DNA of 64,000 bases, taken from a phage. Each line of letters starts with the position of its first letter. Position 1 is the stretch's first letter. The DNA lies in the NCBI GenBank assembly GCA_036436775.1, contig GCA_036436775.1_3676.1. One strand, 5' to 3'. This document shows positions 1-64,000 of this stretch, piece after piece. The notes under the pieces are model-generated. The model ran no database searches. It was not told the DNA's origin and saw nothing but the letters and a program-made list of their open reading frames with translations. The position numbers were made by a program, and so were the translations under genes.

Positions 1-234
1 TATTTTTATACTTTACAATATAATCTTCGTTATCGTTGAATATCCAAAATGGATATTCTGCAAGGGCGGTACTTCCTCTTTCCTTTTTATCCTGGATCTT
101 GTTTACAATTAAAGCCGTAGCAATAGCGCCAATAATAAAACTAGCCCCGCTGATCATGTTACTTTCTCCTTTCATGGTGTTAGTAAATTATCTTTACAGA
201 TGTGGCCCTGCAGCCAGGACCACCGAAAAAATAA

Positions 235-480
235 CTATTTCACAATGCCTACAAAACAGATCCCGCCTTCACCTATATAAGCAATGTCGGTAATTTTATA
301 ATTTGTTAAGATCCGCGTATTCAGCTCGTTAATAAAATCGGTCATCGCGTTGGTGTAGTTGTCTTCCATGTCTAGGGAATAATCCCAGGTGTAAACCTTT
401 TTACGTCCGAAGCCTTTTACCATGATCCGGGCGCTTTTGGTGTTGGTGGGCGCATAGTATTTGGTAATTAGTGCTGCCAT
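235..480 (-). CDS. hypothetical early protein (81 aa)
   Basis: ORF in the co-directional minus-strand early array; GGAGG-type RBS before ATG at 480; promoter-like repeat directly upstream. Confidence 0.5.
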   Translation of the reverse strand: MAALITKYYAPTNTKSARIMVKGFGRKKVYTWDYSLDMEDNYTNAMTDFINELNTRILTNYKITDIAYIGEGGICFVGIVK

Positions 481-518
481 GGTTTTAACTCCTCATTAGT
501 TCAGTGTTAACAGTGTAA

Positions 519-548
519 AGTTTACTTTATTGATGGCCCTGGAGTCAA
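519..548 (-). promoter_or_regulatory. sigma70-like early promoter inside 47 bp repeat copy 1
   Basis: Minus strand reads TTGACT (543-548), 18 nt spacer, TAAACT (519-524); the -35 lies inside palindrome GATGGCC-N10-GGCCATC (532-555). Confidence 0.4.
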
Positions 549-566
549 GGCCATCTAAAAATAAAT

Positions 567-908
567 TTATTCGTTTTCTTCCAGTTCTGAAAGCTCTTCT
601 TTCACTTCCTCAAGCTCTGTCTGCAATTCCTGGTATTCTTCATCGTCCTCAATATCCAGGCTGTCGATGTAGTCGCTAAATCCGCAGCGGTAAGCGATAG
701 GATCTAGCTCCTTGAGGATACGCGACGGAAGAAAAGAAATGTTTCCGATCATAATTTCGCCGTAGATCTCGTCTAACCATTCATCATAGTTTTCGTCGTA
801 CTTGTCCTCGTCGATTTCAAAGTTATCGATCTTATTCTCAAGGTCTGCGATCTGTTTTTTCAGCGCGGCGATCTGCATGGCTTTTTCTGCGGCGGTCATA
901 GTAGTCAT
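567..908 (-). CDS. highly acidic coiled-coil protein (113 aa), candidate DNA-mimic or anti-restriction protein
   Basis: Strong D/E bias (DIEDDEEYQELQTELEEVKEELSELEENE), early location, RBS AAAAGGAGAA. Confidence 0.5.
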   Translation of the reverse strand: MTTMTAAEKAMQIAALKKQIADLENKIDNFEIDEDKYDENYDEWLDEIYGEIMIGNISFLPSRILKELDPIAYRCGFSDYIDSLDIEDDEEYQELQTELEEVKEELSELEENE

Positions 909-958
909 GGTGTTTTCTCCTTTTGTGTGTTCTGGGAAGTTTTCCCGTTGATGTGCTT

Positions 959-986
959 AGTATATCGATCTAAGTTAGCTTGTCAA
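959..986 (-). promoter_or_regulatory. sigma70-like early promoter
   Basis: Minus strand reads TTGACA, 16 nt spacer, TATACT, upstream of the CDS starting at 908. Confidence 0.4.
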
Positions 987-1106
987 TTAAAAATTTAAGA
1001 AAAATTTTGCAAAACTGTTAGCGCTACTCATCAACATTTGCGCCAGGATGTACCCAATGATGCAAACGATGATGGTTACCTTTGTGTGCTGGCGTGTAGT
1101 GCTCAT
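987..1106 (-). CDS. small membrane protein (39 aa), below the ORF-track length cutoff
   Basis: ATG at 1106 preceded by AAAGGAGG; translation MSTTRQHTKVTIIVCIIGYILAQMLMSSANSFAKFFLNF has one hydrophobic helix. Confidence 0.3.
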   Translation of the reverse strand: MSTTRQHTKVTIIVCIIGYILAQMLMSSANSFAKFFLNF

Positions 1107-1138
1107 CTTCAAGCCTCCTTTTTAGCTTAACTGGGATT

Positions 1139-1168
1139 AGTTTACTTTATTGATGGCCCTGGAGTCAA
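1139..1168 (-). promoter_or_regulatory. sigma70-like early promoter inside 47 bp repeat copy 2
   Basis: Same TTGACT-N18-TAAACT architecture as copy 1, embedded in palindrome 1152-1175. Confidence 0.4.
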
Positions 1169-1186
1169 GGCCATCTAAAAATAAAC

Positions 1187-1582
1187 TTAGTAAGTTTTCA
1201 GTACTTTCCCGTCCAGTCTGTCAAGCTGGATCTCGATAGCTGCAGAAAACCTATTATAAACCACATCGCCCATGGAGTCCAGCCAATCTATGACGTTATA
1301 CACCTGCTCTTTGTTCTTGCAAGTCCGGATCCGTTTCATTACGTAAGACGGATCAATATTAGTGCTCTCGTTGTTGTGGTCATGCGCCTGGCCTGCTGCA
1401 TTAGTTATAGATTTTACAACCACCTGAAAGGGCTTTAAGGTGCCTTTTGCGTTCATCTCACGCGCTTTTGCGGCGCGGTTGTTATATGTTACACAACGGC
1501 GGCAAATGTTGACTAAATGCATATCAATAATTTTTTCATCGTTTGCCAGTTCGTTCATGATGCGGCGTACGTTCTTATTCAT
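1187..1582 (-). CDS. hypothetical early protein (131 aa)
   Basis: ORF in early array with RBS; 8 bp-stem hairpin (1602-1620) in its leader. Confidence 0.55.
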   Translation of the reverse strand: MNKNVRRIMNELANDEKIIDMHLVNICRRCVTYNNRAAKAREMNAKGTLKPFQVVVKSITNAAGQAHDHNNESTNIDPSYVMKRIRTCKNKEQVYNVIDWLDSMGDVVYNRFSAAIEIQLDRLDGKVLKTY

Positions 1583-1630
1583 GATCTTTTTCCTTTGTGT
1601 TGGCGGGAAACATTCCCGCCTTTTGTGCCT

Positions 1631-1658
1631 AGTTTACTTTAATTTTGCAGCGTGTCAA
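1631..1658 (-). promoter_or_regulatory. sigma70-like early promoter
   Basis: Minus strand reads TTGACA (1653-1658), 16 nt spacer, TAAACT (1631-1636). Confidence 0.4.
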
Positions 1659-1668
1659 TAATTTTTTT

Positions 1669-2067
1669 TTATTCGTGGGCGCATGTCACAATGTGCTTTT
1701 TATACCCCAGGTGGGCAGCAAGTGCTGACAAAAACTCATCCTCATAGATCCAGCCGTTGGCAGTGATCCCCATAGCATTTAACGCGCTTTCAAGTGCTGC
1801 ATTGGCCTTATCATAACCGTGACCGCTCGCCTTGCCACCAGTATAACCGTACTTGTTGTTCTTGCTGTCGTGCATCCAAAAGACGCAATAATGAGTGTTA
1901 CCGCTGGAGGCGGCATAATACCGGATCTCGGCTACTTCGTGTAAATTATTATCATCGTCTAGGCCAACCAGATTATAAGCCTTGTAGAATCCCCGCTCAC
2001 GGCGGCAGTTCTTAACATCAGAAAAAGAGAAGTCAGCATTATCAAAATTAAAGGTTGTAGTTTTCAT
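1669..2067 (-). CDS. hypothetical early protein (132 aa)
   Basis: ORF with RBS AAGAGGA; no motif recognised. Confidence 0.55.
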   Translation of the reverse strand: MKTTTFNFDNADFSFSDVKNCRRERGFYKAYNLVGLDDDNNLHEVAEIRYYAASSGNTHYCVFWMHDSKNNKYGYTGGKASGHGYDKANAALESALNAMGITANGWIYEDEFLSALAAHLGYKKHIVTCAHE

Positions 2068-2099
2068 GATTTTATCCTCTTAGTGTCTTTTGTGATTTA

Positions 2100-2128
2100 A
2101 GTATATTTTGTGTCAGACTACATGTCAA
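2100..2128 (-). promoter_or_regulatory. sigma70-like early promoter
   Basis: Minus strand reads TTGACA (2123-2128), 17 nt spacer, TATACT (2100-2105). Confidence 0.45.
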
Positions 2129-2131
2129 TAT

Positions 2132-2329
2132 TTATTTTTTATTAAACCAGTGGTTGATCTGACCTTTTGTCAGGGCGCAACGGTTAAGCTGTTGCAGGGT
2201 ATAGCTATGACCGCGACGAAATTTATAAAGGCCTTGCCCGTTGTTGATGGTTACATCCACCAGGCAAACCACTTGATCGGTGACCACCTGGCGAGTGTTG
2301 CGACGTACTTTGATTCCGTATGCGTTCAT
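2132..2329 (-). CDS. hypothetical small protein (65 aa)
   Basis: ORF in early array. Confidence 0.4.
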   Translation of the reverse strand: MNAYGIKVRRNTRQVVTDQVVCLVDVTINNGQGLYKFRRGHSYTLQQLNRCALTKGQINHWFNKK

Positions 2330-2412
2330 GATTTTTTATCCTCTTTACTAGTTAGTGTGGTGTTGTTCACCTTGTAGGATAAGAATAGCAGGACTCCCCC
2401 GGTTGTCAACAA

Positions 2413-2590
2413 TTATTTTAAATTATTTTTATGATAGAATCCACCTGCCGCCGCCCCTACCAGGTTAACCATCATTTTTTCGTACTCTTCTTTATGTTCC
2501 AACGCTCCCGCCATAGCCTTTTCAACCAGGGCGATAGCCTCAGCGTCATTAATAGCTACATTTTCCAGGGGGGATCATATTACCTTTCAT
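2413..2590 (-). pseudogene. candidate small gene interrupted at a C6/G6 homopolymer (frameshift or sequencing indel)
   Basis: ATG at 2590 with RBS AGGAGGT; frame stops after 13 codons, but the +1 frame continues coding-like (LENVAINDAEAIALVEKAMAGALEHKEEYEKMMVNLVGAAAGGFYHKNNLK) from the G6 tract at 2568-2573. Confidence 0.25.
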
Positions 2591-2748
2591 TTTTGTACCT
2601 CCTCTTCAATTGTTACCTATCCTACAGTATAGGCCCACCAGGTTTACAAGCCTTCATTCTCTCCTACCTGGTCAGTTAGGTCCTGCCAGGCTGGCCCACC
2701 AGGTTGCAGCGGTTAGTGCATCAGGTTAGAAAAATTTTTTGAAAAGTG

Positions 2749-2777
2749 TTGACAGCGGCCCCGCCAGGTGGCACAAT
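2749..2777 (+). promoter_or_regulatory. possible plus-strand promoter reading into the noncoding repeat region
   Basis: TTGACA (2749-2754), 17 nt spacer, CACAAT (2772-2777), A/T-rich upstream. Confidence 0.25.
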
Positions 2778-2810
2778 ATACCTATCGAAAGGACGGAAGG
2801 CACCGGTGAC

Positions 2811-3020
2811 GGGGGAGACAACCACCGGGGATGGGCGCTGCATAAAATGAGAACGGTTATCATTATCATTTAAAAGTTTATGCAAAAAATCCTTGCTCTC
2901 TTTGTCCTGTGTGATACTATAATAACAAGCCGGGGCAACAGGGGCCGGGAGACAACCACCGGGCCTGCCCGTTATTCTGCAAACGAGAATGATTATCATT
3001 CAAAATTCTAAATGAGAACT
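2811..3020. repeat. two ~70 bp direct repeats, each carrying a Fur-box-like sequence
   Basis: Units share GAGACAACCACCGGG...GAGAA-G-TTATCATT; GAGAACGGTTATCATTATC (2849-2867) and GAGAATGATTATCATTCAA (2985-3003) match the 19 bp Fur box at 16/19 and 14/19. Confidence 0.4.
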
Positions 3021-3038
3021 CCTCGCATTTAATAAATT

Positions 3039-3056
3039 TAATTAGCATGCTAATTA
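3039..3056. promoter_or_regulatory. 18 bp perfect palindrome, candidate protein-binding site
   Basis: TAATTAGCATGCTAATTA is its own reverse complement; sits in AT-rich noncoding DNA. Confidence 0.3.
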
Positions 3057-3095
3057 CCCTCCGTAACAATTTCCTATAAAACAATACACCATAAA

Positions 3096-3570
3096 ATTTC
3101 CATATAGAAATTTTAAAAATCCATTTCTGAAAACGAAAAATCGATTTCGTCCCAAAAAATTTCAGGCCGAGAGCCGGAACGATTCCCAGAAAATCCGATT
3201 CAGAAAACGAAAAACAGATCGAGTACTGAGAAATTTATCGAGAAAAGTTTTCAGAAAATCAGAGCCCTGAAATGAAAAGTAGATCGAGTACCTGGAAATC
3301 CGCACCGTGACTTCAAGATAGTGGTTAGATTGTTACCATAGAAGGTCAAGGGTAAGTGGAGGAAGTTCTAGTAGAGGGATGTTAGCATGTGCGAGAAATC
3401 TGTAATGGTGGCCTGGAATATGGTGCAAACGATAGGATGGGTGATTCAGCTTGTCGCGCCCACTCTGAAAAAAATCCATTTTAGTTTTCGATCTATTTTC
3501 TGATTTTCTAAGAATTTTAAAATATCTGGCCCGGTGAAATATCAAAAGGAGGAAATCCATTTTAGAAATC
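3096..3570. repeat. AT-rich region of degenerate direct and inverted repeats (iteron-like), candidate origin or regulatory locus
   Basis: AAATCCATTTYWG recurs near 3121, 3469 and 3553; ~55 bp GAAAA-AGATCGAGTAC-GAAAT units near 3180-3290 with inverted relatives near 3480-3530; ORF-track ORFs here look spurious. Confidence 0.35.
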
Positions 3571-3605
3571 CCCCTTACACTTGATATGCCAGGAATTTTC
3601 AAGTA

Positions 3606-3935
3606 TCAGCTGTCTTTGTTTTTAGGTTTGTACATGCGCAGAGGTATGGTCTTTGTAACATTCCATTTCCTCAATCCTTCCCAGCTCCAGTTGTGGGCGT
3701 GGTATCCGGTTATGCATGCACTACTGGAGTGATCGTAAGCATAAGAGAACGCTAAGCGCACTAGGTGAGGCCAGTCCTTCCACGGTTGTGGTCCGTAAGC
3801 TTTTCTCCAACACCGACACAAACTAAATGTCTCAAGAATAGGCAGGATAACAAATCCATACACCGCCACCAGAATAGCCAGCGCAATGATTGTCAGGAAT
3901 ACATACCCTGCAGTTGAAACGATGATCTCCGTCAT
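3606..3935 (-). CDS. putative membrane protein (109 aa)
   Basis: N-terminal hydrophobic segment IVSTAGYVFLTIIALAILVAVYGFVILPIL. Confidence 0.45.
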   Translation of the reverse strand: MTEIIVSTAGYVFLTIIALAILVAVYGFVILPILETFSLCRCWRKAYGPQPWKDWPHLVRLAFSYAYDHSSSACITGYHAHNWSWEGLRKWNVTKTIPLRMYKPKNKDS

Positions 3936-4129
3936 TTGTCATCCCCTTTCTTATGAATATAGATGTGTGAGCCTGCCTGTATATAAATTTCTCGACCATC
4001 TTCTGAAAAGATGTGGAATACACGGTCACCTTCATACTCGATACGAGATATCTTCATAATAGTTTTTCCACCTGGAATACGGATCTCGTCACCTACAGCA
4101 ATGTTCCATGCGGATTTAAGCTTAAACAT
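3932..4129 (-). CDS. hypothetical protein (65 aa; start moved to internal ATG)
   Basis: ATG at 4129 preceded by AAAGGAGGG; the longer ORF-track start would overlap the upstream gene by 74 nt. Confidence 0.45.
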   Translation of the reverse strand: MFKLKSAWNIAVGDEIRIPGGKTIMKISRIEYEGDRVFHIFSEDGREIYIQAGSHIYIHKKGDDK

Positions 4130-4367
4130 CAGCACCCTCCTTTGGGAACTTAAACTCTGGCATAGCCATATACGCCACAACAGGGTTGTGATCAAAGTAG
4201 AACTGACCGTTAATTATCCCGGTTTTACTCACATAGTTACCAGATCCTGCAAGAACAACCTCGCAAGCTCCGAAATCTACATTGCCATCCTCATCAGCCA
4301 TGGCTACGATATACTTTCCAAGAGGCATGTTTTTAACGCCGTCTACAAATGTCCACTCTGTGTTCAT
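4122..4367 (-). CDS. hypothetical protein (81 aa)
   Basis: ORF tiling the early array. Confidence 0.5.
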   Translation of the reverse strand: MNTEWTFVDGVKNMPLGKYIVAMADEDGNVDFGACEVVLAGSGNYVSKTGIINGQFYFDHNPVVAYMAMPEFKFPKEGADV

Positions 4368-4376
4368 ACTTTACCC

Positions 4377-4709
4377 TTAAGGTAGCCAGTAAACAATCTC
4401 GCCTTTCAGCTTCATGTCGTTTCCAACATAAATTTCCCAGCCATCCATCTTAGCAACTGTAGGCCCAAAGTCATCAGCACCCCTTACCTCTTTCCAGGCT
4501 CCGTAGTCAGGTTGCCAGATATAGAATCCACCTTCTTTGTCCCATGCTCCGTACACTACGTTTAACAGGTTTCCCATTGCAACAATGGTGGGCCGTGGGA
4601 ATAATACATCTACAGATGCGCCACAATTTCGGGTATCTTTTAAGTTGCAATCCCAAAAGATATCTGCCAGTGTGGCGGCGATAGCTTTACGTCTTTCTAA
4701 TGTTACCAT
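4377..4709 (-). CDS. hypothetical protein (110 aa)
   Basis: ORF tiling the early array. Confidence 0.5.
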   Translation of the reverse strand: MVTLERRKAIAATLADIFWDCNLKDTRNCGASVDVLFPRPTIVAMGNLLNVVYGAWDKEGGFYIWQPDYGAWKEVRGADDFGPTVAKMDGWEIYVGNDMKLKGEIVYWLP

Positions 4710-4718
4710 ATATCATAC

Positions 4719-4910
4719 TCACTTGTTGTTAATAAGTTCTAAAACTTTCTGTCTTACTTTGTCAAGGTCTGTTGATTCAAAAACTGTGCGATATCCCCAA
4801 CTTTGCCCATAGGAGTGACTGCAATCTCCGTAACACCATTGCTCAATTTGATAGTATTCAAGGAACGGGTGCTGCCTGACTATGATACCGTCTCGATTAA
4901 AAATTACCAT
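4719..4910 (-). CDS. hypothetical protein (63 aa)
   Basis: ORF tiling the early array. Confidence 0.4.
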   Translation of the reverse strand: MVIFNRDGIIVRQHPFLEYYQIEQWCYGDCSHSYGQSWGYRTVFESTDLDKVRQKVLELINNK

Positions 4911-4973
4911 AATATATCCCTCTCTGCTAGTTTATGTTTGTATTATACACCGCAGTTTTCAGATGTCAACCTC

Positions 4974-5168
4974 TTACAGATTGCTCCAGTACAATCGGCA
5001 TTTACATTTTGGGCAATGAGGTTCTTTTATGTAATAACCGTCAGTCTTTGGAACACTTTTTGGTGCAGTTTTAACATTGTACCTGGTAAAACATCGGAAG
5101 CAGGTTACCTCTCCGATCTGTTGATCGTTGATCCACTCGCCAGAGTAAAGCTCTTTCTTGTTTCTCAT
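4974..5168 (-). CDS. small Cys-rich (zinc-ribbon-like) protein (64 aa)
   Basis: Start moved to ATG at 5168 with RBS GGAGAG; CxxC...CxxC pattern (CFRC ... CPKCKC). Confidence 0.4.
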   Translation of the reverse strand: MRNKKELYSGEWINDQQIGEVTCFRCFTRYNVKTAPKSVPKTDGYYIKEPHCPKCKCRLYWSNL

Positions 5169-5419
5169 AATTCTCTCCCAAATCCTCTGCAATCTTATAC
5201 CAAAATCTCCAGCCAGAAAGCACACGGGAACACTTTGAGGATTGAATCTTTACTTGGCTCGGAAGTTCTTTTTCCGTATGGCAGGTAGAAATACCCTCCT
5301 GCAGATTCGAATATAGCTCCTTCGGTTGTATCTACCACAGCAAGAATTAAGATTTTAGTCTCCACAGTGCTCTCCTCTCTCAGTTGTTGTGGAAACTATA
5401 TCACCTCAGAAGATGGTCG

Positions 5420-5878
5420 TCAACACTTTTTGTACCCCACCACGATCACATCAATGTCTGTGGTGGCAAGATTAATGACGTCTTCCACGTGTTCCCACTT
5501 TAGACCACCAATACCGCATCCGATTTTAGGAATGTAGAACGGTAATGACATACCTTTGAATACCTCGTTGACTCGCTCAAAGCCTTTCATGATTGAGAAG
5601 TATTCAGCATTTGGCCCTGGGTAGAACTGGGTATACAGGTTGATTCCATATACGACCCTGTTCTTGGCAAAATGCTCCCAACAAGAAAACATGCCCAGCT
5701 TGTCTAGATTACCATAAGCAGTCTCTTTGTCGGCTGCCAGTGCTTGAGGGAACTCACGGGCAATATCTTTCGCTATACCTGCACCCATTGTGTGAAAGCA
5801 GTTACAACCGTGGATCATGTGGCCTGACCCTTTCTTGAAAATGGAGATTAGATCTCCACCTATAGTATCAATAATCAC
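5420..5878 (-). CDS. macro-domain protein (ADP-ribose binding or hydrolysing)
   Basis: IIDTIGGDL...MIHGCNCFHTMGAGIAKDIA...IPKIGCGIGG resembles macro-domain glycine-rich motifs; probable GTG start at 5878 coupled to the upstream stop, RBS GAGGAG. Confidence 0.5.
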   Translation of the reverse strand: MIIDTIGGDLISIFKKGSGHMIHGCNCFHTMGAGIAKDIAREFPQALAADKETAYGNLDKLGMFSCWEHFAKNRVVYGINLYTQFYPGPNAEYFSIMKGFERVNEVFKGMSLPFYIPKIGCGIGGLKWEHVEDVINLATTDIDVIVVGYKKC

Positions 5879-6293
5879 GGTATGCCAGCTCCTCTTCCGC
5901 AATTTCAAAAAACTCAGTCCAGCACTGTGGCATATTGGAGTTACCGAAGTGGCTTTCATAGTAAAGGTTCTCACCACTCGGAAGATAGAAATCTGTTACC
6001 TCGTAGAATCCACAATCGTCGCACTCACCTTCTTCAAACTTGGCCTCAACCTTAATACCGAGGAAGGTGAAAAGTTTATGGATATCTTCAGTTTCGAACT
6101 CCCAGTGAATGTTGTTTTCCGCATCGGTGTAGAACTGGATCAGCAGACCATTGTCCAGTTTACCAAAATACTCTGTGAAGTAACTTCCTTCCCAGAAATC
6201 TTTATGACAAATAATATCCATGCGTTTGCCCATAATAATGGTGTGAGCGTTTTGGGCATCGTCACGAATCAGTTTTGGCATTTCATAGATCAT
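5868..6293 (-). CDS. hypothetical protein (141 aa)
   Basis: ORF in early array. Confidence 0.5.
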   Translation of the reverse strand: MIYEMPKLIRDDAQNAHTIIMGKRMDIICHKDFWEGSYFTEYFGKLDNGLLIQFYTDAENNIHWEFETEDIHKLFTFLGIKVEAKFEEGECDDCGFYEVTDFYLPSGENLYYESHFGNSNMPQCWTEFFEIAEEELAYRDY

Positions 6294-6361
6294 CTTAGTT
6301 CTCCGGGTTCAACAGGTGGTGGTGCTACAGGAAGATCATAAAACATGGCTATCACAGTCTC

Positions 6362-6559
6362 TTACACAGGAATTGCTTCAAATAGACCGTTATCTATACC
6401 GTCCTTCAGATAGAGATTATATTCTATGTCGGTATCTGTATAAAGGGCAGCATCCAGCATTCTATCTGTGAGTCCATCCATCGGGTGGAGAAACCACCAC
6501 CCACGCCAGTCAAAGTAACAGCCTGGTGCATCTTCTCTTACACGGATTCGATAAATCAT
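6362..6559 (-). CDS. hypothetical protein (65 aa)
   Basis: ORF in early array. Confidence 0.4.
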   Translation of the reverse strand: MIYRIRVREDAPGCYFDWRGWWFLHPMDGLTDRMLDAALYTDTDIEYNLYLKDGIDNGLFEAIPV

Positions 6560-6655
6560 GGGCAGTGGCCTCCTGTTAGCTATACATCCCAGTTTTCTTC
6601 GTTCATCGCGTCCTCCCGTTATATGAAGTTATAATTGCACACCTTTCAACCTGTG

Positions 6656-7072
6656 TCAACAGAAAACTTCAACAAATTCTTCCACAGTTTTAATGTCGTG
6701 GGAAAAAGGTTTACGGCTATAACGGGCAATAGCACTATCAACCACCGCCCGGTACTCAAGATCTTCAGAGTATTTCATGAAGCATTGTAGTGTTTCTGGA
6801 CAGATAGCCAGATAGCTCCACCACCCTTCATCAGATTGATAGTCAAATCCCATACTCTCCAACCATGAAGCATATACTCCAGCACCCTCAAGCCAGTGAG
6901 TATTTTCATCCAGAAACTTGTTAACAGACATGTGAGCTTCTAAGCACTTGTCCAGCTCTTTTCCGTTAACCAGCCACGCACTAACTGTGGCGCATCCAAG
7001 GTCTACAGATTGAGTTGACAGGTTGTATTGGTCATAGTTCTCAGGTTTAACAATGATATCTTCTAATGTCAT
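6656..7072 (-). CDS. hypothetical protein (138 aa)
   Basis: ORF in early array. Confidence 0.5.
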   Translation of the reverse strand: MTLEDIIVKPENYDQYNLSTQSVDLGCATVSAWLVNGKELDKCLEAHMSVNKFLDENTHWLEGAGVYASWLESMGFDYQSDEGWWSYLAICPETLQCFMKYSEDLEYRAVVDSAIARYSRKPFSHDIKTVEEFVEVFC

Positions 7073-7088
7073 TTTTCAGATCTCCTTA

Positions 7089-7119
7089 TGCAAAAATGCC
7101 CCACCCTTTCGGGCAGGGC
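7089..7119 (-). terminator. rho-independent terminator (hairpin family A, copy 1)
   Basis: On the minus strand GCCCTGCCCGAAAGGGTGGGGC is followed by ATTTTTGCA; 15 nt after the stop of the upstream CDS. Confidence 0.6.
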
Positions 7120-7134
7120 TATGTTAACTAATTG

Positions 7135-8361
7135 TTAAAAAGGGATGTCATCATCAAAGGAGTACTGTGCTGGATTCTGATCCATTGGGTCATCTTCCTC
7201 ATCATTTACAGGAGGAGCGTCTACAGTGTTTTGCTGTGGAGCTGCTTCCTGTTTGGCAGCCTGAGGTTCTTGATGGTCAGTTGACCCAGCACCGTTCTTG
7301 ATCCAATCGTACAACGGCTCAGCCAGATTAGTCAAGACATCTTTTGCTTCTGCAGTAATTGCCGCTGCAAAATCATCAACTTTCGTTTTCTTGTCAATAC
7401 GGCGACAAGCGTTCAACACCGCATTACCGACACTGGCACCTACTTCATCTTCAGTTCGGTTGGTGGCTTGAGCATACTCTTTCTTAAGCTCAATGGTGAC
7501 TACGTGCAGTGTTTTAGCCACGCCTAGTGGGTCGTCTACCTTAAACCCGCGATCCAGGATGATCTGCAACGCATTGATGCTATGCCCCGTCTCCACACCA
7601 ATAGGGTCGTAAGAGGATTTACGCTTGCCACCAGAACCTTGGGTGCCGTTCTCTGCCTTAGGTGGATAGGCTTTGAAACCACTGATAATGTTTCCGGTGT
7701 CTTTGTCAACAATGGCTGCAACACGACCACCTACCACCAGGTCTTTAAGCTGCTCATCCGTGACAACCATAGCACCTTCGCCGATCTTGTGGTCATTAAC
7801 AGTAACCACGTTGCCAACAATCTGAGTCACATCGCCATAGATGCGTAAAACGTCCTGATTGGCATTCTGCTGAGGTTTCTGCTTCTGACCTTGTGATTGT
7901 GCACCTTGTTGCTGTTTTTGCTGCTGAGTCGCTGCTGGAGCCTCTCCTGCACCCAGTTTGACCATCTTAGCCAGTGAGCCTTTGTAATAGGTCTTACCGT
8001 TATGCTCGTTTGCCTTCAAAGGAATATTTACGATCCATCCTGGCGTTACGGTTTCCCACTTGTCATCAATCTTAACAGAGACAGAGTCTTGATGACCAGG
8101 TTTAAGCAGCTTATCACCCATGCTGATCCAGACTTCTTCACCGCCTTGAAGCAGGTTATCAGAGGAATCCAGTTCAGAAATCAGTAAAGAGATGGTGTGG
8201 CTGGATTCAATTTTCTTACCTTGCCACACAGTGGTTTTAATACCTGTTGCAGGATCAGCCCCTTTAATAGGTTTGATGCTAACACGCTTGATCATACCGT
8301 GAGCCAGTAAAACAGTTTCACGCGGATTCATCGGGTTAGCGAATTGTTGAATAACGCTCAT
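7135..8361 (-). CDS. putative ssDNA-binding protein (T7 gp2.5-type functional analogue) with SSB-like acidic C-terminal tip
   Basis: Ends ...DEEDDPMDQNPAQYSFDDDIPF, identical to the E. coli SSB tip DDDIPF; Q/G/P-rich linkers; sits in a T7-like replisome cluster. Fold not recognised by eye. Confidence 0.45.
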   Translation of the reverse strand: MSVIQQFANPMNPRETVLLAHGMIKRVSIKPIKGADPATGIKTTVWQGKKIESSHTISLLISELDSSDNLLQGGEEVWISMGDKLLKPGHQDSVSVKIDDKWETVTPGWIVNIPLKANEHNGKTYYKGSLAKMVKLGAGEAPAATQQQKQQQGAQSQGQKQKPQQNANQDVLRIYGDVTQIVGNVVTVNDHKIGEGAMVVTDEQLKDLVVGGRVAAIVDKDTGNIISGFKAYPPKAENGTQGSGGKRKSSYDPIGVETGHSINALQIILDRGFKVDDPLGVAKTLHVVTIELKKEYAQATNRTEDEVGASVGNAVLNACRRIDKKTKVDDFAAAITAEAKDVLTNLAEPLYDWIKNGAGSTDHQEPQAAKQEAAPQQNTVDAPPVNDEEDDPMDQNPAQYSFDDDIPF

Positions 8362-8726
8362 TATTTGTCTCCTTGTTCTTCGTTAGTGTTTGCCGTGTGT
8401 GCAAACCCTGCTTGAATTAATTTGTCCTGAACTTGAGCCAACAGGCCCATTGCAAAACTTGTGGTCCCAGAGAGGGCCATCAACATATCTCGTTGTTGAG
8501 CTACCCAACCTAAGGCATAGTCCAAACGACGATATTTTTCTTCTTCACGCAGAGCCTGAAATAATTGTTCAGCCTCCGGTTGTTGTGTGAGCTCCTGAAG
8601 TCTTCCCATGAAAGAAGAAAGCACTAGCAAAAGAGACACTTGATCTTTACTTAACCCTAAGAAAAATTCTTGAGGTTGTTCTTGCTCGTTCATCGCAACC
8701 GACTCTTGATCGTTCATTTGTTCCAT
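8361..8726 (-). CDS. hypothetical protein (121 aa)
   Basis: Start codon overlaps the neighbouring gene boundary (coupled). Confidence 0.5.
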   Translation of the reverse strand: MEQMNDQESVAMNEQEQPQEFFLGLSKDQVSLLLVLSSFMGRLQELTQQPEAEQLFQALREEEKYRRLDYALGWVAQQRDMLMALSGTTSFAMGLLAQVQDKLIQAGFAHTANTNEEQGDK

Positions 8727-8809
8727 TATGGAATCTCCGATTTTATTTGAACAACATAGAAGGAGACACTATTTTAGCATCCCCTTCTGTAAATTACAAT
8801 AGGTATTTG

Positions 8810-9055
8810 TTAGCCAATCACTTCGAAAGTTCCCCAATTCCCGTCCAGCAGGCAGGTGATCGGATCCCCATCGTCGTCAAAGATTTCAAAGTTTTCAGCA
8901 TCCAGGATGTGGCCCTCGAACACAATACTTTCGTCGCCACCACCAGAGATAACAGCGTATTCCTTACCTTGAGTCAAGTTTTGACACCCTTTGCCACCAA
9001 AACCTACTTCAACACAACGTACTTTCTGTCCTGCGCGAGCAACTGCTTCAGCCAT
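8810..9055 (-). CDS. hypothetical protein (81 aa)
   Basis: ORF in array. Confidence 0.45.
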   Translation of the reverse strand: MAEAVARAGQKVRCVEVGFGGKGCQNLTQGKEYAVISGGGDESIVFEGHILDAENFEIFDDDGDPITCLLDGNWGTFEVIG

Positions 9056-9072
9056 CTTAAGGTCTCCTGATA

Positions 9073-9393
9073 TTAATCGTTAAGTTCAAAATAGATTTTA
9101 ACAGCTTCATCGAAGATTGGAATCCCGATGTTGTTGATAAGCTGCCAAACTACCATATCTTTACCTGGATCTGGGAGAATGTCAACCTTTCTCCATGCGC
9201 TGTATACCCAGTTCGGACCGCCTTCTGCACTAACTGGCAGATTTTCACCAGCTTCCTGTAGATACTTATGCAGCAAAAGATATTCTGGATACTCTAGAAC
9301 ACTGTCCTCTGTAGTATATAGCAGTTCACGGTATACTTTTAAGAACCCTGCTGGGGTAATGTTTTCAGTCTTCATTTGCCGCTTCTCCTGCAT
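9073..9393 (-). CDS. hypothetical protein (106 aa)
   Basis: ORF in array. Confidence 0.5.
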   Translation of the reverse strand: MQEKRQMKTENITPAGFLKVYRELLYTTEDSVLEYPEYLLLHKYLQEAGENLPVSAEGGPNWVYSAWRKVDILPDPGKDMVVWQLINNIGIPIFDEAVKIYFELND

Positions 9394-9757
9394 TCATCAG
9401 ATCTGCCATAGCGTCACCAACGAAGAGGACAACCACATCGTTGACAGCGTCAGCATCATCTTTGTTGACGTTGCTGAATTTAGGACACACAGCAATGATC
9501 ATGTAAACACCATTACCAACCTGAACTGTCCGTGTGGTGCACATCATGGCGGTATTTGTACCTTCTTTGAAAGCGAAGCCTTGAAGACGCTCCTCCAAAG
9601 TGTTACCGGTAGATTTCAGAAGCGCCAGCTCGTCCAGGGCATAGATGATATCTCCGGAAGTTAGTGTTGCCTTGCCATCAGACACCATAATCACTCCATC
9701 AGCGCCATCAAGCTTAGAGGCTTCAAAGATATCAATATCCCAAATATTTTTCATCAC
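9365..9757 (-). CDS. hypothetical protein (130 aa)
   Basis: ORF in array. Confidence 0.5.
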   Translation of the reverse strand: MMKNIWDIDIFEASKLDGADGVIMVSDGKATLTSGDIIYALDELALLKSTGNTLEERLQGFAFKEGTNTAMMCTTRTVQVGNGVYMIIAVCPKFSNVNKDDADAVNDVVVLFVGDAMADLMNAGEAANED

Positions 9758-10026
9758 GCTTCCTCATCATCTAAGTAATCATCAAGAGAGGTGAAGATTT
9801 CACCGAAGTATTCTAAGATTTCTAGCTCACGTGTGGTGCAGCAAACATAATCGCCTTGGTCGTCCTTAATAGTGGCCTCTTTACCCAGAATATCTACTTC
9901 AAGTTCATCGTTCAACAGGACGGCCCCTGTGTAAACTTTGTCAGCTGTGCAGTCACGAAAAGCAGAGTCCTTCTCCAGATAGCCTGGCTTAACCTTGGCT
10001 TTAATTCGTTGGTATTGTTTGGTCAT
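9754..10026 (-). CDS. small acidic protein, paralog A (90 aa)
   Basis: Shares KPGY/KPEC...AF(R/K)DCT...KDD(Q/E)GD...CT with the next gene. Confidence 0.5.
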   Translation of the reverse strand: MTKQYQRIKAKVKPGYLEKDSAFRDCTADKVYTGAVLLNDELEVDILGKEATIKDDQGDYVCCTTRELEILEYFGEIFTSLDDYLDDEEA

Positions 10027-10090
10027 TGCTGTGGTCCCCCTTTCGTTTTGATAGGGCCATTATATTAGGCCATATCACTGTTGTCAAGTA

Positions 10091-10345
10091 TTAATGTTCA
10101 GTTTTTACAAAAACTACTTCGTTAACAGTGCACCAGACAGAGTCTCCTTCATCATCTTTAAAGGTAAGGCACTGTGCTGAGTTTTCCAGCTCATCAAGCT
10201 CTTCTTGTGATAGAGGGGCCCCTTCTTCCAAAAGGGCTTTTACCAAAGGGTTATCACAAAACTCTGCTTCATAAATAGCGCCAAGTGTGCAATCTTTAAA
10301 AGCTCGGTCGTTTGCAACGCATTCTGGTTTCAACATGATTTTCAT
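10091..10345 (-). CDS. small acidic protein, paralog B (84 aa)
   Basis: Paralog of 9754-10026. Confidence 0.5.
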   Translation of the reverse strand: MKIMLKPECVANDRAFKDCTLGAIYEAEFCDNPLVKALLEEGAPLSQEELDELENSAQCLTFKDDEGDSVWCTVNEVVFVKTEH

Positions 10346-10421
10346 CTTGGAGGTCTCCTTAATTATTTAACAATCAATGCTCTGTTTGTGGGAAGTATCT
10401 TACATCTAACCTTACTTCTTG

Positions 10422-10820
10422 TCAACGACTATTTTCAATCATCCACCAAGGATCAAGGTAGGTTTGTTGACTTTTTGCCCACTGGCAAACATCTTCGTAC
10501 ATCTGAACTTCGTTTTCAGTCAGTTCGCGAATAGGCTCATCTATACCCTCATTTTTGTGGTAATCCCAGCTGGCATCGATTTCCCATAGCCACGGTTTGT
10601 TATTTCCACGTTTACGCACACAGAAGTCACCAGGACGGCCTGCCAATGCATTTAAGAACTCGTTCTCCGCTCGCTCCTGAAGAATACTAAGGAGCAAAAC
10701 GTTGGAGCATGACCGTAAAATATGCTTCAGCTCGCAGTCATCAATCTCAACTTCAATACGTTGTTTGACTGTGTGGGTACCTTTTACTAACATCCTACCT
10801 CCTCTAAACGAACTCTGCAA
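10422..10820 (-). CDS. hypothetical protein (132 aa; start may be the internal Met)
   Basis: ORF in array. Confidence 0.45.
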   Translation of the reverse strand: MQSSFRGGRMLVKGTHTVKQRIEVEIDDCELKHILRSCSNVLLLSILQERAENEFLNALAGRPGDFCVRKRGNNKPWLWEIDASWDYHKNEGIDEPIRELTENEVQMYEDVCQWAKSQQTYLDPWWMIENSR

Positions 10821-10998
10821 GAGTTGTGTTGTTCACTGCACCGCAGTAAATGGAGTATCCCAGCCCATTAGAGTGCAGAAACCACGGCGTGCCGAAATTA
10901 TCTTTCACGTAGACATCGCCGTTGTTTGTAAAGGGCCAATATTCTTCACCAAGGGTAAAATACCTATTCATACCTTCAGCAAGATACTTTACTTTCAT
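10804..10998 (-). CDS. hypothetical protein (64 aa)
   Basis: ORF in array. Confidence 0.35.
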   Translation of the reverse strand: MKVKYLAEGMNRYFTLGEEYWPFTNNGDVYVKDNFGTPWFLHSNGLGYSIYCGAVNNTTLAEFV

Positions 10999-11222
10999 AG
11001 GTCCTCTTCAACAACTACAAACTTGGCAAGCAAAGTGGTTCCGTAGATATGATACTCACCGTTTGCCAGGTGAGAGATATACCAGGCAACCCCTTCCTCG
11101 TCTTTAATCATTTTGTTTGCACGAGCTTTATCGTAATAAACCTCGTAGGTCTTTCCTTCTTTAAAGAATGACAGGTCTGTCATCTTTTCTTCTACAAAGG
11201 TAGCTTTAACCAAAGTCGTCAT
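10995..11222 (-). CDS. hypothetical protein (75 aa)
   Basis: ORF in array, coupled stop/start. Confidence 0.45.
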   Translation of the reverse strand: MTTLVKATFVEEKMTDLSFFKEGKTYEVYYDKARANKMIKDEEGVAWYISHLANGEYHIYGTTLLAKFVVVEEDL

Positions 11223-11593
11223 TGATCGGTCTCCCTCTTGTTAAGTCTGAATACTGCAATAATAGCATTCCCAAGGTGCAGTGTCAAGTCATTTCCAAGA
11301 TACCACAGCATCCCACGGTCATCTTTAATGAAAGGGTAACAATCTGGTGCCTTCCAGACATTGTACACTTTCCCAACCTGAAAGAAATCAGGCCCTGTTG
11401 GGATTTTGGTACCAGGCCACACTTGAGATACCTGAACACACTCCACCTGCATAATAACAGGAATAGTCATGGATGTAAATGTTTTTGTTGGTTCTACTAC
11501 CATAAAAGTTTCCTCTTTGCTTAACAGCACCTCCCTGTGCTGATAGTTTACATTAGTGACAATCACCCCAGTTACGACCACACAAGTATTCAC
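11219..11593 (-). CDS. hypothetical protein (124 aa; 5' end uncertain)
   Basis: ORF-track start overlaps polymerase exon 2 by 41 nt, so the true start is probably internal. Confidence 0.4.
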   Translation of the reverse strand: MNTCVVVTGVIVTNVNYQHREVLLSKEETFMVVEPTKTFTSMTIPVIMQVECVQVSQVWPGTKIPTGPDFFQVGKVYNVWKAPDCYPFIKDDRGMLWYLGNDLTLHLGNAIIAVFRLNKRETDQ

Positions 11594-11906
11594 CTGTGAT
11601 CTGGAACGGGACTCCCATCATTTTAGAAGCTTGCCAGAAGCAATGCACCACCATTTCACCTACAGGGCTCCAGATAAGTTCAAGCTTTCCGTCATCGTTC
11701 AGGATAGGATCGTACACCGTGTTTCCGTCTCTGTCAACCACTTCGTTTCCGTCCTCATCCTTGCGTGCTTTTTTGTACTTATGACCGTCGAACACATGAA
11801 GTTTGGCCTCCTGCTCTGCCTTAAATGCTTCCAGTTCTTCAATTGTGTCGAAGGTGTACACAGTCTTATACTTCGGTGTGTCAGGGACTTGAAGTTGGTA
11901 CTCATC
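11553..11906 (-). CDS. DNA polymerase (family A), exon 2
   Basis: Begins DEYQLQV (completes motif C xHDE) and ends GRNWGDCH, the typical Pol A C-terminus (compare T7 ...GPNWAICH); boundary +/- a few nt. Confidence 0.7.
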   Translation of the reverse strand, partial: DEYQLQVPDTPKYKTVYTFDTIEELEAFKAEQEAKLHVFDGHKYKKARKDEDGNEVVDRDGNTVYDPILNDDGKLELIWSPVGEMVVHCFWQASKMMGVPFQITGEYLCGRNWGDCH

Positions 11907-12242
11907 CAATAGTTCAGGTAGGTCGTTAAGCTACCCCGCACCATTACGTGCATAGCCATACGTTTTCACGTAGGATCGGACCATCTCATATTCCTATGAT
12001 AAGCAACCACAGGAATCCTCCCATTTCGACCGCACTTGCTGGTCTACTTCCTTTCGGAATGGCCTCTGAGCGTTCGCTCTTTTGAGCGCTTCGTTGCGGA
12101 TTACCTTGCCATAAGGTTTAGGCTTCCCGCAGTTAAAGAGGTTATTCGACATAGATTACTCTATGAAGCCACAATGTTATTTATGGTAATAAATAATACG
12201 GCGAACACCTTCATCGTACCACCCACGCTTCACCATTTGGTG
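11907..12242 (-). mobile_element. group I intron (ORF-less, ~336 nt) in the DNA polymerase gene
   Basis: Minus strand carries core elements in order: P AACTGCGGGAAGCC (12121-12134), Q AATCCGCAAC (12093-12102), R-like GTAGACCAGC (12038-12047), S GAGATGGTCCGATCC (11974-11988); stop codons in all frames; ends in G. Confidence 0.6.
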
Positions 12243-14606
12243 GTGCATGAGTATCCCAACTAAGTCACACAGCGATGCACCACCATTCTGTTGGTATGCA
12301 TTAAGTAAAGAGTGTTTAGATCGGGTCCAGATAGCATGACCATCAAAAGAGTAGATAAACTTCTTACCAGTTGCTTCCCAGAATTTCTCCAGATCCTCTT
12401 TGCGCCCCTTAAGACCGGGGTTGGCATCCCAAAGCGCATCGATTACCCTTTGTCCCAACTCTGGAGAGATGTCCAGCATATCTGCAACTTTATCTTTTTG
12501 TGCCCCGTACATAACCCCATACGTGATAGGTTTACCGTCGTTACGGGACACCTCTCTACCTGCTACTTTCGTATATGCCTCAGCATTGTTTTGGTGTGCA
12601 TCTCCGTTACTTACAACATCGTAATACAGGCCGTTGTCGAACTCAAAGGCACCCCAAGCCCCGATAAGCTGCTCTAAGTTGGACCCGTCAATACCGATCT
12701 CAAAGTATCCTGGAGGAACACCCCACAAGCTACGCATCTCTTTACCCATAACCACTTTAGGAGATGGTTTAGGCATGTTTGCACAAATACTGTGTTTCTG
12801 TCTGGAAGTGTTTGTCAGCCCAGAACTTTTAGCAGGAAGCTTATGGTCAATCTTCAAACGTGGGTGATTAAGAAGACCAGTATCAACCTTATCCTCCTTG
12901 ATTGGATCAAGGACCGATCTGCGGTTTCGCAATGATAACCACAAGACGATATCTTTAGCCATCTCTCCGTTCAATTTTTCAAGATTCGGACACAGGTGTC
13001 CAAACGTATCTTTCAGTTGCGGAGAAGTAATAAGTGCTCTGGCTTTTCTACGTATTTTCCCGAATACTTCCTTTTTAATCCTTTCAGAGTTAGGAAAGCT
13101 TCGGAACTTGTGCACAGTTGTCTGGAACTTGGCATCAGTTTTGTTCCAGAAGTTGATAATCAGGTCACAATACTCTGACTCTAAAAGCTCGTCCATATAT
13201 GCATATACTCGTGCATCAACATCCGCATCAGGTAGAGCTTTCTTCTTGCTATCTTTAGTTACATCTTTAGTTCTCCACATTGTCGGTAGCCAGCCAGCAC
13301 TGATCAGATACCGCTTAATGTCGTCCTGATTGCTGATTTTCATAGGTATCTTGCAGTCCGGCATTCGCTTCTGCTGTAGATCACTTATTGCCTGATCCAT
13401 CAGCTCTTTAGGCAAAGGGTGGGGTGTGGAAGTGCCCTTAATATAGCCTCTCAAGAAATCAGCCATCTTATCGGGGTCTTTGCAGCCCATCTCTTCACAC
13501 CATTTTATCCCTATCTTGCTGACATCCCCTGTAGAGGTAAATGCTCGCTTAGGCGGGGCTTTGAACTCTAAAGCGCTCATGTCTACAGGATAGCCAAGCT
13601 TATCTTTTAACCATTTCCAACCATTATTAGAGATTGTCCCGTCTTGGTTAAACGGCTTTTCAGGGAACTTGGGCCGCTGAGACATTGACAGCTCTTTTAA
13701 AGGCAGCTGTGGTTCAACACGATCAGCGATTTCTTTCATCCACGCATCGCAACGGTCACGTAAAGCAATAGCTCCATCTATGTCGAAGTATACACCCTGA
13801 CGGGCCTGCAGCTCCATCAGGAAGTGCTGCAGCATGCCTCGACGTAGTGCGTTCTTCCAGGTGATCTTCTTGAACCCTTTCGGCTTCTCTTTGGCTGGAT
13901 CGTACATAAAGTTCTGCATGTCAGATTTGCCGTAGAATACACCTTTTGATTCCGCTACCAGCTCTTTCCAGAGCAGCTCCTGGATGATAACGTCCTCGAA
14001 TACACGATCCACATACTTCCACAACGGAAGATCGCGCCAGTCATCAATTTGAACTTTCTGGTTACCAAGGGCGTAGCCCCATGCCATAAGGCCGTGAGGA
14101 CCAACGGGCTGCATTTTCTTAGTAACCGGGTTGAATACAGAATCCGGACAACCTTTTGGTAAAGGGCGATCAGGCCACAAGATTCGGCTCATCGCCAACG
14201 TATCAAACAGATTAACCTGGTGGTCGTTGATAGTCCCCATACACTTAGGGTCACGGAACATATCAAAATGAATACCGGATAATCTTTCCATCAGCATAAA
14301 GTCATAACTGTAGCAGTTATGGCAGTTCAAAGCTGTTGGTGACCAGTCAGAATTTCCTGTAAGCCAACCTTCCAACTCCGAAAAATCTGCTATGCGAACT
14401 TCAAAATCTTTATAAAGAGTTTTCTTTGCCAGAATAAAGTTCTTAGCCTTCTCTATATCCTCTTCAGAGTAGTGTGTGCGGTCATTTAGAGGAAGGAACA
14501 GCATAAAACGGTTCTTATTCAGCTCTTTAAACAAGCCGCAGTGATAATAAAGATCTAGGTCTTCTAGTAAACCAGAGGCCTCAAGGTCGAAAGACCACAT
14601 ACTCAT
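12243..14606 (-). CDS. DNA polymerase (family A, T7/Pol I-like, with 3'-5' exonuclease), exon 1
   Basis: Exo I FDLEASG near the N-terminus; motif B RNDGKPITYGVMYGAQ; ends ...LVGILMH just before the intron (ORF track reads 22 codons into the intron). Confidence 0.8.
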
Positions 14607-14664
14607 ATACAGTTCTCCTTAAAGGGGAGGCGGTTGTACTACCCCTCCCACTCTTGGTTAAACA

Positions 14665-16743
14665 TTAAAAAGGTGTTTCATCGTCTTCAAAACCTGGAAC
14701 AGGGTCAGAGGACGGATCATCATACGGAAGGTCTTCCTGTGTGTCAACAGGGTTAACAGTAGGAGTTACAACCTTATCAGCCACAACCCTACCTACAGGT
14801 GTTTCTACAACTGCGTGCTCTTGATCCTCGAACATAGCTTGAGGTCTCCAAACAACCTCCCCACCTTCGCCGTCTGTGAACATCTGCATTTCTTTGTCCC
14901 AGTACCAGTTGCTGGCATCGTGGAACTTACCTGTGTGGGGATCCATAACTAAGGTATCCGCAATGCCTAACGTTTTTGCTGGGCGGTTTTTAAGACCTAC
15001 CAGTCGGACACGTCCACGGGAACGATCCACCATCTCTTCTGCCTCCACCCCAACAACTACCCAGCTAAGTTGCTCCAATCCGGCACTACCCCGAAGGTTC
15101 TCTTTTCGTACAGGATACCAGAAAGGTAACGGATTCCCATCCTTGTCCTTTGGAGGCACAATCTCTGTGCGTTTCAGGTGAGCGATCACCAAGATAAATA
15201 CATTAAACTGCTTACAGAACGCGGCTAGTTGCGTCATAGCCATGTCAAGTTCTTTGCGCTCATCCTTAACATTAAGCCCTGAAATTACCATGGACAGGTG
15301 ATCCAGCACAATGTAACGGCAGTGATACAGACACACCATTTGTTTAAGCTTAGTGATCAACTCATCTACAGGAATAGACCCAAAATGCTTGAACACTTTG
15401 ATTTTTCCCGCCTTGGCCCAAGATTGGTGAATCTCGGCATGCTCCTGATCAGTCAGGAACTGACTAGGGTCTTCAACAAACTCTTTAACATCAAACCCCA
15501 ACTGGTTGGCGTATAGAGAGTTAATTGCTTCCTCAGGGTCCTCTTCAAGGTGAATCAGACACAGGCGATCATCCTCTTCATAATCATCGGCTTTAGGGCA
15601 TGTCGGATCCATCAAGTATTTTGCAATGCAATGTTCTAGTTTCTTGGCTACAGTTGTTTTACCACCGCCAGATGGGCCTGTCAGCATCATCAAGGTGCCT
15701 TTGTGGAGTCCTTTCAGCATCTTCTGCAATTTAGGGAACTCCGCGCTGATATCTACGCCATTAGAAGTCTTCTTACGAAGAGATTCAATGGAGAAGTCTT
15801 CTAAATCAGATACAGCATCGGGCACATATTTGACTGGGTGACGGAACATGTTGACAATATCTTCCAGCTTTTTAGCCTTCAGCATGTCACGGATATCTTT
15901 TACACCGTCAGGGTCGTTTACCTCACTGGGGTATTCCACGTGGTAAACGTTATCAGCCATCAAAAATGCCGCGATATTATGTGTGGCTTCAACACCTTTG
16001 ATAACGTGTTTTTGCTTCTCTACCTCGTTAGCTGCATCGTTGTCCATTGCAAGGACCACTGTTCCGTAGCTACGGATAAATTTCTCATTGTTTGCAAAAG
16101 TATCTACTGCGTTTGCACATCCACAGTTAATTCCAACAAAAGGTAGACAGGGTTTTCCTGCCAGATCACCTCCGTTGATAACTGCATCGATCCCGTCCTG
16201 GACCTCTTTAGCCCACTGCTTAACCTTTGCTGGGGCCTTGGCATTAGTGAGAATCCCTTTTACTTGTATCTGATATGCAGCCTGCCACGCTGCAATAACA
16301 TCACCTTCCCCCTCACAAACGTTAATTTGCTTACGGTTGTTGGAAGATGCACACAGCTTTTGACCAAACATCTGGGAGTTAGCCTTCACGATCCCAACCG
16401 TCGTAAAGTGCCCACGTTGCTCTTTAGGAATCGTCCAGTCACGCTTTTTGAAACCGGATAGATTTCCGTAGCGGTCGTAATATGGGAAATATGTTGCAGT
16501 GACTGTCACACCGTCTTCTTGGGACAATGCTGATCGCACACCAAAATATTGTGCAGCCATCAGACCGATGTTTTGTTGCGGGACAGGGACAATTTTAGTA
16601 TTTTCTAAAACAGTCTCTACAGTTTCAACTTCTTTTTCATCACGATAGTCTCGTTTCACACTTCCCCCACTTTTATACTTAGTTGCTTTCGGGTTTGGCT
16701 CACCGAAACGGTTGTATGCAGATGCCATAAATTTACTTCCCAT
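14665..16743 (-). CDS. primase-helicase (Toprim primase + DnaB-like SF4 helicase, T7 gp4-like)
   Basis: Toprim motifs VCEGEGD and VLAMDNDAANE; Walker A MLTGPSGGGKTT; acidic C-terminus ending FEDDETPF. Confidence 0.8.
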   Translation of the reverse strand: MGSKFMASAYNRFGEPNPKATKYKSGGSVKRDYRDEKEVETVETVLENTKIVPVPQQNIGLMAAQYFGVRSALSQEDGVTVTATYFPYYDRYGNLSGFKKRDWTIPKEQRGHFTTVGIVKANSQMFGQKLCASSNNRKQINVCEGEGDVIAAWQAAYQIQVKGILTNAKAPAKVKQWAKEVQDGIDAVINGGDLAGKPCLPFVGINCGCANAVDTFANNEKFIRSYGTVVLAMDNDAANEVEKQKHVIKGVEATHNIAAFLMADNVYHVEYPSEVNDPDGVKDIRDMLKAKKLEDIVNMFRHPVKYVPDAVSDLEDFSIESLRKKTSNGVDISAEFPKLQKMLKGLHKGTLMMLTGPSGGGKTTVAKKLEHCIAKYLMDPTCPKADDYEEDDRLCLIHLEEDPEEAINSLYANQLGFDVKEFVEDPSQFLTDQEHAEIHQSWAKAGKIKVFKHFGSIPVDELITKLKQMVCLYHCRYIVLDHLSMVISGLNVKDERKELDMAMTQLAAFCKQFNVFILVIAHLKRTEIVPPKDKDGNPLPFWYPVRKENLRGSAGLEQLSWVVVGVEAEEMVDRSRGRVRLVGLKNRPAKTLGIADTLVMDPHTGKFHDASNWYWDKEMQMFTDGEGGEVVWRPQAMFEDQEHAVVETPVGRVVADKVVTPTVNPVDTQEDLPYDDPSSDPVPGFEDDETPF

Positions 16744-17497
16744 TAATTCTGCTCCTTACTACAGGCTCGTTTGCTAAGAATACGGCTTTTGCCCAGCCAC
16801 GGGGTGTGAGGCTTCGGATCATCTTCGTCCTTGCACTTTTTCCACCTAGCTTAGCGTGTTGCATGGAATAACCGCTAACCACATCAACTATTTGCGGGAC
16901 AGGTTTTGTGGCCGGGATTATAAATCCATTACCTATCCATCCGCAAGTTATTTTTGGATAGGCATCGCGTGGAGCTATAAATTCAGGAAACCATGGGTTT
17001 ACATCATCTTCCGGTAAATACCCGCCATAATCAGAAGGGTGAAAACGGTAGTCAGGTTTGCGCCACAATGTGGACATAACTCCAACAGGGTTCTCTACAT
17101 GCCACGGGCAATCGTAAATCTCTCCCAACTCTTCTGCAACCCGAGCATCCTTTACAGCATTAATTTGGATCAGCGGATCCTTAGCCAGTTTCTTCTTAAA
17201 GTGTGCAGCACCGGACACCGCTAAGTGAGTGCACGGAGGAAATGCAAGAACAAAGTCCGGAGCTGGGTACATGCAGAAAGTTTCCTGAGGAAACCATGGA
17301 TCAATCCAATAATCTACATAGTGAATATTTGGATGATCGGTTATCACCTCTGCATAACTGCCGTGGTCAGCACCTTCTGCGTTAAAGCACAGGCACAGAT
17401 ACCCAGCTTTTGCCCAGTCAATGACTGCACCTCCAGACCCGTCAAATAGACTCCACACAACACCTTTGTGGTAGTGCTCTTTATAGATAAATTTCAA
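16733..17497 (-). CDS. DNA cytosine-C5 methyltransferase-like protein (compact, ~254 aa)
   Basis: Motif I WSLFDGSGG, PC motif AFPPCTHLAVSG, ENV motif VENPVG; start moved to TTG at 17497 (RBS AGGAGA) because the ORF-track GTG lies inside the terminator hairpin. Confidence 0.5.
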   Translation of the reverse strand: MKFIYKEHYHKGVVWSLFDGSGGAVIDWAKAGYLCLCFNAEGADHGSYAEVITDHPNIHYVDYWIDPWFPQETFCMYPAPDFVLAFPPCTHLAVSGAAHFKKKLAKDPLIQINAVKDARVAEELGEIYDCPWHVENPVGVMSTLWRKPDYRFHPSDYGGYLPEDDVNPWFPEFIAPRDAYPKITCGWIGNGFIIPATKPVPQIVDVVSGYSMQHAKLGGKSARTKMIRSLTPRGWAKAVFLANEPVVRSRINGK

Positions 17498-17511
17498 TTT
17501 GCTGTCTCCTA

Positions 17512-17542
17512 ATGCAAAAAGCCCCACCCTTTCGGGCAGGGC
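17512..17542 (-). terminator. rho-independent terminator (hairpin family A, copy 2)
   Basis: Same hairpin as 7098-7119, followed on the minus strand by CTTTTTGCATT. Confidence 0.6.
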
Positions 17543-17548
17543 CTAGTG

Positions 17549-18031
17549 TTAAACCCGGATACCTATTGTATACTCGGTGGATACCAATGTCAAATCTAAA
17601 TTTAAAATTTCTTGCATCTCATAATATGCGTCCAGGGTTAGATACATTTCCCCATCCTTTTCTACATACTTGTCCAAGTGCTTGAGGCATTTCGGATAAC
17701 TATCAAGTGCAGCTTTCAGGCACTCAAACTCTGTGCTGTTGATGAATCCTTCCATCTTGGCTACCCGTTCTGGGGTAATGATAGCACTGTAGTGAGATTT
17801 AGCTTCCTGAATGCAATGGGTCCAAGCATCAACCTTCTCTTCGAAAAGTCCAAAGAACTTCTTTTTGGTGAGCTTCAGATTCTTTAAGTGCTTAAGCACT
17901 CGGTTGCCGATTACAGCCACATCACGAAACTTAAGAATCACTTTGTCGATATCTTCGCGACCTATTTTCACAAAACAGGCCTTACACATTTCAGGGGAGG
18001 AATAACCAACTTTCCACATAAAATCTGACAT
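17549..18031 (-). CDS. hypothetical protein (160 aa)
   Basis: ORF in replication-module array. Confidence 0.55.
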   Translation of the reverse strand: MSDFMWKVGYSSPEMCKACFVKIGREDIDKVILKFRDVAVIGNRVLKHLKNLKLTKKKFFGLFEEKVDAWTHCIQEAKSHYSAIITPERVAKMEGFINSTEFECLKAALDSYPKCLKHLDKYVEKDGEMYLTLDAYYEMQEILNLDLTLVSTEYTIGIRV

Positions 18032-18043
18032 ACTACCTTCTCC

Positions 18044-18439
18044 TTATTCCTGAAAAGCAACGATATCATATGAACTTGCAGACGATCCTAGTGAAGAATG
18101 ACTCCAGTCTAGGTTATCAGAGTAGTCAGCGTACTGTGCACCACTACGTAGTTTATATTTTACCCACTTACCTGGTGCAGGGTTTTCACCACCTTCCCAT
18201 ACTTCCCAGTCTTCTGGCAGGCCGTCCTGAGGGTAGTCATCCACCTCACTAATAATCTTAGGGTTTGGCACCAAGACCCATGCAGGCTCTTCCTTCCGGG
18301 TAAGTGTCCACACAGCGTAGGTATCTGAGCAGGCGCATGATAGCAAAGTATATCCACTATTCAGAACTTCTGCAAGCTCTTTTTCAGCATCTTCCAATTT
18401 GGTTAAGTGGTATTGGATAATCTTCACACCTGTAATCAT
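18044..18439 (-). CDS. hypothetical protein (131 aa)
   Basis: ORF in array. Confidence 0.55.
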   Translation of the reverse strand: MITGVKIIQYHLTKLEDAEKELAEVLNSGYTLLSCACSDTYAVWTLTRKEEPAWVLVPNPKIISEVDDYPQDGLPEDWEVWEGGENPAPGKWVKYKLRSGAQYADYSDNLDWSHSSLGSSASSYDIVAFQE

Positions 18440-18741
18440 CAGAAACCTCCAACTTCTTCAGCAAATGCAGCTGCTGTCGTCGCTGCATCCAGATAGGACT
18501 CTAGTTCACGGGCTGCACGTTTGTAAATTGAGTGGCGCATATCGTTTGGTAGTTGGTGGAAGTCCACCTCTTCACCGTTGTGGTAAACACGCACATCGGT
18601 AATTTGTCTAAATCCGTAATAGTCAACATCAGAGTCACGGCACTCCGAGTCTGGCAACTGGACAACTGCTTGAGCTTCCACAGTAAACATATCGTCAAGT
18701 TCGAAATCGATTTCAAAAGTGTATGGTTTATAACGTTTCAT
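18439..18741 (-). CDS. hypothetical protein (100 aa)
   Basis: ORF in array, coupled start. Confidence 0.5.
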   Translation of the reverse strand: MKRYKPYTFEIDFELDDMFTVEAQAVVQLPDSECRDSDVDYYGFRQITDVRVYHNGEEVDFHQLPNDMRHSIYKRAARELESYLDAATTAAAFAEEVGGF

Positions 18742-18801
18742 CGTTTAGTGCTTCCTTAGTTTTTGTGGGGAGGAGTGCCTCCCCTTTAGACTAACATCTT
18801 A

Positions 18802-19143
18802 CTACTGAAGGTCTTCAGAGTCAAGCTCAAAAAGAATCAAACTGTGCATGCTTGCAGAGAGATCAACGCACCCTGCAATAATAAGGGTCTGATAGTAAGG
18901 TTCAGCACCCTCAATGTCTTCGTTAAAATCTACAACAAGATAGTCACCTTTGTTAAAGGTGTATTTGTCCGATGTAAACGCAAAACCTGCCCAGTCCCCT
19001 ACTGCAGGATCTTTATCAGTCACCTTTGTTAGCAGTAGGTCTTTTTCACGAGATCTTTTAGTAAAATCGTGAATCACAACATCCTTCTCTTCAGGAGTTG
19101 GACTACCACACACGTAGTTAACTATATTTCTCCACAAACTCAT
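18802..19143 (-). CDS. hypothetical protein (113 aa)
   Basis: ORF in array. Confidence 0.5.
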   Translation of the reverse strand: MSLWRNIVNYVCGSPTPEEKDVVIHDFTKRSREKDLLLTKVTDKDPAVGDWAGFAFTSDKYTFNKGDYLVVDFNEDIEGAEPYYQTLIIAGCVDLSASMHSLILFELDSEDLQ

Positions 19144-20510
19144 ACGTCCCCCTCTTCTGCTCTGGTTTCAAAATCTTTCCTGACAATTTTGTCTAAGTCA
19201 GGGAATGTTGTATTGTAAAACTCTACGACTCGCGGGTCAACAATAATATCAACTTCTCTTAGTGGACGCAACAAGTTTATCCCTTGTATTGTCTTAACTC
19301 GACTCAAAGCAACATACGTCATCCCAGGAGAGAAAGCTCCGTTCTTTCCAAGGTCTAGGTTGTAACAATCTAGCGTAAGTCCTTGACTTTTATGAGATGT
19401 TACGGCGTACCCAGATTTTAGAGGAAGTTGCTTGTATGACCCAATCACCACCCTCTCTATAAACTTCTCCATCTTCCTTTCTGCAATGTTGTATCTTTGA
19501 GATGGCTTATACTCGTTATTCTCCCACAACCTTTGCTCTATGTCAACCTGTGTTCCATCTTCAAGCTCCACCACCACCGCCTTGTTCTTAAATTTAACAA
19601 TTGTGGCACGTGTTCCGTTAACATAATAAGGTACTTTGTGCGTCGGGTCAACATCGTTGGCGGTTATCATAACCTTCATGCCAATTTTCAACTTCATCTC
19701 CTGCTCAACTGGCAGGGTGGAGGGAAACTTACCTTTCATTTCACCAGTGTATACCTTTTCTGGGGCGTTGATGGCATCATAGAACCTTCTGTTCACTTCC
19801 TCCGCTTGTTTGTTGGTGGCGCAAATTGTGAGAGCGTCTGTTGGTACACCGCCTTTGTAACAACGAGCATTAAGTTCTGCTACAACCTCTTTTATGCGAC
19901 GACCCTCACGAACACAGTTGAGCATTGTGGCAAATCGAATAGACTCCTGTCGGAACTGATCTACTAGGGCTATGTTGTGGAGGTCAAGCTCTTTCCAAGA
20001 TTCGGTATAGCAACACAGGTCCGTATGGTAGAAGTTGAAGTAGGCTTCCTTCTCCATAGAAGAGACAACAGGAGGTGCTTGGTAAAAATCGCCAAACAAT
20101 ATGACCTGTATGCCTCCGAAAGGTTTGTCATTTTTTCGAAGGAAGCGGAGTTTCCTATCCATCTCTATAAACTTATCAGCACGAATCATAGAGATTTCAT
20201 CGATAATTAGGATGGTAAATGCCTTGCTTTTCAAAGGCTTTGCTGTTTTTGCCCTTATTGCAGTCCAGTCTGACTCCATGCTCACACCTGCTGCAAGATC
20301 GAATGTTCGGTGTGCTGTTGCTCCATTAACGTTTAATGCGGCTACCCCTGTCGGGGCAACCGTTATGCAAGAGTCTCCATACATGGACTGGATCATGTTG
20401 ATGAGATACGTCTTCCCACAACCTGCGGGTCCTGAAACGAAGACATTCTCACCGCTCATGATTGCAATGAGGGCAGCATCTGTGCCTACGTCATACTGCC
20501 CTTTTTCCAT
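19140..20510 (-). CDS. SF1 DNA helicase, Dda/RecD/Pif1-like
   Basis: Walker A VSGPAGCGKTYL, Walker B LIIDEISM, C-terminal AVTSHKSQGLTLD. Confidence 0.75.
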   Translation of the reverse strand: MEKGQYDVGTDAALIAIMSGENVFVSGPAGCGKTYLINMIQSMYGDSCITVAPTGVAALNVNGATAHRTFDLAAGVSMESDWTAIRAKTAKPLKSKAFTILIIDEISMIRADKFIEMDRKLRFLRKNDKPFGGIQVILFGDFYQAPPVVSSMEKEAYFNFYHTDLCCYTESWKELDLHNIALVDQFRQESIRFATMLNCVREGRRIKEVVAELNARCYKGGVPTDALTICATNKQAEEVNRRFYDAINAPEKVYTGEMKGKFPSTLPVEQEMKLKIGMKVMITANDVDPTHKVPYYVNGTRATIVKFKNKAVVVELEDGTQVDIEQRLWENNEYKPSQRYNIAERKMEKFIERVVIGSYKQLPLKSGYAVTSHKSQGLTLDCYNLDLGKNGAFSPGMTYVALSRVKTIQGINLLRPLREVDIIVDPRVVEFYNTTFPDLDKIVRKDFETRAEEGDV

Positions 20511-21715
20511 TACGCCTCCTCGTAGATAATGTCGATGATGTTACCATCACGGTCAACTACGTATTCAATCGGATCGCCATCTTTGCGTGATTCCGGTGCT
20601 GCTACGATTTCGTAGCGGCATGCACGGCACTTAGCACTGTTGTGTTGGTATGGCACACTAACCACATCCGCAGGGTCAACCATAACCATCATTACGGTGC
20701 CATAGCCAGCTGCATACTCTTTGCTGGCGCAGTGCAGGCCATAAGAACACGCAGCTTCCGGATCATCTTCTACAAAGTTACGAGGCATGGATACAAAAGC
20801 ACCCTGGTATTGTGGAACTTTACCGCTGTGCCAATCCACCCACTTGCCTCCGTTAAACTGAACCCCTTTATAGCAAATGATTCGACCATCTTCTGCAACC
20901 TGGATGTCATTAGCCTGCATGAAATCGTAGAGCATGTTCACAGATTTTGCAGACGGGTTGCGTAGCAGACGGACAAGGAATTTAACATATCGGTCGTCCA
21001 GTGTTCCATCTACATAATCTTCCTCAATTTTCTTTGCAATGGTAGATTGCATCTCTACACCGTAGTAATAGAGCTTACCATCTTTCATAATCAGGTTGTC
21101 TGCAAGTGTAGTGAACTCATTCTTGCGTTCCAACCAGACAAGGATTTCACCAATTGCCTCGTCATATTTCTGAACAGAGATATGGTCGAAGACTTTCTGG
21201 TAAACTTCCTCACTTTCACTGCGGCGAATTTCAAAAATACCTTCGTTGCAGGTGATCTGGAGAAGTTCTCCACAAATAACTACTAAAGGCTCTATGCTTC
21301 GAGTCTGTTGTTGAGACACACTGCTTACCACCTCCAGCACCGGATCTTTGACTTCTACTGAAGGTTCTTCTGACTTGATTGCTACTCCAGTGAACCCCAC
21401 ACCGTGAACAACGCACAGTGGGTATACCACACTCCAACGTTTAACGGAACCTTCTCCTGAATCTAAGATCATGGCGTACTTACCGTTGTCTTCCAGTCCG
21501 TAGCGGAATAAACGGGCCTCTTCGCGGGTTTCAAAATCCTCACGGGTATAGCAGACACTATCTCGGTCAGGATCAAACAGCTCTGGGGCACCCACTGCCA
21601 GTGTCCATGTTGTAGTACCTTTCTCAATAGCACATGTGAAACCCTTCTTCTCAAGTTCTGCACGGCGGTCGCGTGCTTCTTTACGAGTTTTGAAATGTTC
21701 GTAGATGAAAATCAT
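20510..21715 (-). CDS. hypothetical protein (401 aa) with duplicated N-terminal ~45 aa module
   Basis: Internal repeat KEARDRRAELEKKGF / REEARLFRYGLEDNG; coupled to flanking genes; no catalytic motif recognised. Confidence 0.5.
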   Translation of the reverse strand: MIFIYEHFKTRKEARDRRAELEKKGFTCAIEKGTTTWTLAVGAPELFDPDRDSVCYTREDFETREEARLFRYGLEDNGKYAMILDSGEGSVKRWSVVYPLCVVHGVGFTGVAIKSEEPSVEVKDPVLEVVSSVSQQQTRSIEPLVVICGELLQITCNEGIFEIRRSESEEVYQKVFDHISVQKYDEAIGEILVWLERKNEFTTLADNLIMKDGKLYYYGVEMQSTIAKKIEEDYVDGTLDDRYVKFLVRLLRNPSAKSVNMLYDFMQANDIQVAEDGRIICYKGVQFNGGKWVDWHSGKVPQYQGAFVSMPRNFVEDDPEAACSYGLHCASKEYAAGYGTVMMVMVDPADVVSVPYQHNSAKCRACRYEIVAAPESRKDGDPIEYVVDRDGNIIDIIYEEA

Positions 21716-21725
21716 AGCTGTCTCC

Positions 21726-23708
21726 TTATTTGGTGTTATTCTTTGCGTCGATCAGTTCACGGTATTCAATCATAGCAGGAGTGTCCCAATATTTCAAGCC
21801 TGCATGCTTCAAAAGTGGATATTTCTTTTCCAATCTTGCAATATAGGCCTTCCCGCACTTGACTCGGTTGGCGATTAAGATTTTGGCACGATGATTTAGC
21901 TCACTGTGCTTCCACGTGGTGTTACCTTCCCACTTGTGGAAATGTGGCCGATAATTTCCAAAATCTTGCATGGGAATAATTTTCCCTAATTGTCTATACA
22001 GGCTGTCATAAGAAGTCTCATTTGCTGCACGGGTCAGTAAGAATTTCCAAGCATCCTCTTTCAACAGGTGCTCCACATTCTTCTCTGTAACATACTGGCA
22101 ATCAGGATCAGTCCAAAGCAGACGAGATTCAGATACCAGATACAGATCTTCACCTTCAGGAATCTGAAGTGCCGCACGCACACGGTCATAATCTTGCTGG
22201 TAGATGTTACTCATCTGCCCCAGCCAACAACTTCCACGTTGGATATCACCCTCATAAGGGATGCAGTGTTTAATCTTCCGGAACTCTGCCTTAGTAATAC
22301 GCTCACGGCGGAAGTAACCATCCTTTTCAAGTTTTTTAACCCAATAACCTGGCTCATAACGAGTTTTTGTTTCACCTTTCTTGACAGGTCGGCGAGGGAG
22401 CTCTGATAACAATTTGACCGTATCTGCAAAGAACGGGTGGTGTGCCGCTTCTTTAAACTCTTCCACCAGATCCGTGTTCCGGCAATAGAAAACGTTGCGT
22501 CCGGTGATCTCGCTTAAATAGTTGCACTTATTTCGGTTATATTTGCCGTCTCCGTCGTTAAATACTAAATAGACTCCCCGTAAGAACTCTGACTTTCCGT
22601 AACGAGCATAGCCTATGCGGCCCTTATTTAAGCCGCCAGCGAAAATTTCACAATCGCCTAAGTCACCAAGCCCTGTTTCTTCCCAACGGTTCCACATAAA
22701 GTTTTTGCCGAAGATGTGTCCGAACACACCACTATTCTTCATCATTTCACGTGCTTCTGCGGAGGTTTTTGCCGTCTCCAGTTCTGCAACAACTTCTGCC
22801 CCGCGAAGACGTATACCTTCTTTGACAAAGGCCTCCAGGCGATCCTGGAATCCACCGTCGTCATGGCCCTCTATGGTCCATTCGCGCCCAGGGTTAATAT
22901 TGCAATCCCCGATAGGGATCTCTACACAGATTGCAGGGTAGTCTGTCAATGTTTCCAGAAACTTAGAGCGGTAAGGTTGGTGTCCCATCACCACACGGCT
23001 CTCATCAGAGCTGGTATAACCTTTCAGGATAGTCATTTTCCAACCATCTTTCTCGTAGCGATACTGCGCCTCAACCTTGTCACCTTCCAGCATCTTACTG
23101 GTCATAGGGTCGGTAACGGTAAACGGAAACTTTGCATAGCGTAGGCATGACGCAATAGCAGTGCGATATTTCAGAACATGCTCTTTCTTAACATGGAACT
23201 GAACTTTTACCCCGTTGTGCTCTTCAGTCTTCCGCTCGCGGATCTTGGTAACGTTTGGGATACCCTGATCCAAGAACAACAGATATGTGCTTTCAACACC
23301 GTTGTGCACACTGATCACATCGAAAGTGTCCACCATGCTGAACGGGGCCTTTGAACCTACACCTTTATTACCTACCAGAGCGTTGCTGTTGCGCTTGGTT
23401 GACTCCCCGAGGTTCATGAAAGTGTTGCGGACCATCTCTTCTGACATGCCCAATCCAACATCCTGCACAAAGAAGTATGGTTCAAGGTCTGTAGGAGAGT
23501 GAATGATGATCGGTACATCACCCCGTCCAGACTCAACATGGGAGTCCACAGCATTGAAGATTGGTTCACGGCAGCTTGCCAGCACCTTATCTTCGTAAAT
23601 CCCTTTAATGATTAGCCCAAAAGTCTCTTTGTTCAGAGAAATTGAGCCCCTGGTGACCTCCATATTTCCGGTCAGTACTGCTTTAGTTTCATTACTGTTT
23701 ACAATCAT
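21726..23708 (-). CDS. GHKL-superfamily ATPase (Bergerat fold) with uncharacterised ~450 aa C-terminal region
   Basis: N-box REPIFNAVDS, G1 box DVGLGMS, G2 box GNKGVGSKA in the first ~150 aa; no Toprim, MutL or kinase partner motifs in the canonical order. Confidence 0.5.
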   Translation of the reverse strand: MIVNSNETKAVLTGNMEVTRGSISLNKETFGLIIKGIYEDKVLASCREPIFNAVDSHVESGRGDVPIIIHSPTDLEPYFFVQDVGLGMSEEMVRNTFMNLGESTKRNSNALVGNKGVGSKAPFSMVDTFDVISVHNGVESTYLLFLDQGIPNVTKIRERKTEEHNGVKVQFHVKKEHVLKYRTAIASCLRYAKFPFTVTDPMTSKMLEGDKVEAQYRYEKDGWKMTILKGYTSSDESRVVMGHQPYRSKFLETLTDYPAICVEIPIGDCNINPGREWTIEGHDDGGFQDRLEAFVKEGIRLRGAEVVAELETAKTSAEAREMMKNSGVFGHIFGKNFMWNRWEETGLGDLGDCEIFAGGLNKGRIGYARYGKSEFLRGVYLVFNDGDGKYNRNKCNYLSEITGRNVFYCRNTDLVEEFKEAAHHPFFADTVKLLSELPRRPVKKGETKTRYEPGYWVKKLEKDGYFRRERITKAEFRKIKHCIPYEGDIQRGSCWLGQMSNIYQQDYDRVRAALQIPEGEDLYLVSESRLLWTDPDCQYVTEKNVEHLLKEDAWKFLLTRAANETSYDSLYRQLGKIIPMQDFGNYRPHFHKWEGNTTWKHSELNHRAKILIANRVKCGKAYIARLEKKYPLLKHAGLKYWDTPAMIEYRELIDAKNNTK

Positions 23709-24205
23709 TTATTGCGCTCCTTGTAGTAGATATGGCTCCCGAATTGAGCTGTCCTCTGCATCTTTTTTGCCCATTTCGGTCGTACTTTGGTTGTATGGTA
23801 GTGTGTTGCTCCACATGTTATATCCATAGCCATGTATGCAACATGGTTGTTATTATAGACCTTTAGAAGCATCTTTGCAAGACTTTTAGCGTGATCCCAT
23901 GAATCTTTTTCTGTCACCTTAAAAGTTTTGCCGTAGTTTGTCCACGAAAACTGATTAGGTTGGTAGACAATCTTTCTTATAGTGTCTGGGTATTTGGGAT
24001 GAGATTTCCTGTTTAGGGTGGCAAACCCAGATGCCAGCATACCCATCGTGCCATCCCCTCTAGCTTCCCTGTAGATATTGCATGCTAGAATGTTTTCCTT
24101 AGTATCTGATGGCTTGCAAGTATGGTATACTTTTTGTTTTGGTGCTGCAACAACAGGCAGCGATAAAAATGCGCTCAAAATAATAGCAAAGATCTTAATT
24201 TTCAC
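23705..24205 (-). CDS. secreted cell wall hydrolase, SleB (Hydrolase_2) family; candidate signal-peptide endolysin
   Basis: N-terminal signal peptide MKIKIFAIILSAFLSLPVVAAP; ACNIYREARGDG...ATLNR...IVYQPNQFSW matches the SleB-type signature. Confidence 0.55.
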   Translation of the reverse strand: MKIKIFAIILSAFLSLPVVAAPKQKVYHTCKPSDTKENILACNIYREARGDGTMGMLASGFATLNRKSHPKYPDTIRKIVYQPNQFSWTNYGKTFKVTEKDSWDHAKSLAKMLLKVYNNNHVAYMAMDITCGATHYHTTKVRPKWAKKMQRTAQFGSHIYYKERNK

Positions 24206-24211
24206 AATAAC

Positions 24212-24240
24212 TCCAAATAGAAAATCCCCGCCGAAGCGGG
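24212..24240 (-). terminator. rho-independent terminator (hairpin family B, copy 1)
   Basis: Minus strand CCCCGCTTCGGCGGGG (UUCG-type loop) followed by ATTTTCTATTT. Confidence 0.55.
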
Positions 24241-24253
24241 GTGGTCTTAGAAA

Positions 24254-24634
24254 TTAATCGTAGTGTGCCAAAATCTCTCCGTCGTTGCAAGTTCCCTCTA
24301 CAAAGTTATGAAGATTCATGCACTCATCTTGATAGAAGAATTTACCGCTTTTCAGCCGTAAGCCAAACAACTCCGCATCTCCACGATGGCAAGCCTCTAC
24401 AAGTTCATAGATTTCATACGGCAACTCTCCGTCGTCATGGAAGAACCCAGCCTTATCGTTGACATAGATGAAGAAATAATCACTGCTATCGCAAGCGTCC
24501 AATATTTTAAACCAGATTTCATCTACATCTTTTTCTCGGATATCGATCACGCAAGTGGAGCTGCATTCGTACTCCTTCTCCGGCTCCTCGGTCAATACCA
24601 CCAGGTAGTTTCCCCGCTTACCTACTTTAGCCAT
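24254..24634 (-). CDS. hypothetical protein (126 aa)
   Basis: ORF in array. Confidence 0.5.
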   Translation of the reverse strand: MAKVGKRGNYLVVLTEEPEKEYECSSTCVIDIREKDVDEIWFKILDACDSSDYFFIYVNDKAGFFHDDGELPYEIYELVEACHRGDAELFGLRLKSGKFFYQDECMNLHNFVEGTCNDGEILAHYD

Positions 24635-24643
24635 ACAACCTCC

Positions 24644-25828
24644 TTAAGCTTTAGCCAAAATGGCGCTAAACTCTTCACCAAACTCTTTTACAATCTTCAT
24701 CAGGTTTGGGTATGCTTTGATCAGCTGAGCAACAATCTTGTCACGACCTTTACCGATAAGCAAGGCATTTCCTAAGGCATTAGGTTTCATCATCGCCATA
24801 AAGACTGAGAATACAAAATCTCGGTTCTCGTCCTTGAAGTTTTCCCAAAGGAAATCGAGGAAGTTTGCCACGCAGCTGACAAGATCTTCGTCTGAGATAC
24901 TTGCATTTTCCATCATATTACGAATAGCGATACAACCTTCAGATCCAAGAATCCACAAGATGTCTGGCTGTTTAGGACCTACGTATTCTTTGCAACCTCC
25001 TGCCATAATCCGACCGATTTCCGGTAAGTTGCGTTTCTTGGTGTGGTAAGTCCAGATCTCTACCGCTGCAGTGTGACCAATAGCGCCTTGCAGAAGAACA
25101 CGGGCCATAGCGTCAGAAATAATACCACTGTCAAAATCGTGCAAAATATCAGATGCAGCAACCCAAGATCGCGGTGTGGCAAAAGATGGACAATTAATCT
25201 CAGCCATGGCCTCATAATTATCGATAGCTGATGGAACTCTTTTCAGATATCCAATTACAGAGGAGTGCACCCCATTAAGGAATGCGTAGTCCTCAATAAA
25301 CACCTCTGCATTGCTTGTAACTTCTACAATGATAAAACGGTTAGCCAGAGGGGCTTCGAGCGCCGAAAGAACCGCACCATCTGTAGAACGGTTACCAGCA
25401 GCCACAAAAACAGAGCCTTTAGGGAATGCATAGGTGCCGCACTTGTGGTCGAGCATAATTTGCATTGCAACCTTTTGCAGGTAGTTATCTGCATGAGTGA
25501 GCTCATCAAGAAAGATAATTCCGCTCCAGTCAGGATCCGCAGGCCAAAATTCTGGAATTGCAAACACTGTACGTGTAGTTCCATCCGCTTCTACAGGGAT
25601 AGGTAGCCCAGATAAGTCGGCAGGATCTTTATCTGACAGCCGCACGTCAACTAGGTTGTCATCTCGCTCACCGAACATATTGTCGGCGATCTGCTTCATC
25701 ACCTGGCTCTTTCCCACGCCCATTGGTCCTAAAATCAGGACAGATCGGTTATGACGCTGGGCAAACTGAATGATAGCTGGCAACTCACGGACAGTGATTT
25801 GACCACTTTCAAATACGTTTCTTGACAT
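24644..25828 (-). CDS. MoxR-class AAA+ ATPase (AAA_5-type; CobS/CbbQ/NorQ-like)
   Basis: Walker A LILGPMGVGKSQV, Walker B IIFLDELTHAD, sensor FVAAGNRS; single AAA module of ~390 aa. Confidence 0.6.
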   Translation of the reverse strand: MSRNVFESGQITVRELPAIIQFAQRHNRSVLILGPMGVGKSQVMKQIADNMFGERDDNLVDVRLSDKDPADLSGLPIPVEADGTTRTVFAIPEFWPADPDWSGIIFLDELTHADNYLQKVAMQIMLDHKCGTYAFPKGSVFVAAGNRSTDGAVLSALEAPLANRFIIVEVTSNAEVFIEDYAFLNGVHSSVIGYLKRVPSAIDNYEAMAEINCPSFATPRSWVAASDILHDFDSGIISDAMARVLLQGAIGHTAAVEIWTYHTKKRNLPEIGRIMAGGCKEYVGPKQPDILWILGSEGCIAIRNMMENASISDEDLVSCVANFLDFLWENFKDENRDFVFSVFMAMMKPNALGNALLIGKGRDKIVAQLIKAYPNLMKIVKEFGEEFSAILAKA

Positions 25829-26097
25829 TAGTAAAAGTCCTCTACTTGTGTGTAAGTGTTTTCAAAGTTTTCCAAAACAGATATCACATCGGATATGTCA
25901 ATATCATACGTGACTCTCCAGTTGTACGCAACCCTTTCTGCTGTTGCCTCTTCTGGCGCTAGTCGTCTGCTGGCATAAAAGAGTGTTGGAGTACACTTTC
26001 TTGCTTGCCCTCTAACTTTCCCATAATAATATCTGTGAATATCTTTGTCAAAATTTAACTCTTTTTCTGCACGAAGTTCATATTGCTGGTATAACAT
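25828..26097 (-). CDS. hypothetical protein (89 aa)
   Basis: ORF in array. Confidence 0.45.
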   Translation of the reverse strand: MLYQQYELRAEKELNFDKDIHRYYYGKVRGQARKCTPTLFYASRRLAPEEATAERVAYNWRVTYDIDISDVISVLENFENTYTQVEDFY

Positions 26098-26141
26098 CTC
26101 TACTACTCCTTAAGCAGCATCCTTGCCGCCATTCCTGCCCA

Positions 26142-26522
26142 CTAAAATGCAGTCCGAATCCAGACAAGGTTCTTATCTGCCCAATCATAGAGGCAAGTCA
26201 TTGCACTATTGAATTGCTCACACGGAGGATAATCTTCTTCCATCTGGCGCATAGCAGAGCCTTGTGGGTAAAGCTCCCGTGCTGCAAACCACGCGTCGTA
26301 GTCATCAACGGTGTCGAAGTAGTATACAACATCCTCCAACTCAGGATCGAACTTTGAACTATCAGGATCCAGTTGTTCAGGGAACTTGGAGCGTAACTTA
26401 CCAGCCACAATACTTGCCAACTCGCTAACATGCTTATTGTCCCACTCCACTAGCTTCCCGTCTTCAGTGATGCGTCCTAACCACTGATCATGAAGGTCAA
26501 CTGTTGTCTTCCACTGAGCCAT
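26142..26522 (-). CDS. hypothetical protein (126 aa)
   Basis: ORF in array. Confidence 0.5.
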   Translation of the reverse strand: MAQWKTTVDLHDQWLGRITEDGKLVEWDNKHVSELASIVAGKLRSKFPEQLDPDSSKFDPELEDVVYYFDTVDDYDAWFAARELYPQGSAMRQMEEDYPPCEQFNSAMTCLYDWADKNLVWIRTAF

Positions 26523-26524
26523 TA

Positions 26525-26782
26525 TCAGTCCACCTCTTCTTCTCGTTGTAGTTCAAGGTACCCGTAGGTCTGGACATCTTGAAGGGTGTGGAACTCCCCA
26601 TCTGCCGCTAAGGCACGAACAACTTGGCACAAAACCTTATGAGGAACTTCATCCAGACCCAGATTCAGTGCAGGGAACACCTTATCTAAGTCAACAAAAT
26701 AAACGAACTGTAGCTCACCAGCTTCAAAAGGTGTATCTTCAATAAACATCTTCTCGGCATTAGTCAAGATCTGCACTTTCAT
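26525..26782 (-). CDS. hypothetical protein (85 aa)
   Basis: ORF in array. Confidence 0.45.
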   Translation of the reverse strand: MKVQILTNAEKMFIEDTPFEAGELQFVYFVDLDKVFPALNLGLDEVPHKVLCQVVRALAADGEFHTLQDVQTYGYLELQREEEVD

Positions 26783-27138
26783 TATTCTACCTCCTCTTCT
26801 TTTTCTTCGGCATTAGTTTCATGGCTACCCCACTCTGGAGTTTCCACCTCGATAGTAAACTCACGCACTACACGGTAATTGCCCATGAAGCGCTCCACTT
26901 CGTCAAGGCTTACGGAGAAGCCATTGGCAACCAGGTCTGCAGCACCCTCTTCTACCAGGTAGTCCAGATTGGCTTCCAAAGCTTCAGGCTCAAACCCTGT
27001 TAATGCAATCAGATAACCTTCCCCTTCATCAGGGAGGACAATACATCCCAACTGATTTTCTTTGAAAAGGCAGTGACCATCATTGTTGATTGGGTGTTCA
27101 TTGCAGTAAATAGCTGCACGATAAGTAACTTTAGACAT
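26782..27138 (-). CDS. hypothetical protein (118 aa) starting MSKVTYRA inside the 27 bp inverted repeat
   Basis: ATG at 27138 with RBS AAGGAGA; its first 27 nt are identical, in inverted orientation, to 28979-29005. Confidence 0.5.
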   Translation of the reverse strand: MSKVTYRAAIYCNEHPINNDGHCLFKENQLGCIVLPDEGEGYLIALTGFEPEALEANLDYLVEEGAADLVANGFSVSLDEVERFMGNYRVVREFTIEVETPEWGSHETNAEEKEEEVE

Positions 27139-27141
27139 CGG
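27115..27141. repeat. 27 bp perfect inverted repeat, left copy
   Basis: Reverse complement of 27115-27141 is CCGATGTCTAAAGTTACTTATCGTGCA, identical to 28979-29005. Confidence 0.85.
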
Positions 27142-27151
27142 CAAGGTCTCC

Positions 27152-27430
27152 TTAGGCAATTGTCATTTTACATTCTTGAAATTTTAGCACAAGACGGTGA
27201 TTGTGTCTAGTGTCTAAAAAGGTTTTTTCAACCATCAGGCACACGGTATAACCGTCCATCTTGTTGACAACAAAATCTCCAGGGTGAGGGAGGATGTCCC
27301 CCGGATTGGGGAAACATAGTCCACTCAGAAAGGCATCGTCAGTGGTGGACTTAATAGATTTCCACACATTGTCTGCCTGAACATGTTCACCGACGTAATA
27401 TACATTACCACATGCCTTCATCATAGTCAA
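27152..27430 (-). CDS. hypothetical protein (92 aa)
   Basis: ORF in array. Confidence 0.45.
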   Translation of the reverse strand: MTMMKACGNVYYVGEHVQADNVWKSIKSTTDDAFLSGLCFPNPGDILPHPGDFVVNKMDGYTVCLMVEKTFLDTRHNHRLVLKFQECKMTIA

Positions 27431-28326
27431 ACCCTCGCATAAATTAAACTTGTATCAGTATACTTCTTTAATGGACAGATATCCGGCCCGTAGATGTAGT
27501 CATTGAACACCTCATCTATCCAAAGACTGCTCTTATACCCCATCATCTCCAAGACATCCATCTCTTCTTTAGTGAATTTATCACCGCTCTTGCAAGATGT
27601 CAATACCTCATTCTGTACTCTTGCTACCTCGAAGCGGTTATTGGCAATATCACTATTGGCGATCAAATACTCACCCAAAGGGTGTGCAGCATCAAAGATG
27701 CACAAAGGTCGGTTGACGTAATAGTCCCCGGGTGTGTAGAAATTATTCAGGTCCTTCACCAGAACATTCTTATCCGTCACCTCATTTATAACATCATGCA
27801 TACCGCACATCTTTATATGCTTGAGGATTCCATCTCCCATCACAAAATAAAAACTTGCTGAGATACCCTCGACATAGATCTTACTAGATCCGTTGTAGTT
27901 GTATTTTACGCGAATACTCACGGGGGTTTTTCCTGTCGCGTTAGCCATCATCCAAAGAAATGGCAGCTCATACTTCTCCTCTGAGGAAACAAAAGGTGAA
28001 GTTGCCAGAGATCGAAAACCTCCAGAGAAGTTGAAAGTTACAGAACCGCTCCGGCGGTATGATACTGCGTATTCTACTTTTATATCAACATATCCGTTGG
28101 AGTAAGTATGCCCTCCATTATCAAGGTATGTCCACTTATCAGACCCGGATACCAATCTACGCTCAATAACCTTCATCACTACAGGAATTAGCGGGTTGGT
28201 ACAAACCGCTTTTGAAGTAGCTTTAGCATCTAAAGCCTCGTAAATTGCAGAAAGGATGTCCCCAGCTGAAAGATTTGTTGTTATGTCCTGTTTCCACCGC
28301 GTACTAAAACTGTTAAGATTTGCCAT
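27427..28326 (-). CDS. hypothetical protein (299 aa), first gene of the leftward operon
   Basis: ATG at 28326 with AGGAG RBS, directly downstream of the minus-strand promoter. Confidence 0.55.
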   Translation of the reverse strand: MANLNSFSTRWKQDITTNLSAGDILSAIYEALDAKATSKAVCTNPLIPVVMKVIERRLVSGSDKWTYLDNGGHTYSNGYVDIKVEYAVSYRRSGSVTFNFSGGFRSLATSPFVSSEEKYELPFLWMMANATGKTPVSIRVKYNYNGSSKIYVEGISASFYFVMGDGILKHIKMCGMHDVINEVTDKNVLVKDLNNFYTPGDYYVNRPLCIFDAAHPLGEYLIANSDIANNRFEVARVQNEVLTSCKSGDKFTKEEMDVLEMMGYKSSLWIDEVFNDYIYGPDICPLKKYTDTSLIYARV

Positions 28327-28366
28327 GAGGGGGTGCTCCTATGTTAGTTTTATTTCTAATGGGTGC

Positions 28367-28395
28367 ACTATATCGGAGATTCAGAGTAAAGTCAA
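28367..28395 (-). promoter_or_regulatory. sigma70-like promoter, leftward member of divergent pair
   Basis: Minus strand reads TTGACT (28390-28395), 17 nt spacer, TATAGT (28367-28372). Confidence 0.5.
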
Positions 28396-28408
28396 CACGT
28401 TTTTGATG

Positions 28409-28437
28409 TTGACATCTATTGAAACAATTGATACGAT
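28409..28437 (+). promoter_or_regulatory. sigma70-like promoter, rightward member of divergent pair
   Basis: TTGACA (28409-28414), 17 nt spacer, TACGAT (28432-28437); -35 overlaps palindrome GTCAACA-N-TGTTGAC. Confidence 0.5.
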
Positions 28438-28468
28438 TTCTTCACTTACAGAGCACGAGAGACAACTC

Positions 28469-29446
28469 ATGAATCTTGAAAAATATTATACACCAGAAGA
28501 GTTAGAGCGCCTGCTCAAAAAATATAGACGCAAACAGAATAATGCACGGAAACGAGATATAGAGTTCGACCTGTCATGGGAAGAATACCTCCTATTTGGT
28601 AAAAAACTTTTAGGAGATGGAGTATGCGACTATACCCTTATACCTTTTGACATGCACACAGATGAAAACGGGCTGGGAAATCCTTTCTACCCATCTCTGG
28701 AGCGGATAGATGATGAAGGTCCTTATGCGGTTGATAACTGTTGTGTGGTGGGATTGAGATGCAACTCTCTAAAGGACTGTCTGGTAGATAAAAAGACTGC
28801 AGTCTCGATTAAAGACGAAACTGATCGAAAAATTGTCCAGCAGATGATGCTCCACCTGAGCGAAGAGCGTATGGAGAAATTGAAAGGTGATTATACTTTT
28901 GAAGATTTCATCTTGCAATATGGAACGGAAGAGGATAAACTAGCACTCTTTGACGAAGAAGAGGAGGAAGATATGCTACCGATGTCTAAAGTTACTTATC
29001 GTGCACCCAAGAAGCACATTTCCGACATTGTAAACGAGCCTATCACAGAAGAGATTGAAGAAATGACGCAACAGGTGCATGAAGAGGAAAAAGAGACTCA
29101 GTGGGTCGAAGAGGAGCTTACAGAAGAGGTTCCTGCACTACCTGATGATGTTGAGATTGCCAAAGCTTACACTTTCTATTGTCAAGCGTTCTACGATGTA
29201 GGTATGAAAGTTGATCTGTCGTTCAGCCAATTTAAGAGTTCGTATATTCGCAAATGCTGTGCTTTAACTGGTGAACGTCTTGGAGCTGGACTTAAACCCC
29301 TGTTGGTGACCGACTGGAATAAAGGTTTCACTAAAGGAAACTTTATGGTAGTATCTCCAATTATGGAGAAAGCTATGACAGATCTCATGAAGACCACCCG
29401 CATGACAATGACCGAGTTGGCAGGTATTTTCAAACACGTTAAATAA
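28469..29446 (+). CDS. HNH/His-Me-finger endonuclease-like domain fused in frame to a C-terminal domain that begins MSKVTYRA
   Basis: SLERIDDEGPYAVDNCCVVGLRCNSLK resembles the (S/L)DRID..GY..N...C..CN..K signature of phage HNH-type endonucleases; start moved to ATG 28469 downstream of the promoter; internal ATG 28982 with RBS GAGGAGGA lies in the 27 bp repeat. Confidence 0.4.
   Translation: MNLEKYYTPEELERLLKKYRRKQNNARKRDIEFDLSWEEYLLFGKKLLGDGVCDYTLIPFDMHTDENGLGNPFYPSLERIDDEGPYAVDNCCVVGLRCNSLKDCLVDKKTAVSIKDETDRKIVQQMMLHLSEERMEKLKGDYTFEDFILQYGTEEDKLALFDEEEEEDMLPMSKVTYRAPKKHISDIVNEPITEEIEEMTQQVHEEEKETQWVEEELTEEVPALPDDVEIAKAYTFYCQAFYDVGMKVDLSFSQFKSSYIRKCCALTGERLGAGLKPLLVTDWNKGFTKGNFMVVSPIMEKAMTDLMKTTRMTMTELAGIFKHVK
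28979..29005. repeat. 27 bp perfect inverted repeat, right copy
   Basis: CCGATGTCTAAAGTTACTTATCGTGCA, identical to the reverse complement of 27115-27141. Confidence 0.85.
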
Positions 29447-29450
29447 TGAC

Positions 29451-29467
29451 AGGGGCCAATGGCCCCT
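29451..29467 (+). promoter_or_regulatory. intergenic hairpin between the HNH-like ORF and the VWA gene (attenuator or RNA structure)
   Basis: AGGGGCC-AAT-GGCCCCT with no clear U-tract; overlaps the ORF-track ATG at 29459. Confidence 0.3.
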
Positions 29468-29479
29468 TCTGGAGTTTTA

Positions 29480-30940
29480 ATGGATAGCAGAAGTTCAGAA
29501 ATCATTGCCTCACAGAAAGATGATGCCTTGAGAATGTTGCAGGCTGCACGTATGTATCTCCTTGAAAAGCTGCCGTTTTATGGCACACTACTGTCAGGGT
29601 TGCAGTTCGTAGAAAACCACACATGGTGCTCCACCATGGCAACCGACCATAAACGCATCTATTACAGTCCTGAGTTCATTATGGGATTGGCTGATGAACG
29701 CAAGGCTATTCTTAAGGCTTCTCTGACTGACGAGCAGTTTGAGATGGCTGAAGTTTTCTATTCCCCAAAATCTGTGAAAGAGGTGGCCTTCCTTCTGTCA
29801 CATGAGGTGGGGCATATTATCTGTGATCACCTAGTCCGTGGTAAAAGCTTTGAGCCGGAACTGTTCAATATTGCTTGTGATCACGTTATCAACACAGGTC
29901 TTGTGGTTGACTTTAGCAAGCCTCCTTGTGTTTTCTTCCCGAAGGGGAAAAGCACTACGTTCGTGAAAGGTAAACCTTTTGGCTTCTTAGCCAGCTGCTA
30001 CTGCGATATGAAGTTTCATGGATGGATTGCTGAGAACGTTTATGCAGTTCTTGATAAGCAAAGAGATCAGAATAACGGTAAAAGTAAGAACGGTAAAGGT
30101 GAGAACTCTCAAGGGGATAAGCGACAAACAGATGATCACATGAGTGGGAACGGTGGCACCAGTGATGATCTTGGAAAAGCTATGGGGTATGATCAGCCAC
30201 AACCTGTAATCAGCCAATCTGATAAAGATCAGGCCATGCAGGACTCTGGTGATATGCTGGAGGCAGCAATGCAAGCGTCCGGAGGCCGTTGCCCTGAGGC
30301 GGTGCGTGAGTTTGTCAAGAACAGAGGTAAGCCTGTAATCAACTATATAGACATCATTAAGCAACGCATGTTGTCTAAACGAAAGGCTGAACTGACCTAC
30401 AGAAAACCTGGTCGCCGATCTGGGTCTTTGACCAGCACAATGCGAAAAGTTGGGGCTATAAACAAGAACCAGCACGTTATTGTTCCTGGTCGTAATCCGG
30501 AAAACACTATAGATATTGTGGTGGCTTTAGACGTTTCTGGCTCGATCTCTCAAAGAACTTTAAAGAAAATGTTCAATGAAATCACCGGATTGTGCAATCT
30601 GTATAAAGAGTTTAAGGTTACAATGTTCTGTTGGTCAACTGAGGTTGGAGAGGTTAAAGTATACACTCGCGGCAACATAGACGAGATGATTAACTATGAG
30701 GTCCACTCAACATGGGGCACAACAGCTGCTTGCGTGTTCGAGTATCTGGATGCCAACATACCGAATGCAAAAGATGTCATCGTCCTGACCGACCTATACT
30801 TTGAGCATAACTTTGAACAAAAGGCTGTTGACAACAAGTGGAAAAAGTACGATACTTTATGGGTTCTCACTGAAGGGTATAATAAAAATTATATCCCGAG
30901 CTTTGGGAAAACTGTGGAATTAATCGAGTACGCTAAGTAA
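29480..30940 (+). CDS. HExxH metallopeptidase-like + von Willebrand factor A (VWA) domain protein
   Basis: LLSHEVGHIICDHL (HExxH) in the N-terminal half; MIDAS-type VVALDVSGSIS in the C-terminal half; start moved to ATG 29480 (RBS GGAG). Confidence 0.55.
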   Translation: MDSRSSEIIASQKDDALRMLQAARMYLLEKLPFYGTLLSGLQFVENHTWCSTMATDHKRIYYSPEFIMGLADERKAILKASLTDEQFEMAEVFYSPKSVKEVAFLLSHEVGHIICDHLVRGKSFEPELFNIACDHVINTGLVVDFSKPPCVFFPKGKSTTFVKGKPFGFLASCYCDMKFHGWIAENVYAVLDKQRDQNNGKSKNGKGENSQGDKRQTDDHMSGNGGTSDDLGKAMGYDQPQPVISQSDKDQAMQDSGDMLEAAMQASGGRCPEAVREFVKNRGKPVINYIDIIKQRMLSKRKAELTYRKPGRRSGSLTSTMRKVGAINKNQHVIVPGRNPENTIDIVVALDVSGSISQRTLKKMFNEITGLCNLYKEFKVTMFCWSTEVGEVKVYTRGNIDEMINYEVHSTWGTTAACVFEYLDANIPNAKDVIVLTDLYFEHNFEQKAVDNKWKKYDTLWVLTEGYNKNYIPSFGKTVELIEYAK

Positions 30941-30955
30941 GAGAGGAGGTTATTT

Positions 30956-31219
30956 ATGGCAACAGAGTTAAAATTTGCATCAAACCGTAAAACTAAGAAG
31001 TATCTGTCCTCAGTGGCTCCAGGCACTGTGGTGATGTTTATTGATGAACTTGGGGATGTGAATACAGCACTTGTTGTAAAATCACATCCTGCAAACATAT
31101 ATGTTGGGGTATTTGACCTGTTCAGAAAGGTGTTTGTAGAACTACCTCACAGTTTGGTTGTTACAGAAATGGATGCCTGCATAGAAATTCTTGGCGAAGT
31201 TATGGTGGAGGAACAATAA
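30956..31219 (+). CDS. small protein, tandem paralog 1 of 4 (87 aa)
   Basis: MATELKFASNRKTKK...PGTVV...; RBS GAGGAGG; head-to-tail with the next three genes. Confidence 0.55.
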   Translation: MATELKFASNRKTKKYLSSVAPGTVVMFIDELGDVNTALVVKSHPANIYVGVFDLFRKVFVELPHSLVVTEMDACIEILGEVMVEEQ

Positions 31220-31482
31220 TGGCTACTAGCATTGTATTCAATTCTAAGGTGAAGAACAAAAAGCGTGCAGACAGTTTTCCGTGTGGGACCGTGGTAAGTT
31301 GCGACGGAGACGGCATTCAAAACATAGTTATGATTGTCAAAACAGGAGAACATTGTGTGTGGGGGTTCGATTTAGAAAATAATGAGTTGTACGATCTGCC
31401 GCCAAACATGAAAGTTACAGAGCTTGACACCAAAATTACCATCCTTGGAGAGACAAGCTATTCAAAAGAAGGAGGAGAATAA
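31219..31482 (+). CDS. small protein, tandem paralog 2 of 4 (87 aa)
   Basis: MATSIVFNSKVKNKK...CGTVV...; coupled start. Confidence 0.55.
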   Translation: MATSIVFNSKVKNKKRADSFPCGTVVSCDGDGIQNIVMIVKTGEHCVWGFDLENNELYDLPPNMKVTELDTKITILGETSYSKEGGE

Positions 31483-31745
31483 TGACCACAAAAATCACTA
31501 TCGCAGAGCCGAAAGCTAACACTCAGCCTATCGAAAAGTTTAAGTGCGGTGAGGTGGTAACATTCACACCAGATAATGAAGATGCTAAGATTTTCGCAAT
31601 GGTCACAGCTGAGTGGATGTGTGACAACACCACACAAGTACTACGTTTCGATACCTACCTCACAGATGAGATCCGAAACGATAAGATCGTGACAGGTGTG
31701 GACACTGAAATTATTTTCTACAAGAGCTTTTTAGAGGGTTTCTGA
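31482..31745 (+). CDS. small protein, tandem paralog 3 of 4 (87 aa)
   Basis: MTTKITIAEPK...CGEVV...; same length and pattern. Confidence 0.5.
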   Translation: MTTKITIAEPKANTQPIEKFKCGEVVTFTPDNEDAKIFAMVTAEWMCDNTTQVLRFDTYLTDEIRNDKIVTGVDTEIIFYKSFLEGF

Positions 31746-31746
31746 T

Positions 31747-31980
31747 ATGGCAAAAATTCGTAAATTATCCAGCAATCAGGTTGTGAAAGACTTTGAATCT
31801 GGAGAGATTCTGTATGTTCGTGATGCAGATGACGAAGGTGAAGATCTTGTTATGTTGGTGGGGCACGCTGAGGACGGATGCATCCAAGCTGTTTTTCTTG
31901 AAACAGCTATGGTGCACTGGATAGAGCTGGACTTGAAAGCACGAAAACCTAAAGCAGAAATCCTGATCTACGAAGACTAG
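31747..31980 (+). CDS. small protein, tandem paralog 4 of 4 (77 aa, more diverged)
   Basis: MAKIRKLSSNQ...SGEIL...; same array. Confidence 0.45.
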   Translation: MAKIRKLSSNQVVKDFESGEILYVRDADDEGEDLVMLVGHAEDGCIQAVFLETAMVHWIELDLKARKPKAEILIYED

Positions 31981-31998
31981 TAACTAAAGGAGAGAGCC

Positions 31999-32448
31999 GT
32001 GTTGAGCAAGCGTGAATGCGACAGCATTAGCCTGAATTCTTATAAGAAACAATGGTTTGGGGTAGAAGTTTGCCGACTGCGGCTAGGCTCCTACCTGAAC
32101 TTCGTTTATTATGAGAGCGATAGTCGTATCGTTTCTTATGAAGTGTTCTACACTAAGAACACCTTCGAACTGCGCCGTAAAGTGGATGGTGGGAGAACTA
32201 CCCCCCAGAATAATTGGGAAACTATCCTACCTACAGATGTCATAGGAAGTCCCCTGAATGTATCTGAAGATGAAAATCTTATGGTTCATGCCATGATGGG
32301 ACTTGACAGCTTAGAGCTGGCGATCTATGATATGTCCATCGAGGCAGTTAAGCTAGACTACATCGAAAACACTTTAGAGGAAGGTATCAAGAGGTTTCTC
32401 AGTGAGAAATTAAAAGATCACTTTCATAAGGAGCTATACCTGCTATGA
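31999..32448 (+). CDS. hypothetical protein (149 aa)
   Basis: GTG start with RBS AAGGAGAGAG. Confidence 0.5.
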   Translation: MLSKRECDSISLNSYKKQWFGVEVCRLRLGSYLNFVYYESDSRIVSYEVFYTKNTFELRRKVDGGRTTPQNNWETILPTDVIGSPLNVSEDENLMVHAMMGLDSLELAIYDMSIEAVKLDYIENTLEEGIKRFLSEKLKDHFHKELYLL

Positions 32449-32690
32449 AGACCCGTAAAGAACGTAACAAAATTTTACCTGGAGCTCTCGAACACCTGAT
32501 GAAGTGCAGGTCTATTTGGCACTCTGCCAAGGAAGGGCAGAAGGTGGTTGTGGTTAGTGACAATACCAACCCGTTTGGAGATTATACTACTATGATGGCT
32601 CCATATGTCCGTGATGGCGTTGTGGAAGTGGTCCCTTACAACGGTCTGCATGAACGGCACTTTGAAAGCACTTTGCTAGTGGAGCTATAG
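32445..32690 (+). CDS. hypothetical protein (81 aa)
   Basis: Coupled ORF. Confidence 0.45.
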   Translation: MKTRKERNKILPGALEHLMKCRSIWHSAKEGQKVVVVSDNTNPFGDYTTMMAPYVRDGVVEVVPYNGLHERHFESTLLVEL

Positions 32691-32692
32691 TC

Positions 32693-33259
32693 ATGGCGGT
32701 CAATGTGGCTTACAACACAGGAAAGCTTGACAGAGACATTGGGTGTCTTGTCCTTTCAGATACAGAAGAGTATTGGGGTTATGGGTTGCTGTCAGACCCA
32801 CACCCGAGCAACCTTGTATCAACAGTGCTATACCGCTACGACCCTGTGCCAACGGTACACGACAGAGACATTCACGACCTTCGGATCAAGTGTCTGGAAG
32901 ATCTGCTGAACAATGGTTGCAACGATCTTCGGGTAGCCAAAGAGAAGCTTACAAACATTCACAAAGAGGAAGTGATGAGCACCCTCAGTAAGAGATCAGT
33001 GCACAAAAAGATGATGCTGAACTTTGCAATGGGTATCTACATGGACGGGTATAAGGGAGGTGATCCGATCCTCAAACTTCGCTGCCCAACACTGTGGGAA
33101 AGGGTGGTTGACAGTAAGGACGGTACTGCCCTTCTTGAGCTCCACACTGCAGGTTGGATTTGGCGGTATGTAGACGGATACCCTCTGTGGGCATGTGGAC
33201 CTGGGGAATTTGTTGACAGACCTAGCGCGGTGGTGGACTTACTATTGCAGTTTGAATAA
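32693..33259 (+). CDS. hypothetical protein (188 aa)
   Basis: ORF in plus-strand operon. Confidence 0.5.
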   Translation: MAVNVAYNTGKLDRDIGCLVLSDTEEYWGYGLLSDPHPSNLVSTVLYRYDPVPTVHDRDIHDLRIKCLEDLLNNGCNDLRVAKEKLTNIHKEEVMSTLSKRSVHKKMMLNFAMGIYMDGYKGGDPILKLRCPTLWERVVDSKDGTALLELHTAGWIWRYVDGYPLWACGPGEFVDRPSAVVDLLLQFE

Positions 33260-33317
33260 AAAGATGAGCTGTAAGGTATTCATACCTTATATCAGCAATA
33301 CAACAGGAGAGACTGAG

Positions 33318-33593
33318 ATGACGAAAGAAGAAGCCGACGTATTAGATTTTGCACTAGAGGCTACGCAGGAGGCTTTGGTGTTAGCTTGGAAAATGAACCA
33401 GCGTGCTGCAGAATGCAACCGCCGCATCAATGAGATTCTAGGCATGTCTATGTATGATTTCACCATGCATGCTGGAGAGATCCCTGAATTAACTGCTGAG
33501 ATGAATGATCTTGACAATAAAATTAATATCATTCTGAAGACAGCAGAAACAACTCACCAAACCGCCCGTAAATTTATCAACGAGAAGGTGTGA
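33318..33593 (+). CDS. hypothetical protein (91 aa; start moved to ATG 33318)
   Basis: RBS CAGGAGAGA before ATG; the ORF-track start would overlap the upstream gene. Confidence 0.45.
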   Translation: MTKEEADVLDFALEATQEALVLAWKMNQRAAECNRRINEILGMSMYDFTMHAGEIPELTAEMNDLDNKINIILKTAETTHQTARKFINEKV

Positions 33594-33595
33594 AT

Positions 33596-34060
33596 ATGGA
33601 CTATAGCTATTGCGGGGAAGAAGTTCCTTTTAACTGCAGCAATCTTACCACAAGCAATCCATACGAGACTCGCCACGGCACACACATCATTGCCATTGAC
33701 TTTGATGGAACGTTTAATGCGAGTCCGTTCATCTTCTCCCGTCTGATTAGGGACCTGAAGAAGGAGAGGTGGACAGTCTACCTTGTGACTTCTCGATTCA
33801 TCACTCAAGACAATGTAGACATTGAGTATTGGCGCAAGGAGCTCGATGTTGGTATGTTTTATACTAGAGGTGTTCAGAAGGCAGCCTATCTGGCGCAGTT
33901 TGATATCTACCCAGATATTTGGATTGATGATTCTCCGGAATGTATTCCGGCTAAGAATCAGTTAGAGTTTGCAATGAAGGAGATTGAGTATAAGTCTAAG
34001 GCTAAGCGGAACGGATGGCCCTTTATTATTGAAGATTACCCAGATCCTGAACCGGAGTAA
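33596..34060 (+). CDS. HAD-superfamily phosphatase or nucleotidase-like protein
   Basis: HAD motif I IIAIDFDGTF and motif IV-like IWIDDSPE. Confidence 0.5.
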   Translation: MDYSYCGEEVPFNCSNLTTSNPYETRHGTHIIAIDFDGTFNASPFIFSRLIRDLKKERWTVYLVTSRFITQDNVDIEYWRKELDVGMFYTRGVQKAAYLAQFDIYPDIWIDDSPECIPAKNQLEFAMKEIEYKSKAKRNGWPFIIEDYPDPEPE

Positions 34061-34065
34061 GAGCT

Positions 34066-34236
34066 ATGAGGCGAAGATATCATTACCTGATGTGGAAGTT
34101 ATATCATGGTGCTGCTAAAGCTTACCGTACCGTGTTTAGTAATGACAATCACTGCATTATGTTACACCTTACCGCCATTGAACATCACAATGAGTGGATT
34201 CGTGCAATCGTAATAGGTGACAAAGATTTTAAGTAA
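34066..34236 (+). CDS. possible small protein (56 aa), below ORF-track cutoff
   Basis: ATG with GGAG 8 nt upstream, fills an intergenic gap. Confidence 0.25.
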   Translation: MRRRYHYLMWKLYHGAAKAYRTVFSNDNHCIMLHLTAIEHHNEWIRAIVIGDKDFK

Positions 34237-34266
34237 AGTATTGCTTTCTAGATGGAGACTGATTAA

Positions 34267-34647
34267 ATGTGCAAGTGTAAATCCTACAATTGGAAAGTGA
34301 AAGGTGCCAAGCACCAGAATGTTATCGTTGATGTGCCTAAAAAGCTCCGTGACGGCAAAAACAAAGTATGCCTGGACAAGTGCATGGCTAAGCCGATCAT
34401 GAGCCTGTGGGCTGCAGGGTTGAAGACTCTCAACTGCTGCTGTGGTCATAACAAGGATGTTCCGAGCATCATTATCCCAGAAGATGCAGATCCTAAGGCT
34501 TATGCCAAAATACTGACCCGATACCCTAGCACCTTCCTGATCGGAAAATGGTGTCACGATGAACTTCAATGGTGGATAGCCTATGGCAGTATAGGCACCA
34601 CTTTTGGCTTCCCAGCCTTGTCAGAGCGCTCTGTAAAGGTGTCATAA
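34267..34647 (+). CDS. Cys-rich hypothetical protein (126 aa)
   Basis: Multiple Cys clusters (CKCKS, NCCCGH). Confidence 0.5.
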   Translation: MCKCKSYNWKVKGAKHQNVIVDVPKKLRDGKNKVCLDKCMAKPIMSLWAAGLKTLNCCCGHNKDVPSIIIPEDADPKAYAKILTRYPSTFLIGKWCHDELQWWIAYGSIGTTFGFPALSERSVKVS

Positions 34648-34810
34648 TCAATTTTAAGGCCTCAAACGAGGCCTGTGCCTTCATAAATTGCCCTACCCTA
34701 TGTGATTGCCTTCCTGAAACAAACACCCTCTTAAATCGCTTAAAATTAAGCTTGACATCAACGCAGAATTTTTATATGATTATCCCACCAACCAAGCAGA
34801 GGAGACTGTC

Positions 34811-35218
34811 ATGGATAATCTTACAAATATAAAAGTCGAAATTGTTAAGCTAAAATTCTTAGGCTTTCGAGACCCCAGCTCTATAACAGCTATAATCATG
34901 GATACCCACTTTACAGCAGGCAAGGAATACACTGCCGTCCGTTATACTTGCGGGGATCATAAATCTGCCTACAGTGTTAATACAAACCTCGGTGAGGGAT
35001 ATTTTATCCGTGATATTACGGATCATTTGTGGGGAATGTGGGAGTTGGTGAAGGAAGAGGGTAACTCACTCCCCAAAGAGATTTGGGTGCATACCTTCCA
35101 CACAGGTAAGTTTGGAGGCACGGAACATAAATCTATTCACTACGATGAAGAAAGCGCCCTCAAGCAACAAGCTGTTCTTGGCGGGTCTGTAGAAAAATTT
35201 ATTAAATGCGAGGACTGA
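34811..35218 (+). CDS. hypothetical protein (135 aa)
   Basis: ORF in plus-strand operon. Confidence 0.5.
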   Translation: MDNLTNIKVEIVKLKFLGFRDPSSITAIIMDTHFTAGKEYTAVRYTCGDHKSAYSVNTNLGEGYFIRDITDHLWGMWELVKEEGNSLPKEIWVHTFHTGKFGGTEHKSIHYDEESALKQQAVLGGSVEKFIKCED

Positions 35219-35221
35219 TAA

Positions 35222-35422
35222 ATGGCTGATTTTTGTAAAGACTGTTCTGAAGAGTTGTTTGGTCACGATTGCGGAGATCTGGAAGGACTAATCACAGAAG
35301 ATCAGTGGAAGGAAGGTTATGCAGCACCTGTTATCTGCGAAGGTTGCGGCTATATCTACGTTGACCACAAAGGTAAACGCGTCCAGCCGTCTGAAGATGG
35401 GTCGTGTTGGGAATATTATTAA
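35222..35422 (+). CDS. small zinc-ribbon-like protein (66 aa)
   Basis: CKDC ... CEGCG pattern. Confidence 0.45.
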   Translation: MADFCKDCSEELFGHDCGDLEGLITEDQWKEGYAAPVICEGCGYIYVDHKGKRVQPSEDGSCWEYY

Positions 35423-35424
35423 TT

Positions 35425-35460
35425 ATAAAAGAAAGGGGCCGTTTGGCCCCTTTTTATTTA
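35425..35460. terminator. bidirectional rho-independent terminator between the convergent plus operon and tail operon
   Basis: AGGGGCCGTTTGGCCCCT flanked by an A-run upstream and TTTTTATTT downstream. Confidence 0.65.
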
Positions 35461-35467
35461 CCCTCCG

Positions 35468-38400
35468 TTAACGAGAGAAAGTTGCATAAGCTTCAAGATC
35501 ATACTGCTGATCACCAGGAAGCATGGCACCTATGGAGCCAAACCCCATGACCCTGCCTTCTACTGCCAACTGCAGTCTGAACCCTACCCATCCGGAACTT
35601 CTTGCAGCCTCGATGTTATCGCTATACCCGAAAGTAGCAAGCTCGTCAACTCCAGATCCGAACAGCAACTGGATCTGATTTCTCGGAAGCCCTATAATTT
35701 CAGGAATATATGCGCCGAAGTACACCATTTGCCCTACCTTAGGACCGCTGCCATACTCCATCGGTCTGCTTGCAGAGAAAGTCTTCATTCCTGAAGTCCC
35801 TGCCGGATTTGGGTATGCCCCGTTTGTTGCTCTGCCTATCCACATTCTCCACTGTGGTGTCATCTGTTTGACAGTGAAAGATGTTGAAGACGTTTTGCGC
35901 CCTGCATCATCAGTAACTATAAACGTTATAGTGACATCACCAGGAGCTTTAAATGTTACCAGTCCGGTGGTAGCATCCACAGTTGCGATGCCAGTATTGT
36001 TACTTTCCCAAGTCTTCCTGATCCCAGATACGTTGGAAGGAGTAATAGAAGGTTCCTGCATCTGCAGTTTGCCGCCTACAATCCCTATCCCGTTGCCAGG
36101 GTTATATAACGGACCAACCTCATCTATAATGTTCCCTGCCTTGAGACTATACTTCCTTGAGAAGTTATATGTACCGTTATAAGTGTGTGTTCCTGAGAAT
36201 GTGACATCTGCCTTGCCGTTGGAGATGCAAACCAAAGCATACTTCCTGTCAGGCAACGTTGCTCCAGTCTCCGGGTGAGTTTTACCCACCTGAAACACAC
36301 TCGGGTCAGTGGAGTCGTGGCTATCACTAACGGAGCTTGGACCACCCATCAGTTGTGACAAGCAATTCCTTACCCATGTCCAGTTATTATCACTGGAGAA
36401 GTCCACAGTCAAATCAAACACAACCCACTCATTTGGCTTCCACACAGGTGTTGTAATTGACTTGCCTACACCACCTCCTTGGAGTGTTGCCGACTGTTCA
36501 GTGATTAGGGCTGCATAGGCCAGAGTTCCTAAACTCAGAGTCTGGCTTGCTGTCCTCACTACCTTAGAATCAGCATCTGTGAAGTTGTTGATGATCTGGA
36601 ATGTGCCATAAGTGTTTTTACAGGTAATTCTGGCGTTCAGTGTGTCAATCTTCCTCACATCTGCCATAGCAGTGTTAGACACAGAGAAGTCAGAAGCTTT
36701 AGCTGAGTTTGCCGCAGCAGCAGGATCAACGTTAAGAGTTGCGTTGAACTGACAGGCGGGGGTAACTAGCAGCTTGTTATCACCTATTTGCTTCCATGAA
36801 ACACTTTGAACAGAGGGATTCCATTTAATACCTGAGAAAACCTTAGCAACCCTTGGCCCCAAAGCTCCAGTCCTGTTGTCTTTACAGCACATGGACATGG
36901 TGATCGTTGACGGAGTTGCCTGACCGAACAATTCCTGTGCTTTTGCAGAGGACATGGTGTAGAAATTGTCCTTAACAAACTCATCAGCTGCTAACGATCC
37001 GTCAGATTTCCACCACTGCACCTGATACCCTGTCTTATCCCAGCCCCCAACCTGCTTCAAGTCTTCCCAAGAGATTTCCAGATCTCCCGTGGTAGGATTG
37101 ATTGCAGCAGTCCCTGGTGTGCCGGATGACCACAATGGAATATCGAACCACGCTGGTTTAACAGATTGCACTGCGTTAGGACCTATTGCAGCAGCAAGTT
37201 GTTGGCCCATCAATACGCGAGCATCTTTTACCAGACCCCACTCAATCATGGATCCAGAGTAACCTTCTTTCTTGTAGGCCGAGGATCCGTTTAAGTGGAT
37301 AAGTCTGCTTGTGCCGAAGTTATACGCTCCACCACCGTTGTCGTCTGCAAAGTTGTACACAATTCTATCCCTGGTGTCTTTCCACGCTCTACCACCTATT
37401 TCATAGTTGTGGTCATAGCAACGTTGCAGTGTTGTCCAGCAAATGATAGCCATCCTTCTGCCATTGCTGAAGCCGAAGGCATTATCGTTAAGCTCTCTCC
37501 ACAAATAGCAGTTGGTAGTCCACATGGCTCTGTGGATGTTAAACCAGTTGACAGATCTTGCAGCATTGTTGTAGTCGGTTCCCTCTAGAGTAGGCCACAC
37601 TGCATTAACCAGCATGTCTTCTGTCCCCGCATCCATCAGGAATCCTCTTACCTTTTTACCCATTCCTACTCTGTCTTTAGCAATCCAGCTGCCAAACAGT
37701 CTCAGTTTGGGGCCAATAACAGTTTCCTCCGGATGCTCAAGAGAAACATATTTCAAGTGTACTGTAGGATCACCATAGGTGCCATCGCAGACACTTTTGT
37801 GCATGTTTTCACCAAGGTCCAGACGAATACCTGTAAGAGTTTTTGTGTTGTCTGTGAGTTTGTCTGTCAAGTCAAACTCATACCACCACCATCCAGCACC
37901 TAACAATACCTTCTTACAACGCTGTGCATCTGTATCAGATATTCTCTTATCCCCTGCAAAAGGCGAATCTGCAAATTGGTAGTGCAGAGCAATTTCAAAC
38001 GGGTGTGTTGATGTTCCGTTTTCAGCAGGAACTTGCTTACCTATCAGGTCGCACTTAATGATCATCACGACACGTCTGTATCCATTGGCTACCGGAACGT
38101 CGAACGGATACTTCTCTCCGTTCATATTTGCATGGACAGACGAGAAGACTATATACGGGTCAACAGCATTACCCAGGGTTTCAGGACCAGGGATCATTTT
38201 GTATTTCTTGACTTGCCCCATAATATAGTCGCTGCCATAGGTTGCAGCCTCGAAGCAAGATCCCCCGTTAGGTAGTTCCCCCGGACCCCAGAAAAATGCG
38301 CCATAACAGTTATAAAACCACTTGTTAGGGTCGTATTTGTTCTTGAAGGTCTGAACCTCGTTGGCCTGTTTTGTCAAGAAAACCTGCGTATCTGTGAAGA

Positions 38401-41104
38401 TTGCAGGGTTTACTCTCGCCTGACGCGGAGGGTAACCTGTAGTCTGGTTAAACCACTGATTACAAGAGATATCTCTCATATAGTCATAATCGGAATATTT
38501 GTTTGCATCTTCGTTCCAACACAGGTTCAGGTTGGTGCCGCCCATGCACACAATATATTCTGTGACATATTTATCACTTCTGGTTGGGATTCCTATGAAC
38601 CATCTGTTAACAGGCTCGTCCCAAGCTGTCCGCTCATCTTTAACGCAGATAGCGATCCAGTCATGTGTTCCTGTTTTCTTGCACACATCGCGCTTCATAC
38701 CATAATAAAACTCTTTAGTATTTGGCTCAGGTGCATTTATCAGGTAACTCCACGCCTGATTTGCATAGGTTCCATTGGTGCGAGGATCATGGTCAAAGGC
38801 ATACATGATGATCCTTTCTCCACCAAGATGTTCACCGAGGGTAACTTTGATGTTTACATCACCGTAACCGTTACGAACTATATCCATATTGTCAATAGAG
38901 ATGCCTCTAGGGGTGTAGGCAATTTTCAGAGAACTATCTTCACTGGTACCACCCAGAGTAATACCTATATTGTTTGTTGTTCCATCAACATATTTTACTG
39001 TAGCTTCCCAACGTATCCCGAAATACCCTGCGTTGTGGCTAACAACTTTCAGTGTGCGAGCACCTGGGTTAGGCTTACCAGGATCAGGCCATGGATCAGC
39101 ATGCTCGTGCACTGTTAACGATGTTCCGTTCTGCTCGTTAACCTGCAACATCTTCCCGCCTTTGCCGTTAGGGTTGAACTCCCACAAGGCTTGTGTTTTC
39201 ACAAGATTGTCATAGATACTGCGTCTCTGGTCGTAGATCTCCTGGGTCACATCATACGTGGTAGATCCGGCATCTTGCCTGTGAAGCCTAACCATATATG
39301 CTGTATCGCTTTCTGGAGCAGGCTGAGAGCCGTTAAGCCCAAAGTATACAGTATCGTTTACATGGAACTGTTTCTTCCTGCCAACAGTGTGCCATTTGCC
39401 GTCTGACGGATATGCAGGAACTACAATGTTCCAGTTTAAGTTTCGTGTGGTGTGGGTTCTTCCAGCGCCATGTTTATCATGATAGGTGATCTTGACAGAA
39501 TACAGACCGCGTCTGTTGATGTTACGGTTATGCTGGGTAACCACAACCTCGTTAGCACCGCCATGGTTCCAGCTAGTAGAGAACTGATAGTTTGCATCTG
39601 TAACAACAGTACCTGCAGCGTTCACGAGCTCAATCTTGTCAATAATGAACGTAGCACCCTCCGGTTGAGGTTTCAACTTCATTTTGACAGTGTCGCCAAT
39701 GTATATATTGCTAACACTGCTTACACCATTGACATCAAAGATGTCTTCGATACTCCAGCTATCTACCGGAACATTTTTATACCAATTCTCAGGAATCTCT
39801 GTGAACCCTTGGCTGTTAAGTCTGCCGCCGAACAGGTTATTAGAGCCTGAAAAACTGCCCCTTGGGATACCTGACCACCAAAGCTTTCCATTTACCACAC
39901 AGAATGTGCCTAAGAAACCTTCCCTGTGGATCCCTTGAAAATAAACGCTTTCTGTCCAGCTTACTGGCTCTGTCTGTTCAACAAACTTAGCTGTTGCCAG
40001 CGCTCTGTAATGAATAAAATTGGCCCTAGGATTATTATTAGCAGATTGAGCACCAATATCGTTACACAGGTTTCTGGAGAAACCACGGTACTGTTTTGTA
40101 CCATTATTGAAGAAAATTCCACTAGTCCCGTACCCGCGAGCCATAATTACTTCATGGGTATAGGTGATGTTAAGGCTTCTCCACGTGTCGTCACCCCAAA
40201 CATCCTGACCATAAAACACATTAACAAGCTGTTGGTCATCAGGTTTGTGCATCCTTTCTGTGGCTATAATTGCACCATTAGGTCCACACATAAACCCTTT
40301 CCATGTCTCGCCCACCGAGATGCCTTTAAACTGGTCAAGAGTCGCATGCTCGGCTGGATAAATTAGTGTGTTTTTGCTGTTATTTCTTAAGAAATCGTAA
40401 CCTGCAATCCAGAATCCGTTAGGACCACCAAAAATAACCGAGTTGTCATGAACTTCACAATTAATTCTTGGGTTTTTCCAAGGACCTGTCTCTGGACTTT
40501 CAGATGTTTCACCAATCTTAACTGGAGTAGCGTGTTGATTTTTGTCAACATGAAGAGAGCCGTAAGTATTATTGCCAGAGCCGTACAGGTGAAGCATACC
40601 ATCAGCCTCTGGTGCAGCAATTACCCACACTGTATTGTTTACGCCACCCATTACTTCAACAAGTCTCTCAGGATGGGTGTCCAAATGCAACCCTGTTACG
40701 ATCTGTTCCGGCAAAGGTGTCCACTCTCTGACACAAACATCGTTTCCACCTGCTGCCTCCGATCCGATAAGACCAGCTGTGCAACCAATATAGAAAAATT
40801 TATTATCGAATGTGCGGATTACAAATGCACGGTCAGCTCTCCAAACATGGTCTACGTTCCAAGCTGCCTCATTAGGATAGTTTATTGTATCAAGATCTCC
40901 AGTCCGACACTCTCCGAACCTATTATAACCAGTAATATTAAGCTGACCATCATCAAAAAGTATAGCTAAGCTATTTACATAGGATACTGTATTGCTTGTA
41001 CCATCACTGTTGTCTATTGGGTATGACAGAACAGCAAGTTCCTTAATTCCACCCCTCTTATCGAGGAAATGACGACCAAGTTTTAGCAAAGGGATTGGAA
41101 GCAT
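35468..41104 (-). CDS. giant distal tail or fiber protein (1878 aa) with N-terminal RCC1-like beta-propeller repeats
   Basis: Last gene of the tail operon; N-terminal repeats such as YGSGNNTYGSLH; G/N/T-rich beta-type composition. Confidence 0.45.
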   Translation of the reverse strand: MLPIPLLKLGRHFLDKRGGIKELAVLSYPIDNSDGTSNTVSYVNSLAILFDDGQLNITGYNRFGECRTGDLDTINYPNEAAWNVDHVWRADRAFVIRTFDNKFFYIGCTAGLIGSEAAGGNDVCVREWTPLPEQIVTGLHLDTHPERLVEVMGGVNNTVWVIAAPEADGMLHLYGSGNNTYGSLHVDKNQHATPVKIGETSESPETGPWKNPRINCEVHDNSVIFGGPNGFWIAGYDFLRNNSKNTLIYPAEHATLDQFKGISVGETWKGFMCGPNGAIIATERMHKPDDQQLVNVFYGQDVWGDDTWRSLNITYTHEVIMARGYGTSGIFFNNGTKQYRGFSRNLCNDIGAQSANNNPRANFIHYRALATAKFVEQTEPVSWTESVYFQGIHREGFLGTFCVVNGKLWWSGIPRGSFSGSNNLFGGRLNSQGFTEIPENWYKNVPVDSWSIEDIFDVNGVSSVSNIYIGDTVKMKLKPQPEGATFIIDKIELVNAAGTVVTDANYQFSTSWNHGGANEVVVTQHNRNINRRGLYSVKITYHDKHGAGRTHTTRNLNWNIVVPAYPSDGKWHTVGRKKQFHVNDTVYFGLNGSQPAPESDTAYMVRLHRQDAGSTTYDVTQEIYDQRRSIYDNLVKTQALWEFNPNGKGGKMLQVNEQNGTSLTVHEHADPWPDPGKPNPGARTLKVVSHNAGYFGIRWEATVKYVDGTTNNIGITLGGTSEDSSLKIAYTPRGISIDNMDIVRNGYGDVNIKVTLGEHLGGERIIMYAFDHDPRTNGTYANQAWSYLINAPEPNTKEFYYGMKRDVCKKTGTHDWIAICVKDERTAWDEPVNRWFIGIPTRSDKYVTEYIVCMGGTNLNLCWNEDANKYSDYDYMRDISCNQWFNQTTGYPPRQARVNPAIFTDTQVFLTKQANEVQTFKNKYDPNKWFYNCYGAFFWGPGELPNGGSCFEAATYGSDYIMGQVKKYKMIPGPETLGNAVDPYIVFSSVHANMNGEKYPFDVPVANGYRRVVMIIKCDLIGKQVPAENGTSTHPFEIALHYQFADSPFAGDKRISDTDAQRCKKVLLGAGWWWYEFDLTDKLTDNTKTLTGIRLDLGENMHKSVCDGTYGDPTVHLKYVSLEHPEETVIGPKLRLFGSWIAKDRVGMGKKVRGFLMDAGTEDMLVNAVWPTLEGTDYNNAARSVNWFNIHRAMWTTNCYLWRELNDNAFGFSNGRRMAIICWTTLQRCYDHNYEIGGRAWKDTRDRIVYNFADDNGGGAYNFGTSRLIHLNGSSAYKKEGYSGSMIEWGLVKDARVLMGQQLAAAIGPNAVQSVKPAWFDIPLWSSGTPGTAAINPTTGDLEISWEDLKQVGGWDKTGYQVQWWKSDGSLAADEFVKDNFYTMSSAKAQELFGQATPSTITMSMCCKDNRTGALGPRVAKVFSGIKWNPSVQSVSWKQIGDNKLLVTPACQFNATLNVDPAAAANSAKASDFSVSNTAMADVRKIDTLNARITCKNTYGTFQIINNFTDADSKVVRTASQTLSLGTLAYAALITEQSATLQGGGVGKSITTPVWKPNEWVVFDLTVDFSSDNNWTWVRNCLSQLMGGPSSVSDSHDSTDPSVFQVGKTHPETGATLPDRKYALVCISNGKADVTFSGTHTYNGTYNFSRKYSLKAGNIIDEVGPLYNPGNGIGIVGGKLQMQEPSITPSNVSGIRKTWESNNTGIATVDATTGLVTFKAPGDVTITFIVTDDAGRKTSSTSFTVKQMTPQWRMWIGRATNGAYPNPAGTSGMKTFSASRPMEYGSGPKVGQMVYFGAYIPEIIGLPRNQIQLLFGSGVDELATFGYSDNIEAARSSGWVGFRLQLAVEGRVMGFGSIGAMLPGDQQYDLEAYATFSR

Positions 41105-41152
41105 TGTGTTCTCCAGATAAGAAAACCGCCCCGTCAGGAGCGGTTAGATATA

Positions 41153-42898
41153 TTAACGTTGTGCAATTACTACATCTACGATATCACCAACACCACAATA
41201 CGTTAATTGCAGCAAGGTAACACTGTTAGCCTTGTTGTTAATAACAGGTGTTGCCGACAGGATAGCATACTTATCGTGCAAAGTCACGTTGTGACCTACA
41301 GCATCCTGAATTACATAGATAACCGCAGTAAATGGATAAGGTTTATCTTCCGCTGATGTCCCAGGCCACTGCCCTATTGTAAAATCCCCTTTAGCGTGGA
41401 CAACATACATACTGGCCTGCCCGTTAGGTGTCCATGTCCCACTGGACGCGTCAACCTCCTCTAAATCGAAATCTACCTTCCCTGCGTGGAAAGTAGGGGC
41501 AGTGATGGTTTTACCAGCCTCAATTTCTTGAGAGGTGGTTATCTTACCACTGGAGTTAATACCATTACAGACAAAGTTGACATTAGAGAAGTCTGGCAGC
41601 CATCCGGTCACTGTGCCGGATATTTCAAGATTGTGAAGGTAGGTGGTGCCAGTCCCTGCGGCGTTTAAACTAACATCTCCATTTACCTGCAAGTTTCTGG
41701 TAATGTTGCAGTTTTCAGAGTTTGCAGTTGTTGCAGTTAAAGTGGTGGTGGTCAGCTCAGTAATTGTACCTTTATTGGCTGTAAGCCCTTCTCCTTCAAA
41801 AGTTGCACGCTCATTGACTCTTAAAGTATTCAGAGCTATATTTTGGATAGAGGCTGTACCTCGGATAACTACAGACCCGCCAACCTCCAAATCGCCGTTT
41901 ATCAATGCATCGCCCGTGCTTTCAATATAGCTAGGGTAGATCATGGTGCCATCAACAGAGTAGGTTATCCCTGTAACGGTACCTGTCACCTCAAGGTTCT
42001 TAACCCTGGTGGTCCCATCGACCTGCAATGTCGGTTCGGTTGCTGCCTTCATGGCATTACCACGAATGTACACGTAGTCAAAAAAGTTATTACCCAGACC
42101 ATCAAAATGTACATCGTTATTATTAGCCACTGGTTTCCCAGAAGTTATAGTGTCAGCTATAACCCTGTGGGTGGACACTTCATGAGGTTGCAGCTCTGTA
42201 CTTCTCCAGTCTGCATGCTTAGGATCGCTCCACGCAAAAGTAAGTGTAGAAGTATTTGCCGTGAGGATTAGATTCCTAAAGCGTGCAGTAGAATCTGCCC
42301 CATTAACAGGTCCATGTAAGGTAAGGGTGCCACCAACTATGGTGTTAGCGAGTTCTGTAAGACCTTTCACCACCAAAGATCCTACAGTAACTTTCATCCC
42401 CTCCATGGCTTTAAATATACTATCAACATAGTCAACAACAAACTCTGTGTTTGCTATAGACTCTGACTTATCGTCCATTGGAGGTGTAGGTACTCGCGGG
42501 TCACCTTCGAACCTTGGGCTGTTAAGTTTTGCATAGTATTTTGCCATTACTGCAGAGTCAGTATATAATCTCCAGTTTGGGGATTGTGAAGGATCTGCTG
42601 GCATTCTAACCGGGTTAGATTTTGATGCTGCGGGAGCGTACCACCACTGGGGCCCTGTGTCCCCTTTAAACTCATATAGCTGGTTAAAAACTGTTGTGGA
42701 TGCACCATACGCCCAAGGGATCGGCGGCGTTTTAAAATAAAGGGTGTCAAGCATGGCTTTTCGTACCGTAGGGATGGTGGTCCCATCCTCTACGACAACC
42801 TCATCCACAGCGTTACCGTTGACAATCAGGTGCAAACGTTCAGAATCAACAATTACTTGATCTACCGCCTGCTCAAAGCTTGTCATGTCTTGCGCCAT
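41153..42898 (-). CDS. tail fiber or tailspike-like protein (581 aa)
   Basis: Position within the fiber cluster; T/N/G-rich beta-helix-like composition. Confidence 0.4.
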   Translation of the reverse strand: MAQDMTSFEQAVDQVIVDSERLHLIVNGNAVDEVVVEDGTTIPTVRKAMLDTLYFKTPPIPWAYGASTTVFNQLYEFKGDTGPQWWYAPAASKSNPVRMPADPSQSPNWRLYTDSAVMAKYYAKLNSPRFEGDPRVPTPPMDDKSESIANTEFVVDYVDSIFKAMEGMKVTVGSLVVKGLTELANTIVGGTLTLHGPVNGADSTARFRNLILTANTSTLTFAWSDPKHADWRSTELQPHEVSTHRVIADTITSGKPVANNNDVHFDGLGNNFFDYVYIRGNAMKAATEPTLQVDGTTRVKNLEVTGTVTGITYSVDGTMIYPSYIESTGDALINGDLEVGGSVVIRGTASIQNIALNTLRVNERATFEGEGLTANKGTITELTTTTLTATTANSENCNITRNLQVNGDVSLNAAGTGTTYLHNLEISGTVTGWLPDFSNVNFVCNGINSSGKITTSQEIEAGKTITAPTFHAGKVDFDLEEVDASSGTWTPNGQASMYVVHAKGDFTIGQWPGTSAEDKPYPFTAVIYVIQDAVGHNVTLHDKYAILSATPVINNKANSVTLLQLTYCGVGDIVDVVIAQR

Positions 42899-42907
42899 GA
42901 TCTCTCC

Positions 42908-43174
42908 TTAAGCTTTTTGCTCTTCGTTTTTAACGTGGTCAGGGTGCTGGCAACCCCACCGGAGCGAGATGAATTTGCTAATAAGCTGGGGGCAAGCTAC
43001 CGAAGGCGCATATATCCACGCATACCATTCAGGAAGCGTATCATTATACCCCATATGAATAAACACCCCAGTCATCACCGCCATACCTATGTTTGACCAT
43101 AGCTTAGATTGGGACACTTTCGTAGGGTCATCAGATGCCGCAACCAGTCCCCATAAAAACTGAGTTAGTTTCAT
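42908..43174 (-). CDS. small membrane protein (88 aa) within the fiber cluster
   Basis: Hydrophobic segment LWSNIGMAVMTGVFIHMGY. Confidence 0.4.
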   Translation of the reverse strand: MKLTQFLWGLVAASDDPTKVSQSKLWSNIGMAVMTGVFIHMGYNDTLPEWYAWIYAPSVACPQLISKFISLRWGCQHPDHVKNEEQKA

Positions 43175-43185
43175 TTACCCTCTTT

Positions 43186-44232
43186 TTAAGCATAAGATAT
43201 AGTGATCCATTGACCATTTACAAGTTTTTGGATAGCACCTGTCCAGTAATCACCTTGATAAGGGTGTTTATAAGCGTAGTTACCCGAGCACATCACATGT
43301 CCAGGGTAGACTCTTGACTCTCTGTAGGTGGTTTTGAAACGGTTTGCTATCCTCACATCATCAACCCCTCTGCTGGGCATAGGGATAGTAAGGTTACCAC
43401 TACCGTCTGCGCTGTTACCATTTACCCTGCGGACCACGTTTCTTCCACCAACTGTTGCATATTGGCCCCTGACGGTTTCATCGTTACAATCAACTCTTCC
43501 ACCTATTTGAGCGCTTCCACAGGATTGTTGTCCATTAACAGTGGCTCTTGGTATCGTAGCTGCATTGGCATTTGCAGAGGAACTTTTTGCGTCGTTGCAT
43601 TCAAGATTTCCTTGGATAGCCAGTCTTGCACGGTTGGCAGTTATAGCATTGAGCTTCATAGCTGAAAACACAGGCTGCCCACCAGAAGGTTGAAATCTCC
43701 AACGGAAACCGTCTATTTGGTGAGAGGGATCATCAAGGTCTGTGCCGTCAGCACCACCGATGTTGTCCATAATCCAGAAATCCATCATCGTCTTGTCTGA
43801 AGTTATGGTAGTGTATATCGCCGCATTGTCTGTTGACGCGGATGCAAACTCGATTCTTTGAAGACCTAAAGTTTGAGTCTGGATCATTGTGTCTCCAGCC
43901 TTGTCAACATAAAGGTCATCCATTTCTTCAGGCGAGTATACATTGAGAACTTGACGTGCAGCAGCTTTGTCTGGAACGTCTGCCAGATTATTAGTGACCC
44001 TTAAGAATCTATTATCCCATCCTGGGACAACATCTTCTGTTAAATGCTTTAACCACGCAGAAAGCATGTGAAGTTCAAAGTTAACAACTTCACATGCCAC
44101 TCTTTGTGTCATATCCCAACCTTTCAGTCTCTCTTCTTTTTTTGGTTGGGACTTATTCAATTCTCCCGTATTTTCAAGCACAACATCCTGATTGGCCCAA
44201 ATATCAAGAGGGATAACTGGTTTAGTCATCAC
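43186..44232 (-). CDS. tail fiber / receptor-binding protein, paralog 2 (348 aa)
   Basis: Shares N-terminus (P(L/I)(E/D)IWA...D.VL.NT), GDTM, FRWRFQP, NAITANRA and C-terminus QKLVNGQWIT(I/V)(S/N)YA with 45244-46284. Confidence 0.55.
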   Translation of the reverse strand: MMTKPVIPLDIWANQDVVLENTGELNKSQPKKEERLKGWDMTQRVACEVVNFELHMLSAWLKHLTEDVVPGWDNRFLRVTNNLADVPDKAAARQVLNVYSPEEMDDLYVDKAGDTMIQTQTLGLQRIEFASASTDNAAIYTTITSDKTMMDFWIMDNIGGADGTDLDDPSHQIDGFRWRFQPSGGQPVFSAMKLNAITANRARLAIQGNLECNDAKSSSANANAATIPRATVNGQQSCGSAQIGGRVDCNDETVRGQYATVGGRNVVRRVNGNSADGSGNLTIPMPSRGVDDVRIANRFKTTYRESRVYPGHVMCSGNYAYKHPYQGDYWTGAIQKLVNGQWITISYA

Positions 44233-44318
44233 GTTCTCCTGAGAAAATTCCTTAGGACTATTTTAACACTTTAGTGAACAAAATGCAAGAACGGAGTCCT
44301 TTCCGTCCTGACCTTTGT

Positions 44319-44633
44319 TTACCTTTTACTATGCTCTACAAGCATGTGCAAAATCTTTTGTACATCAGCTCTGATGCCGGAGACATCTGTCCTAACATCC
44401 TGCTTAAGGTCGTTAATATCGGCCTCTAGCTTGCTTAACCGGGTCTCGATAATAGAATCAAGTTTATCTTTTGTAACCATACTGTTTTTCACTAAGATGA
44501 GGTCTTTCTCCAGTTCATCCAACCTCTTGGAAATGCCTTTCCATTTGGTGTGCCACTGGTTGAAAGCCCATACACAGATCGGGACAACGGTACCCATGCA
44601 GATACCGTACAATGCCGCCAAATCCAACTCCAC
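44319..44633 (-). CDS. membrane-anchored coiled-coil protein (104 aa)
   Basis: N-terminal TM LAALYGICMGTVVPICVWAF followed by heptad-like coiled coil; function open (i-spanin-like architecture or fiber-associated). Confidence 0.4.
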   Translation of the reverse strand: MELDLAALYGICMGTVVPICVWAFNQWHTKWKGISKRLDELEKDLILVKNSMVTKDKLDSIIETRLSKLEADINDLKQDVRTDVSGIRADVQKILHMLVEHSKR

Positions 44634-44644
44634 AACACCTCCTC

Positions 44645-45229
44645 TTAGAGGGTAGGTCGCTCCGGGAAGAAAATGTCAGGGGCTTTAGATGTATCTATTT
44701 CAAGAAGTTTTACCCTGTACATTTTCAAATCTCTGATGTTACGTTTCTGGTCATCAGTAAGATCATATTCAAGGTCAATCATGTCTTGATAGGCACCAAT
44801 TCTAGCAGTAGCCCAAGCAAGTTCTGTCTCTATGACACCCTCTGCCTGTTGAACAAAGAATTCATTGTCTGTGACAAATTCATCACCAACTAAACGCAAA
44901 GCGTCGTGGTGAAGCATAATGTTTTCTGGTACCTCTTCTTTTTTGGCGATAACCACACGAAGACCTGGAGCAGGCCATAGGGCATCAGGTTCTTCTGTAG
45001 ATGTCTTAAGAATTCCCTTCTCGTCAACAAGTAGGAAGATACAACCCGGATTTTCTTGTCGTAATGTTCGTGACTGCACATACCAATCGCCATCATCATT
45101 ACGTAAAAAATACCCAGTGTATGCGGTGTAATCCTCAACCTCTTGAGGGGTCAGCTCCTTGGTTCCCTTGTTAGGGTGGTATTCGCCAGATCCCGGTTGG
45201 TAAAGTTTAAACTCTTGAAGTATTTTCAT
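44645..45229 (-). CDS. putative tail fiber assembly chaperone (194 aa)
   Basis: Immediately downstream of a fiber gene, size typical of tail fiber assembly proteins; motif-level support weak. Confidence 0.35.
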   Translation of the reverse strand: MKILQEFKLYQPGSGEYHPNKGTKELTPQEVEDYTAYTGYFLRNDDGDWYVQSRTLRQENPGCIFLLVDEKGILKTSTEEPDALWPAPGLRVVIAKKEEVPENIMLHHDALRLVGDEFVTDNEFFVQQAEGVIETELAWATARIGAYQDMIDLEYDLTDDQKRNIRDLKMYRVKLLEIDTSKAPDIFFPERPTL

Positions 45230-45243
45230 GCTAGTCCTCCGAT

Positions 45244-46284
45244 CTATGCATAATTAACAGTGATCCATTGACCATTTACAAGTTTTTGTAAAGGTCCTGC
45301 CCAGTAGGTTGAACCACGCATCTCTTTTTTGTCACCGAAATGCCAGCCTGTGACAACGTAGCCGTTGCGAATTGGAGATTCAGAAACGCCGTCAACAAGT
45401 CTTGCACCGATTCTGATGTCTTGCACACCTGTCTGCGGGATAGTGATTGTTACATCACCGTTACCGTTAGCCGTCACCCCATTCACAGAGCGCACCACAT
45501 TTCTGTTACCGACAACACAGTGCTGGCTTCTTACAACCATGCTGTCACAACTTGCACCACCATTAACATATACTGACCCAGCCGTCAACTGACTAGCCAC
45601 ATTACAGTTGGTGAATGTTGCTGTATTGCTGATAGTAAGGTTATTGCACCTCATGTTATCGACAACTTCAACATTGCCTACCACTTTCAACAGCGCACGG
45701 TTAGCCGTGATCGCGTTAAGGTACATCAAAGTGAACTCTGGATTAATATCCGGCTGAGTTGGCTGGAATCTCCAACGGAACGCATCTACTGTAGATGTAC
45801 CACCATCATCAAACGACCCGGTATTATCACTTAACCCAAAGTCGAGAGTTGTCTTATCTGGGCCAATAGTTGTCTCTATCCAAGCCTTATCTGTCTCGGC
45901 AGCTTTAAAGTTGATACGTTGCAAACCCAGTGGGCCTGTCATTGTATCACCTGTAACTTTTACATATCTGGCGTCTGCCTCTTCCTTAGTAATAATCCCA
46001 AGGTTTCTACGGGCAACAGGAATGTTCAAAAGATCACTCAAGTTATTATCGCGTACCAGATAACGGCCTTCTTGAGCGGGGATCTGCTCATCAGCAATAT
46101 ATTTTGCCCAAGTTCCGAGCATATTGAAAATATAGTTAAGTTCTTCACATGAGGGCTTTTGACCAAGATCCCAACCTTTTCTCCACAAATCATCAATCGG
46201 GCGTAGCCTGTTCTGTCTGTGGGTGTTAGGCAGAACCTGATCCTCCTCTGCCCAAATCTCTAATGGAAAACTAGGTTTTGACAT
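45244..46284 (-). CDS. tail fiber / receptor-binding protein, paralog 1 (346 aa)
   Basis: Paralog of 43186-44232 (GDTMTGPLGLQR, DAFRWRFQP, LQKLVNGQWITVNYA). Confidence 0.55.
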   Translation of the reverse strand: MSKPSFPLEIWAEEDQVLPNTHRQNRLRPIDDLWRKGWDLGQKPSCEELNYIFNMLGTWAKYIADEQIPAQEGRYLVRDNNLSDLLNIPVARRNLGIITKEEADARYVKVTGDTMTGPLGLQRINFKAAETDKAWIETTIGPDKTTLDFGLSDNTGSFDDGGTSTVDAFRWRFQPTQPDINPEFTLMYLNAITANRALLKVVGNVEVVDNMRCNNLTISNTATFTNCNVASQLTAGSVYVNGGASCDSMVVRSQHCVVGNRNVVRSVNGVTANGNGDVTITIPQTGVQDIRIGARLVDGVSESPIRNGYVVTGWHFGDKKEMRGSTYWAGPLQKLVNGQWITVNYA

Positions 46285-46296
46285 TTTATCTCCTGA

Positions 46297-48369
46297 TTAT
46301 GAGAAGTCTGGTGGTGTAATATCTTCACTGTAGCCTTTAATGGCAACTTGTCCCATATGAAGCACGGTAGAATCTCTAGCGGTAACAGTGATGCTGTCAG
46401 ACATTACTTGCGGGTATGCCCACACATACTGTTTTACCTCAGGGTATCTATACTCTATAGTTGCCATGTTTCCGCAAATACATCTCCATAAAAATTCTTG
46501 GTAATTCCTAGTTGGGTCGTATCCATATACCGGAGCAAGCTCTTTACTAGGAACGAACCCTGCAAGGTATTGTATTTCAGACGGTTGCCAACCTAACTTA
46601 ACGATAGGTATGTTTACAGACTCTTTTGCCTTTTCAATACCTCCCTGCATCACCCAATCGTAGCACTCAGTGCAGAAGAAATCAAGAGCGCCTGCTTCTT
46701 TTTTATATTGGTCAGCAAGGTTAAGCTTTTGCGTAAGCTCGGTTTCCATAATGGTTGGGAAAAACAGCAGAGCTGTCATCTGAGCTGATGCAGCGTGTGC
46801 CTTTATTGCCTTTGAAATAGCCGCAATACGAGCGCCAAGCTTACCACGACAAAATGCTACATACTTGTCGTAAACACCTCCAGTTTTAGGATCGTCAATA
46901 GTCCCAATATCTAAGGCATACTCGCCTGTCTCATCATAAAACGCCTGTTTTGTAGGGTAATCATAAATACAAGGTCTACGAGTATCGGTATTGTACCACC
47001 ACCACGGTTCACCAACCTGCATAATCACTGGCAGGTTGTTTCTCATAGCGACTGATGCAAAATTCTTAAATACTGCAGTAAGGAAATTCATACCCTCTTC
47101 AATGGTTGGAGACAGGAGGTAGCTACAAGGTGTATATCCTGTTTTAGCGTAGTTATCATTCCAGTCTCTTTGGGTCCATTCCAACGGGCAGGCATCGCTG
47201 TAAAGCTCAAAACTTACAGACTGCATAACGTCGAAGTTATGTCGTTTGGCATTGTACATAAAATCATCATGCCATTTATAAGCTGCAGCGTTTAGCGCTC
47301 CTGTTCTGTTTATAGACCATTGGGTTCCTGACCATGTGTAGTCATAATAATGACTCATACCAACATAATGGTTTATGGTTCCGGTATAGCCCAGACGCTT
47401 GATATTGTTCAACACCCTTAAAGGAGATACGTTCCACATATCGTCATATGCGGTGCAGATCCCAACGTCGTGCTCTTTAACCTGAATATTGTTAAGTTGC
47501 ATCATTTTCCAGCCCGTGTCTGGCTGAAGCAGATCTAGGCGCAACTCACACTCTACATTTTCCGTTCTCGGGTCTGTGCTATTACTTACCCAGTCTTTAG
47601 GCATGAGCGGTATTAAAATTCTTCTCACCTGTCGAGGATCAACACCCATCATGTTGTTGTTCTGATCCATCCCGACGCAGTCCTCGAAATCAATATGAAT
47701 CTCTGCAACATTCTTATCCTCTGAGATGCTGACAGCATATTGAGCTAAAGGAACATAGATGATTGTACCATCAACAAGGTCTACAGTCATAATCATCTTT
47801 TCAGGAGTGGAGAAGTTGCTGGCATTGGTTATTGACATTCTGAACCAAAGCTTGGTGTTTCTCATCTCATAGTGATCATCAAACCCAATACCGAAATGGT
47901 CATACTTGTCAACTGTTTCCCAAATGCACCCAGCCATACCTCCATATGTTCTTGACACTAAACGGTTAATACAACAGTTGTCATCTGCAACAATACAGGT
48001 ACTTTCAGTCTGCTGAGTGGTTGTAACCCAATATCTTGGGTGAAACATTCTCTCCTCGACAGTATCCCAAGATATTCTGTCAAGATTCTCATCTGAAACT
48101 ATTGTACATTTCGCCCTTTGTGTCCCAATCATCACCCCTTGAGATTTTGATGAAAACTCCATAAAGAAGCTTCTTGGTAACCTGTTGGGTAATTTGTCAA
48201 CAATTTCCACTGGGATTTCAATACTGGTTGCCCCAACTGGGATAGTTATATCGCCCTCAACATGATCATAATCCCTACCAGGAACGGCAGTATCCTGAAC
48301 TGTGCGGTAATGAAACCGTGCAGCCATTGTAGAGTAATCACGGTAAGGTTTAAAAACAGCTGTTGCCAT
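46297..48369 (-). CDS. tail or baseplate structural protein (690 aa)
   Basis: Position in tail module, coupled to neighbours. Confidence 0.4.
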   Translation of the reverse strand: MATAVFKPYRDYSTMAARFHYRTVQDTAVPGRDYDHVEGDITIPVGATSIEIPVEIVDKLPNRLPRSFFMEFSSKSQGVMIGTQRAKCTIVSDENLDRISWDTVEERMFHPRYWVTTTQQTESTCIVADDNCCINRLVSRTYGGMAGCIWETVDKYDHFGIGFDDHYEMRNTKLWFRMSITNASNFSTPEKMIMTVDLVDGTIIYVPLAQYAVSISEDKNVAEIHIDFEDCVGMDQNNNMMGVDPRQVRRILIPLMPKDWVSNSTDPRTENVECELRLDLLQPDTGWKMMQLNNIQVKEHDVGICTAYDDMWNVSPLRVLNNIKRLGYTGTINHYVGMSHYYDYTWSGTQWSINRTGALNAAAYKWHDDFMYNAKRHNFDVMQSVSFELYSDACPLEWTQRDWNDNYAKTGYTPCSYLLSPTIEEGMNFLTAVFKNFASVAMRNNLPVIMQVGEPWWWYNTDTRRPCIYDYPTKQAFYDETGEYALDIGTIDDPKTGGVYDKYVAFCRGKLGARIAAISKAIKAHAASAQMTALLFFPTIMETELTQKLNLADQYKKEAGALDFFCTECYDWVMQGGIEKAKESVNIPIVKLGWQPSEIQYLAGFVPSKELAPVYGYDPTRNYQEFLWRCICGNMATIEYRYPEVKQYVWAYPQVMSDSITVTARDSTVLHMGQVAIKGYSEDITPPDFS

Positions 48370-49055
48370 TAACCCTCCTGTCTAGTTGCGTTTACTGTAA
48401 TACTTTCACAATAAATGGTTGTGGTGTCCCAATCAGGTCTTACGTCAGGAACATACAGCAAAGTAGCCAGCCCACCAACTCCGAATTGGTTTTCTTCCCA
48501 CACTGATCCGAAGCCAAGAGCTGTAGAGTCACCTTCAAAACCAAAAGCTTGCCCTTGCGATTCTGTAAGACGCAAATGACAAGGCAGTGGTAGCATGTCT
48601 AAGATCTGATCAATAGACTGCAATATGTCAAAGCAAGTTTTTCTAATATTTATGTCAAACCTGAAGTTGTCTCCTTTCCACGTATCGAAATTGTTTCTTC
48701 CGAACAATTGTCGCAAGGTGGAGATGACATCTTCGCGAGTCCCGCCCCTTGATGCTGCGGCCTGCTGAATAATTAGTGTGGCACGAAAATCAGCATCTGA
48801 AAGTCCATTCCTAAGAATACCGAGTTGATTACCAACTTCGTCAAGGTATCTTCCGCTGGCATTATTAAGCAATCTTCCTTCAGCCAAACCTACCAGCATC
48901 TTATCAACATCCTCCAACCTTTTAAGGTACACGGTTAAGAATGTGACTAAATTAACCTTCTCAGCCAGAAAATCTCCAGGCAGGTAGTCAAGACCTCCCT
49001 GAACAAAATCTGGCAGAGTGTGGATGTGGTTAACATCCGACTTAATCTCTGCCAT
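48369..49055 (-). CDS. tail or baseplate protein (228 aa)
   Basis: Position; coupled start and stop. Confidence 0.4.
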   Translation of the reverse strand: MAEIKSDVNHIHTLPDFVQGGLDYLPGDFLAEKVNLVTFLTVYLKRLEDVDKMLVGLAEGRLLNNASGRYLDEVGNQLGILRNGLSDADFRATLIIQQAAASRGGTREDVISTLRQLFGRNNFDTWKGDNFRFDINIRKTCFDILQSIDQILDMLPLPCHLRLTESQGQAFGFEGDSTALGFGSVWEENQFGVGGLATLLYVPDVRPDWDTTTIYCESITVNATRQEG

Positions 49056-49066
49056 ATCTCGCCGCC

Positions 49067-50557
49067 TTAAATAGTTTGTTGGAAAGTTATATTACTTTCA
49101 TCGAGGTCAAACACCTCGGTCATGTTTGCAACAATATCGTTTGCAGTGTAAGCTTCATCAGAAGCCCCCACAGGTTTAACTTGAATTACCAGTCTATTAA
49201 ATCTACCTATCGACACAGCAGCAGATGCAGCACCAACCAATTGGATATTGTACAACGTATCTGCAACATCCAGTCCGTTAACAACCTGCAAAAGAGCCTC
49301 TACAATGGCATCTTTTTCGGTTGTGGAAAGCGCAGCACCTGAGTAGGTAATTCTTACATCCAGGCGGTAGGTATTTGCCTTGGAATAATAAATTCTTTCA
49401 GTTTGACCGTCAGATGTAGTTACATCGTAGAAAATATTACCATAAGTTCTGTTCGTACAGGCTATAGTTTGGTAAAGTGCTTGGCAAATGTCCTCCGTTG
49501 CACCACCAAACACAACCACTTGGAACTTGTAAGGAGGTATACCTTTAGCATCAGTTTTATCGGTGTTGTTGGAGAACACTCTCACTTTCTCAACACCTTT
49601 CACCTCGCTTACCGCGCTAAGGATTGCAGGACGGGTAGCCTTCGATGTTAACTGTTTAGTGCTGGAAGCTCTTAAGCGATACTCGGAATCTTTCTCAACA
49701 TCCCTGCCCTCGTTGAATCTTTCGCGGTTGGTAAGCTTGATAAATCCACTGGGAGTAGGTGACATTGTTGTCACGGTTTCTGCCTCTCTTGACAGCTCGC
49801 CAGCCTCGTTAGCGATAACATCCAGGGTGATGGTTCTTTCCCCTACAATCGGGGATACTCTGAAATCTACCCTACTATTAAGTCCAACTTGATCAAGATT
49901 CGAATTGTACCCTATCCACAACGTTCCTGTCAACATATCGATCTGAATCAAATCGTCGTTCAACAGGGTTGTATTATCGACAATGAATTGCTTAATCTCT
50001 CCGTAAAAGCTTGGCAGATCAGAAGAGTCCAGAGCCTTATCTGTTAAAACCAAACTTTTTGTTTTGATACTTCCATCTGTCTGGTTGGTAATTTGAAAGT
50101 TGTATTTACCAATCCTTAGGTCTGGAGCATTTATTCTGTGGGCAATAAGATTCCCTGCCACTTGCACATCATTGCTAAGAACAAAGTTGCCACTATCCAG
50201 CGTATAAGTTTTGGAATCATAAATCATATTGTACGGCACAGTTGTGTTGATCGTCAACTGGCAGGTACCTGATGATTTAGAACGGCCTCTTCGGTAAATA
50301 CCTTGTCTTCCAAGAAGTTCGTCCAGGTAAATACCTTCTGCCCCATACAGCGTCTGTGATGCGTATACAGATGCTGCCATAAGAATAAGTTGATACTCTC
50401 GCTCGTTGAAGATAGTGGTCAGCTTATCTGCAACGGAGTTACTCTGTACGTTGAAGTTTTCGCCAAAAGCACGGATCAGGCTTTGCTTAGTTTCAACGAT
50501 TAGGTCATTTAGGGTTGGTATAACGAAACCAGCCTCTGTCAATCCATACTTAGCCAC
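49067..50557 (-). CDS. tail or baseplate protein (496 aa), possibly baseplate-J-like
   Basis: Position just downstream of the J-like gene; weak resemblance to baseplate J N-termini. Confidence 0.35.
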   Translation of the reverse strand: MAKYGLTEAGFVIPTLNDLIVETKQSLIRAFGENFNVQSNSVADKLTTIFNEREYQLILMAASVYASQTLYGAEGIYLDELLGRQGIYRRGRSKSSGTCQLTINTTVPYNMIYDSKTYTLDSGNFVLSNDVQVAGNLIAHRINAPDLRIGKYNFQITNQTDGSIKTKSLVLTDKALDSSDLPSFYGEIKQFIVDNTTLLNDDLIQIDMLTGTLWIGYNSNLDQVGLNSRVDFRVSPIVGERTITLDVIANEAGELSREAETVTTMSPTPSGFIKLTNRERFNEGRDVEKDSEYRLRASSTKQLTSKATRPAILSAVSEVKGVEKVRVFSNNTDKTDAKGIPPYKFQVVVFGGATEDICQALYQTIACTNRTYGNIFYDVTTSDGQTERIYYSKANTYRLDVRITYSGAALSTTEKDAIVEALLQVVNGLDVADTLYNIQLVGAASAAVSIGRFNRLVIQVKPVGASDEAYTANDIVANMTEVFDLDESNITFQQTI

Positions 50558-50626
50558 GTCACTCCTCCGGTATGAAAATCTCTACAAGGTATTTTACCAA
50601 ATTTTGTAACAATAGTCAATCTGAGC

Positions 50627-50653
50627 ATAAAAATAAACCCCGCCGAAGCGGGG
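50627..50653 (-). terminator. rho-independent terminator (hairpin family B, copy 2)
   Basis: Minus strand CCCCGCTTCGGCGGGG followed by TTTATTTTTAT, just downstream of the J-like gene stop. Confidence 0.55.
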
Positions 50654-50662
50654 CTTTAAAGG

Positions 50663-53600
50663 TTAGTCGTGAGACTCGTTCCAAGGTCCCTGGAAGCTGG
50701 AGTTAGAACGACTAACAACCACAGTAGGACAGGATATTGTAATACCTGTCACGTTTGACGTTGACCACGGGGTGTAGATTTCAATAATAATGTCTATAGT
50801 CTGTTCACCTAGACCTGTTATCCCAACTGCACACATGCCATCATTGTCGTTTCCGTACTTCTTGCCAGCAAGGAGTTGATGACCAGCTATCCACGCATTT
50901 AGTTGGGAGTTGGCACGAGTACCGTTCAGTTTAAAGAAGAATGTTACGTTCTTACCTTGACCTGAAACGTTATCTACGTATCTCCACCTCCAACGGCAAA
51001 CCCTCTGCTGGGAGTTATATACTGGAGCACAATCTCCGTAAGTCCTGTGTGCAACAATTGCACCTTCAAACTGGTTAGCACGGATAACAGAAGCTTCTAC
51101 ACGACCACGGAATGTACCTCCGGTTGCATCTATGGTGCCTCTAAAGCTACCATTATTGGCATAAACATCTCCACGGAAGGTACCACTAGTGGCGTTAACT
51201 GCCCCTGTGAAGTTACCAGAACTGGCGTTAATGTTGCCTTTCACCCACACATCCATAAATTGGGCATGCCCGTTCTTGTTAATATACCAACCGTATTTAT
51301 GGTACCCGTTGCCATCGTAGTTGTTTGACGAAATTTCTTGTGCAATCTTGGCAGAGGAGATTGTGCCATTCTCTATAAAAGCGTCTTTCAAGAACGCTTG
51401 GTTGTTCTTGATTGCGAAAGCAAGGGTTGCTGTTCCGTTTCCGGGGTTGTATACCGCAAAGTTGTTTGCACTAACCATGAAGTATGATTGAACTTGTCCC
51501 CCAGACCCCTCCATGCCCAGCTGGATACCTGCAACATACTTATTCCCTGCGGAGTCTACCTGTATCTTTGTTCCCCATTGAGCATTTACTTTGCCCTCTA
51601 AGTCGGTTACAGCCTTAGATGTTGTAGCTACTGCAGCTCTAAGCTCAGATACATCACCAACATCATCAATTATTTCCTGTTTAGCAACCGCAAGTTCTTG
51701 GCGAATAGCTGACGCGGTACCGTTAATAAGATCCACAGTGGCTTTATTAGTATCAGAAATTGTAGCATCAAGTGCTGTTTTTGTGGAGGTAAGTTTCCCA
51801 TCCAAGTCCTTAATTGCCTGCTTGTTGGTAGAGATCTCTCCACGGGCAGAAGTTATCTGCTCTGACAGTGCAGATGTTTTCTGATTCAATAAATCTGTGG
51901 TGGCCTTATTGGTATTAGCGATCAAAGTATTGAGATCAGTTTTTGCAGTGGTTATCTTACCATCTAACGTGGTATAGTTCTTAGATACCGTCGCATTTGT
52001 CTGACTAATCTTTTGATCCAGGGTTTCAGAGGTCTTGTTCAAAAGATCCACTGTTGCCTTGTTGGTGCTTAGGATACTTGCATCAAGCTCTGTTCTCTGA
52101 GTATTGATCTTGCCATCTAGAGTTTTATCTCCAGCAAGGTATCCGCTCTCAACACCCCCTATTTGCTCTACCAGCTCACCCTTGGCGGCAACCAATTTTT
52201 CATCTAAAGCCTCTGTCTTTTTGTTCAAAAGATCAGTAGTTGCTTTATTGGTTGTCTCGATCAGGGATGCCAGTCTACCACTTTCAGTGTTCAGGTCGTT
52301 AGTAAACTTATTTTGTGCAGCAACAAGTTTCTTATCCAGTGCTGTAATGTTACCATTGACATCCTCAAACTTCTGAGTTGTCTCTGTAACTACCGCGCCT
52401 ATCCTATCTCCGAGTTGCTGGAATGCTTCATCTACCCTACCATCCATGTATTTATTGAGCTCTGTGACCCGATTTTCAACCTCTTCGATAGAGGAATCTA
52501 AAGTGCTCATCAACTCTTTATAAGTTTCTGTCTTTTTAAATTCAGCATCTATCTGAGGCATCAGATCTTCAATGGATGTATAGCAGCGTGCAGCGCATTC
52601 TACAAACTGAGAACTACCAAAAGCGTTTGTGGTTCTAATGTACCAATAATAAATCTTATCGTTCTGCAGACCTTCAGATGTCCAAGTTGAACCAACACCC
52701 ATACGCGTGGCTTTTGAAGTAACGGTTGCATCACTGGTATCTGGCAATCTTGTCATCCCAGATGTCCAAAAGTCGTACTGGGTGCTTACACTAGCCAAGT
52801 CTCTGCTGTGCGGGATCAGGGTAATAGCAAAGTATCCCTGTTTAACCTCCACAGAAACAGGAGCTTCAGGTGCCTGAATGTTGAACTCACAATATGCTTC
52901 CGGAGATACACCACCTTTATAAGATGTTGCAACAACAGTGGCTGTGTAGAATCCTTTAGTCAGACCCTCAACACGGACAAACTGCTCAACTGTCTGTGCT
53001 GTCCAAACAATCTCTCCGTTCTTTCTTACCTGCACAATATTTTGAGCGTATGTCCCAACGTTGTCCCAAGCCAAAACACCGTGAGTTACTTCTCCAGCTT
53101 GGAGAACGGAATATCTGAAGTTTTGCGGTTGAGCTACACCAGATGGAGATATTGGAATATCTACATCGCCAGAATCCGGAAGTTGCCCTGTGGCATCATT
53201 CCACTCTTTAGCATCCTGACGAAGTTTTACCTTGACACCACCCTTTTTAGTAAACTCCCATTCAAGAACTCTCATTTCTTGGCCCACTATACCAATACTT
53301 GGGAGGTCCATTGTAACGTAACGACCAGGTTTAAATTTGAAACCTCGCATATTGCAGGTGACTTCAATAATCCTGCCAGCTCTGGCACGTCTTAGGAAGA
53401 TTGCAGAAACACGCTGAGCTTGATAAGGACTGGTAACAAAGCGATAGTCTATATCGATTATCTTTCTTTCTCCATCCTTCTCTATCCACTCTGGGACAAA
53501 CACTGATGGAAAATCTGTTTCAGAATACCCTTTGGCAGGACTAGTGAATCTGCCAGTTATTGTGTTGGATCTTTTGTCAAATGAGGCTTCCGGATAGATC

Positions 53601-54502
53601 TTGACCTCACCACAGACACAGTCCTCACTCAGTGTCATTGTTGCCGGGCCATAGTATGCACCAACCAGCAAACCATATTTACCAGCTACATAGCTGAGAT
53701 CTGCGCCACAAGCTTTCAGCATTTCTGCCATAATACTTGCTGGGGCCTCATCCATATCGAACTCGCCATTAATTGTGTAACGGCTCTCGCTGGTTCCGTC
53801 TGCGTTTTTTACCGCCTCGTCGCATATATTGGCAGCCTCCTTGAAGGACTCCCAGTTGATGGTTTCGTCAGGACATTTAAGGTACGTTCTTAAATAGTCT
53901 AGGATCACCAAGGCCGCGTTATTGGTATACACCTCTTTACTGGTACGAGGATCATAGCATTTTTTACCAACCTTGACAAGTGTAACGTTTGGCAACCCAA
54001 AAGGAAACTTGTTAGGGTCAAACCTGAAGCTGGCACGTAGCCAACTGATCCCTCTACCTATCATATCGGGTGACCATGATGGGCAGTGTGTACCCATGAA
54101 AGGATCAGATGTTTTTCTGTCGTTATGTAGCTCCCACGATACCAGATCTCCATACGAGGAAATAGGATTACCGTCGATAAGTATATCTTCTATACCTTCC
54201 AGAGGGTGATTGGCAAGAACAATAGCACAATGGAGGGTTCTGTCGCTATCCTGCTCCAAAAACGCAAGCAATCCGGATGTGCGTGTCTTCCCATACACTA
54301 CAGAGCAGGGTGCAGCAGAAGATCTGAGAAGCTTTTGTCTATCTTGCTGACTTCTGTAAGATTTGTTGCCCTCAAAAATCTTATCCAGAGTTCTGGTGGT
54401 AACAGTGTTCAGGCTGTCAGCCAGAGCTGCCTTGGATGCGTTCCAGTCATAACTTGAAGATCTTGCAGAAGCAACGATGTTATCAATCATTGCAATTGGC
54501 AT
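50663..54502 (-). CDS. tail tip / host specificity protein, lambda J-like (1279 aa)
   Basis: NNAALVILDYLRT aligns with lambda J NNMAWCLWDMLTH; FN3-like block (QAPEAPVSVEVKQGYFAITLIPH...YYWYIRTTNAFGSS) parallels lambda J ([23 protein letters not shown]...YYFYIRSVNTVGKS); coiled-coil tandem repeats at aa ~695-935. Confidence 0.7.
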   Translation of the reverse strand: MPIAMIDNIVASARSSSYDWNASKAALADSLNTVTTRTLDKIFEGNKSYRSQQDRQKLLRSSAAPCSVVYGKTRTSGLLAFLEQDSDRTLHCAIVLANHPLEGIEDILIDGNPISSYGDLVSWELHNDRKTSDPFMGTHCPSWSPDMIGRGISWLRASFRFDPNKFPFGLPNVTLVKVGKKCYDPRTSKEVYTNNAALVILDYLRTYLKCPDETINWESFKEAANICDEAVKNADGTSESRYTINGEFDMDEAPASIMAEMLKACGADLSYVAGKYGLLVGAYYGPATMTLSEDCVCGEVKIYPEASFDKRSNTITGRFTSPAKGYSETDFPSVFVPEWIEKDGERKIIDIDYRFVTSPYQAQRVSAIFLRRARAGRIIEVTCNMRGFKFKPGRYVTMDLPSIGIVGQEMRVLEWEFTKKGGVKVKLRQDAKEWNDATGQLPDSGDVDIPISPSGVAQPQNFRYSVLQAGEVTHGVLAWDNVGTYAQNIVQVRKNGEIVWTAQTVEQFVRVEGLTKGFYTATVVATSYKGGVSPEAYCEFNIQAPEAPVSVEVKQGYFAITLIPHSRDLASVSTQYDFWTSGMTRLPDTSDATVTSKATRMGVGSTWTSEGLQNDKIYYWYIRTTNAFGSSQFVECAARCYTSIEDLMPQIDAEFKKTETYKELMSTLDSSIEEVENRVTELNKYMDGRVDEAFQQLGDRIGAVVTETTQKFEDVNGNITALDKKLVAAQNKFTNDLNTESGRLASLIETTNKATTDLLNKKTEALDEKLVAAKGELVEQIGGVESGYLAGDKTLDGKINTQRTELDASILSTNKATVDLLNKTSETLDQKISQTNATVSKNYTTLDGKITTAKTDLNTLIANTNKATTDLLNQKTSALSEQITSARGEISTNKQAIKDLDGKLTSTKTALDATISDTNKATVDLINGTASAIRQELAVAKQEIIDDVGDVSELRAAVATTSKAVTDLEGKVNAQWGTKIQVDSAGNKYVAGIQLGMEGSGGQVQSYFMVSANNFAVYNPGNGTATLAFAIKNNQAFLKDAFIENGTISSAKIAQEISSNNYDGNGYHKYGWYINKNGHAQFMDVWVKGNINASSGNFTGAVNATSGTFRGDVYANNGSFRGTIDATGGTFRGRVEASVIRANQFEGAIVAHRTYGDCAPVYNSQQRVCRWRWRYVDNVSGQGKNVTFFFKLNGTRANSQLNAWIAGHQLLAGKKYGNDNDGMCAVGITGLGEQTIDIIIEIYTPWSTSNVTGITISCPTVVVSRSNSSFQGPWNESHD

Positions 54503-54939
54503 TAATACCTCCAGACATCAACAACGATAGAATCTTTCATGTCGAACATAAAGACCCCTTTATCACCTTTCGCCCAAATCTGGTTGTTCCAGAACACACC
54601 AGCGGTGAGCCCGTTCAGACCTTCGAAAATGACAATATCTCCACGCTGAACCTGTTTAGGAGTATCCAGCCGAGTCATAAAGAGATCAAAAATAGTAGGC
54701 AGGTGTGTGGTTTTGAAACGGAGCATGCACCATCTTTTGCTTTCCAACTCTGTTTTATACGTTCCTTCGAAGTTAGAAAGAAAATCTGTTCCGTATTGGG
54801 CATCAACACACTTAGCTGCAAAGGTGCAACAATCGTGGAATCCCCATTCAAAAGGTATGGTAGCCTCTTCGTCAAACACTTTCCACAATCTTTCTTGCCA
54901 ATCCACTAAACGAGGGTGTGTGCTCATTAAACCTCCCAA
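54502..54939 (-). CDS. NlpC/P60-like tail-associated peptidase (145 aa)
   Basis: Immediately upstream of J; candidate catalytic Cys in EWGFHDCCTF; gene order as in GTA-like tail tips. Confidence 0.4.
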   Translation of the reverse strand: MGGLMSTHPRLVDWQERLWKVFDEEATIPFEWGFHDCCTFAAKCVDAQYGTDFLSNFEGTYKTELESKRWCMLRFKTTHLPTIFDLFMTRLDTPKQVQRGDIVIFEGLNGLTAGVFWNNQIWAKGDKGVFMFDMKDSIVVDVWRY

Positions 54940-55493
54940 ATGATCGGGCGGCTCGCCACCTGATCCACATATTTAAAAAATCTGTCATTATCGTTTCTTG
55001 AGCTGTGGCTTTCCTCCGTGTACCGATAAGGAAAACCTCTTAACCAACTGTTGAAGATGGAAGAGATGGATATGGACAAAGCACTATTCTCACCTGTCTG
55101 AATAGCCATATCTGTTATAAGGCCGTCAAACAAGCCATTAGTTGTAACAGGCAGACCATTCTCCATAGCGGTAATGTACAACGTGGCACGACAACCAGAA
55201 TACTCCGTCTTCAGCAGATCACCAACATACTTAGGATCAAACCCGTTCAATGTTGCTACCACAGATCCGAAGTTGGTGGCATCTTTCTCAGACACAGCAG
55301 TTAATGTTGCTGATCCACCTATCCCTATAAAATGTTGCCCCTCAATTACTACAACACCAGTGCCTGAGCACACCCTGACAGTTCCTGTCGGTAGCTCCAG
55401 CTTTGCAGCAATTAAGATCTCAACACCATCAAGCTCTAGCTTCTCAAGAAATAAATTATCTAATGGCGCTCTAATCATCTTAGAAATCCTCAA
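54927..55493 (-). CDS. minor tail / tip assembly protein (188 aa)
   Basis: Position between the distal-tail-like gene and the peptidase. Confidence 0.35.
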   Translation of the reverse strand: MRISKMIRAPLDNLFLEKLELDGVEILIAAKLELPTGTVRVCSGTGVVVIEGQHFIGIGGSATLTAVSEKDATNFGSVVATLNGFDPKYVGDLLKTEYSGCRATLYITAMENGLPVTTNGLFDGLITDMAIQTGENSALSISISSIFNSWLRGFPYRYTEESHSSRNDNDRFFKYVDQVASRPIIWEV

Positions 55494-56070
55494 AGAAGTT
55501 GATAACTATATTATCACCTTTTTGCATAGCATCGACTTTTTGCTTAATTTTATAAATATCTCTGATATGAAACCTTCCCTTCGGAGATTGGGTTATTATC
55601 TTCATAGTATCCCCTGCGGAAATAGGTTTCCTAAGTCTTGGAGATATGCTTATAACAGCAGCCCCAACACCATCGCTGCGTACTGGAGATGTTACCACTT
55701 TCAATTCATCATTGACAGATATTTTATCCCCAGCTCTAGCTATGTCTCTGTTTGGCTCCCACCCAACCGTCTTCAAAAAATCGTCGTTACCAGTAGGCCC
55801 AAGGGCGATTGGCTCATTAGCTGTTACTGAGTGACCGTAAGTTTTAATGAGAAATATGTTCCCATCTTTATATACCTGATCAACAAAGCTCTTAAGCTCT
55901 AGCAACTGTGACTCGCTGATATTGGAAACCGTCAAAGTACCTTTCCAGTTAGGTGTGGCATAGGTTACTTTTTGCGTTTTACCTGTAAACGGACTTTTAA
56001 ACGTAACAATATCTGCCAGCAGCTCCAATCTAATATCTGGAAGGTATCTAGGCCTTTCCCATAAAAACAT
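55480..56070 (-). CDS. distal tail protein-like (196 aa)
   Basis: Position upstream of the tip genes. Confidence 0.3.
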   Translation of the reverse strand: MFLWERPRYLPDIRLELLADIVTFKSPFTGKTQKVTYATPNWKGTLTVSNISESQLLELKSFVDQVYKDGNIFLIKTYGHSVTANEPIALGPTGNDDFLKTVGWEPNRDIARAGDKISVNDELKVVTSPVRSDGVGAAVISISPRLRKPISAGDTMKIITQSPKGRFHIRDIYKIKQKVDAMQKGDNIVINFFEDF

Positions 56071-56131
56071 TGTGCCTCCAGGTTAAACAATCATGATAGT
56101 TATTTTACCAGATTTTAAGTTAATACGCAAT

Positions 56132-56162
56132 ATAAACAAAAAGCCCCCGCCGAAGCGAGGGC
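56132..56162 (-). terminator. rho-independent terminator (hairpin family B, variant)
   Basis: Minus strand GCCCTCGCTTCGGCGGGGGC followed by TTTTTGTTT. Confidence 0.5.
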
Positions 56163-56168
56163 AATACT

Positions 56169-56501
56169 TTAAAATACTTCCAAGGTAGACGCTGGAGGGT
56201 CGAACATGTTCAATTTCATCGACTCTACAACTTTTCCGCTTTTTGAGATAATGTTTTCTGCACCTTCGTCCAGAGTTAAAACATTAACATAAAACAATTC
56301 GCTTTTCTCACAAACAGGATAGACAACCATGTTGCCAAACTCATCTTCTGCCTCATAGGTATCTCCCGTCTCTGTGTAAACAAAGCCAGCAACCTCTACA
56401 AGAAGTGTGTTTTGCAACACCTCATTTTCGTAAAAGCCGATTTCATCCATGAAACCGTTAAAGTCCTCCCTGTCAGTGAACCCGAGGGTAAAGGTATTCA
56501 T
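56169..56501 (-). CDS. small acidic protein (110 aa), candidate fiber chaperone
   Basis: Translationally coupled to the 1479 aa fiber gene. Confidence 0.35.
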   Translation of the reverse strand: MNTFTLGFTDREDFNGFMDEIGFYENEVLQNTLLVEVAGFVYTETGDTYEAEDEFGNMVVYPVCEKSELFYVNVLTLDEGAENIISKSGKVVESMKLNMFDPPASTLEVF

Positions 56502-59500
56502 TATTCAACACTCTCCATCATAAGTTGGGTATCTGTCAGCGCAGAGTTCCAAACTCTTATGTCCTTAATATGACCAAACAAATGTCTTTCTCCTGTTGCC
56601 GTTTGACCACCGATACGGATGAAAGCTCCTCCTGCCAGGAACTCCCAAGAAGACTGTGTTTCAGTGCTCACCAGTCCGTTAGCAAAAGAGCAAGTTTTAC
56701 CGTCTTCTTTTATCCTGAACCCCATCTTCAGTTTACGCGCTTTAGCCATCTCGTAGACACGTCTGTTTGACCCTCCAATATCGCAGTATGGATACCCATC
56801 CTCTGCAATATTTGTTGCAGAACCAAACCCGAGAATAAAAGCTGCGCTCGACTGGTGTCCTTCTGTGTCTATAACCCTAGGGGCTGCGTTAGGAGCTTTG
56901 CCCCAACCTCTCCAGTTAGCATCCACAGTAGCGGCGATAGTGAACGGTCTAGGTGCTAAGTTATCCGTCATCGGGAATTTGCAAAGGTCTGCCGCTCTAG
57001 TTACAGGTGAAGATCCTGTGGGAATAAACGAGGACTCGCAAGAACCTAACTCAAATTGAGGTATTGCAACATCAACCCAATCCCCTACAACATGCTGAGC
57101 ACCTTCAGGTGGAGAAATCTGGAACTGGCACCCGATATTCTTGTCAGAGGCCACTGCCTCAAACGTAGCGGCAATCCTTACCCAAGCAGGTCCGGCTGTT
57201 TGCCATCTCTCAGCTTTTACTTTAATTCTCCCAGCTGCACCACCTGTTGTTTTAACTTCAAGTGTTGACAGGTTAACATAAGCGTCACCTTGGAATACTG
57301 TGGTGGATCCGTCATACATGTCGAATCTTACACGTAATCTCTGGTTCGCTTTACCTCCCCTTGCAATAATAGACCCAGTACAGAATTTCTCAGCACCTGT
57401 CACATCGGCACCTCTGGTGGCTGGAACTGTAGCAATGTTTAACGCTGTTGTTTCCACACCGGATGCAGTGTTTACTGTAAATCTTGCACCTTTTGTGCCG
57501 TTGGTGTTTGTTACAGTACCACCAACAGTAATCTGTTGACTGGCTCCCCATTTACTAGGGTCTTCACTGTTAAGCATTAGGTTTGTCCTTTGCCCTTCAA
57601 TAAGCAGACCATCTCTTTCAAACCGAGGCTGATCGTTCTGAGCAGTAACCATCACACCGCGTTTAGAAAAGTATGTTGCTGTAGAAGGTCTGGAGAATAC
57701 CATCTCTCCCTCACCAAGTGCAGGTTTTAAGTTGGAGGTCAAAGGTAACCAAAGATCAGGCATAACTGGGGCGGTTGTGCTTTCCGGGAAGCTTGTTCTC
57801 TTCCAAGGACTCCAAGCCATTCCACTACCAGTGTTATTATAATACCTTTCCCATGTTCCACCAAGGTACATCTTGTAGATCTGAATACAGCCCGTGCCCT
57901 CGTTAGCAGAGTTTCTAAGCACAATCAGCGTACCAGCCATCTGCTGTCCAGGCGGGTAATGTCTTTCAGCTGTAGCGTTAGCATTCGCCTCTTGATGGTA
58001 GATACCTTCACGATCTGCTTTATAATCGTTAAGGTCGCTATTCCCCAGCCCTTGACCACGGTGCTGAATAACCTTGTTCCACGCTCTGTGATTTCCCTGC
58101 TCTATGGAACGAGTATATAGCTGATCTAATCGGCCTGCTATCTGGAAAGCATAGTTCCCAGAGAATGCCACAGACAACCCGCCAACAACCATCGAACCTT
58201 CAGGCCCGTTAACATTACCAGCCATTATTTTAGAAGGGTTGTTATTCCCGAACTGGTTGTTCCAGTCTGCACCTGTGTGGCATACAAAACCACCAGGAGC
58301 TGAGAAAGTGCCATCTTTGTTGAAGTTGTAGAATCTATGGGATGAACCAACAACATCTCTAACAATGACCTGACCAGCCTCTGGGGTAGACCTGAACTCT
58401 GCCTGACCTTTGAGACCAGCACCATTACCGCATTTAGAGGTAAATGTACCGTTAGTTAAGTCCTCTGTCCCATCTGATGCACACTGGAATCCTGCATTAG
58501 AGAATAAAGCCTTTCTAGGGCTGCCGTAGCACAAATAGTCAAGACCGTCTGCCCATAGCTCGACTTTTGGCATATTCATTTTGCTCATCACAGCATAGCG
58601 TTCAGCAGTGCCTATATAGTGCCACTGTGTACCGCCGCCAGTGTAGAATCCAGAGGTACCTTTGAAGTCAACAATAGGTCGGGTGTTGGTATTGTTATCT
58701 CCAAGAACAGCAAGATTCAAATCTGCCGACTGGAGAGGTGCAACAAACTTAACCCCGTCCTGATTGTTTGTTACAGAACCAACCTGGTAGTCTTGTTCTT
58801 TGGTAAACACCTCTAAAACATTTCTACTTGCGTATATGCTGACAGGGAAAGCACGCGCCTCTGCATAGAAAGCAACATATTCTTGTTTACCCCTTGTTGG
58901 AGCAACCATCCCAAGAATTGCTTTTTCATTCTGGTAGAAATTTACTACTCCGTAGAAAGAGTCCCCTCTATCTGTCCACCCACCAGTTCTATAATGACAC
59001 TGTAAGGTAGCACAGTTCATGGGGTCACCACCAGATGACGACCTAGTAACTATGGTAATATCGGTGCCAGTAGCTGGAGCATAATACGGATCTGTTCTAA
59101 CTATAATTGGGTAGTATTTCCCATCTTCCATCCCTGCGGTTCTTGGCAGCGTTAAGAAATCTTTTACGCCTGCAGCTATAGGAACTCTAAACAGATTCTG
59201 AGCCTCTGCCAAAGTTGTAGCTCCAGTACCACCTGCGGCTTGCGGTAAAGGTTCCCACTTGGCCTTCCGGTTGTTATAAACACCCCATTCCAGAGTGCCG
59301 TTACCGGATTCATCCATCCCGCCATCCCAGATGACCATCTTGGCGGCTTTCTTGGATCCCCAGAAGCCTCTTTCTGCTCCTGAACTACGGATCCACTCTC
59401 CGAGTCCCCAGTTTGTCAGCTGACCAGTAAGATCCCCAACCTGCATGTATTTAGGGCAGTCTAGCACGCCGTCTTCGCGGAAACCTAAATATCTATGGGT

Positions 59501-60940
59501 TTCAGATCCTTTTGCACCTTTGTGCAGGTGGATTGTCAACCAAGCCTTATTGTCGTTTCTTACCTCAGAATAGATCCTATAACCATGCTCAAGAACACCA
59601 TCAGTATTATATTTATCTCCATGGAGAATACCTGAGGCAGATTTAACATCTCCAGAGTATTGAGCTAAGTAAAGGTGCCCGAAGGCTGGTGAGTTGTTTT
59701 TACCAAGGCCGATATGAGATCTGAAGGTATCATCGTTACGAGGTCTGACCATCGGCTGCCATGCAGTCCACTGATTTGTGTTGGCCTGATAGGTTCTCAA
59801 ATACCAAACATCTACGTTAGAGAATGGATAGTATTCCTGACGACAACCTGCACCACCGTTAGCATTGTTCTGCCAAACAATCAGGTGACCAGCACCAGAA
59901 CCTGCTGGGTAACCATTTACCTCGGTGGCATTGGCAGTCATGGGCTGGTAGTATACACCATCCTGATTGCCAGTCAAATTGTTAATATTGAAATTTGCCT
60001 CAAGGGCTGCACGTTGTTTATAAAAAGTTCCTAAATTAATACGTGCACCTGCGGCATCTCTGGCACCTGTACCACCTTGCTCTATAGCAAGAGGTTGCCA
60101 TGAAGATGTCTGTTGGTTCCACATGCCCCAACGACCTGTTGCATCAAGCTGCAAGTACCCGGCTGTGTTTACATCATCACCAGCACGAATAACGGTTCTT
60201 GTTGGGTTGTTTGCCTCTAGGCGTTTAAATTCATCACGAAGTGCTATTCTTTTTGTTGTTGCTACACCGTTGGTTACTGCAATGGTATACATAGCTCCGG
60301 AGGTAGCGCCACGGAAAATACCATCAACAGTTGTAGTATCACGACGAGATACCACACCGTTCAGGAATTTTTCACCAGCTGCTACGGAAGGGTAGTTAGT
60401 AGTTCTTCCCTCTTCAATAACTGCAGGGCCAACAAAATTGACAAGGTGAATAACATCGCCTACAGTGTGCACGGTACCAAAATCTACCCGCTGTGCAAGT
60501 GCTTTAGCATCGTTGGCGGTCTTAACTGTAACATCCATTACATCCTGGACAGACTGACCTTCAGCTGTCATAATCATGGATGCGCCAATAGTTGATTCCA
60601 GCTCCTCTCTTAATGATGGATCTGTATATACCATCCATGCAGCATCAGTAATCCCACCATCGGAGTACGGTGAAGACAGTGCAGGAACGGTGTGCGGAAA
60701 TTCGCCTTTCCAACGCAGGTAGAGGTCTTCCTCTTCGAAGTAGGCAAAATCCATTGGGCCGTTTAACTTACCACCTTCCTTAAAGGAGATTACATGAGAA
60801 ACAGTCCCATCCACATGGACAACATCGCCAATTTTTACACGACGAGTCAGGTCTGGTTGTTGAACAACCAGGTAATCATCCTCTGTCACTGCGGTAGTGG
60901 CAGGAAGAGATTCAATTCTGACAACTTTAATATCAGCCAT
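56501..60940 (-). CDS. long tail fiber protein (1479 aa)
   Basis: Two copies of the fiber-type motif (IEQGGTGARDAAGARINLG and QAAGGTGATTLAEAQNLF); beta-rich composition; not tape-measure-like. Confidence 0.55.
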   Translation of the reverse strand: MADIKVVRIESLPATTAVTEDDYLVVQQPDLTRRVKIGDVVHVDGTVSHVISFKEGGKLNGPMDFAYFEEEDLYLRWKGEFPHTVPALSSPYSDGGITDAAWMVYTDPSLREELESTIGASMIMTAEGQSVQDVMDVTVKTANDAKALAQRVDFGTVHTVGDVIHLVNFVGPAVIEEGRTTNYPSVAAGEKFLNGVVSRRDTTTVDGIFRGATSGAMYTIAVTNGVATTKRIALRDEFKRLEANNPTRTVIRAGDDVNTAGYLQLDATGRWGMWNQQTSSWQPLAIEQGGTGARDAAGARINLGTFYKQRAALEANFNINNLTGNQDGVYYQPMTANATEVNGYPAGSGAGHLIVWQNNANGGAGCRQEYYPFSNVDVWYLRTYQANTNQWTAWQPMVRPRNDDTFRSHIGLGKNNSPAFGHLYLAQYSGDVKSASGILHGDKYNTDGVLEHGYRIYSEVRNDNKAWLTIHLHKGAKGSETHRYLGFREDGVLDCPKYMQVGDLTGQLTNWGLGEWIRSSGAERGFWGSKKAAKMVIWDGGMDESGNGTLEWGVYNNRKAKWEPLPQAAGGTGATTLAEAQNLFRVPIAAGVKDFLTLPRTAGMEDGKYYPIIVRTDPYYAPATGTDITIVTRSSSGGDPMNCATLQCHYRTGGWTDRGDSFYGVVNFYQNEKAILGMVAPTRGKQEYVAFYAEARAFPVSIYASRNVLEVFTKEQDYQVGSVTNNQDGVKFVAPLQSADLNLAVLGDNNTNTRPIVDFKGTSGFYTGGGTQWHYIGTAERYAVMSKMNMPKVELWADGLDYLCYGSPRKALFSNAGFQCASDGTEDLTNGTFTSKCGNGAGLKGQAEFRSTPEAGQVIVRDVVGSSHRFYNFNKDGTFSAPGGFVCHTGADWNNQFGNNNPSKIMAGNVNGPEGSMVVGGLSVAFSGNYAFQIAGRLDQLYTRSIEQGNHRAWNKVIQHRGQGLGNSDLNDYKADREGIYHQEANANATAERHYPPGQQMAGTLIVLRNSANEGTGCIQIYKMYLGGTWERYYNNTGSGMAWSPWKRTSFPESTTAPVMPDLWLPLTSNLKPALGEGEMVFSRPSTATYFSKRGVMVTAQNDQPRFERDGLLIEGQRTNLMLNSEDPSKWGASQQITVGGTVTNTNGTKGARFTVNTASGVETTALNIATVPATRGADVTGAEKFCTGSIIARGGKANQRLRVRFDMYDGSTTVFQGDAYVNLSTLEVKTTGGAAGRIKVKAERWQTAGPAWVRIAATFEAVASDKNIGCQFQISPPEGAQHVVGDWVDVAIPQFELGSCESSFIPTGSSPVTRAADLCKFPMTDNLAPRPFTIAATVDANWRGWGKAPNAAPRVIDTEGHQSSAAFILGFGSATNIAEDGYPYCDIGGSNRRVYEMAKARKLKMGFRIKEDGKTCSFANGLVSTETQSSWEFLAGGAFIRIGGQTATGERHLFGHIKDIRVWNSALTDTQLMMESVE

Positions 60941-60954
60941 TCTTTCTCCTGAAA

Positions 60955-60971
60955 GGGGGCAAACAGCCCCC
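60955..60971 (-). promoter_or_regulatory. intergenic hairpin between the 865 aa gene and the fiber gene
   Basis: GGGGGC-N5-GCCCCC with a weak T-tract, followed by RBS AGGAGAAAGA. Confidence 0.3.
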
Positions 60972-60975
60972 TATG

Positions 60976-63573
60976 TTAAAGGTACAATCCACGGTATTGA
61001 GCATAAAGGCCCAGACCGCGAAGGATTTCGCCAGAGTGATAGCCAACCGGATCAGAAACTGCCCAGCAGCCGTTTAAAACATTATCCCCATTAATGAAGT
61101 GGTGCTTTTGCAGTAGCTTCACACAGGCCTCTACAACAATATCTATTTGGGGTATTGTCTCTGAATACCCGCACAGACCTAGCCAGCAGCAACCTGCAAG
61201 CCATTCACCTACCACCCACATCCTGTCGCCTCTATCTTGATAAGAATATCCCCCAGAGGTGTTAAAGTCTGTAGGTAGATTTCCTGAATGAGATGACTGG
61301 AATCTGTTGAGGAACCATGCCCATTTCTGGCAGAACAGGAATAATCTTTCATCAACAGGTTCTTTATGGTTCTTGAGCTCATAGATTGTGCGGCACGCAG
61401 CAACAAAAGATCTTGACTGGAGCTTAGAGTTATCTACCATCTCCCACCAACCAGTCAACCCTTCATTACCTCTTTGCCATACATAACGTGAGGCAACTGG
61501 ACCCTCTGTCTTAAATGTATTATTATACCAGACTTGAGCGTCATACAGAAAGCCTATTGTATTTGACAATCTATGGCGATCTATGTTTTCTGCACCCATG
61601 CAGTAGACTGCTGGGTATTGCATGCCTGGGTAGGGCCAATTTGGCCTTTCCTCTAAGAGATAGTTTTCCTTATCTATCACCTTTCCGGCAGGGAACACAC
61701 CTGGTGTGTGCCTGTATGCACCTTGCTTGTAGTTTCTGACATAGCAATCACCAACCTTAGCGGTTGATTCTGTCTTGCTTGCCATCCATACGCTAAACCA
61801 GATTAGATAAGCATCCCTATCTGCAATATAGAATTGCGGCAGTGTGTTGACGCAATATAGATCAAACAAGCCATTACCTATCTGCCTGTCGCTTAGGCTG
61901 AAATCTACAGAGGTGAGTCCCTTAGGATTAGCAAAGAAAGGTTTAATCTCTTCTTCAGTGTGATGAGGTTGTGTCGGATCTAGTTTGAAATCTCCTAGAG
62001 TAAGAGTTTCTGTCATCCATTGTCCATTAGTGGCATATAGATCAGCATACCATAACCACCTATCTTTGTCAAGAAATTTGACCCTTACCATCTCATCATC
62101 TGATCGATAAGTTACTGAGTTTAAAGAAATCTCTCTTCCAAAATTGAAAGTTACTTTGCCTCTTGCTATATTACAACGGGTGAAGTTGTCAGAGTGGTTG
62201 TAAATGTCAGTATCGTACTGCATACTAACACTGGCACCACCGCTCACGGCAATGTTTTCCTCTTTAGGTAAGAGGTACGGATTACCGTCTTTACCAACCA
62301 CCTCTACGAAATCAGTAACCTTGGCAACTATTTCTGTTACCTCTGCCCCTCCAAAAGGAACCCCTATCCTGTACTGTTTTTTGTTATTGTTGCCATCATT
62401 AAGGATGAAATGTGGCTGGAACAGAACCCCCTCCCCTCCGAAATTCATGACAATTTCAGCATCTCTGCCTATTTTGTAGGTGGTACCTTTTTGAATTATT
62501 TCGCAAGGCTGGCGTGCGTTCATTCTAAAATTGATATACCCGTCACTGTCTCTGCTCGTGACAGGAACTGTTCCTGCAACAAGACAAGTACCATCTGTAA
62601 ATGGTGCCTTAATCAACGTGGTCTTTCTAAACAGTTTGTCGTAAGCGTTTATATCACTGAAATTAAGCAACTTGTTGTAAGACTGTTTAAACGCGGTGTG
62701 ATACTTTTCCTCACCTGTCAGGGTGTAGAGTTGATAACAAGCGTCACACCACATTTCTTCCCCGTCCAACTCTGGGGCTTGATTGTCTGCAACCACGTTT
62801 ATAGGATTCACAATTACAGGGGATCCGGCAGGGATCACCGATCCACCCCGCTCTTGAGGTAATCTTACACAATAGGTCACTTTGTGGTTGCCTGTAACAC
62901 CCTTATCTTGTAATTGGATTGTGCCAAACTCTACAGACGTATGACCACTATCAGCTATGCTACCGTTAGCCCAATAGCGATTACCATCCCATGCTATATA
63001 CCACTCAACCCACCAACTTAATCCGGATGTTGTCCAATCTGGGTTATCATCTGTGCCACCGTAAACATCAGAGTCTACAGTGTTTCTTCCTAACACACCG
63101 TTATACGCTTGGAATGCCTTGTCAAGGTATTCACCCCATGTCGGAGATCCAGCTGGGATTTTTCCTCTACCGTTGGTAAAAGACACCACTACATCTTTAA
63201 ACCCACCATGTGATGGAACCCCGTCTGTGGATAGAGGGTAGTGGGACAATCTTTGCATTTTACTTTCTACTGCATATGCACCCAGAAGATGGCTATTGTA
63301 AGCTTCCCAAGCATCTTTTGCCCTATCCAAGTAAAAATCGCTTTTCGATGCCCTGTATGCTTCAATGTACCCCAGAATCAACACAGCTTGGGCCTCATGC
63401 ATTGCCCAATCATTATTTATCTTATTACCTGCCCACCCTGCAGCTATAAGACCATCAGGGTTCACTAACTTATTTTGTGTAGGGGTGTTGGTAATACCTG
63501 TGTTGTTATCGAGGCACTTCCTGTGCCCCTCAATCATCTGAAATACGTTATCAATGTTGTGTTGAATACGCAT
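60976..63573 (-). CDS. large tail-associated protein (865 aa), possibly glycan-binding or glycoside-hydrolase-like
   Basis: W/Y/G-rich sequence reminiscent of alpha/alpha-toroid glycosidases; in tail module; fold assignment speculative. Confidence 0.3.
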   Translation of the reverse strand: MRIQHNIDNVFQMIEGHRKCLDNNTGITNTPTQNKLVNPDGLIAAGWAGNKINNDWAMHEAQAVLILGYIEAYRASKSDFYLDRAKDAWEAYNSHLLGAYAVESKMQRLSHYPLSTDGVPSHGGFKDVVVSFTNGRGKIPAGSPTWGEYLDKAFQAYNGVLGRNTVDSDVYGGTDDNPDWTTSGLSWWVEWYIAWDGNRYWANGSIADSGHTSVEFGTIQLQDKGVTGNHKVTYCVRLPQERGGSVIPAGSPVIVNPINVVADNQAPELDGEEMWCDACYQLYTLTGEEKYHTAFKQSYNKLLNFSDINAYDKLFRKTTLIKAPFTDGTCLVAGTVPVTSRDSDGYINFRMNARQPCEIIQKGTTYKIGRDAEIVMNFGGEGVLFQPHFILNDGNNNKKQYRIGVPFGGAEVTEIVAKVTDFVEVVGKDGNPYLLPKEENIAVSGGASVSMQYDTDIYNHSDNFTRCNIARGKVTFNFGREISLNSVTYRSDDEMVRVKFLDKDRWLWYADLYATNGQWMTETLTLGDFKLDPTQPHHTEEEIKPFFANPKGLTSVDFSLSDRQIGNGLFDLYCVNTLPQFYIADRDAYLIWFSVWMASKTESTAKVGDCYVRNYKQGAYRHTPGVFPAGKVIDKENYLLEERPNWPYPGMQYPAVYCMGAENIDRHRLSNTIGFLYDAQVWYNNTFKTEGPVASRYVWQRGNEGLTGWWEMVDNSKLQSRSFVAACRTIYELKNHKEPVDERLFLFCQKWAWFLNRFQSSHSGNLPTDFNTSGGYSYQDRGDRMWVVGEWLAGCCWLGLCGYSETIPQIDIVVEACVKLLQKHHFINGDNVLNGCWAVSDPVGYHSGEILRGLGLYAQYRGLYL

Positions 63574-63574
63574 C

Positions 63575-63955
63575 TTAGATAGCTCCTGCGATAATCAGTG
63601 CTCCGTACCAAGTTAACCCGTTGTCGTAGGTTTCCAACTTGAAAATGTCTGTTGCACCAGCTGTAAATGTTAGGATAGGATCTCTTCCGTAGGCCCATTT
63701 AACATTATCAGGCCAATAGACTTTGTTGCCGCCAGCGGTCTGAGTAATGCATACGGTTATAGTTCTCGCCACCCCTTCAAGACCTTCTGTTTGATTTTCA
63801 AAAGAGATTGTGGTATTTGAAGTTAGTCGAACTTTAAAGGTGTCTGCAACTTCAAGATCCATATCAAGCTGACCACCGATAGACCCGTAATCAACTATCC
63901 TGCCAGAAGAAGTTGCAGCAAGCTCACCAAAAACAGACCATGCTTTTGCAGACAC
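63575..63955 (-). CDS. small structural protein (126 aa)
   Basis: Coupled to the 865 aa gene; GTG start. Confidence 0.4.
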   Translation of the reverse strand: MSAKAWSVFGELAATSSGRIVDYGSIGGQLDMDLEVADTFKVRLTSNTTISFENQTEGLEGVARTITVCITQTAGGNKVYWPDNVKWAYGRDPILTFTAGATDIFKLETYDNGLTWYGALIIAGAI

Positions 63956-64000
63956 ACCCCCAGCACCCTCTACAGTGGAGTCTGGGAGGATTATTTTAGG

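Follow-up and report, generated by a model that had tools for sequence, protein, structure and literature searches.

Organization of the locus

The window, a 64,000-nucleotide stretch of phage DNA, carries at 43186-46284 four minus-strand genes that encode a 346-aa fibre protein, a 194-aa chaperone, a 104-aa transmembrane/coiled-coil protein and a 347- or 348-aa paralog of the fibre; all four open reading frames that a first-pass annotation had placed here are present on that strand. Between 42900 and 46300 the sequence is 97.7-99.5% identical at the nucleotide level to rV5-like phages (best 30 of the 117 phage records that match this interval at 90% or more), and the gene order is, gene by gene, that of gp33, gp32, gp31 and gp30 in rV5 and of their equivalents in BASEL phage Bas53 JohannBauhin (bas53_0034-0037). 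By sequence, the source of the window is identified as an rV5-like E. coli phage of the genus Vequintavirus, to all members of which the arrangement is common. Compared with rV5 and JohannBauhin there is no difference of substance, the amino-acid changes being few (1 in gp33, 6-10 in gp30).

The module has a late tail operon position, with the fibre genes downstream of baseplate genes and a Tfa chaperone within the module. Both a baseplate J-like wedge protein (49067-50557) and a baseplate protein (48369-49055) are encoded by separate genes upstream of the fibres. The junctions from gp36 to gp28 measure 9-14 nt, or are a 1-nt overlap (gp35/gp34), the only long one being the spacer between gp31 and gp30 (44233..44318, minus strand), whose length is 86 nt if measured to a GTG at 44232 and 89 nt if measured to the ATG at 44229, the preferred start. 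The spacer contains a terminator-like hairpin (44309-44288, minus strand) and an rV5 late-promoter-like motif, TGTTAAAATA (44268-44259, minus strand), located ~30 nt upstream of the ATG and followed by an AGGAG ribosome-binding site. A scan of the window for this motif found 17 occurrences where 5.9 were expected; gp36 and gp40 each have an exact copy ~30 nt upstream, and the spacer element is conserved in rV5, JohannBauhin and a divergent metagenomic contig (L007). Upstream of gp30 it corresponds to P030, predicted by Kropinski 2013 in Table S4C (PMC3606486). The first-pass annotation had read the second fibre as 348 aa from the GTG; the gene is there, but its start is most likely the ATG at 44229, which stands 6 nt after the AGGAG and yields a predicted 347-aa product, as annotated in rV5.

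The two fibre proteins

The proteins gp33 (short tail fibre 1; 45244..46284, minus strand, 346 aa) and gp30 (short tail fibre 2; 43186..44229, minus strand, 347 aa counted from the ATG) each match phrog_4465 'tail fiber protein' over profile positions 1-342 of 342, with E-values of 1.8e-171 and 1.7e-164, respectively. The pairwise alignment that the first-pass annotation had proposed yields 43% identity over the full length (BLASTP, E 4e-95), far beyond chance and marking the two as clear paralogs, with indels in the shaft. In gp33 numbering, identity is 40% over residues 1-70, 44% over 71-125 and 55% over 126-200, and in the C-terminal half 29% over 201-260, 57% over 261-290, 26% over 291-325 and 71% over 326-346, which bears out the earlier description of motifs common to the N-terminus, centre and C-terminus amid otherwise divergent sequence.

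Structural and profile homology places both proteins among phage fibres. In PDB searches with phmmer, gp33 aligns through residues 1-108 with the short tail fibre of phiTE (9cuy_c, E 1.4e-19) and through residues 286-343 with residues 440-501 of Mu S (5yvq_A, E 1.7e-6); the N-terminus of gp30 likewise matches 9cuy_c (E 1.9e-8), and gp30 alone returned no Mu S match by this method. The family profile matches 9cuy_c over positions 1-133 (E 1.5e-28) and 5yvq_A over positions 276-340 (E 7.3e-11). AlphaFold2 models of the two proteins, which are low-confidence monomers (pLDDT 64.1 and 62.4, pTM 0.34 and 0.30) and therefore uninformative on the binding surface of the tip, were used for Foldseek only; each has only one significant match, the tail fibre of Mu (5yvq_A; E 3e-7 for gp33, 6.3e-6 for gp30). 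This outcome answers the caveat that the proteins might prove not to be fibres, for example baseplate wedge proteins, an idea to which we give practically no credence: no support for it was found, Pfam and NCBIfam offering no family for either protein and only a sub-threshold bPH_11 match, whereas sequence, profile and fold searches match fibre proteins only, and the baseplate wedge and baseplate protein are accounted for by the separate upstream genes. The paralogs are identified, from these homologies, as short tail fibres with a predicted N-terminal baseplate anchor and a Mu GpS-like tip. In gp33, which we read as the conservative copy, the putative anchor spans residues 1 to ~108 and is followed by the shaft and then by the tip (last ~60 aa).

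The earlier description of these proteins as receptor-binding fibres holds with respect to their fibre nature, but is overstated as to receptor binding, given that the variability typical of host-range fibres is missing and that the literature labels them short tail fibres. Almost no allelic variation is seen in gp33 and gp30, in contrast to variable host-range fibres (comparison including PMC8594841). Short tail fibres have been proposed to bind a terminal receptor in the LPS core, by analogy with Mu GpS and T4 gp12 (PMC8594841). The multi-receptor adsorption apparatus also suggested by the first-pass annotation agrees with the multi-fibre one for which this phage family is known (PMC8594841, PMC7229145).

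The chaperone and the matched C-termini

The gene gp32 (44645..45229, minus strand, 194 aa), which starts 14 nt downstream of gp33, is the sole chaperone gene in the module and encodes a tail fibre assembly chaperone of the Mu GpU/lambda Tfa type. Residues 122-192 match positions 61-130 of 131 of Caudo_TAP (PF02413; E 1.3e-11, 45.2 bits versus a gathering score of 22.1), and the protein also matches phrog_136 'tail fiber assembly protein' (E 3.6e-36), which together sustain the putative assembly chaperone noted between the fibres. Its overall identity to Tfa orthologs is 34-47%, and the JohannBauhin and rV5 annotations call it 'tail fiber chaperone' or 'assembly protein'. A sequence search of the PDB with gp32 returned spurious matches only; the conserved C-terminal part of TfaMu is absent from 5YVQ (PMC9608196). 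In Mu, TfaMu stays on the fibre tip (PMC9608196).

No chaperone gene of its own accompanies gp30, which is followed directly by gp29. The last 21 residues of the two fibres are 71% identical versus 26% just upstream, and over the final 62 nt, up to and including the stop codon, the two genes are 84% identical, a long stretch being the same in both. These ends match within a genome: here each paralog terminates in YA, and in contig L007 each terminates in QTL. Paralogs of one genome thus co-vary at their extreme C-termini, which fits the use of one shared chaperone, and we infer, from C-terminal similarity only, that gp32 may also act on gp30.

Neighbouring small genes and the lateral fibre

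The gene gp31 (44319..44633, minus strand) encodes a membrane-anchored coiled-coil protein of 104 aa that matches phrog_5345, of unknown function (E 8e-49). A single hydrophobic segment at residues 5-23 (Kyte-Doolittle 1.91) is followed by a heptad register over residues 29-104 with 73% hydrophobic a/d positions, in line with the transmembrane/coiled-coil protein that had been recognized between the fibre copies; the charges, with an acidic N-flank and a K/R-rich flank past the transmembrane segment, predict a cytoplasmic C-terminus. By tblastn, gp31 occurs in 224 phage records of rV5-like phages and sister genera, in the same position in Av-05, GAP31 and KPP-1, and in PaulScherrer an analogous 113-aa protein with a weak phrog_5345 match (E 0.0018) comes after the chaperone. 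Going by this distribution, gp31 has long accompanied the fibre-chaperone pair and is conserved beside it throughout Vequintavirinae, single-copy genera included, and is not a product of the duplication. Matches of gp31 to Pfam are sub-threshold only (e.g. XhlA, E 0.025), and the phi92-like analogue has a match to the Rz-like phrog_739 (E 5e-4).

Downstream of gp30 lies gp29 (42908..43174, minus strand), a conserved neighbour of 88 aa that matches phrog_1322 (E 2.7e-32) and, in sister genera, comes after a 157-aa membrane protein. It is annotated as 'membrane protein', is weakly hydrophobic (no 19-residue window reaches Kyte-Doolittle 1.2) and occurs in 369 phage records, including phi92-like phages and Phapecoctavirus, with the label 'structural protein' in some ESCO phages. 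The gene gp28 (41153..42898, minus strand), which lies 9 nt past the end of gp29 and has a terminator-like hairpin (41145-41124) behind it, encodes a 581-aa lateral tail fibre (phrog_4549, E 6e-251; lateral tail fibre in JohannBauhin), whose orthologs come after small membrane proteins in Av-05, GAP31 and KPP-1. Because the holin of LL12 is unidentified (PMC6658697), a holin or spanin role was considered for gp31, gp29 and the 157-aa protein of the sister genera, and for gp31 that of an antiholin as well; nothing was found in its support. The spanins of LL12 are annotated elsewhere (PMC6658697). Pfam, NCBIfam and PHROGs gave no function for these three proteins, and the annotations in phage records were uninformative.

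Duplication history of the fibre gene

What the first-pass annotation called a duplicated cassette is the duplication of one gene: the fibre gene was copied, and the chaperone and transmembrane-protein genes are single-copy. Orthologous fibres, 30-51% identical to gp33, occur in Avunavirus (Av-05), Seunavirus (GAP31, PVP-SE1), Mydovirus (KPP-1) and the phi92-like Justusliebigvirus; their modules resemble that of rV5 in running from fibre to Tfa chaperone to transmembrane/coiled-coil protein, and differ in having one fibre gene versus two. The place held by the second copy in rV5-like phages is occupied in three Vequintavirinae genera (Av-05, GAP31, KPP-1) by the gene of the 157-aa membrane protein (phrog_7451, polytopic). 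Fibre homologues were found at 545 places in 428 records, i.e. 117 extra places, which approximates a second copy in each of ~116 rV5-like records. The comparison of copy number with related phages, also suggested at the outset, accordingly separates rV5-like phages, with at least two fibre places each among the records listed, from other genera, with one each. A neighbour-joining tree (no bootstrap support) pairs the gp33 clade with the gp30 clade as its sister and sets both apart from the single-copy genera. The duplication is, as far as sequence comparison tells, specific to the genus Vequintavirus.

The two copies have diverged asymmetrically. At 71 family-conserved positions, gp33 deviates by 5 conservative changes and gp30 at 11, 6 of them within residues 1-70, and gp33 shares 51.5% identity with the Av-05 ortholog, which is single-copy, versus 44.6% with its own paralog. 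Within Vequintavirus, change is mostly synonymous in both genes; relative to rV5 and JohannBauhin, the codon differences are 15-16 synonymous and 1 non-synonymous in gp33, and 25 synonymous and 6-10 non-synonymous in gp30. We identify gp30 as the derived, faster-evolving paralog, in which anchor and tip are both altered. Across 116 Vequintavirus records the conservation of the gp30 tip is at least 95%, the next best match standing at 45%, and this derived tip is also kept in a gp30 allele of 79% identity. An outside donor of the tip was considered and rejected, as nothing lies between the 95% of its own genus and 45%. A different balance is seen in contig L007, a related metagenomic lineage, where the tips of the paralogs are 83% (291-325) and 100% (326-346) identical and the anchors and shafts 32-53%.

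These observations can be arranged in a probable history. The fibre gene would have been duplicated in the Vequintavirus ancestor, with gp33 retaining the ancestral anchor and tip, while gp30 would have taken the place of the 157-aa membrane-protein gene and diverged in its anchor and in tip subdomain 291-325. The last ~20 residues of gp30 would have stayed matched to gp33, which would fit service by one chaperone.

Published status

The duplicated short tail fibre pair with one chaperone is real, ordinary and already known. Kropinski et al. 2013 described the two rV5 paralogs as 42.3% identical (PMC3606486), so flagging the duplication adds nothing new, and Maffei 2021 gave the paralogs the name short tail fibres and likened fibre and chaperone to the GpS/GpU pair of Mu (PMC8594841). 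RBPseg 2025 modelled the fibre class, whose density was observed by cryo-EM: in two Vequintavirus virions, Bas49 and Bas54, the short-fibre class, which has a Mu-like tip, was seen at 7-9.5 Å, at which the paralog was not resolved (PMC12143355). Detection of both copies in the rV5 virion by mass spectrometry is stated in one sentence of the main text of Kropinski 2013 (PMC3606486); Table S5 of that paper, with 19 proteins, holds no locus of 346, 347 or 194 aa and no gp30, gp32 or gp33 peptides. We have not seen stated elsewhere the duplication of the fibre gene only, the slot replacement, the faster evolution of gp30 and the C-terminal co-variation.

Proposed function and alternative explanations

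Taken as a whole, the locus is very probably best explained as the short-tail-fibre module of an rV5-like Vequintavirus, gp33-gp32-gp31-gp30, with the evolution set out above and the following mechanism. By inference from Mu, T4, phiTE and LL12, each paralog would form a homotrimeric short fibre on the baseplate. By analogy, gp32 would nucleate trimerisation of the C-terminal tip and, like TfaMu, may remain attached to that tip. The lateral fibres would engage a primary glycan receptor, after which the short fibres would bind the LPS core, presumably near the first outer-core glucose needed by LL12, and this binding would commit the baseplate to sheath contraction. LL12 requires waaC, waaF and waaG (PMC7229145), and no BASEL member of Vequintavirinae succeeds on waaC or waaG mutants (PMC8594841).

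For the retention of two copies, the reading we prefer, and hold only tentatively, is that gp30 has been neofunctionalised: still dependent on gp32, it would attach to the baseplate at another or a modified site and be specific for another LPS-core epitope, so that each virion would bear two kinds of short fibre with two terminal-receptor specificities. Dependence of gp30 on gp32 would then be the reason why the C-termini co-evolve within a genome. In the lineage of the window, subdomain 291-325 is the most diverged segment of all and is then kept in 116 genomes and in the divergent allele; a tip that has diverged yet is conserved looks like a distinct, selected binding surface. The same facts count against the doubtful alternative that both fibres bind one LPS-core epitope and that the duplicate fills a second set of baseplate positions, raising avidity or changing the order of deployment without adding a specificity. 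That alternative draws on contig L007, where near-identical tips accompany diverged anchors and shafts and two specificities therefore cannot be the general reason for keeping the duplicate, on the clustering of non-conservative changes of gp30 in the N-terminal anchor, and on the one LPS-core dependence across all BASEL Vequintavirinae, single-copy relatives included (PMC8594841).

The hairpin and late-promoter-like element that gp30 has to itself, together with the 9-11 nt junctions to gp29 and gp28, raise another thought, that gp30 heads a gp30-gp29-gp28 transcription unit and serves as an adaptor or attachment stalk for the downstream lateral fibres, which would suit the interconnected baseplate network formed by Vequintavirus fibres (PMC12143355). 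We regard it as improbable: sister genera carry a gp28 ortholog without gp30, so gp28 is independent of gp30, and gp30 retains a Mu-like tip and a chaperone-matched C-terminus. Still harder to credit is co-assembly of the paralogs as heterotrimers in one mixed fibre type, where the common extreme C-termini, the expected site of chaperone-nucleated trimerisation, stand against an overall identity of only 43%, shaft indels, different anchors that evolve independently and a separate promoter that suggests independent dosage. We know of no precedent for heterotrimers among fibres of the Mu or P2 type.

Once the lateral fibres of an rV5-like phage have located a cell, it is the short tail fibres that decide whether the phage commits to injection; phages of this kind are often isolated and are candidates for therapy and biocontrol. 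The reason for keeping two copies, be it two LPS-core specificities or two baseplate positions, is of modest interest for host-range engineering. The slot replacement, the anchor/tip asymmetry and the C-terminal co-variation sharpen this question and leave the picture unchanged. Were gp30 indeed neofunctionalised, a conserved 157-aa membrane protein would have been lost as this fibre was gained, and tandem duplication would achieve what Mu does by inversion of its G segment.

Comparison with known systems

T4 gp12 offers a functional analogy, as a short fibre of the baseplate whose binding to the LPS core makes adsorption irreversible; T4 differs in using the gp57A chaperone rather than Tfa and in having a single stf gene. 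HHpred in 2013 matched 1PDI (T4 gp12) with a probability of 98.4% for gp30 and 97.7% for gp33 (Kropinski 2013, PMC3606486). Neither phmmer nor hmmsearch against the PDB (E up to 1) returned a T4 gp12 match, nor was one among the Foldseek matches, and filing the fibres in the gp12 family was not adopted, as the HHpred result was not reproduced by these three methods.

The short tail fibre of phiTE (PDB 9CUY/9MJN), a Pectobacterium phage of the genus Certrevirus in Vequintavirinae, is homologous over its N-terminal ~100 residues, and the joint by which it is attached to wedge protein 1 consists of its residues 3-92 (PMC11972413). As in rV5-type phages, small downstream membrane-protein genes are conserved. 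The phage differs in being flagellotropic and in having a single fibre copy, 554 aa long, whose shaft is a coiled coil and whose distal domains are Ig-like; at the extreme C-terminus only the short motif QK.VNG.W.T is shared.

Mu provides a close parallel at the tip. The C-terminal tip of GpS (PDB 5YVQ) is homologous to rV5-type fibres by phmmer, profile and Foldseek, and GpU (TfaMu) is, like gp32, a Caudo_TAP chaperone encoded immediately downstream of a fibre; the N-terminal anchors are unrelated, and the Mu receptor is glucose in the LPS core (PMC8594841). An invertible segment of the Mu G or P1 C kind was considered for the present locus and rejected, since 42800-46400 contains no inverted repeats of at least 16 nt, the paralogs lie on the same strand and the module has no invertase gene. 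Whereas Mu carries two alternative tips and presents one at a time through G-segment inversion, the rV5-type module holds two tandem paralogs, both in the late orientation, with one chaperone only.

Genes of the short tail fiber locus

The segment at 43186-46284 contains four neighboring open reading frames (ORFs), all on the minus strand, whose rV5 orthologs were assigned through a one-to-one gene correspondence taken from the annotated records of rV5 and JohannBauhin (BASEL Bas53). These genes encode a short tail fiber of 346 aa (gp33, 45244-46284), a tail fiber chaperone of 194 aa (gp32, 44645-45229), a membrane protein of 104 aa (gp31, 44319-44633) and another short tail fiber of 347 aa (gp30, 43186-44229). 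The same correspondence yields an 88-aa gp29 and lateral fibers of 581 aa (gp28) and 1878 aa (gp27). The start codon of gp30 is probably the ATG at 44229, which sits 6 nt after an AGGAG and gives 347 aa, as in rV5, rather than that of the GTG-based 348-aa ORF (43186-44232); of the two fiber sizes in the first-pass annotation, 346 aa stands and 348 aa would be replaced. Upstream of gp33, gp34 (690 aa, 46297-48369) comprises a Calx-beta domain together with N4-type non-contractile tail sheath N-terminal and TIM-barrel domains (PF23844, PF23845, E 5e-80), and has been proposed in the literature to be the fiber binding the N4 glycan receptor (NGR), formerly read as ECA.

The outer two ORFs, previously annotated as paralogous fibers, are unmistakable paralogs in pairwise alignment, with 43% identity over their full length (BLASTP, E 4e-95), and each aligns along its whole length with PHROG 4465 'tail fiber protein' (gp33, E 1.8e-171; gp30, E 1.7e-164). 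The genes between them also agree with that reading: gp32 scores 45.2 bits against Caudo_TAP (lambda gpK/Tfa family), above the Pfam gathering score of 22.1, and matches phrog_136 'tail fiber assembly protein', while gp31 has a single hydrophobic segment (residues 5-23) and a heptad pattern (residues 29-104). The description of the locus as a duplicated cassette does not hold, as the fiber gene alone occurs in two copies and the chaperone and membrane protein are single.

Structural homology of the fibers

Residues 1-108 of gp33 match the phiTE short tail fiber (9cuy_c, E 1.4e-19; phmmer against PDB sequences), as does gp30 (E 1.9e-8), and residues 286-343 of gp33 match the Mu tail fiber protein S (5yvq_A, E 1.7e-6). 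Both matches become stronger with a profile built from six family sequences (9cuy_c, E 1.5e-28; 5yvq_A, E 7.3e-11). In phiTE, fiber residues 3-92 form the joint attaching to wedge protein 1 (PMC11972413). AlphaFold2 monomer models of the paralogs are poor (pLDDT 64.1 and 62.4), as expected with interdigitated trimers; the only significant Foldseek match in the PDB for both is the Mu fiber-chaperone complex 5yvq_A (E 3e-7 and 6.3e-6), so structure prediction returned a fiber and not a non-fiber protein such as a baseplate wedge. T4 gp12 was also considered as a family assignment; because phmmer, PDB profile search and Foldseek recovered no link from gp33 or gp30 to gp12, it was dropped in this role and is treated as a functional analogue only.

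Organization and origin of the duplication

Searching 50,697 phage records with gp33 (tblastn) gave 545 places in 428 records. Approximately 116 of these records are rV5-like; among the matches listed, each rV5-like record has at least two gp33 places, versus one place per record in other genera, in line with the copy-number variation that the first-pass annotation proposed to look for. MN850642.1 (Escherichia phage navn) is the sole record with three places among the matches listed; one of these is located right where the record begins, so that misassembly or a terminal repeat may explain it better than a third copy.

Avunavirus Av-05, Seunavirus GAP31 and Mydovirus KPP-1 share the gene order fiber, Tfa chaperone, 104-aa TM/coiled-coil protein and a 157-aa polytopic membrane protein, followed by an approximately 88-aa protein and an approximately 585-aa fiber. 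The rV5-like order is equal, but the second fiber gene occupies the exact place of the 157-aa gene, which lies at L003:6949-7422, L004:6961-7434 and L006:6847-7320 in the sister loci and is the positional counterpart of 43186-44229 in the window. The 157-aa protein (phrog_7451, to which PHROGs gives no function) has 4-5 TM segments and is also carried by phiTE; its gene occurs in 107 phage records (tblastn), none of them an rV5-like Vequintavirus phage. Since this gene is missing from rV5-like phages and their fiber copy stands in its place, the gain of the fiber coincides with the loss of the membrane protein. Judged by the gene order shared with single-copy genera, the genes 'between the copies', for the chaperone and the TM/coiled-coil protein, thus represent ancestral downstream neighbors of a single fiber, the new copy having been placed after both. 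In a neighbor-joining tree without bootstrap, the gp33 and gp30 clades are sisters, apart from all single-copy lineages, which would date the duplication to the Vequintavirus stem.

Divergence and concerted evolution of the paralogs

The gp33 protein is 51.5% identical to the single-copy Av-05 ortholog versus 44.6% to its own paralog, and gp30 is more distant than gp33 from all sequences compared. Across 27 homologs outside the two clades, 71 positions reach a conservation of at least 90%; of these, gp33-type proteins differ at five, all conservatively, and gp30-type proteins at 11, six of which fall in the anchor (residues 1-70); the drastic gp30-type changes include P19E, I30K/E and W34R. 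Paralog identity is lowest in the shaft (gp33 residues 201-260, 29%) and the tip subdomain (291-325, 26%). Cysteines are spaced along this shaft segment (about residues 205-260), four in gp33 and three in gp30, with none in Av-05 and GAP31 and two in the second short tail fiber of L007, a divergent metagenomic contig; such residues might form disulfides or metal sites in the trimer.

The gp33 tip retains the TGW.FG.KKE.RG motif, also found in Av-05 and PaulScherrer, and shares 58.6% identity over its tip region with fibers of 52-kb Rosemountvirus phages. The gp30 tip is specific to the genus: 116 genomes conserve it at 95% or more, the next best match beyond them reaches only 45%, and the search revealed no donor outside the genus. 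This tip is kept even in a gp30 allele of 79% overall identity. Within the genus, change is mostly synonymous in both genes (gp33, 15-16 synonymous and 1 non-synonymous codon differences; gp30, 25 and 6-10).

At their extreme C-termini the paralogs are closely similar, with 71% identity over the last 21 residues and 84% over the 3'-terminal 62 nt (stop codon included), where there is a long identical run. L007 (L007:116-3254; ENA ERZ15185469 NODE_327) shares the two-copy layout and has a gp33 ortholog of 73-74% identity. Its two paralogs are 83% identical over residues 291-325 and 100% over 326-346, with 32-53% identity outside the C-terminal 56 residues and 75% at the DNA level over the 178-nt 3' ends. 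The L007 tips are 51-76% and 24-57% identical to their window orthologs, below their identity to each other, and both copies end in QTL, versus YA in both window copies. The C-termini thus evolve in concert within a genome; for the L007 receptor-binding tip, the pattern indicates such concerted change or gene conversion. In Mu, Tfa attaches to the distal portion of the fiber and drives its trimerization (PMC9608196); the matched C-termini are most simply read as a need for one chaperone, gp32, to suit both fibers.

The near-identical L007 tips mean that differing tips are no universal property of the duplication. We hypothesize that both the docking site and the core epitope of gp30 are new; there is also a sizeable probability that both fibers bind one receptor at separate positions, a reading that the 83-100% identical tips of L007 favor.

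Transcription and small membrane proteins

Junctions from gp36 to gp28 span 9-14 nt, or overlap by 1 nt at gp35/gp34; the exception is the gp31-gp30 spacer of 89 nt, the only long one in this block. It holds a terminator-like hairpin followed by the late-promoter-like motif TGTTAAAATA (44259-44309, minus strand), the latter about 30 nt before the gp30 ATG. The window has more matches to this motif than expected (17 versus 5.9); exact copies precede gp36 (50590-50599) and gp40 (56101-56110) by about 30 nt, and the element upstream of gp30 is conserved in L007. These copies match the predicted late promoters P030, P036 and P040 of Kropinski et al. 2013, in which P030 is the element upstream of gp30 (Table S4C, PMC3606486). 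The long spacer with its hairpin and promoter-like motif thus suggests a separate late transcription unit of gp30, gp29 and gp28, in which gp30 comes first.

The gp31 family (224 records) is confined to Vequintavirinae, always after the chaperone, and has no function assigned in Pfam, NCBIfam or PHROGs; phi92-like phages have an analogous 113-aa protein at this position. In all five sequences compared, including window 44319-44633, L003:6638-6952 and L005:6555-6896, the TM segment is preceded by acidic and followed by K/R-rich residues. By the positive-inside rule, the coiled coil is therefore predicted to be cytoplasmic, with the protein membrane-tethered inside the cell, a topology that would be unlike that of an i-spanin or antiholin. 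The LL12 announcement assigns no holin in rV5-like phages (PMC6658697). The weakly hydrophobic gp29 is more widespread than gp31 (369 records).

Relation to published systems

The 3.4-kb region shares 99.5% identity with Escherichia phage MiataMamis and 97.9% with rV5, and 117 phage records, nearly all labeled Escherichia, match it at 90% or more. From 16 to 21 GenBank records (MG0656xx) that bear the name 'Campylobacter phage' and list Campylobacter jejuni as host share about 98% identity with the E. coli Vequintavirus locus at 42900-46300; their host label looks doubtful, or the stocks contaminated.

The first-pass observation holds up, and its reading is right in broad terms: this is the well-known short-tail-fiber locus of rV5-like phages, already known from published work. 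Kropinski et al. 2013 singled out gp30 and gp33, and according to their main text mass spectrometry (MS) detected gp30, gp32 and gp33 in virions (PMC3606486). The 19 MS proteins in their Additional file 5 (Table S5) include loci 27, 34, 37 and 41 but no protein of 346, 347 or 194 aa, and Table S3 flags 'MS evidence' for gp34 and not for gp30, gp32 or gp33; in the literature cited here, the two paralogs together are putative rather than firmly documented virion components. RBPseg modeled this fiber class as TC1, with a Mu-like C-terminus and an implied Tfa requirement, and observed TC1 density by cryo-EM on virions of two Vequintavirus phages, in maps at 7-9.5 Å (PMC12143355). Maffei et al. reported almost no allelic variation in the short-fiber paralogs, a single copy in phi92-like and Phapecoctavirus relatives, and an LPS core (waaC, waaG) required by all these phages (PMC8594841); for LL12, genetic mapping identified the first outer-core glucose as the critical residue (PMC7229145).

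Anchor and tip homology, chaperone family, gene order, genus-specific duplication and divergence pattern are direct observations. By analogy with Mu, T4, phiTE and LL12, the short fibers would be homotrimers docked on the wedge, gp32 would assist tip folding, and LPS-core binding by the short fibers would trigger irreversible adsorption and then contraction. The organization of the duplication, namely its slot, ancestral neighbors and proposed stem origin, goes beyond the cited literature.
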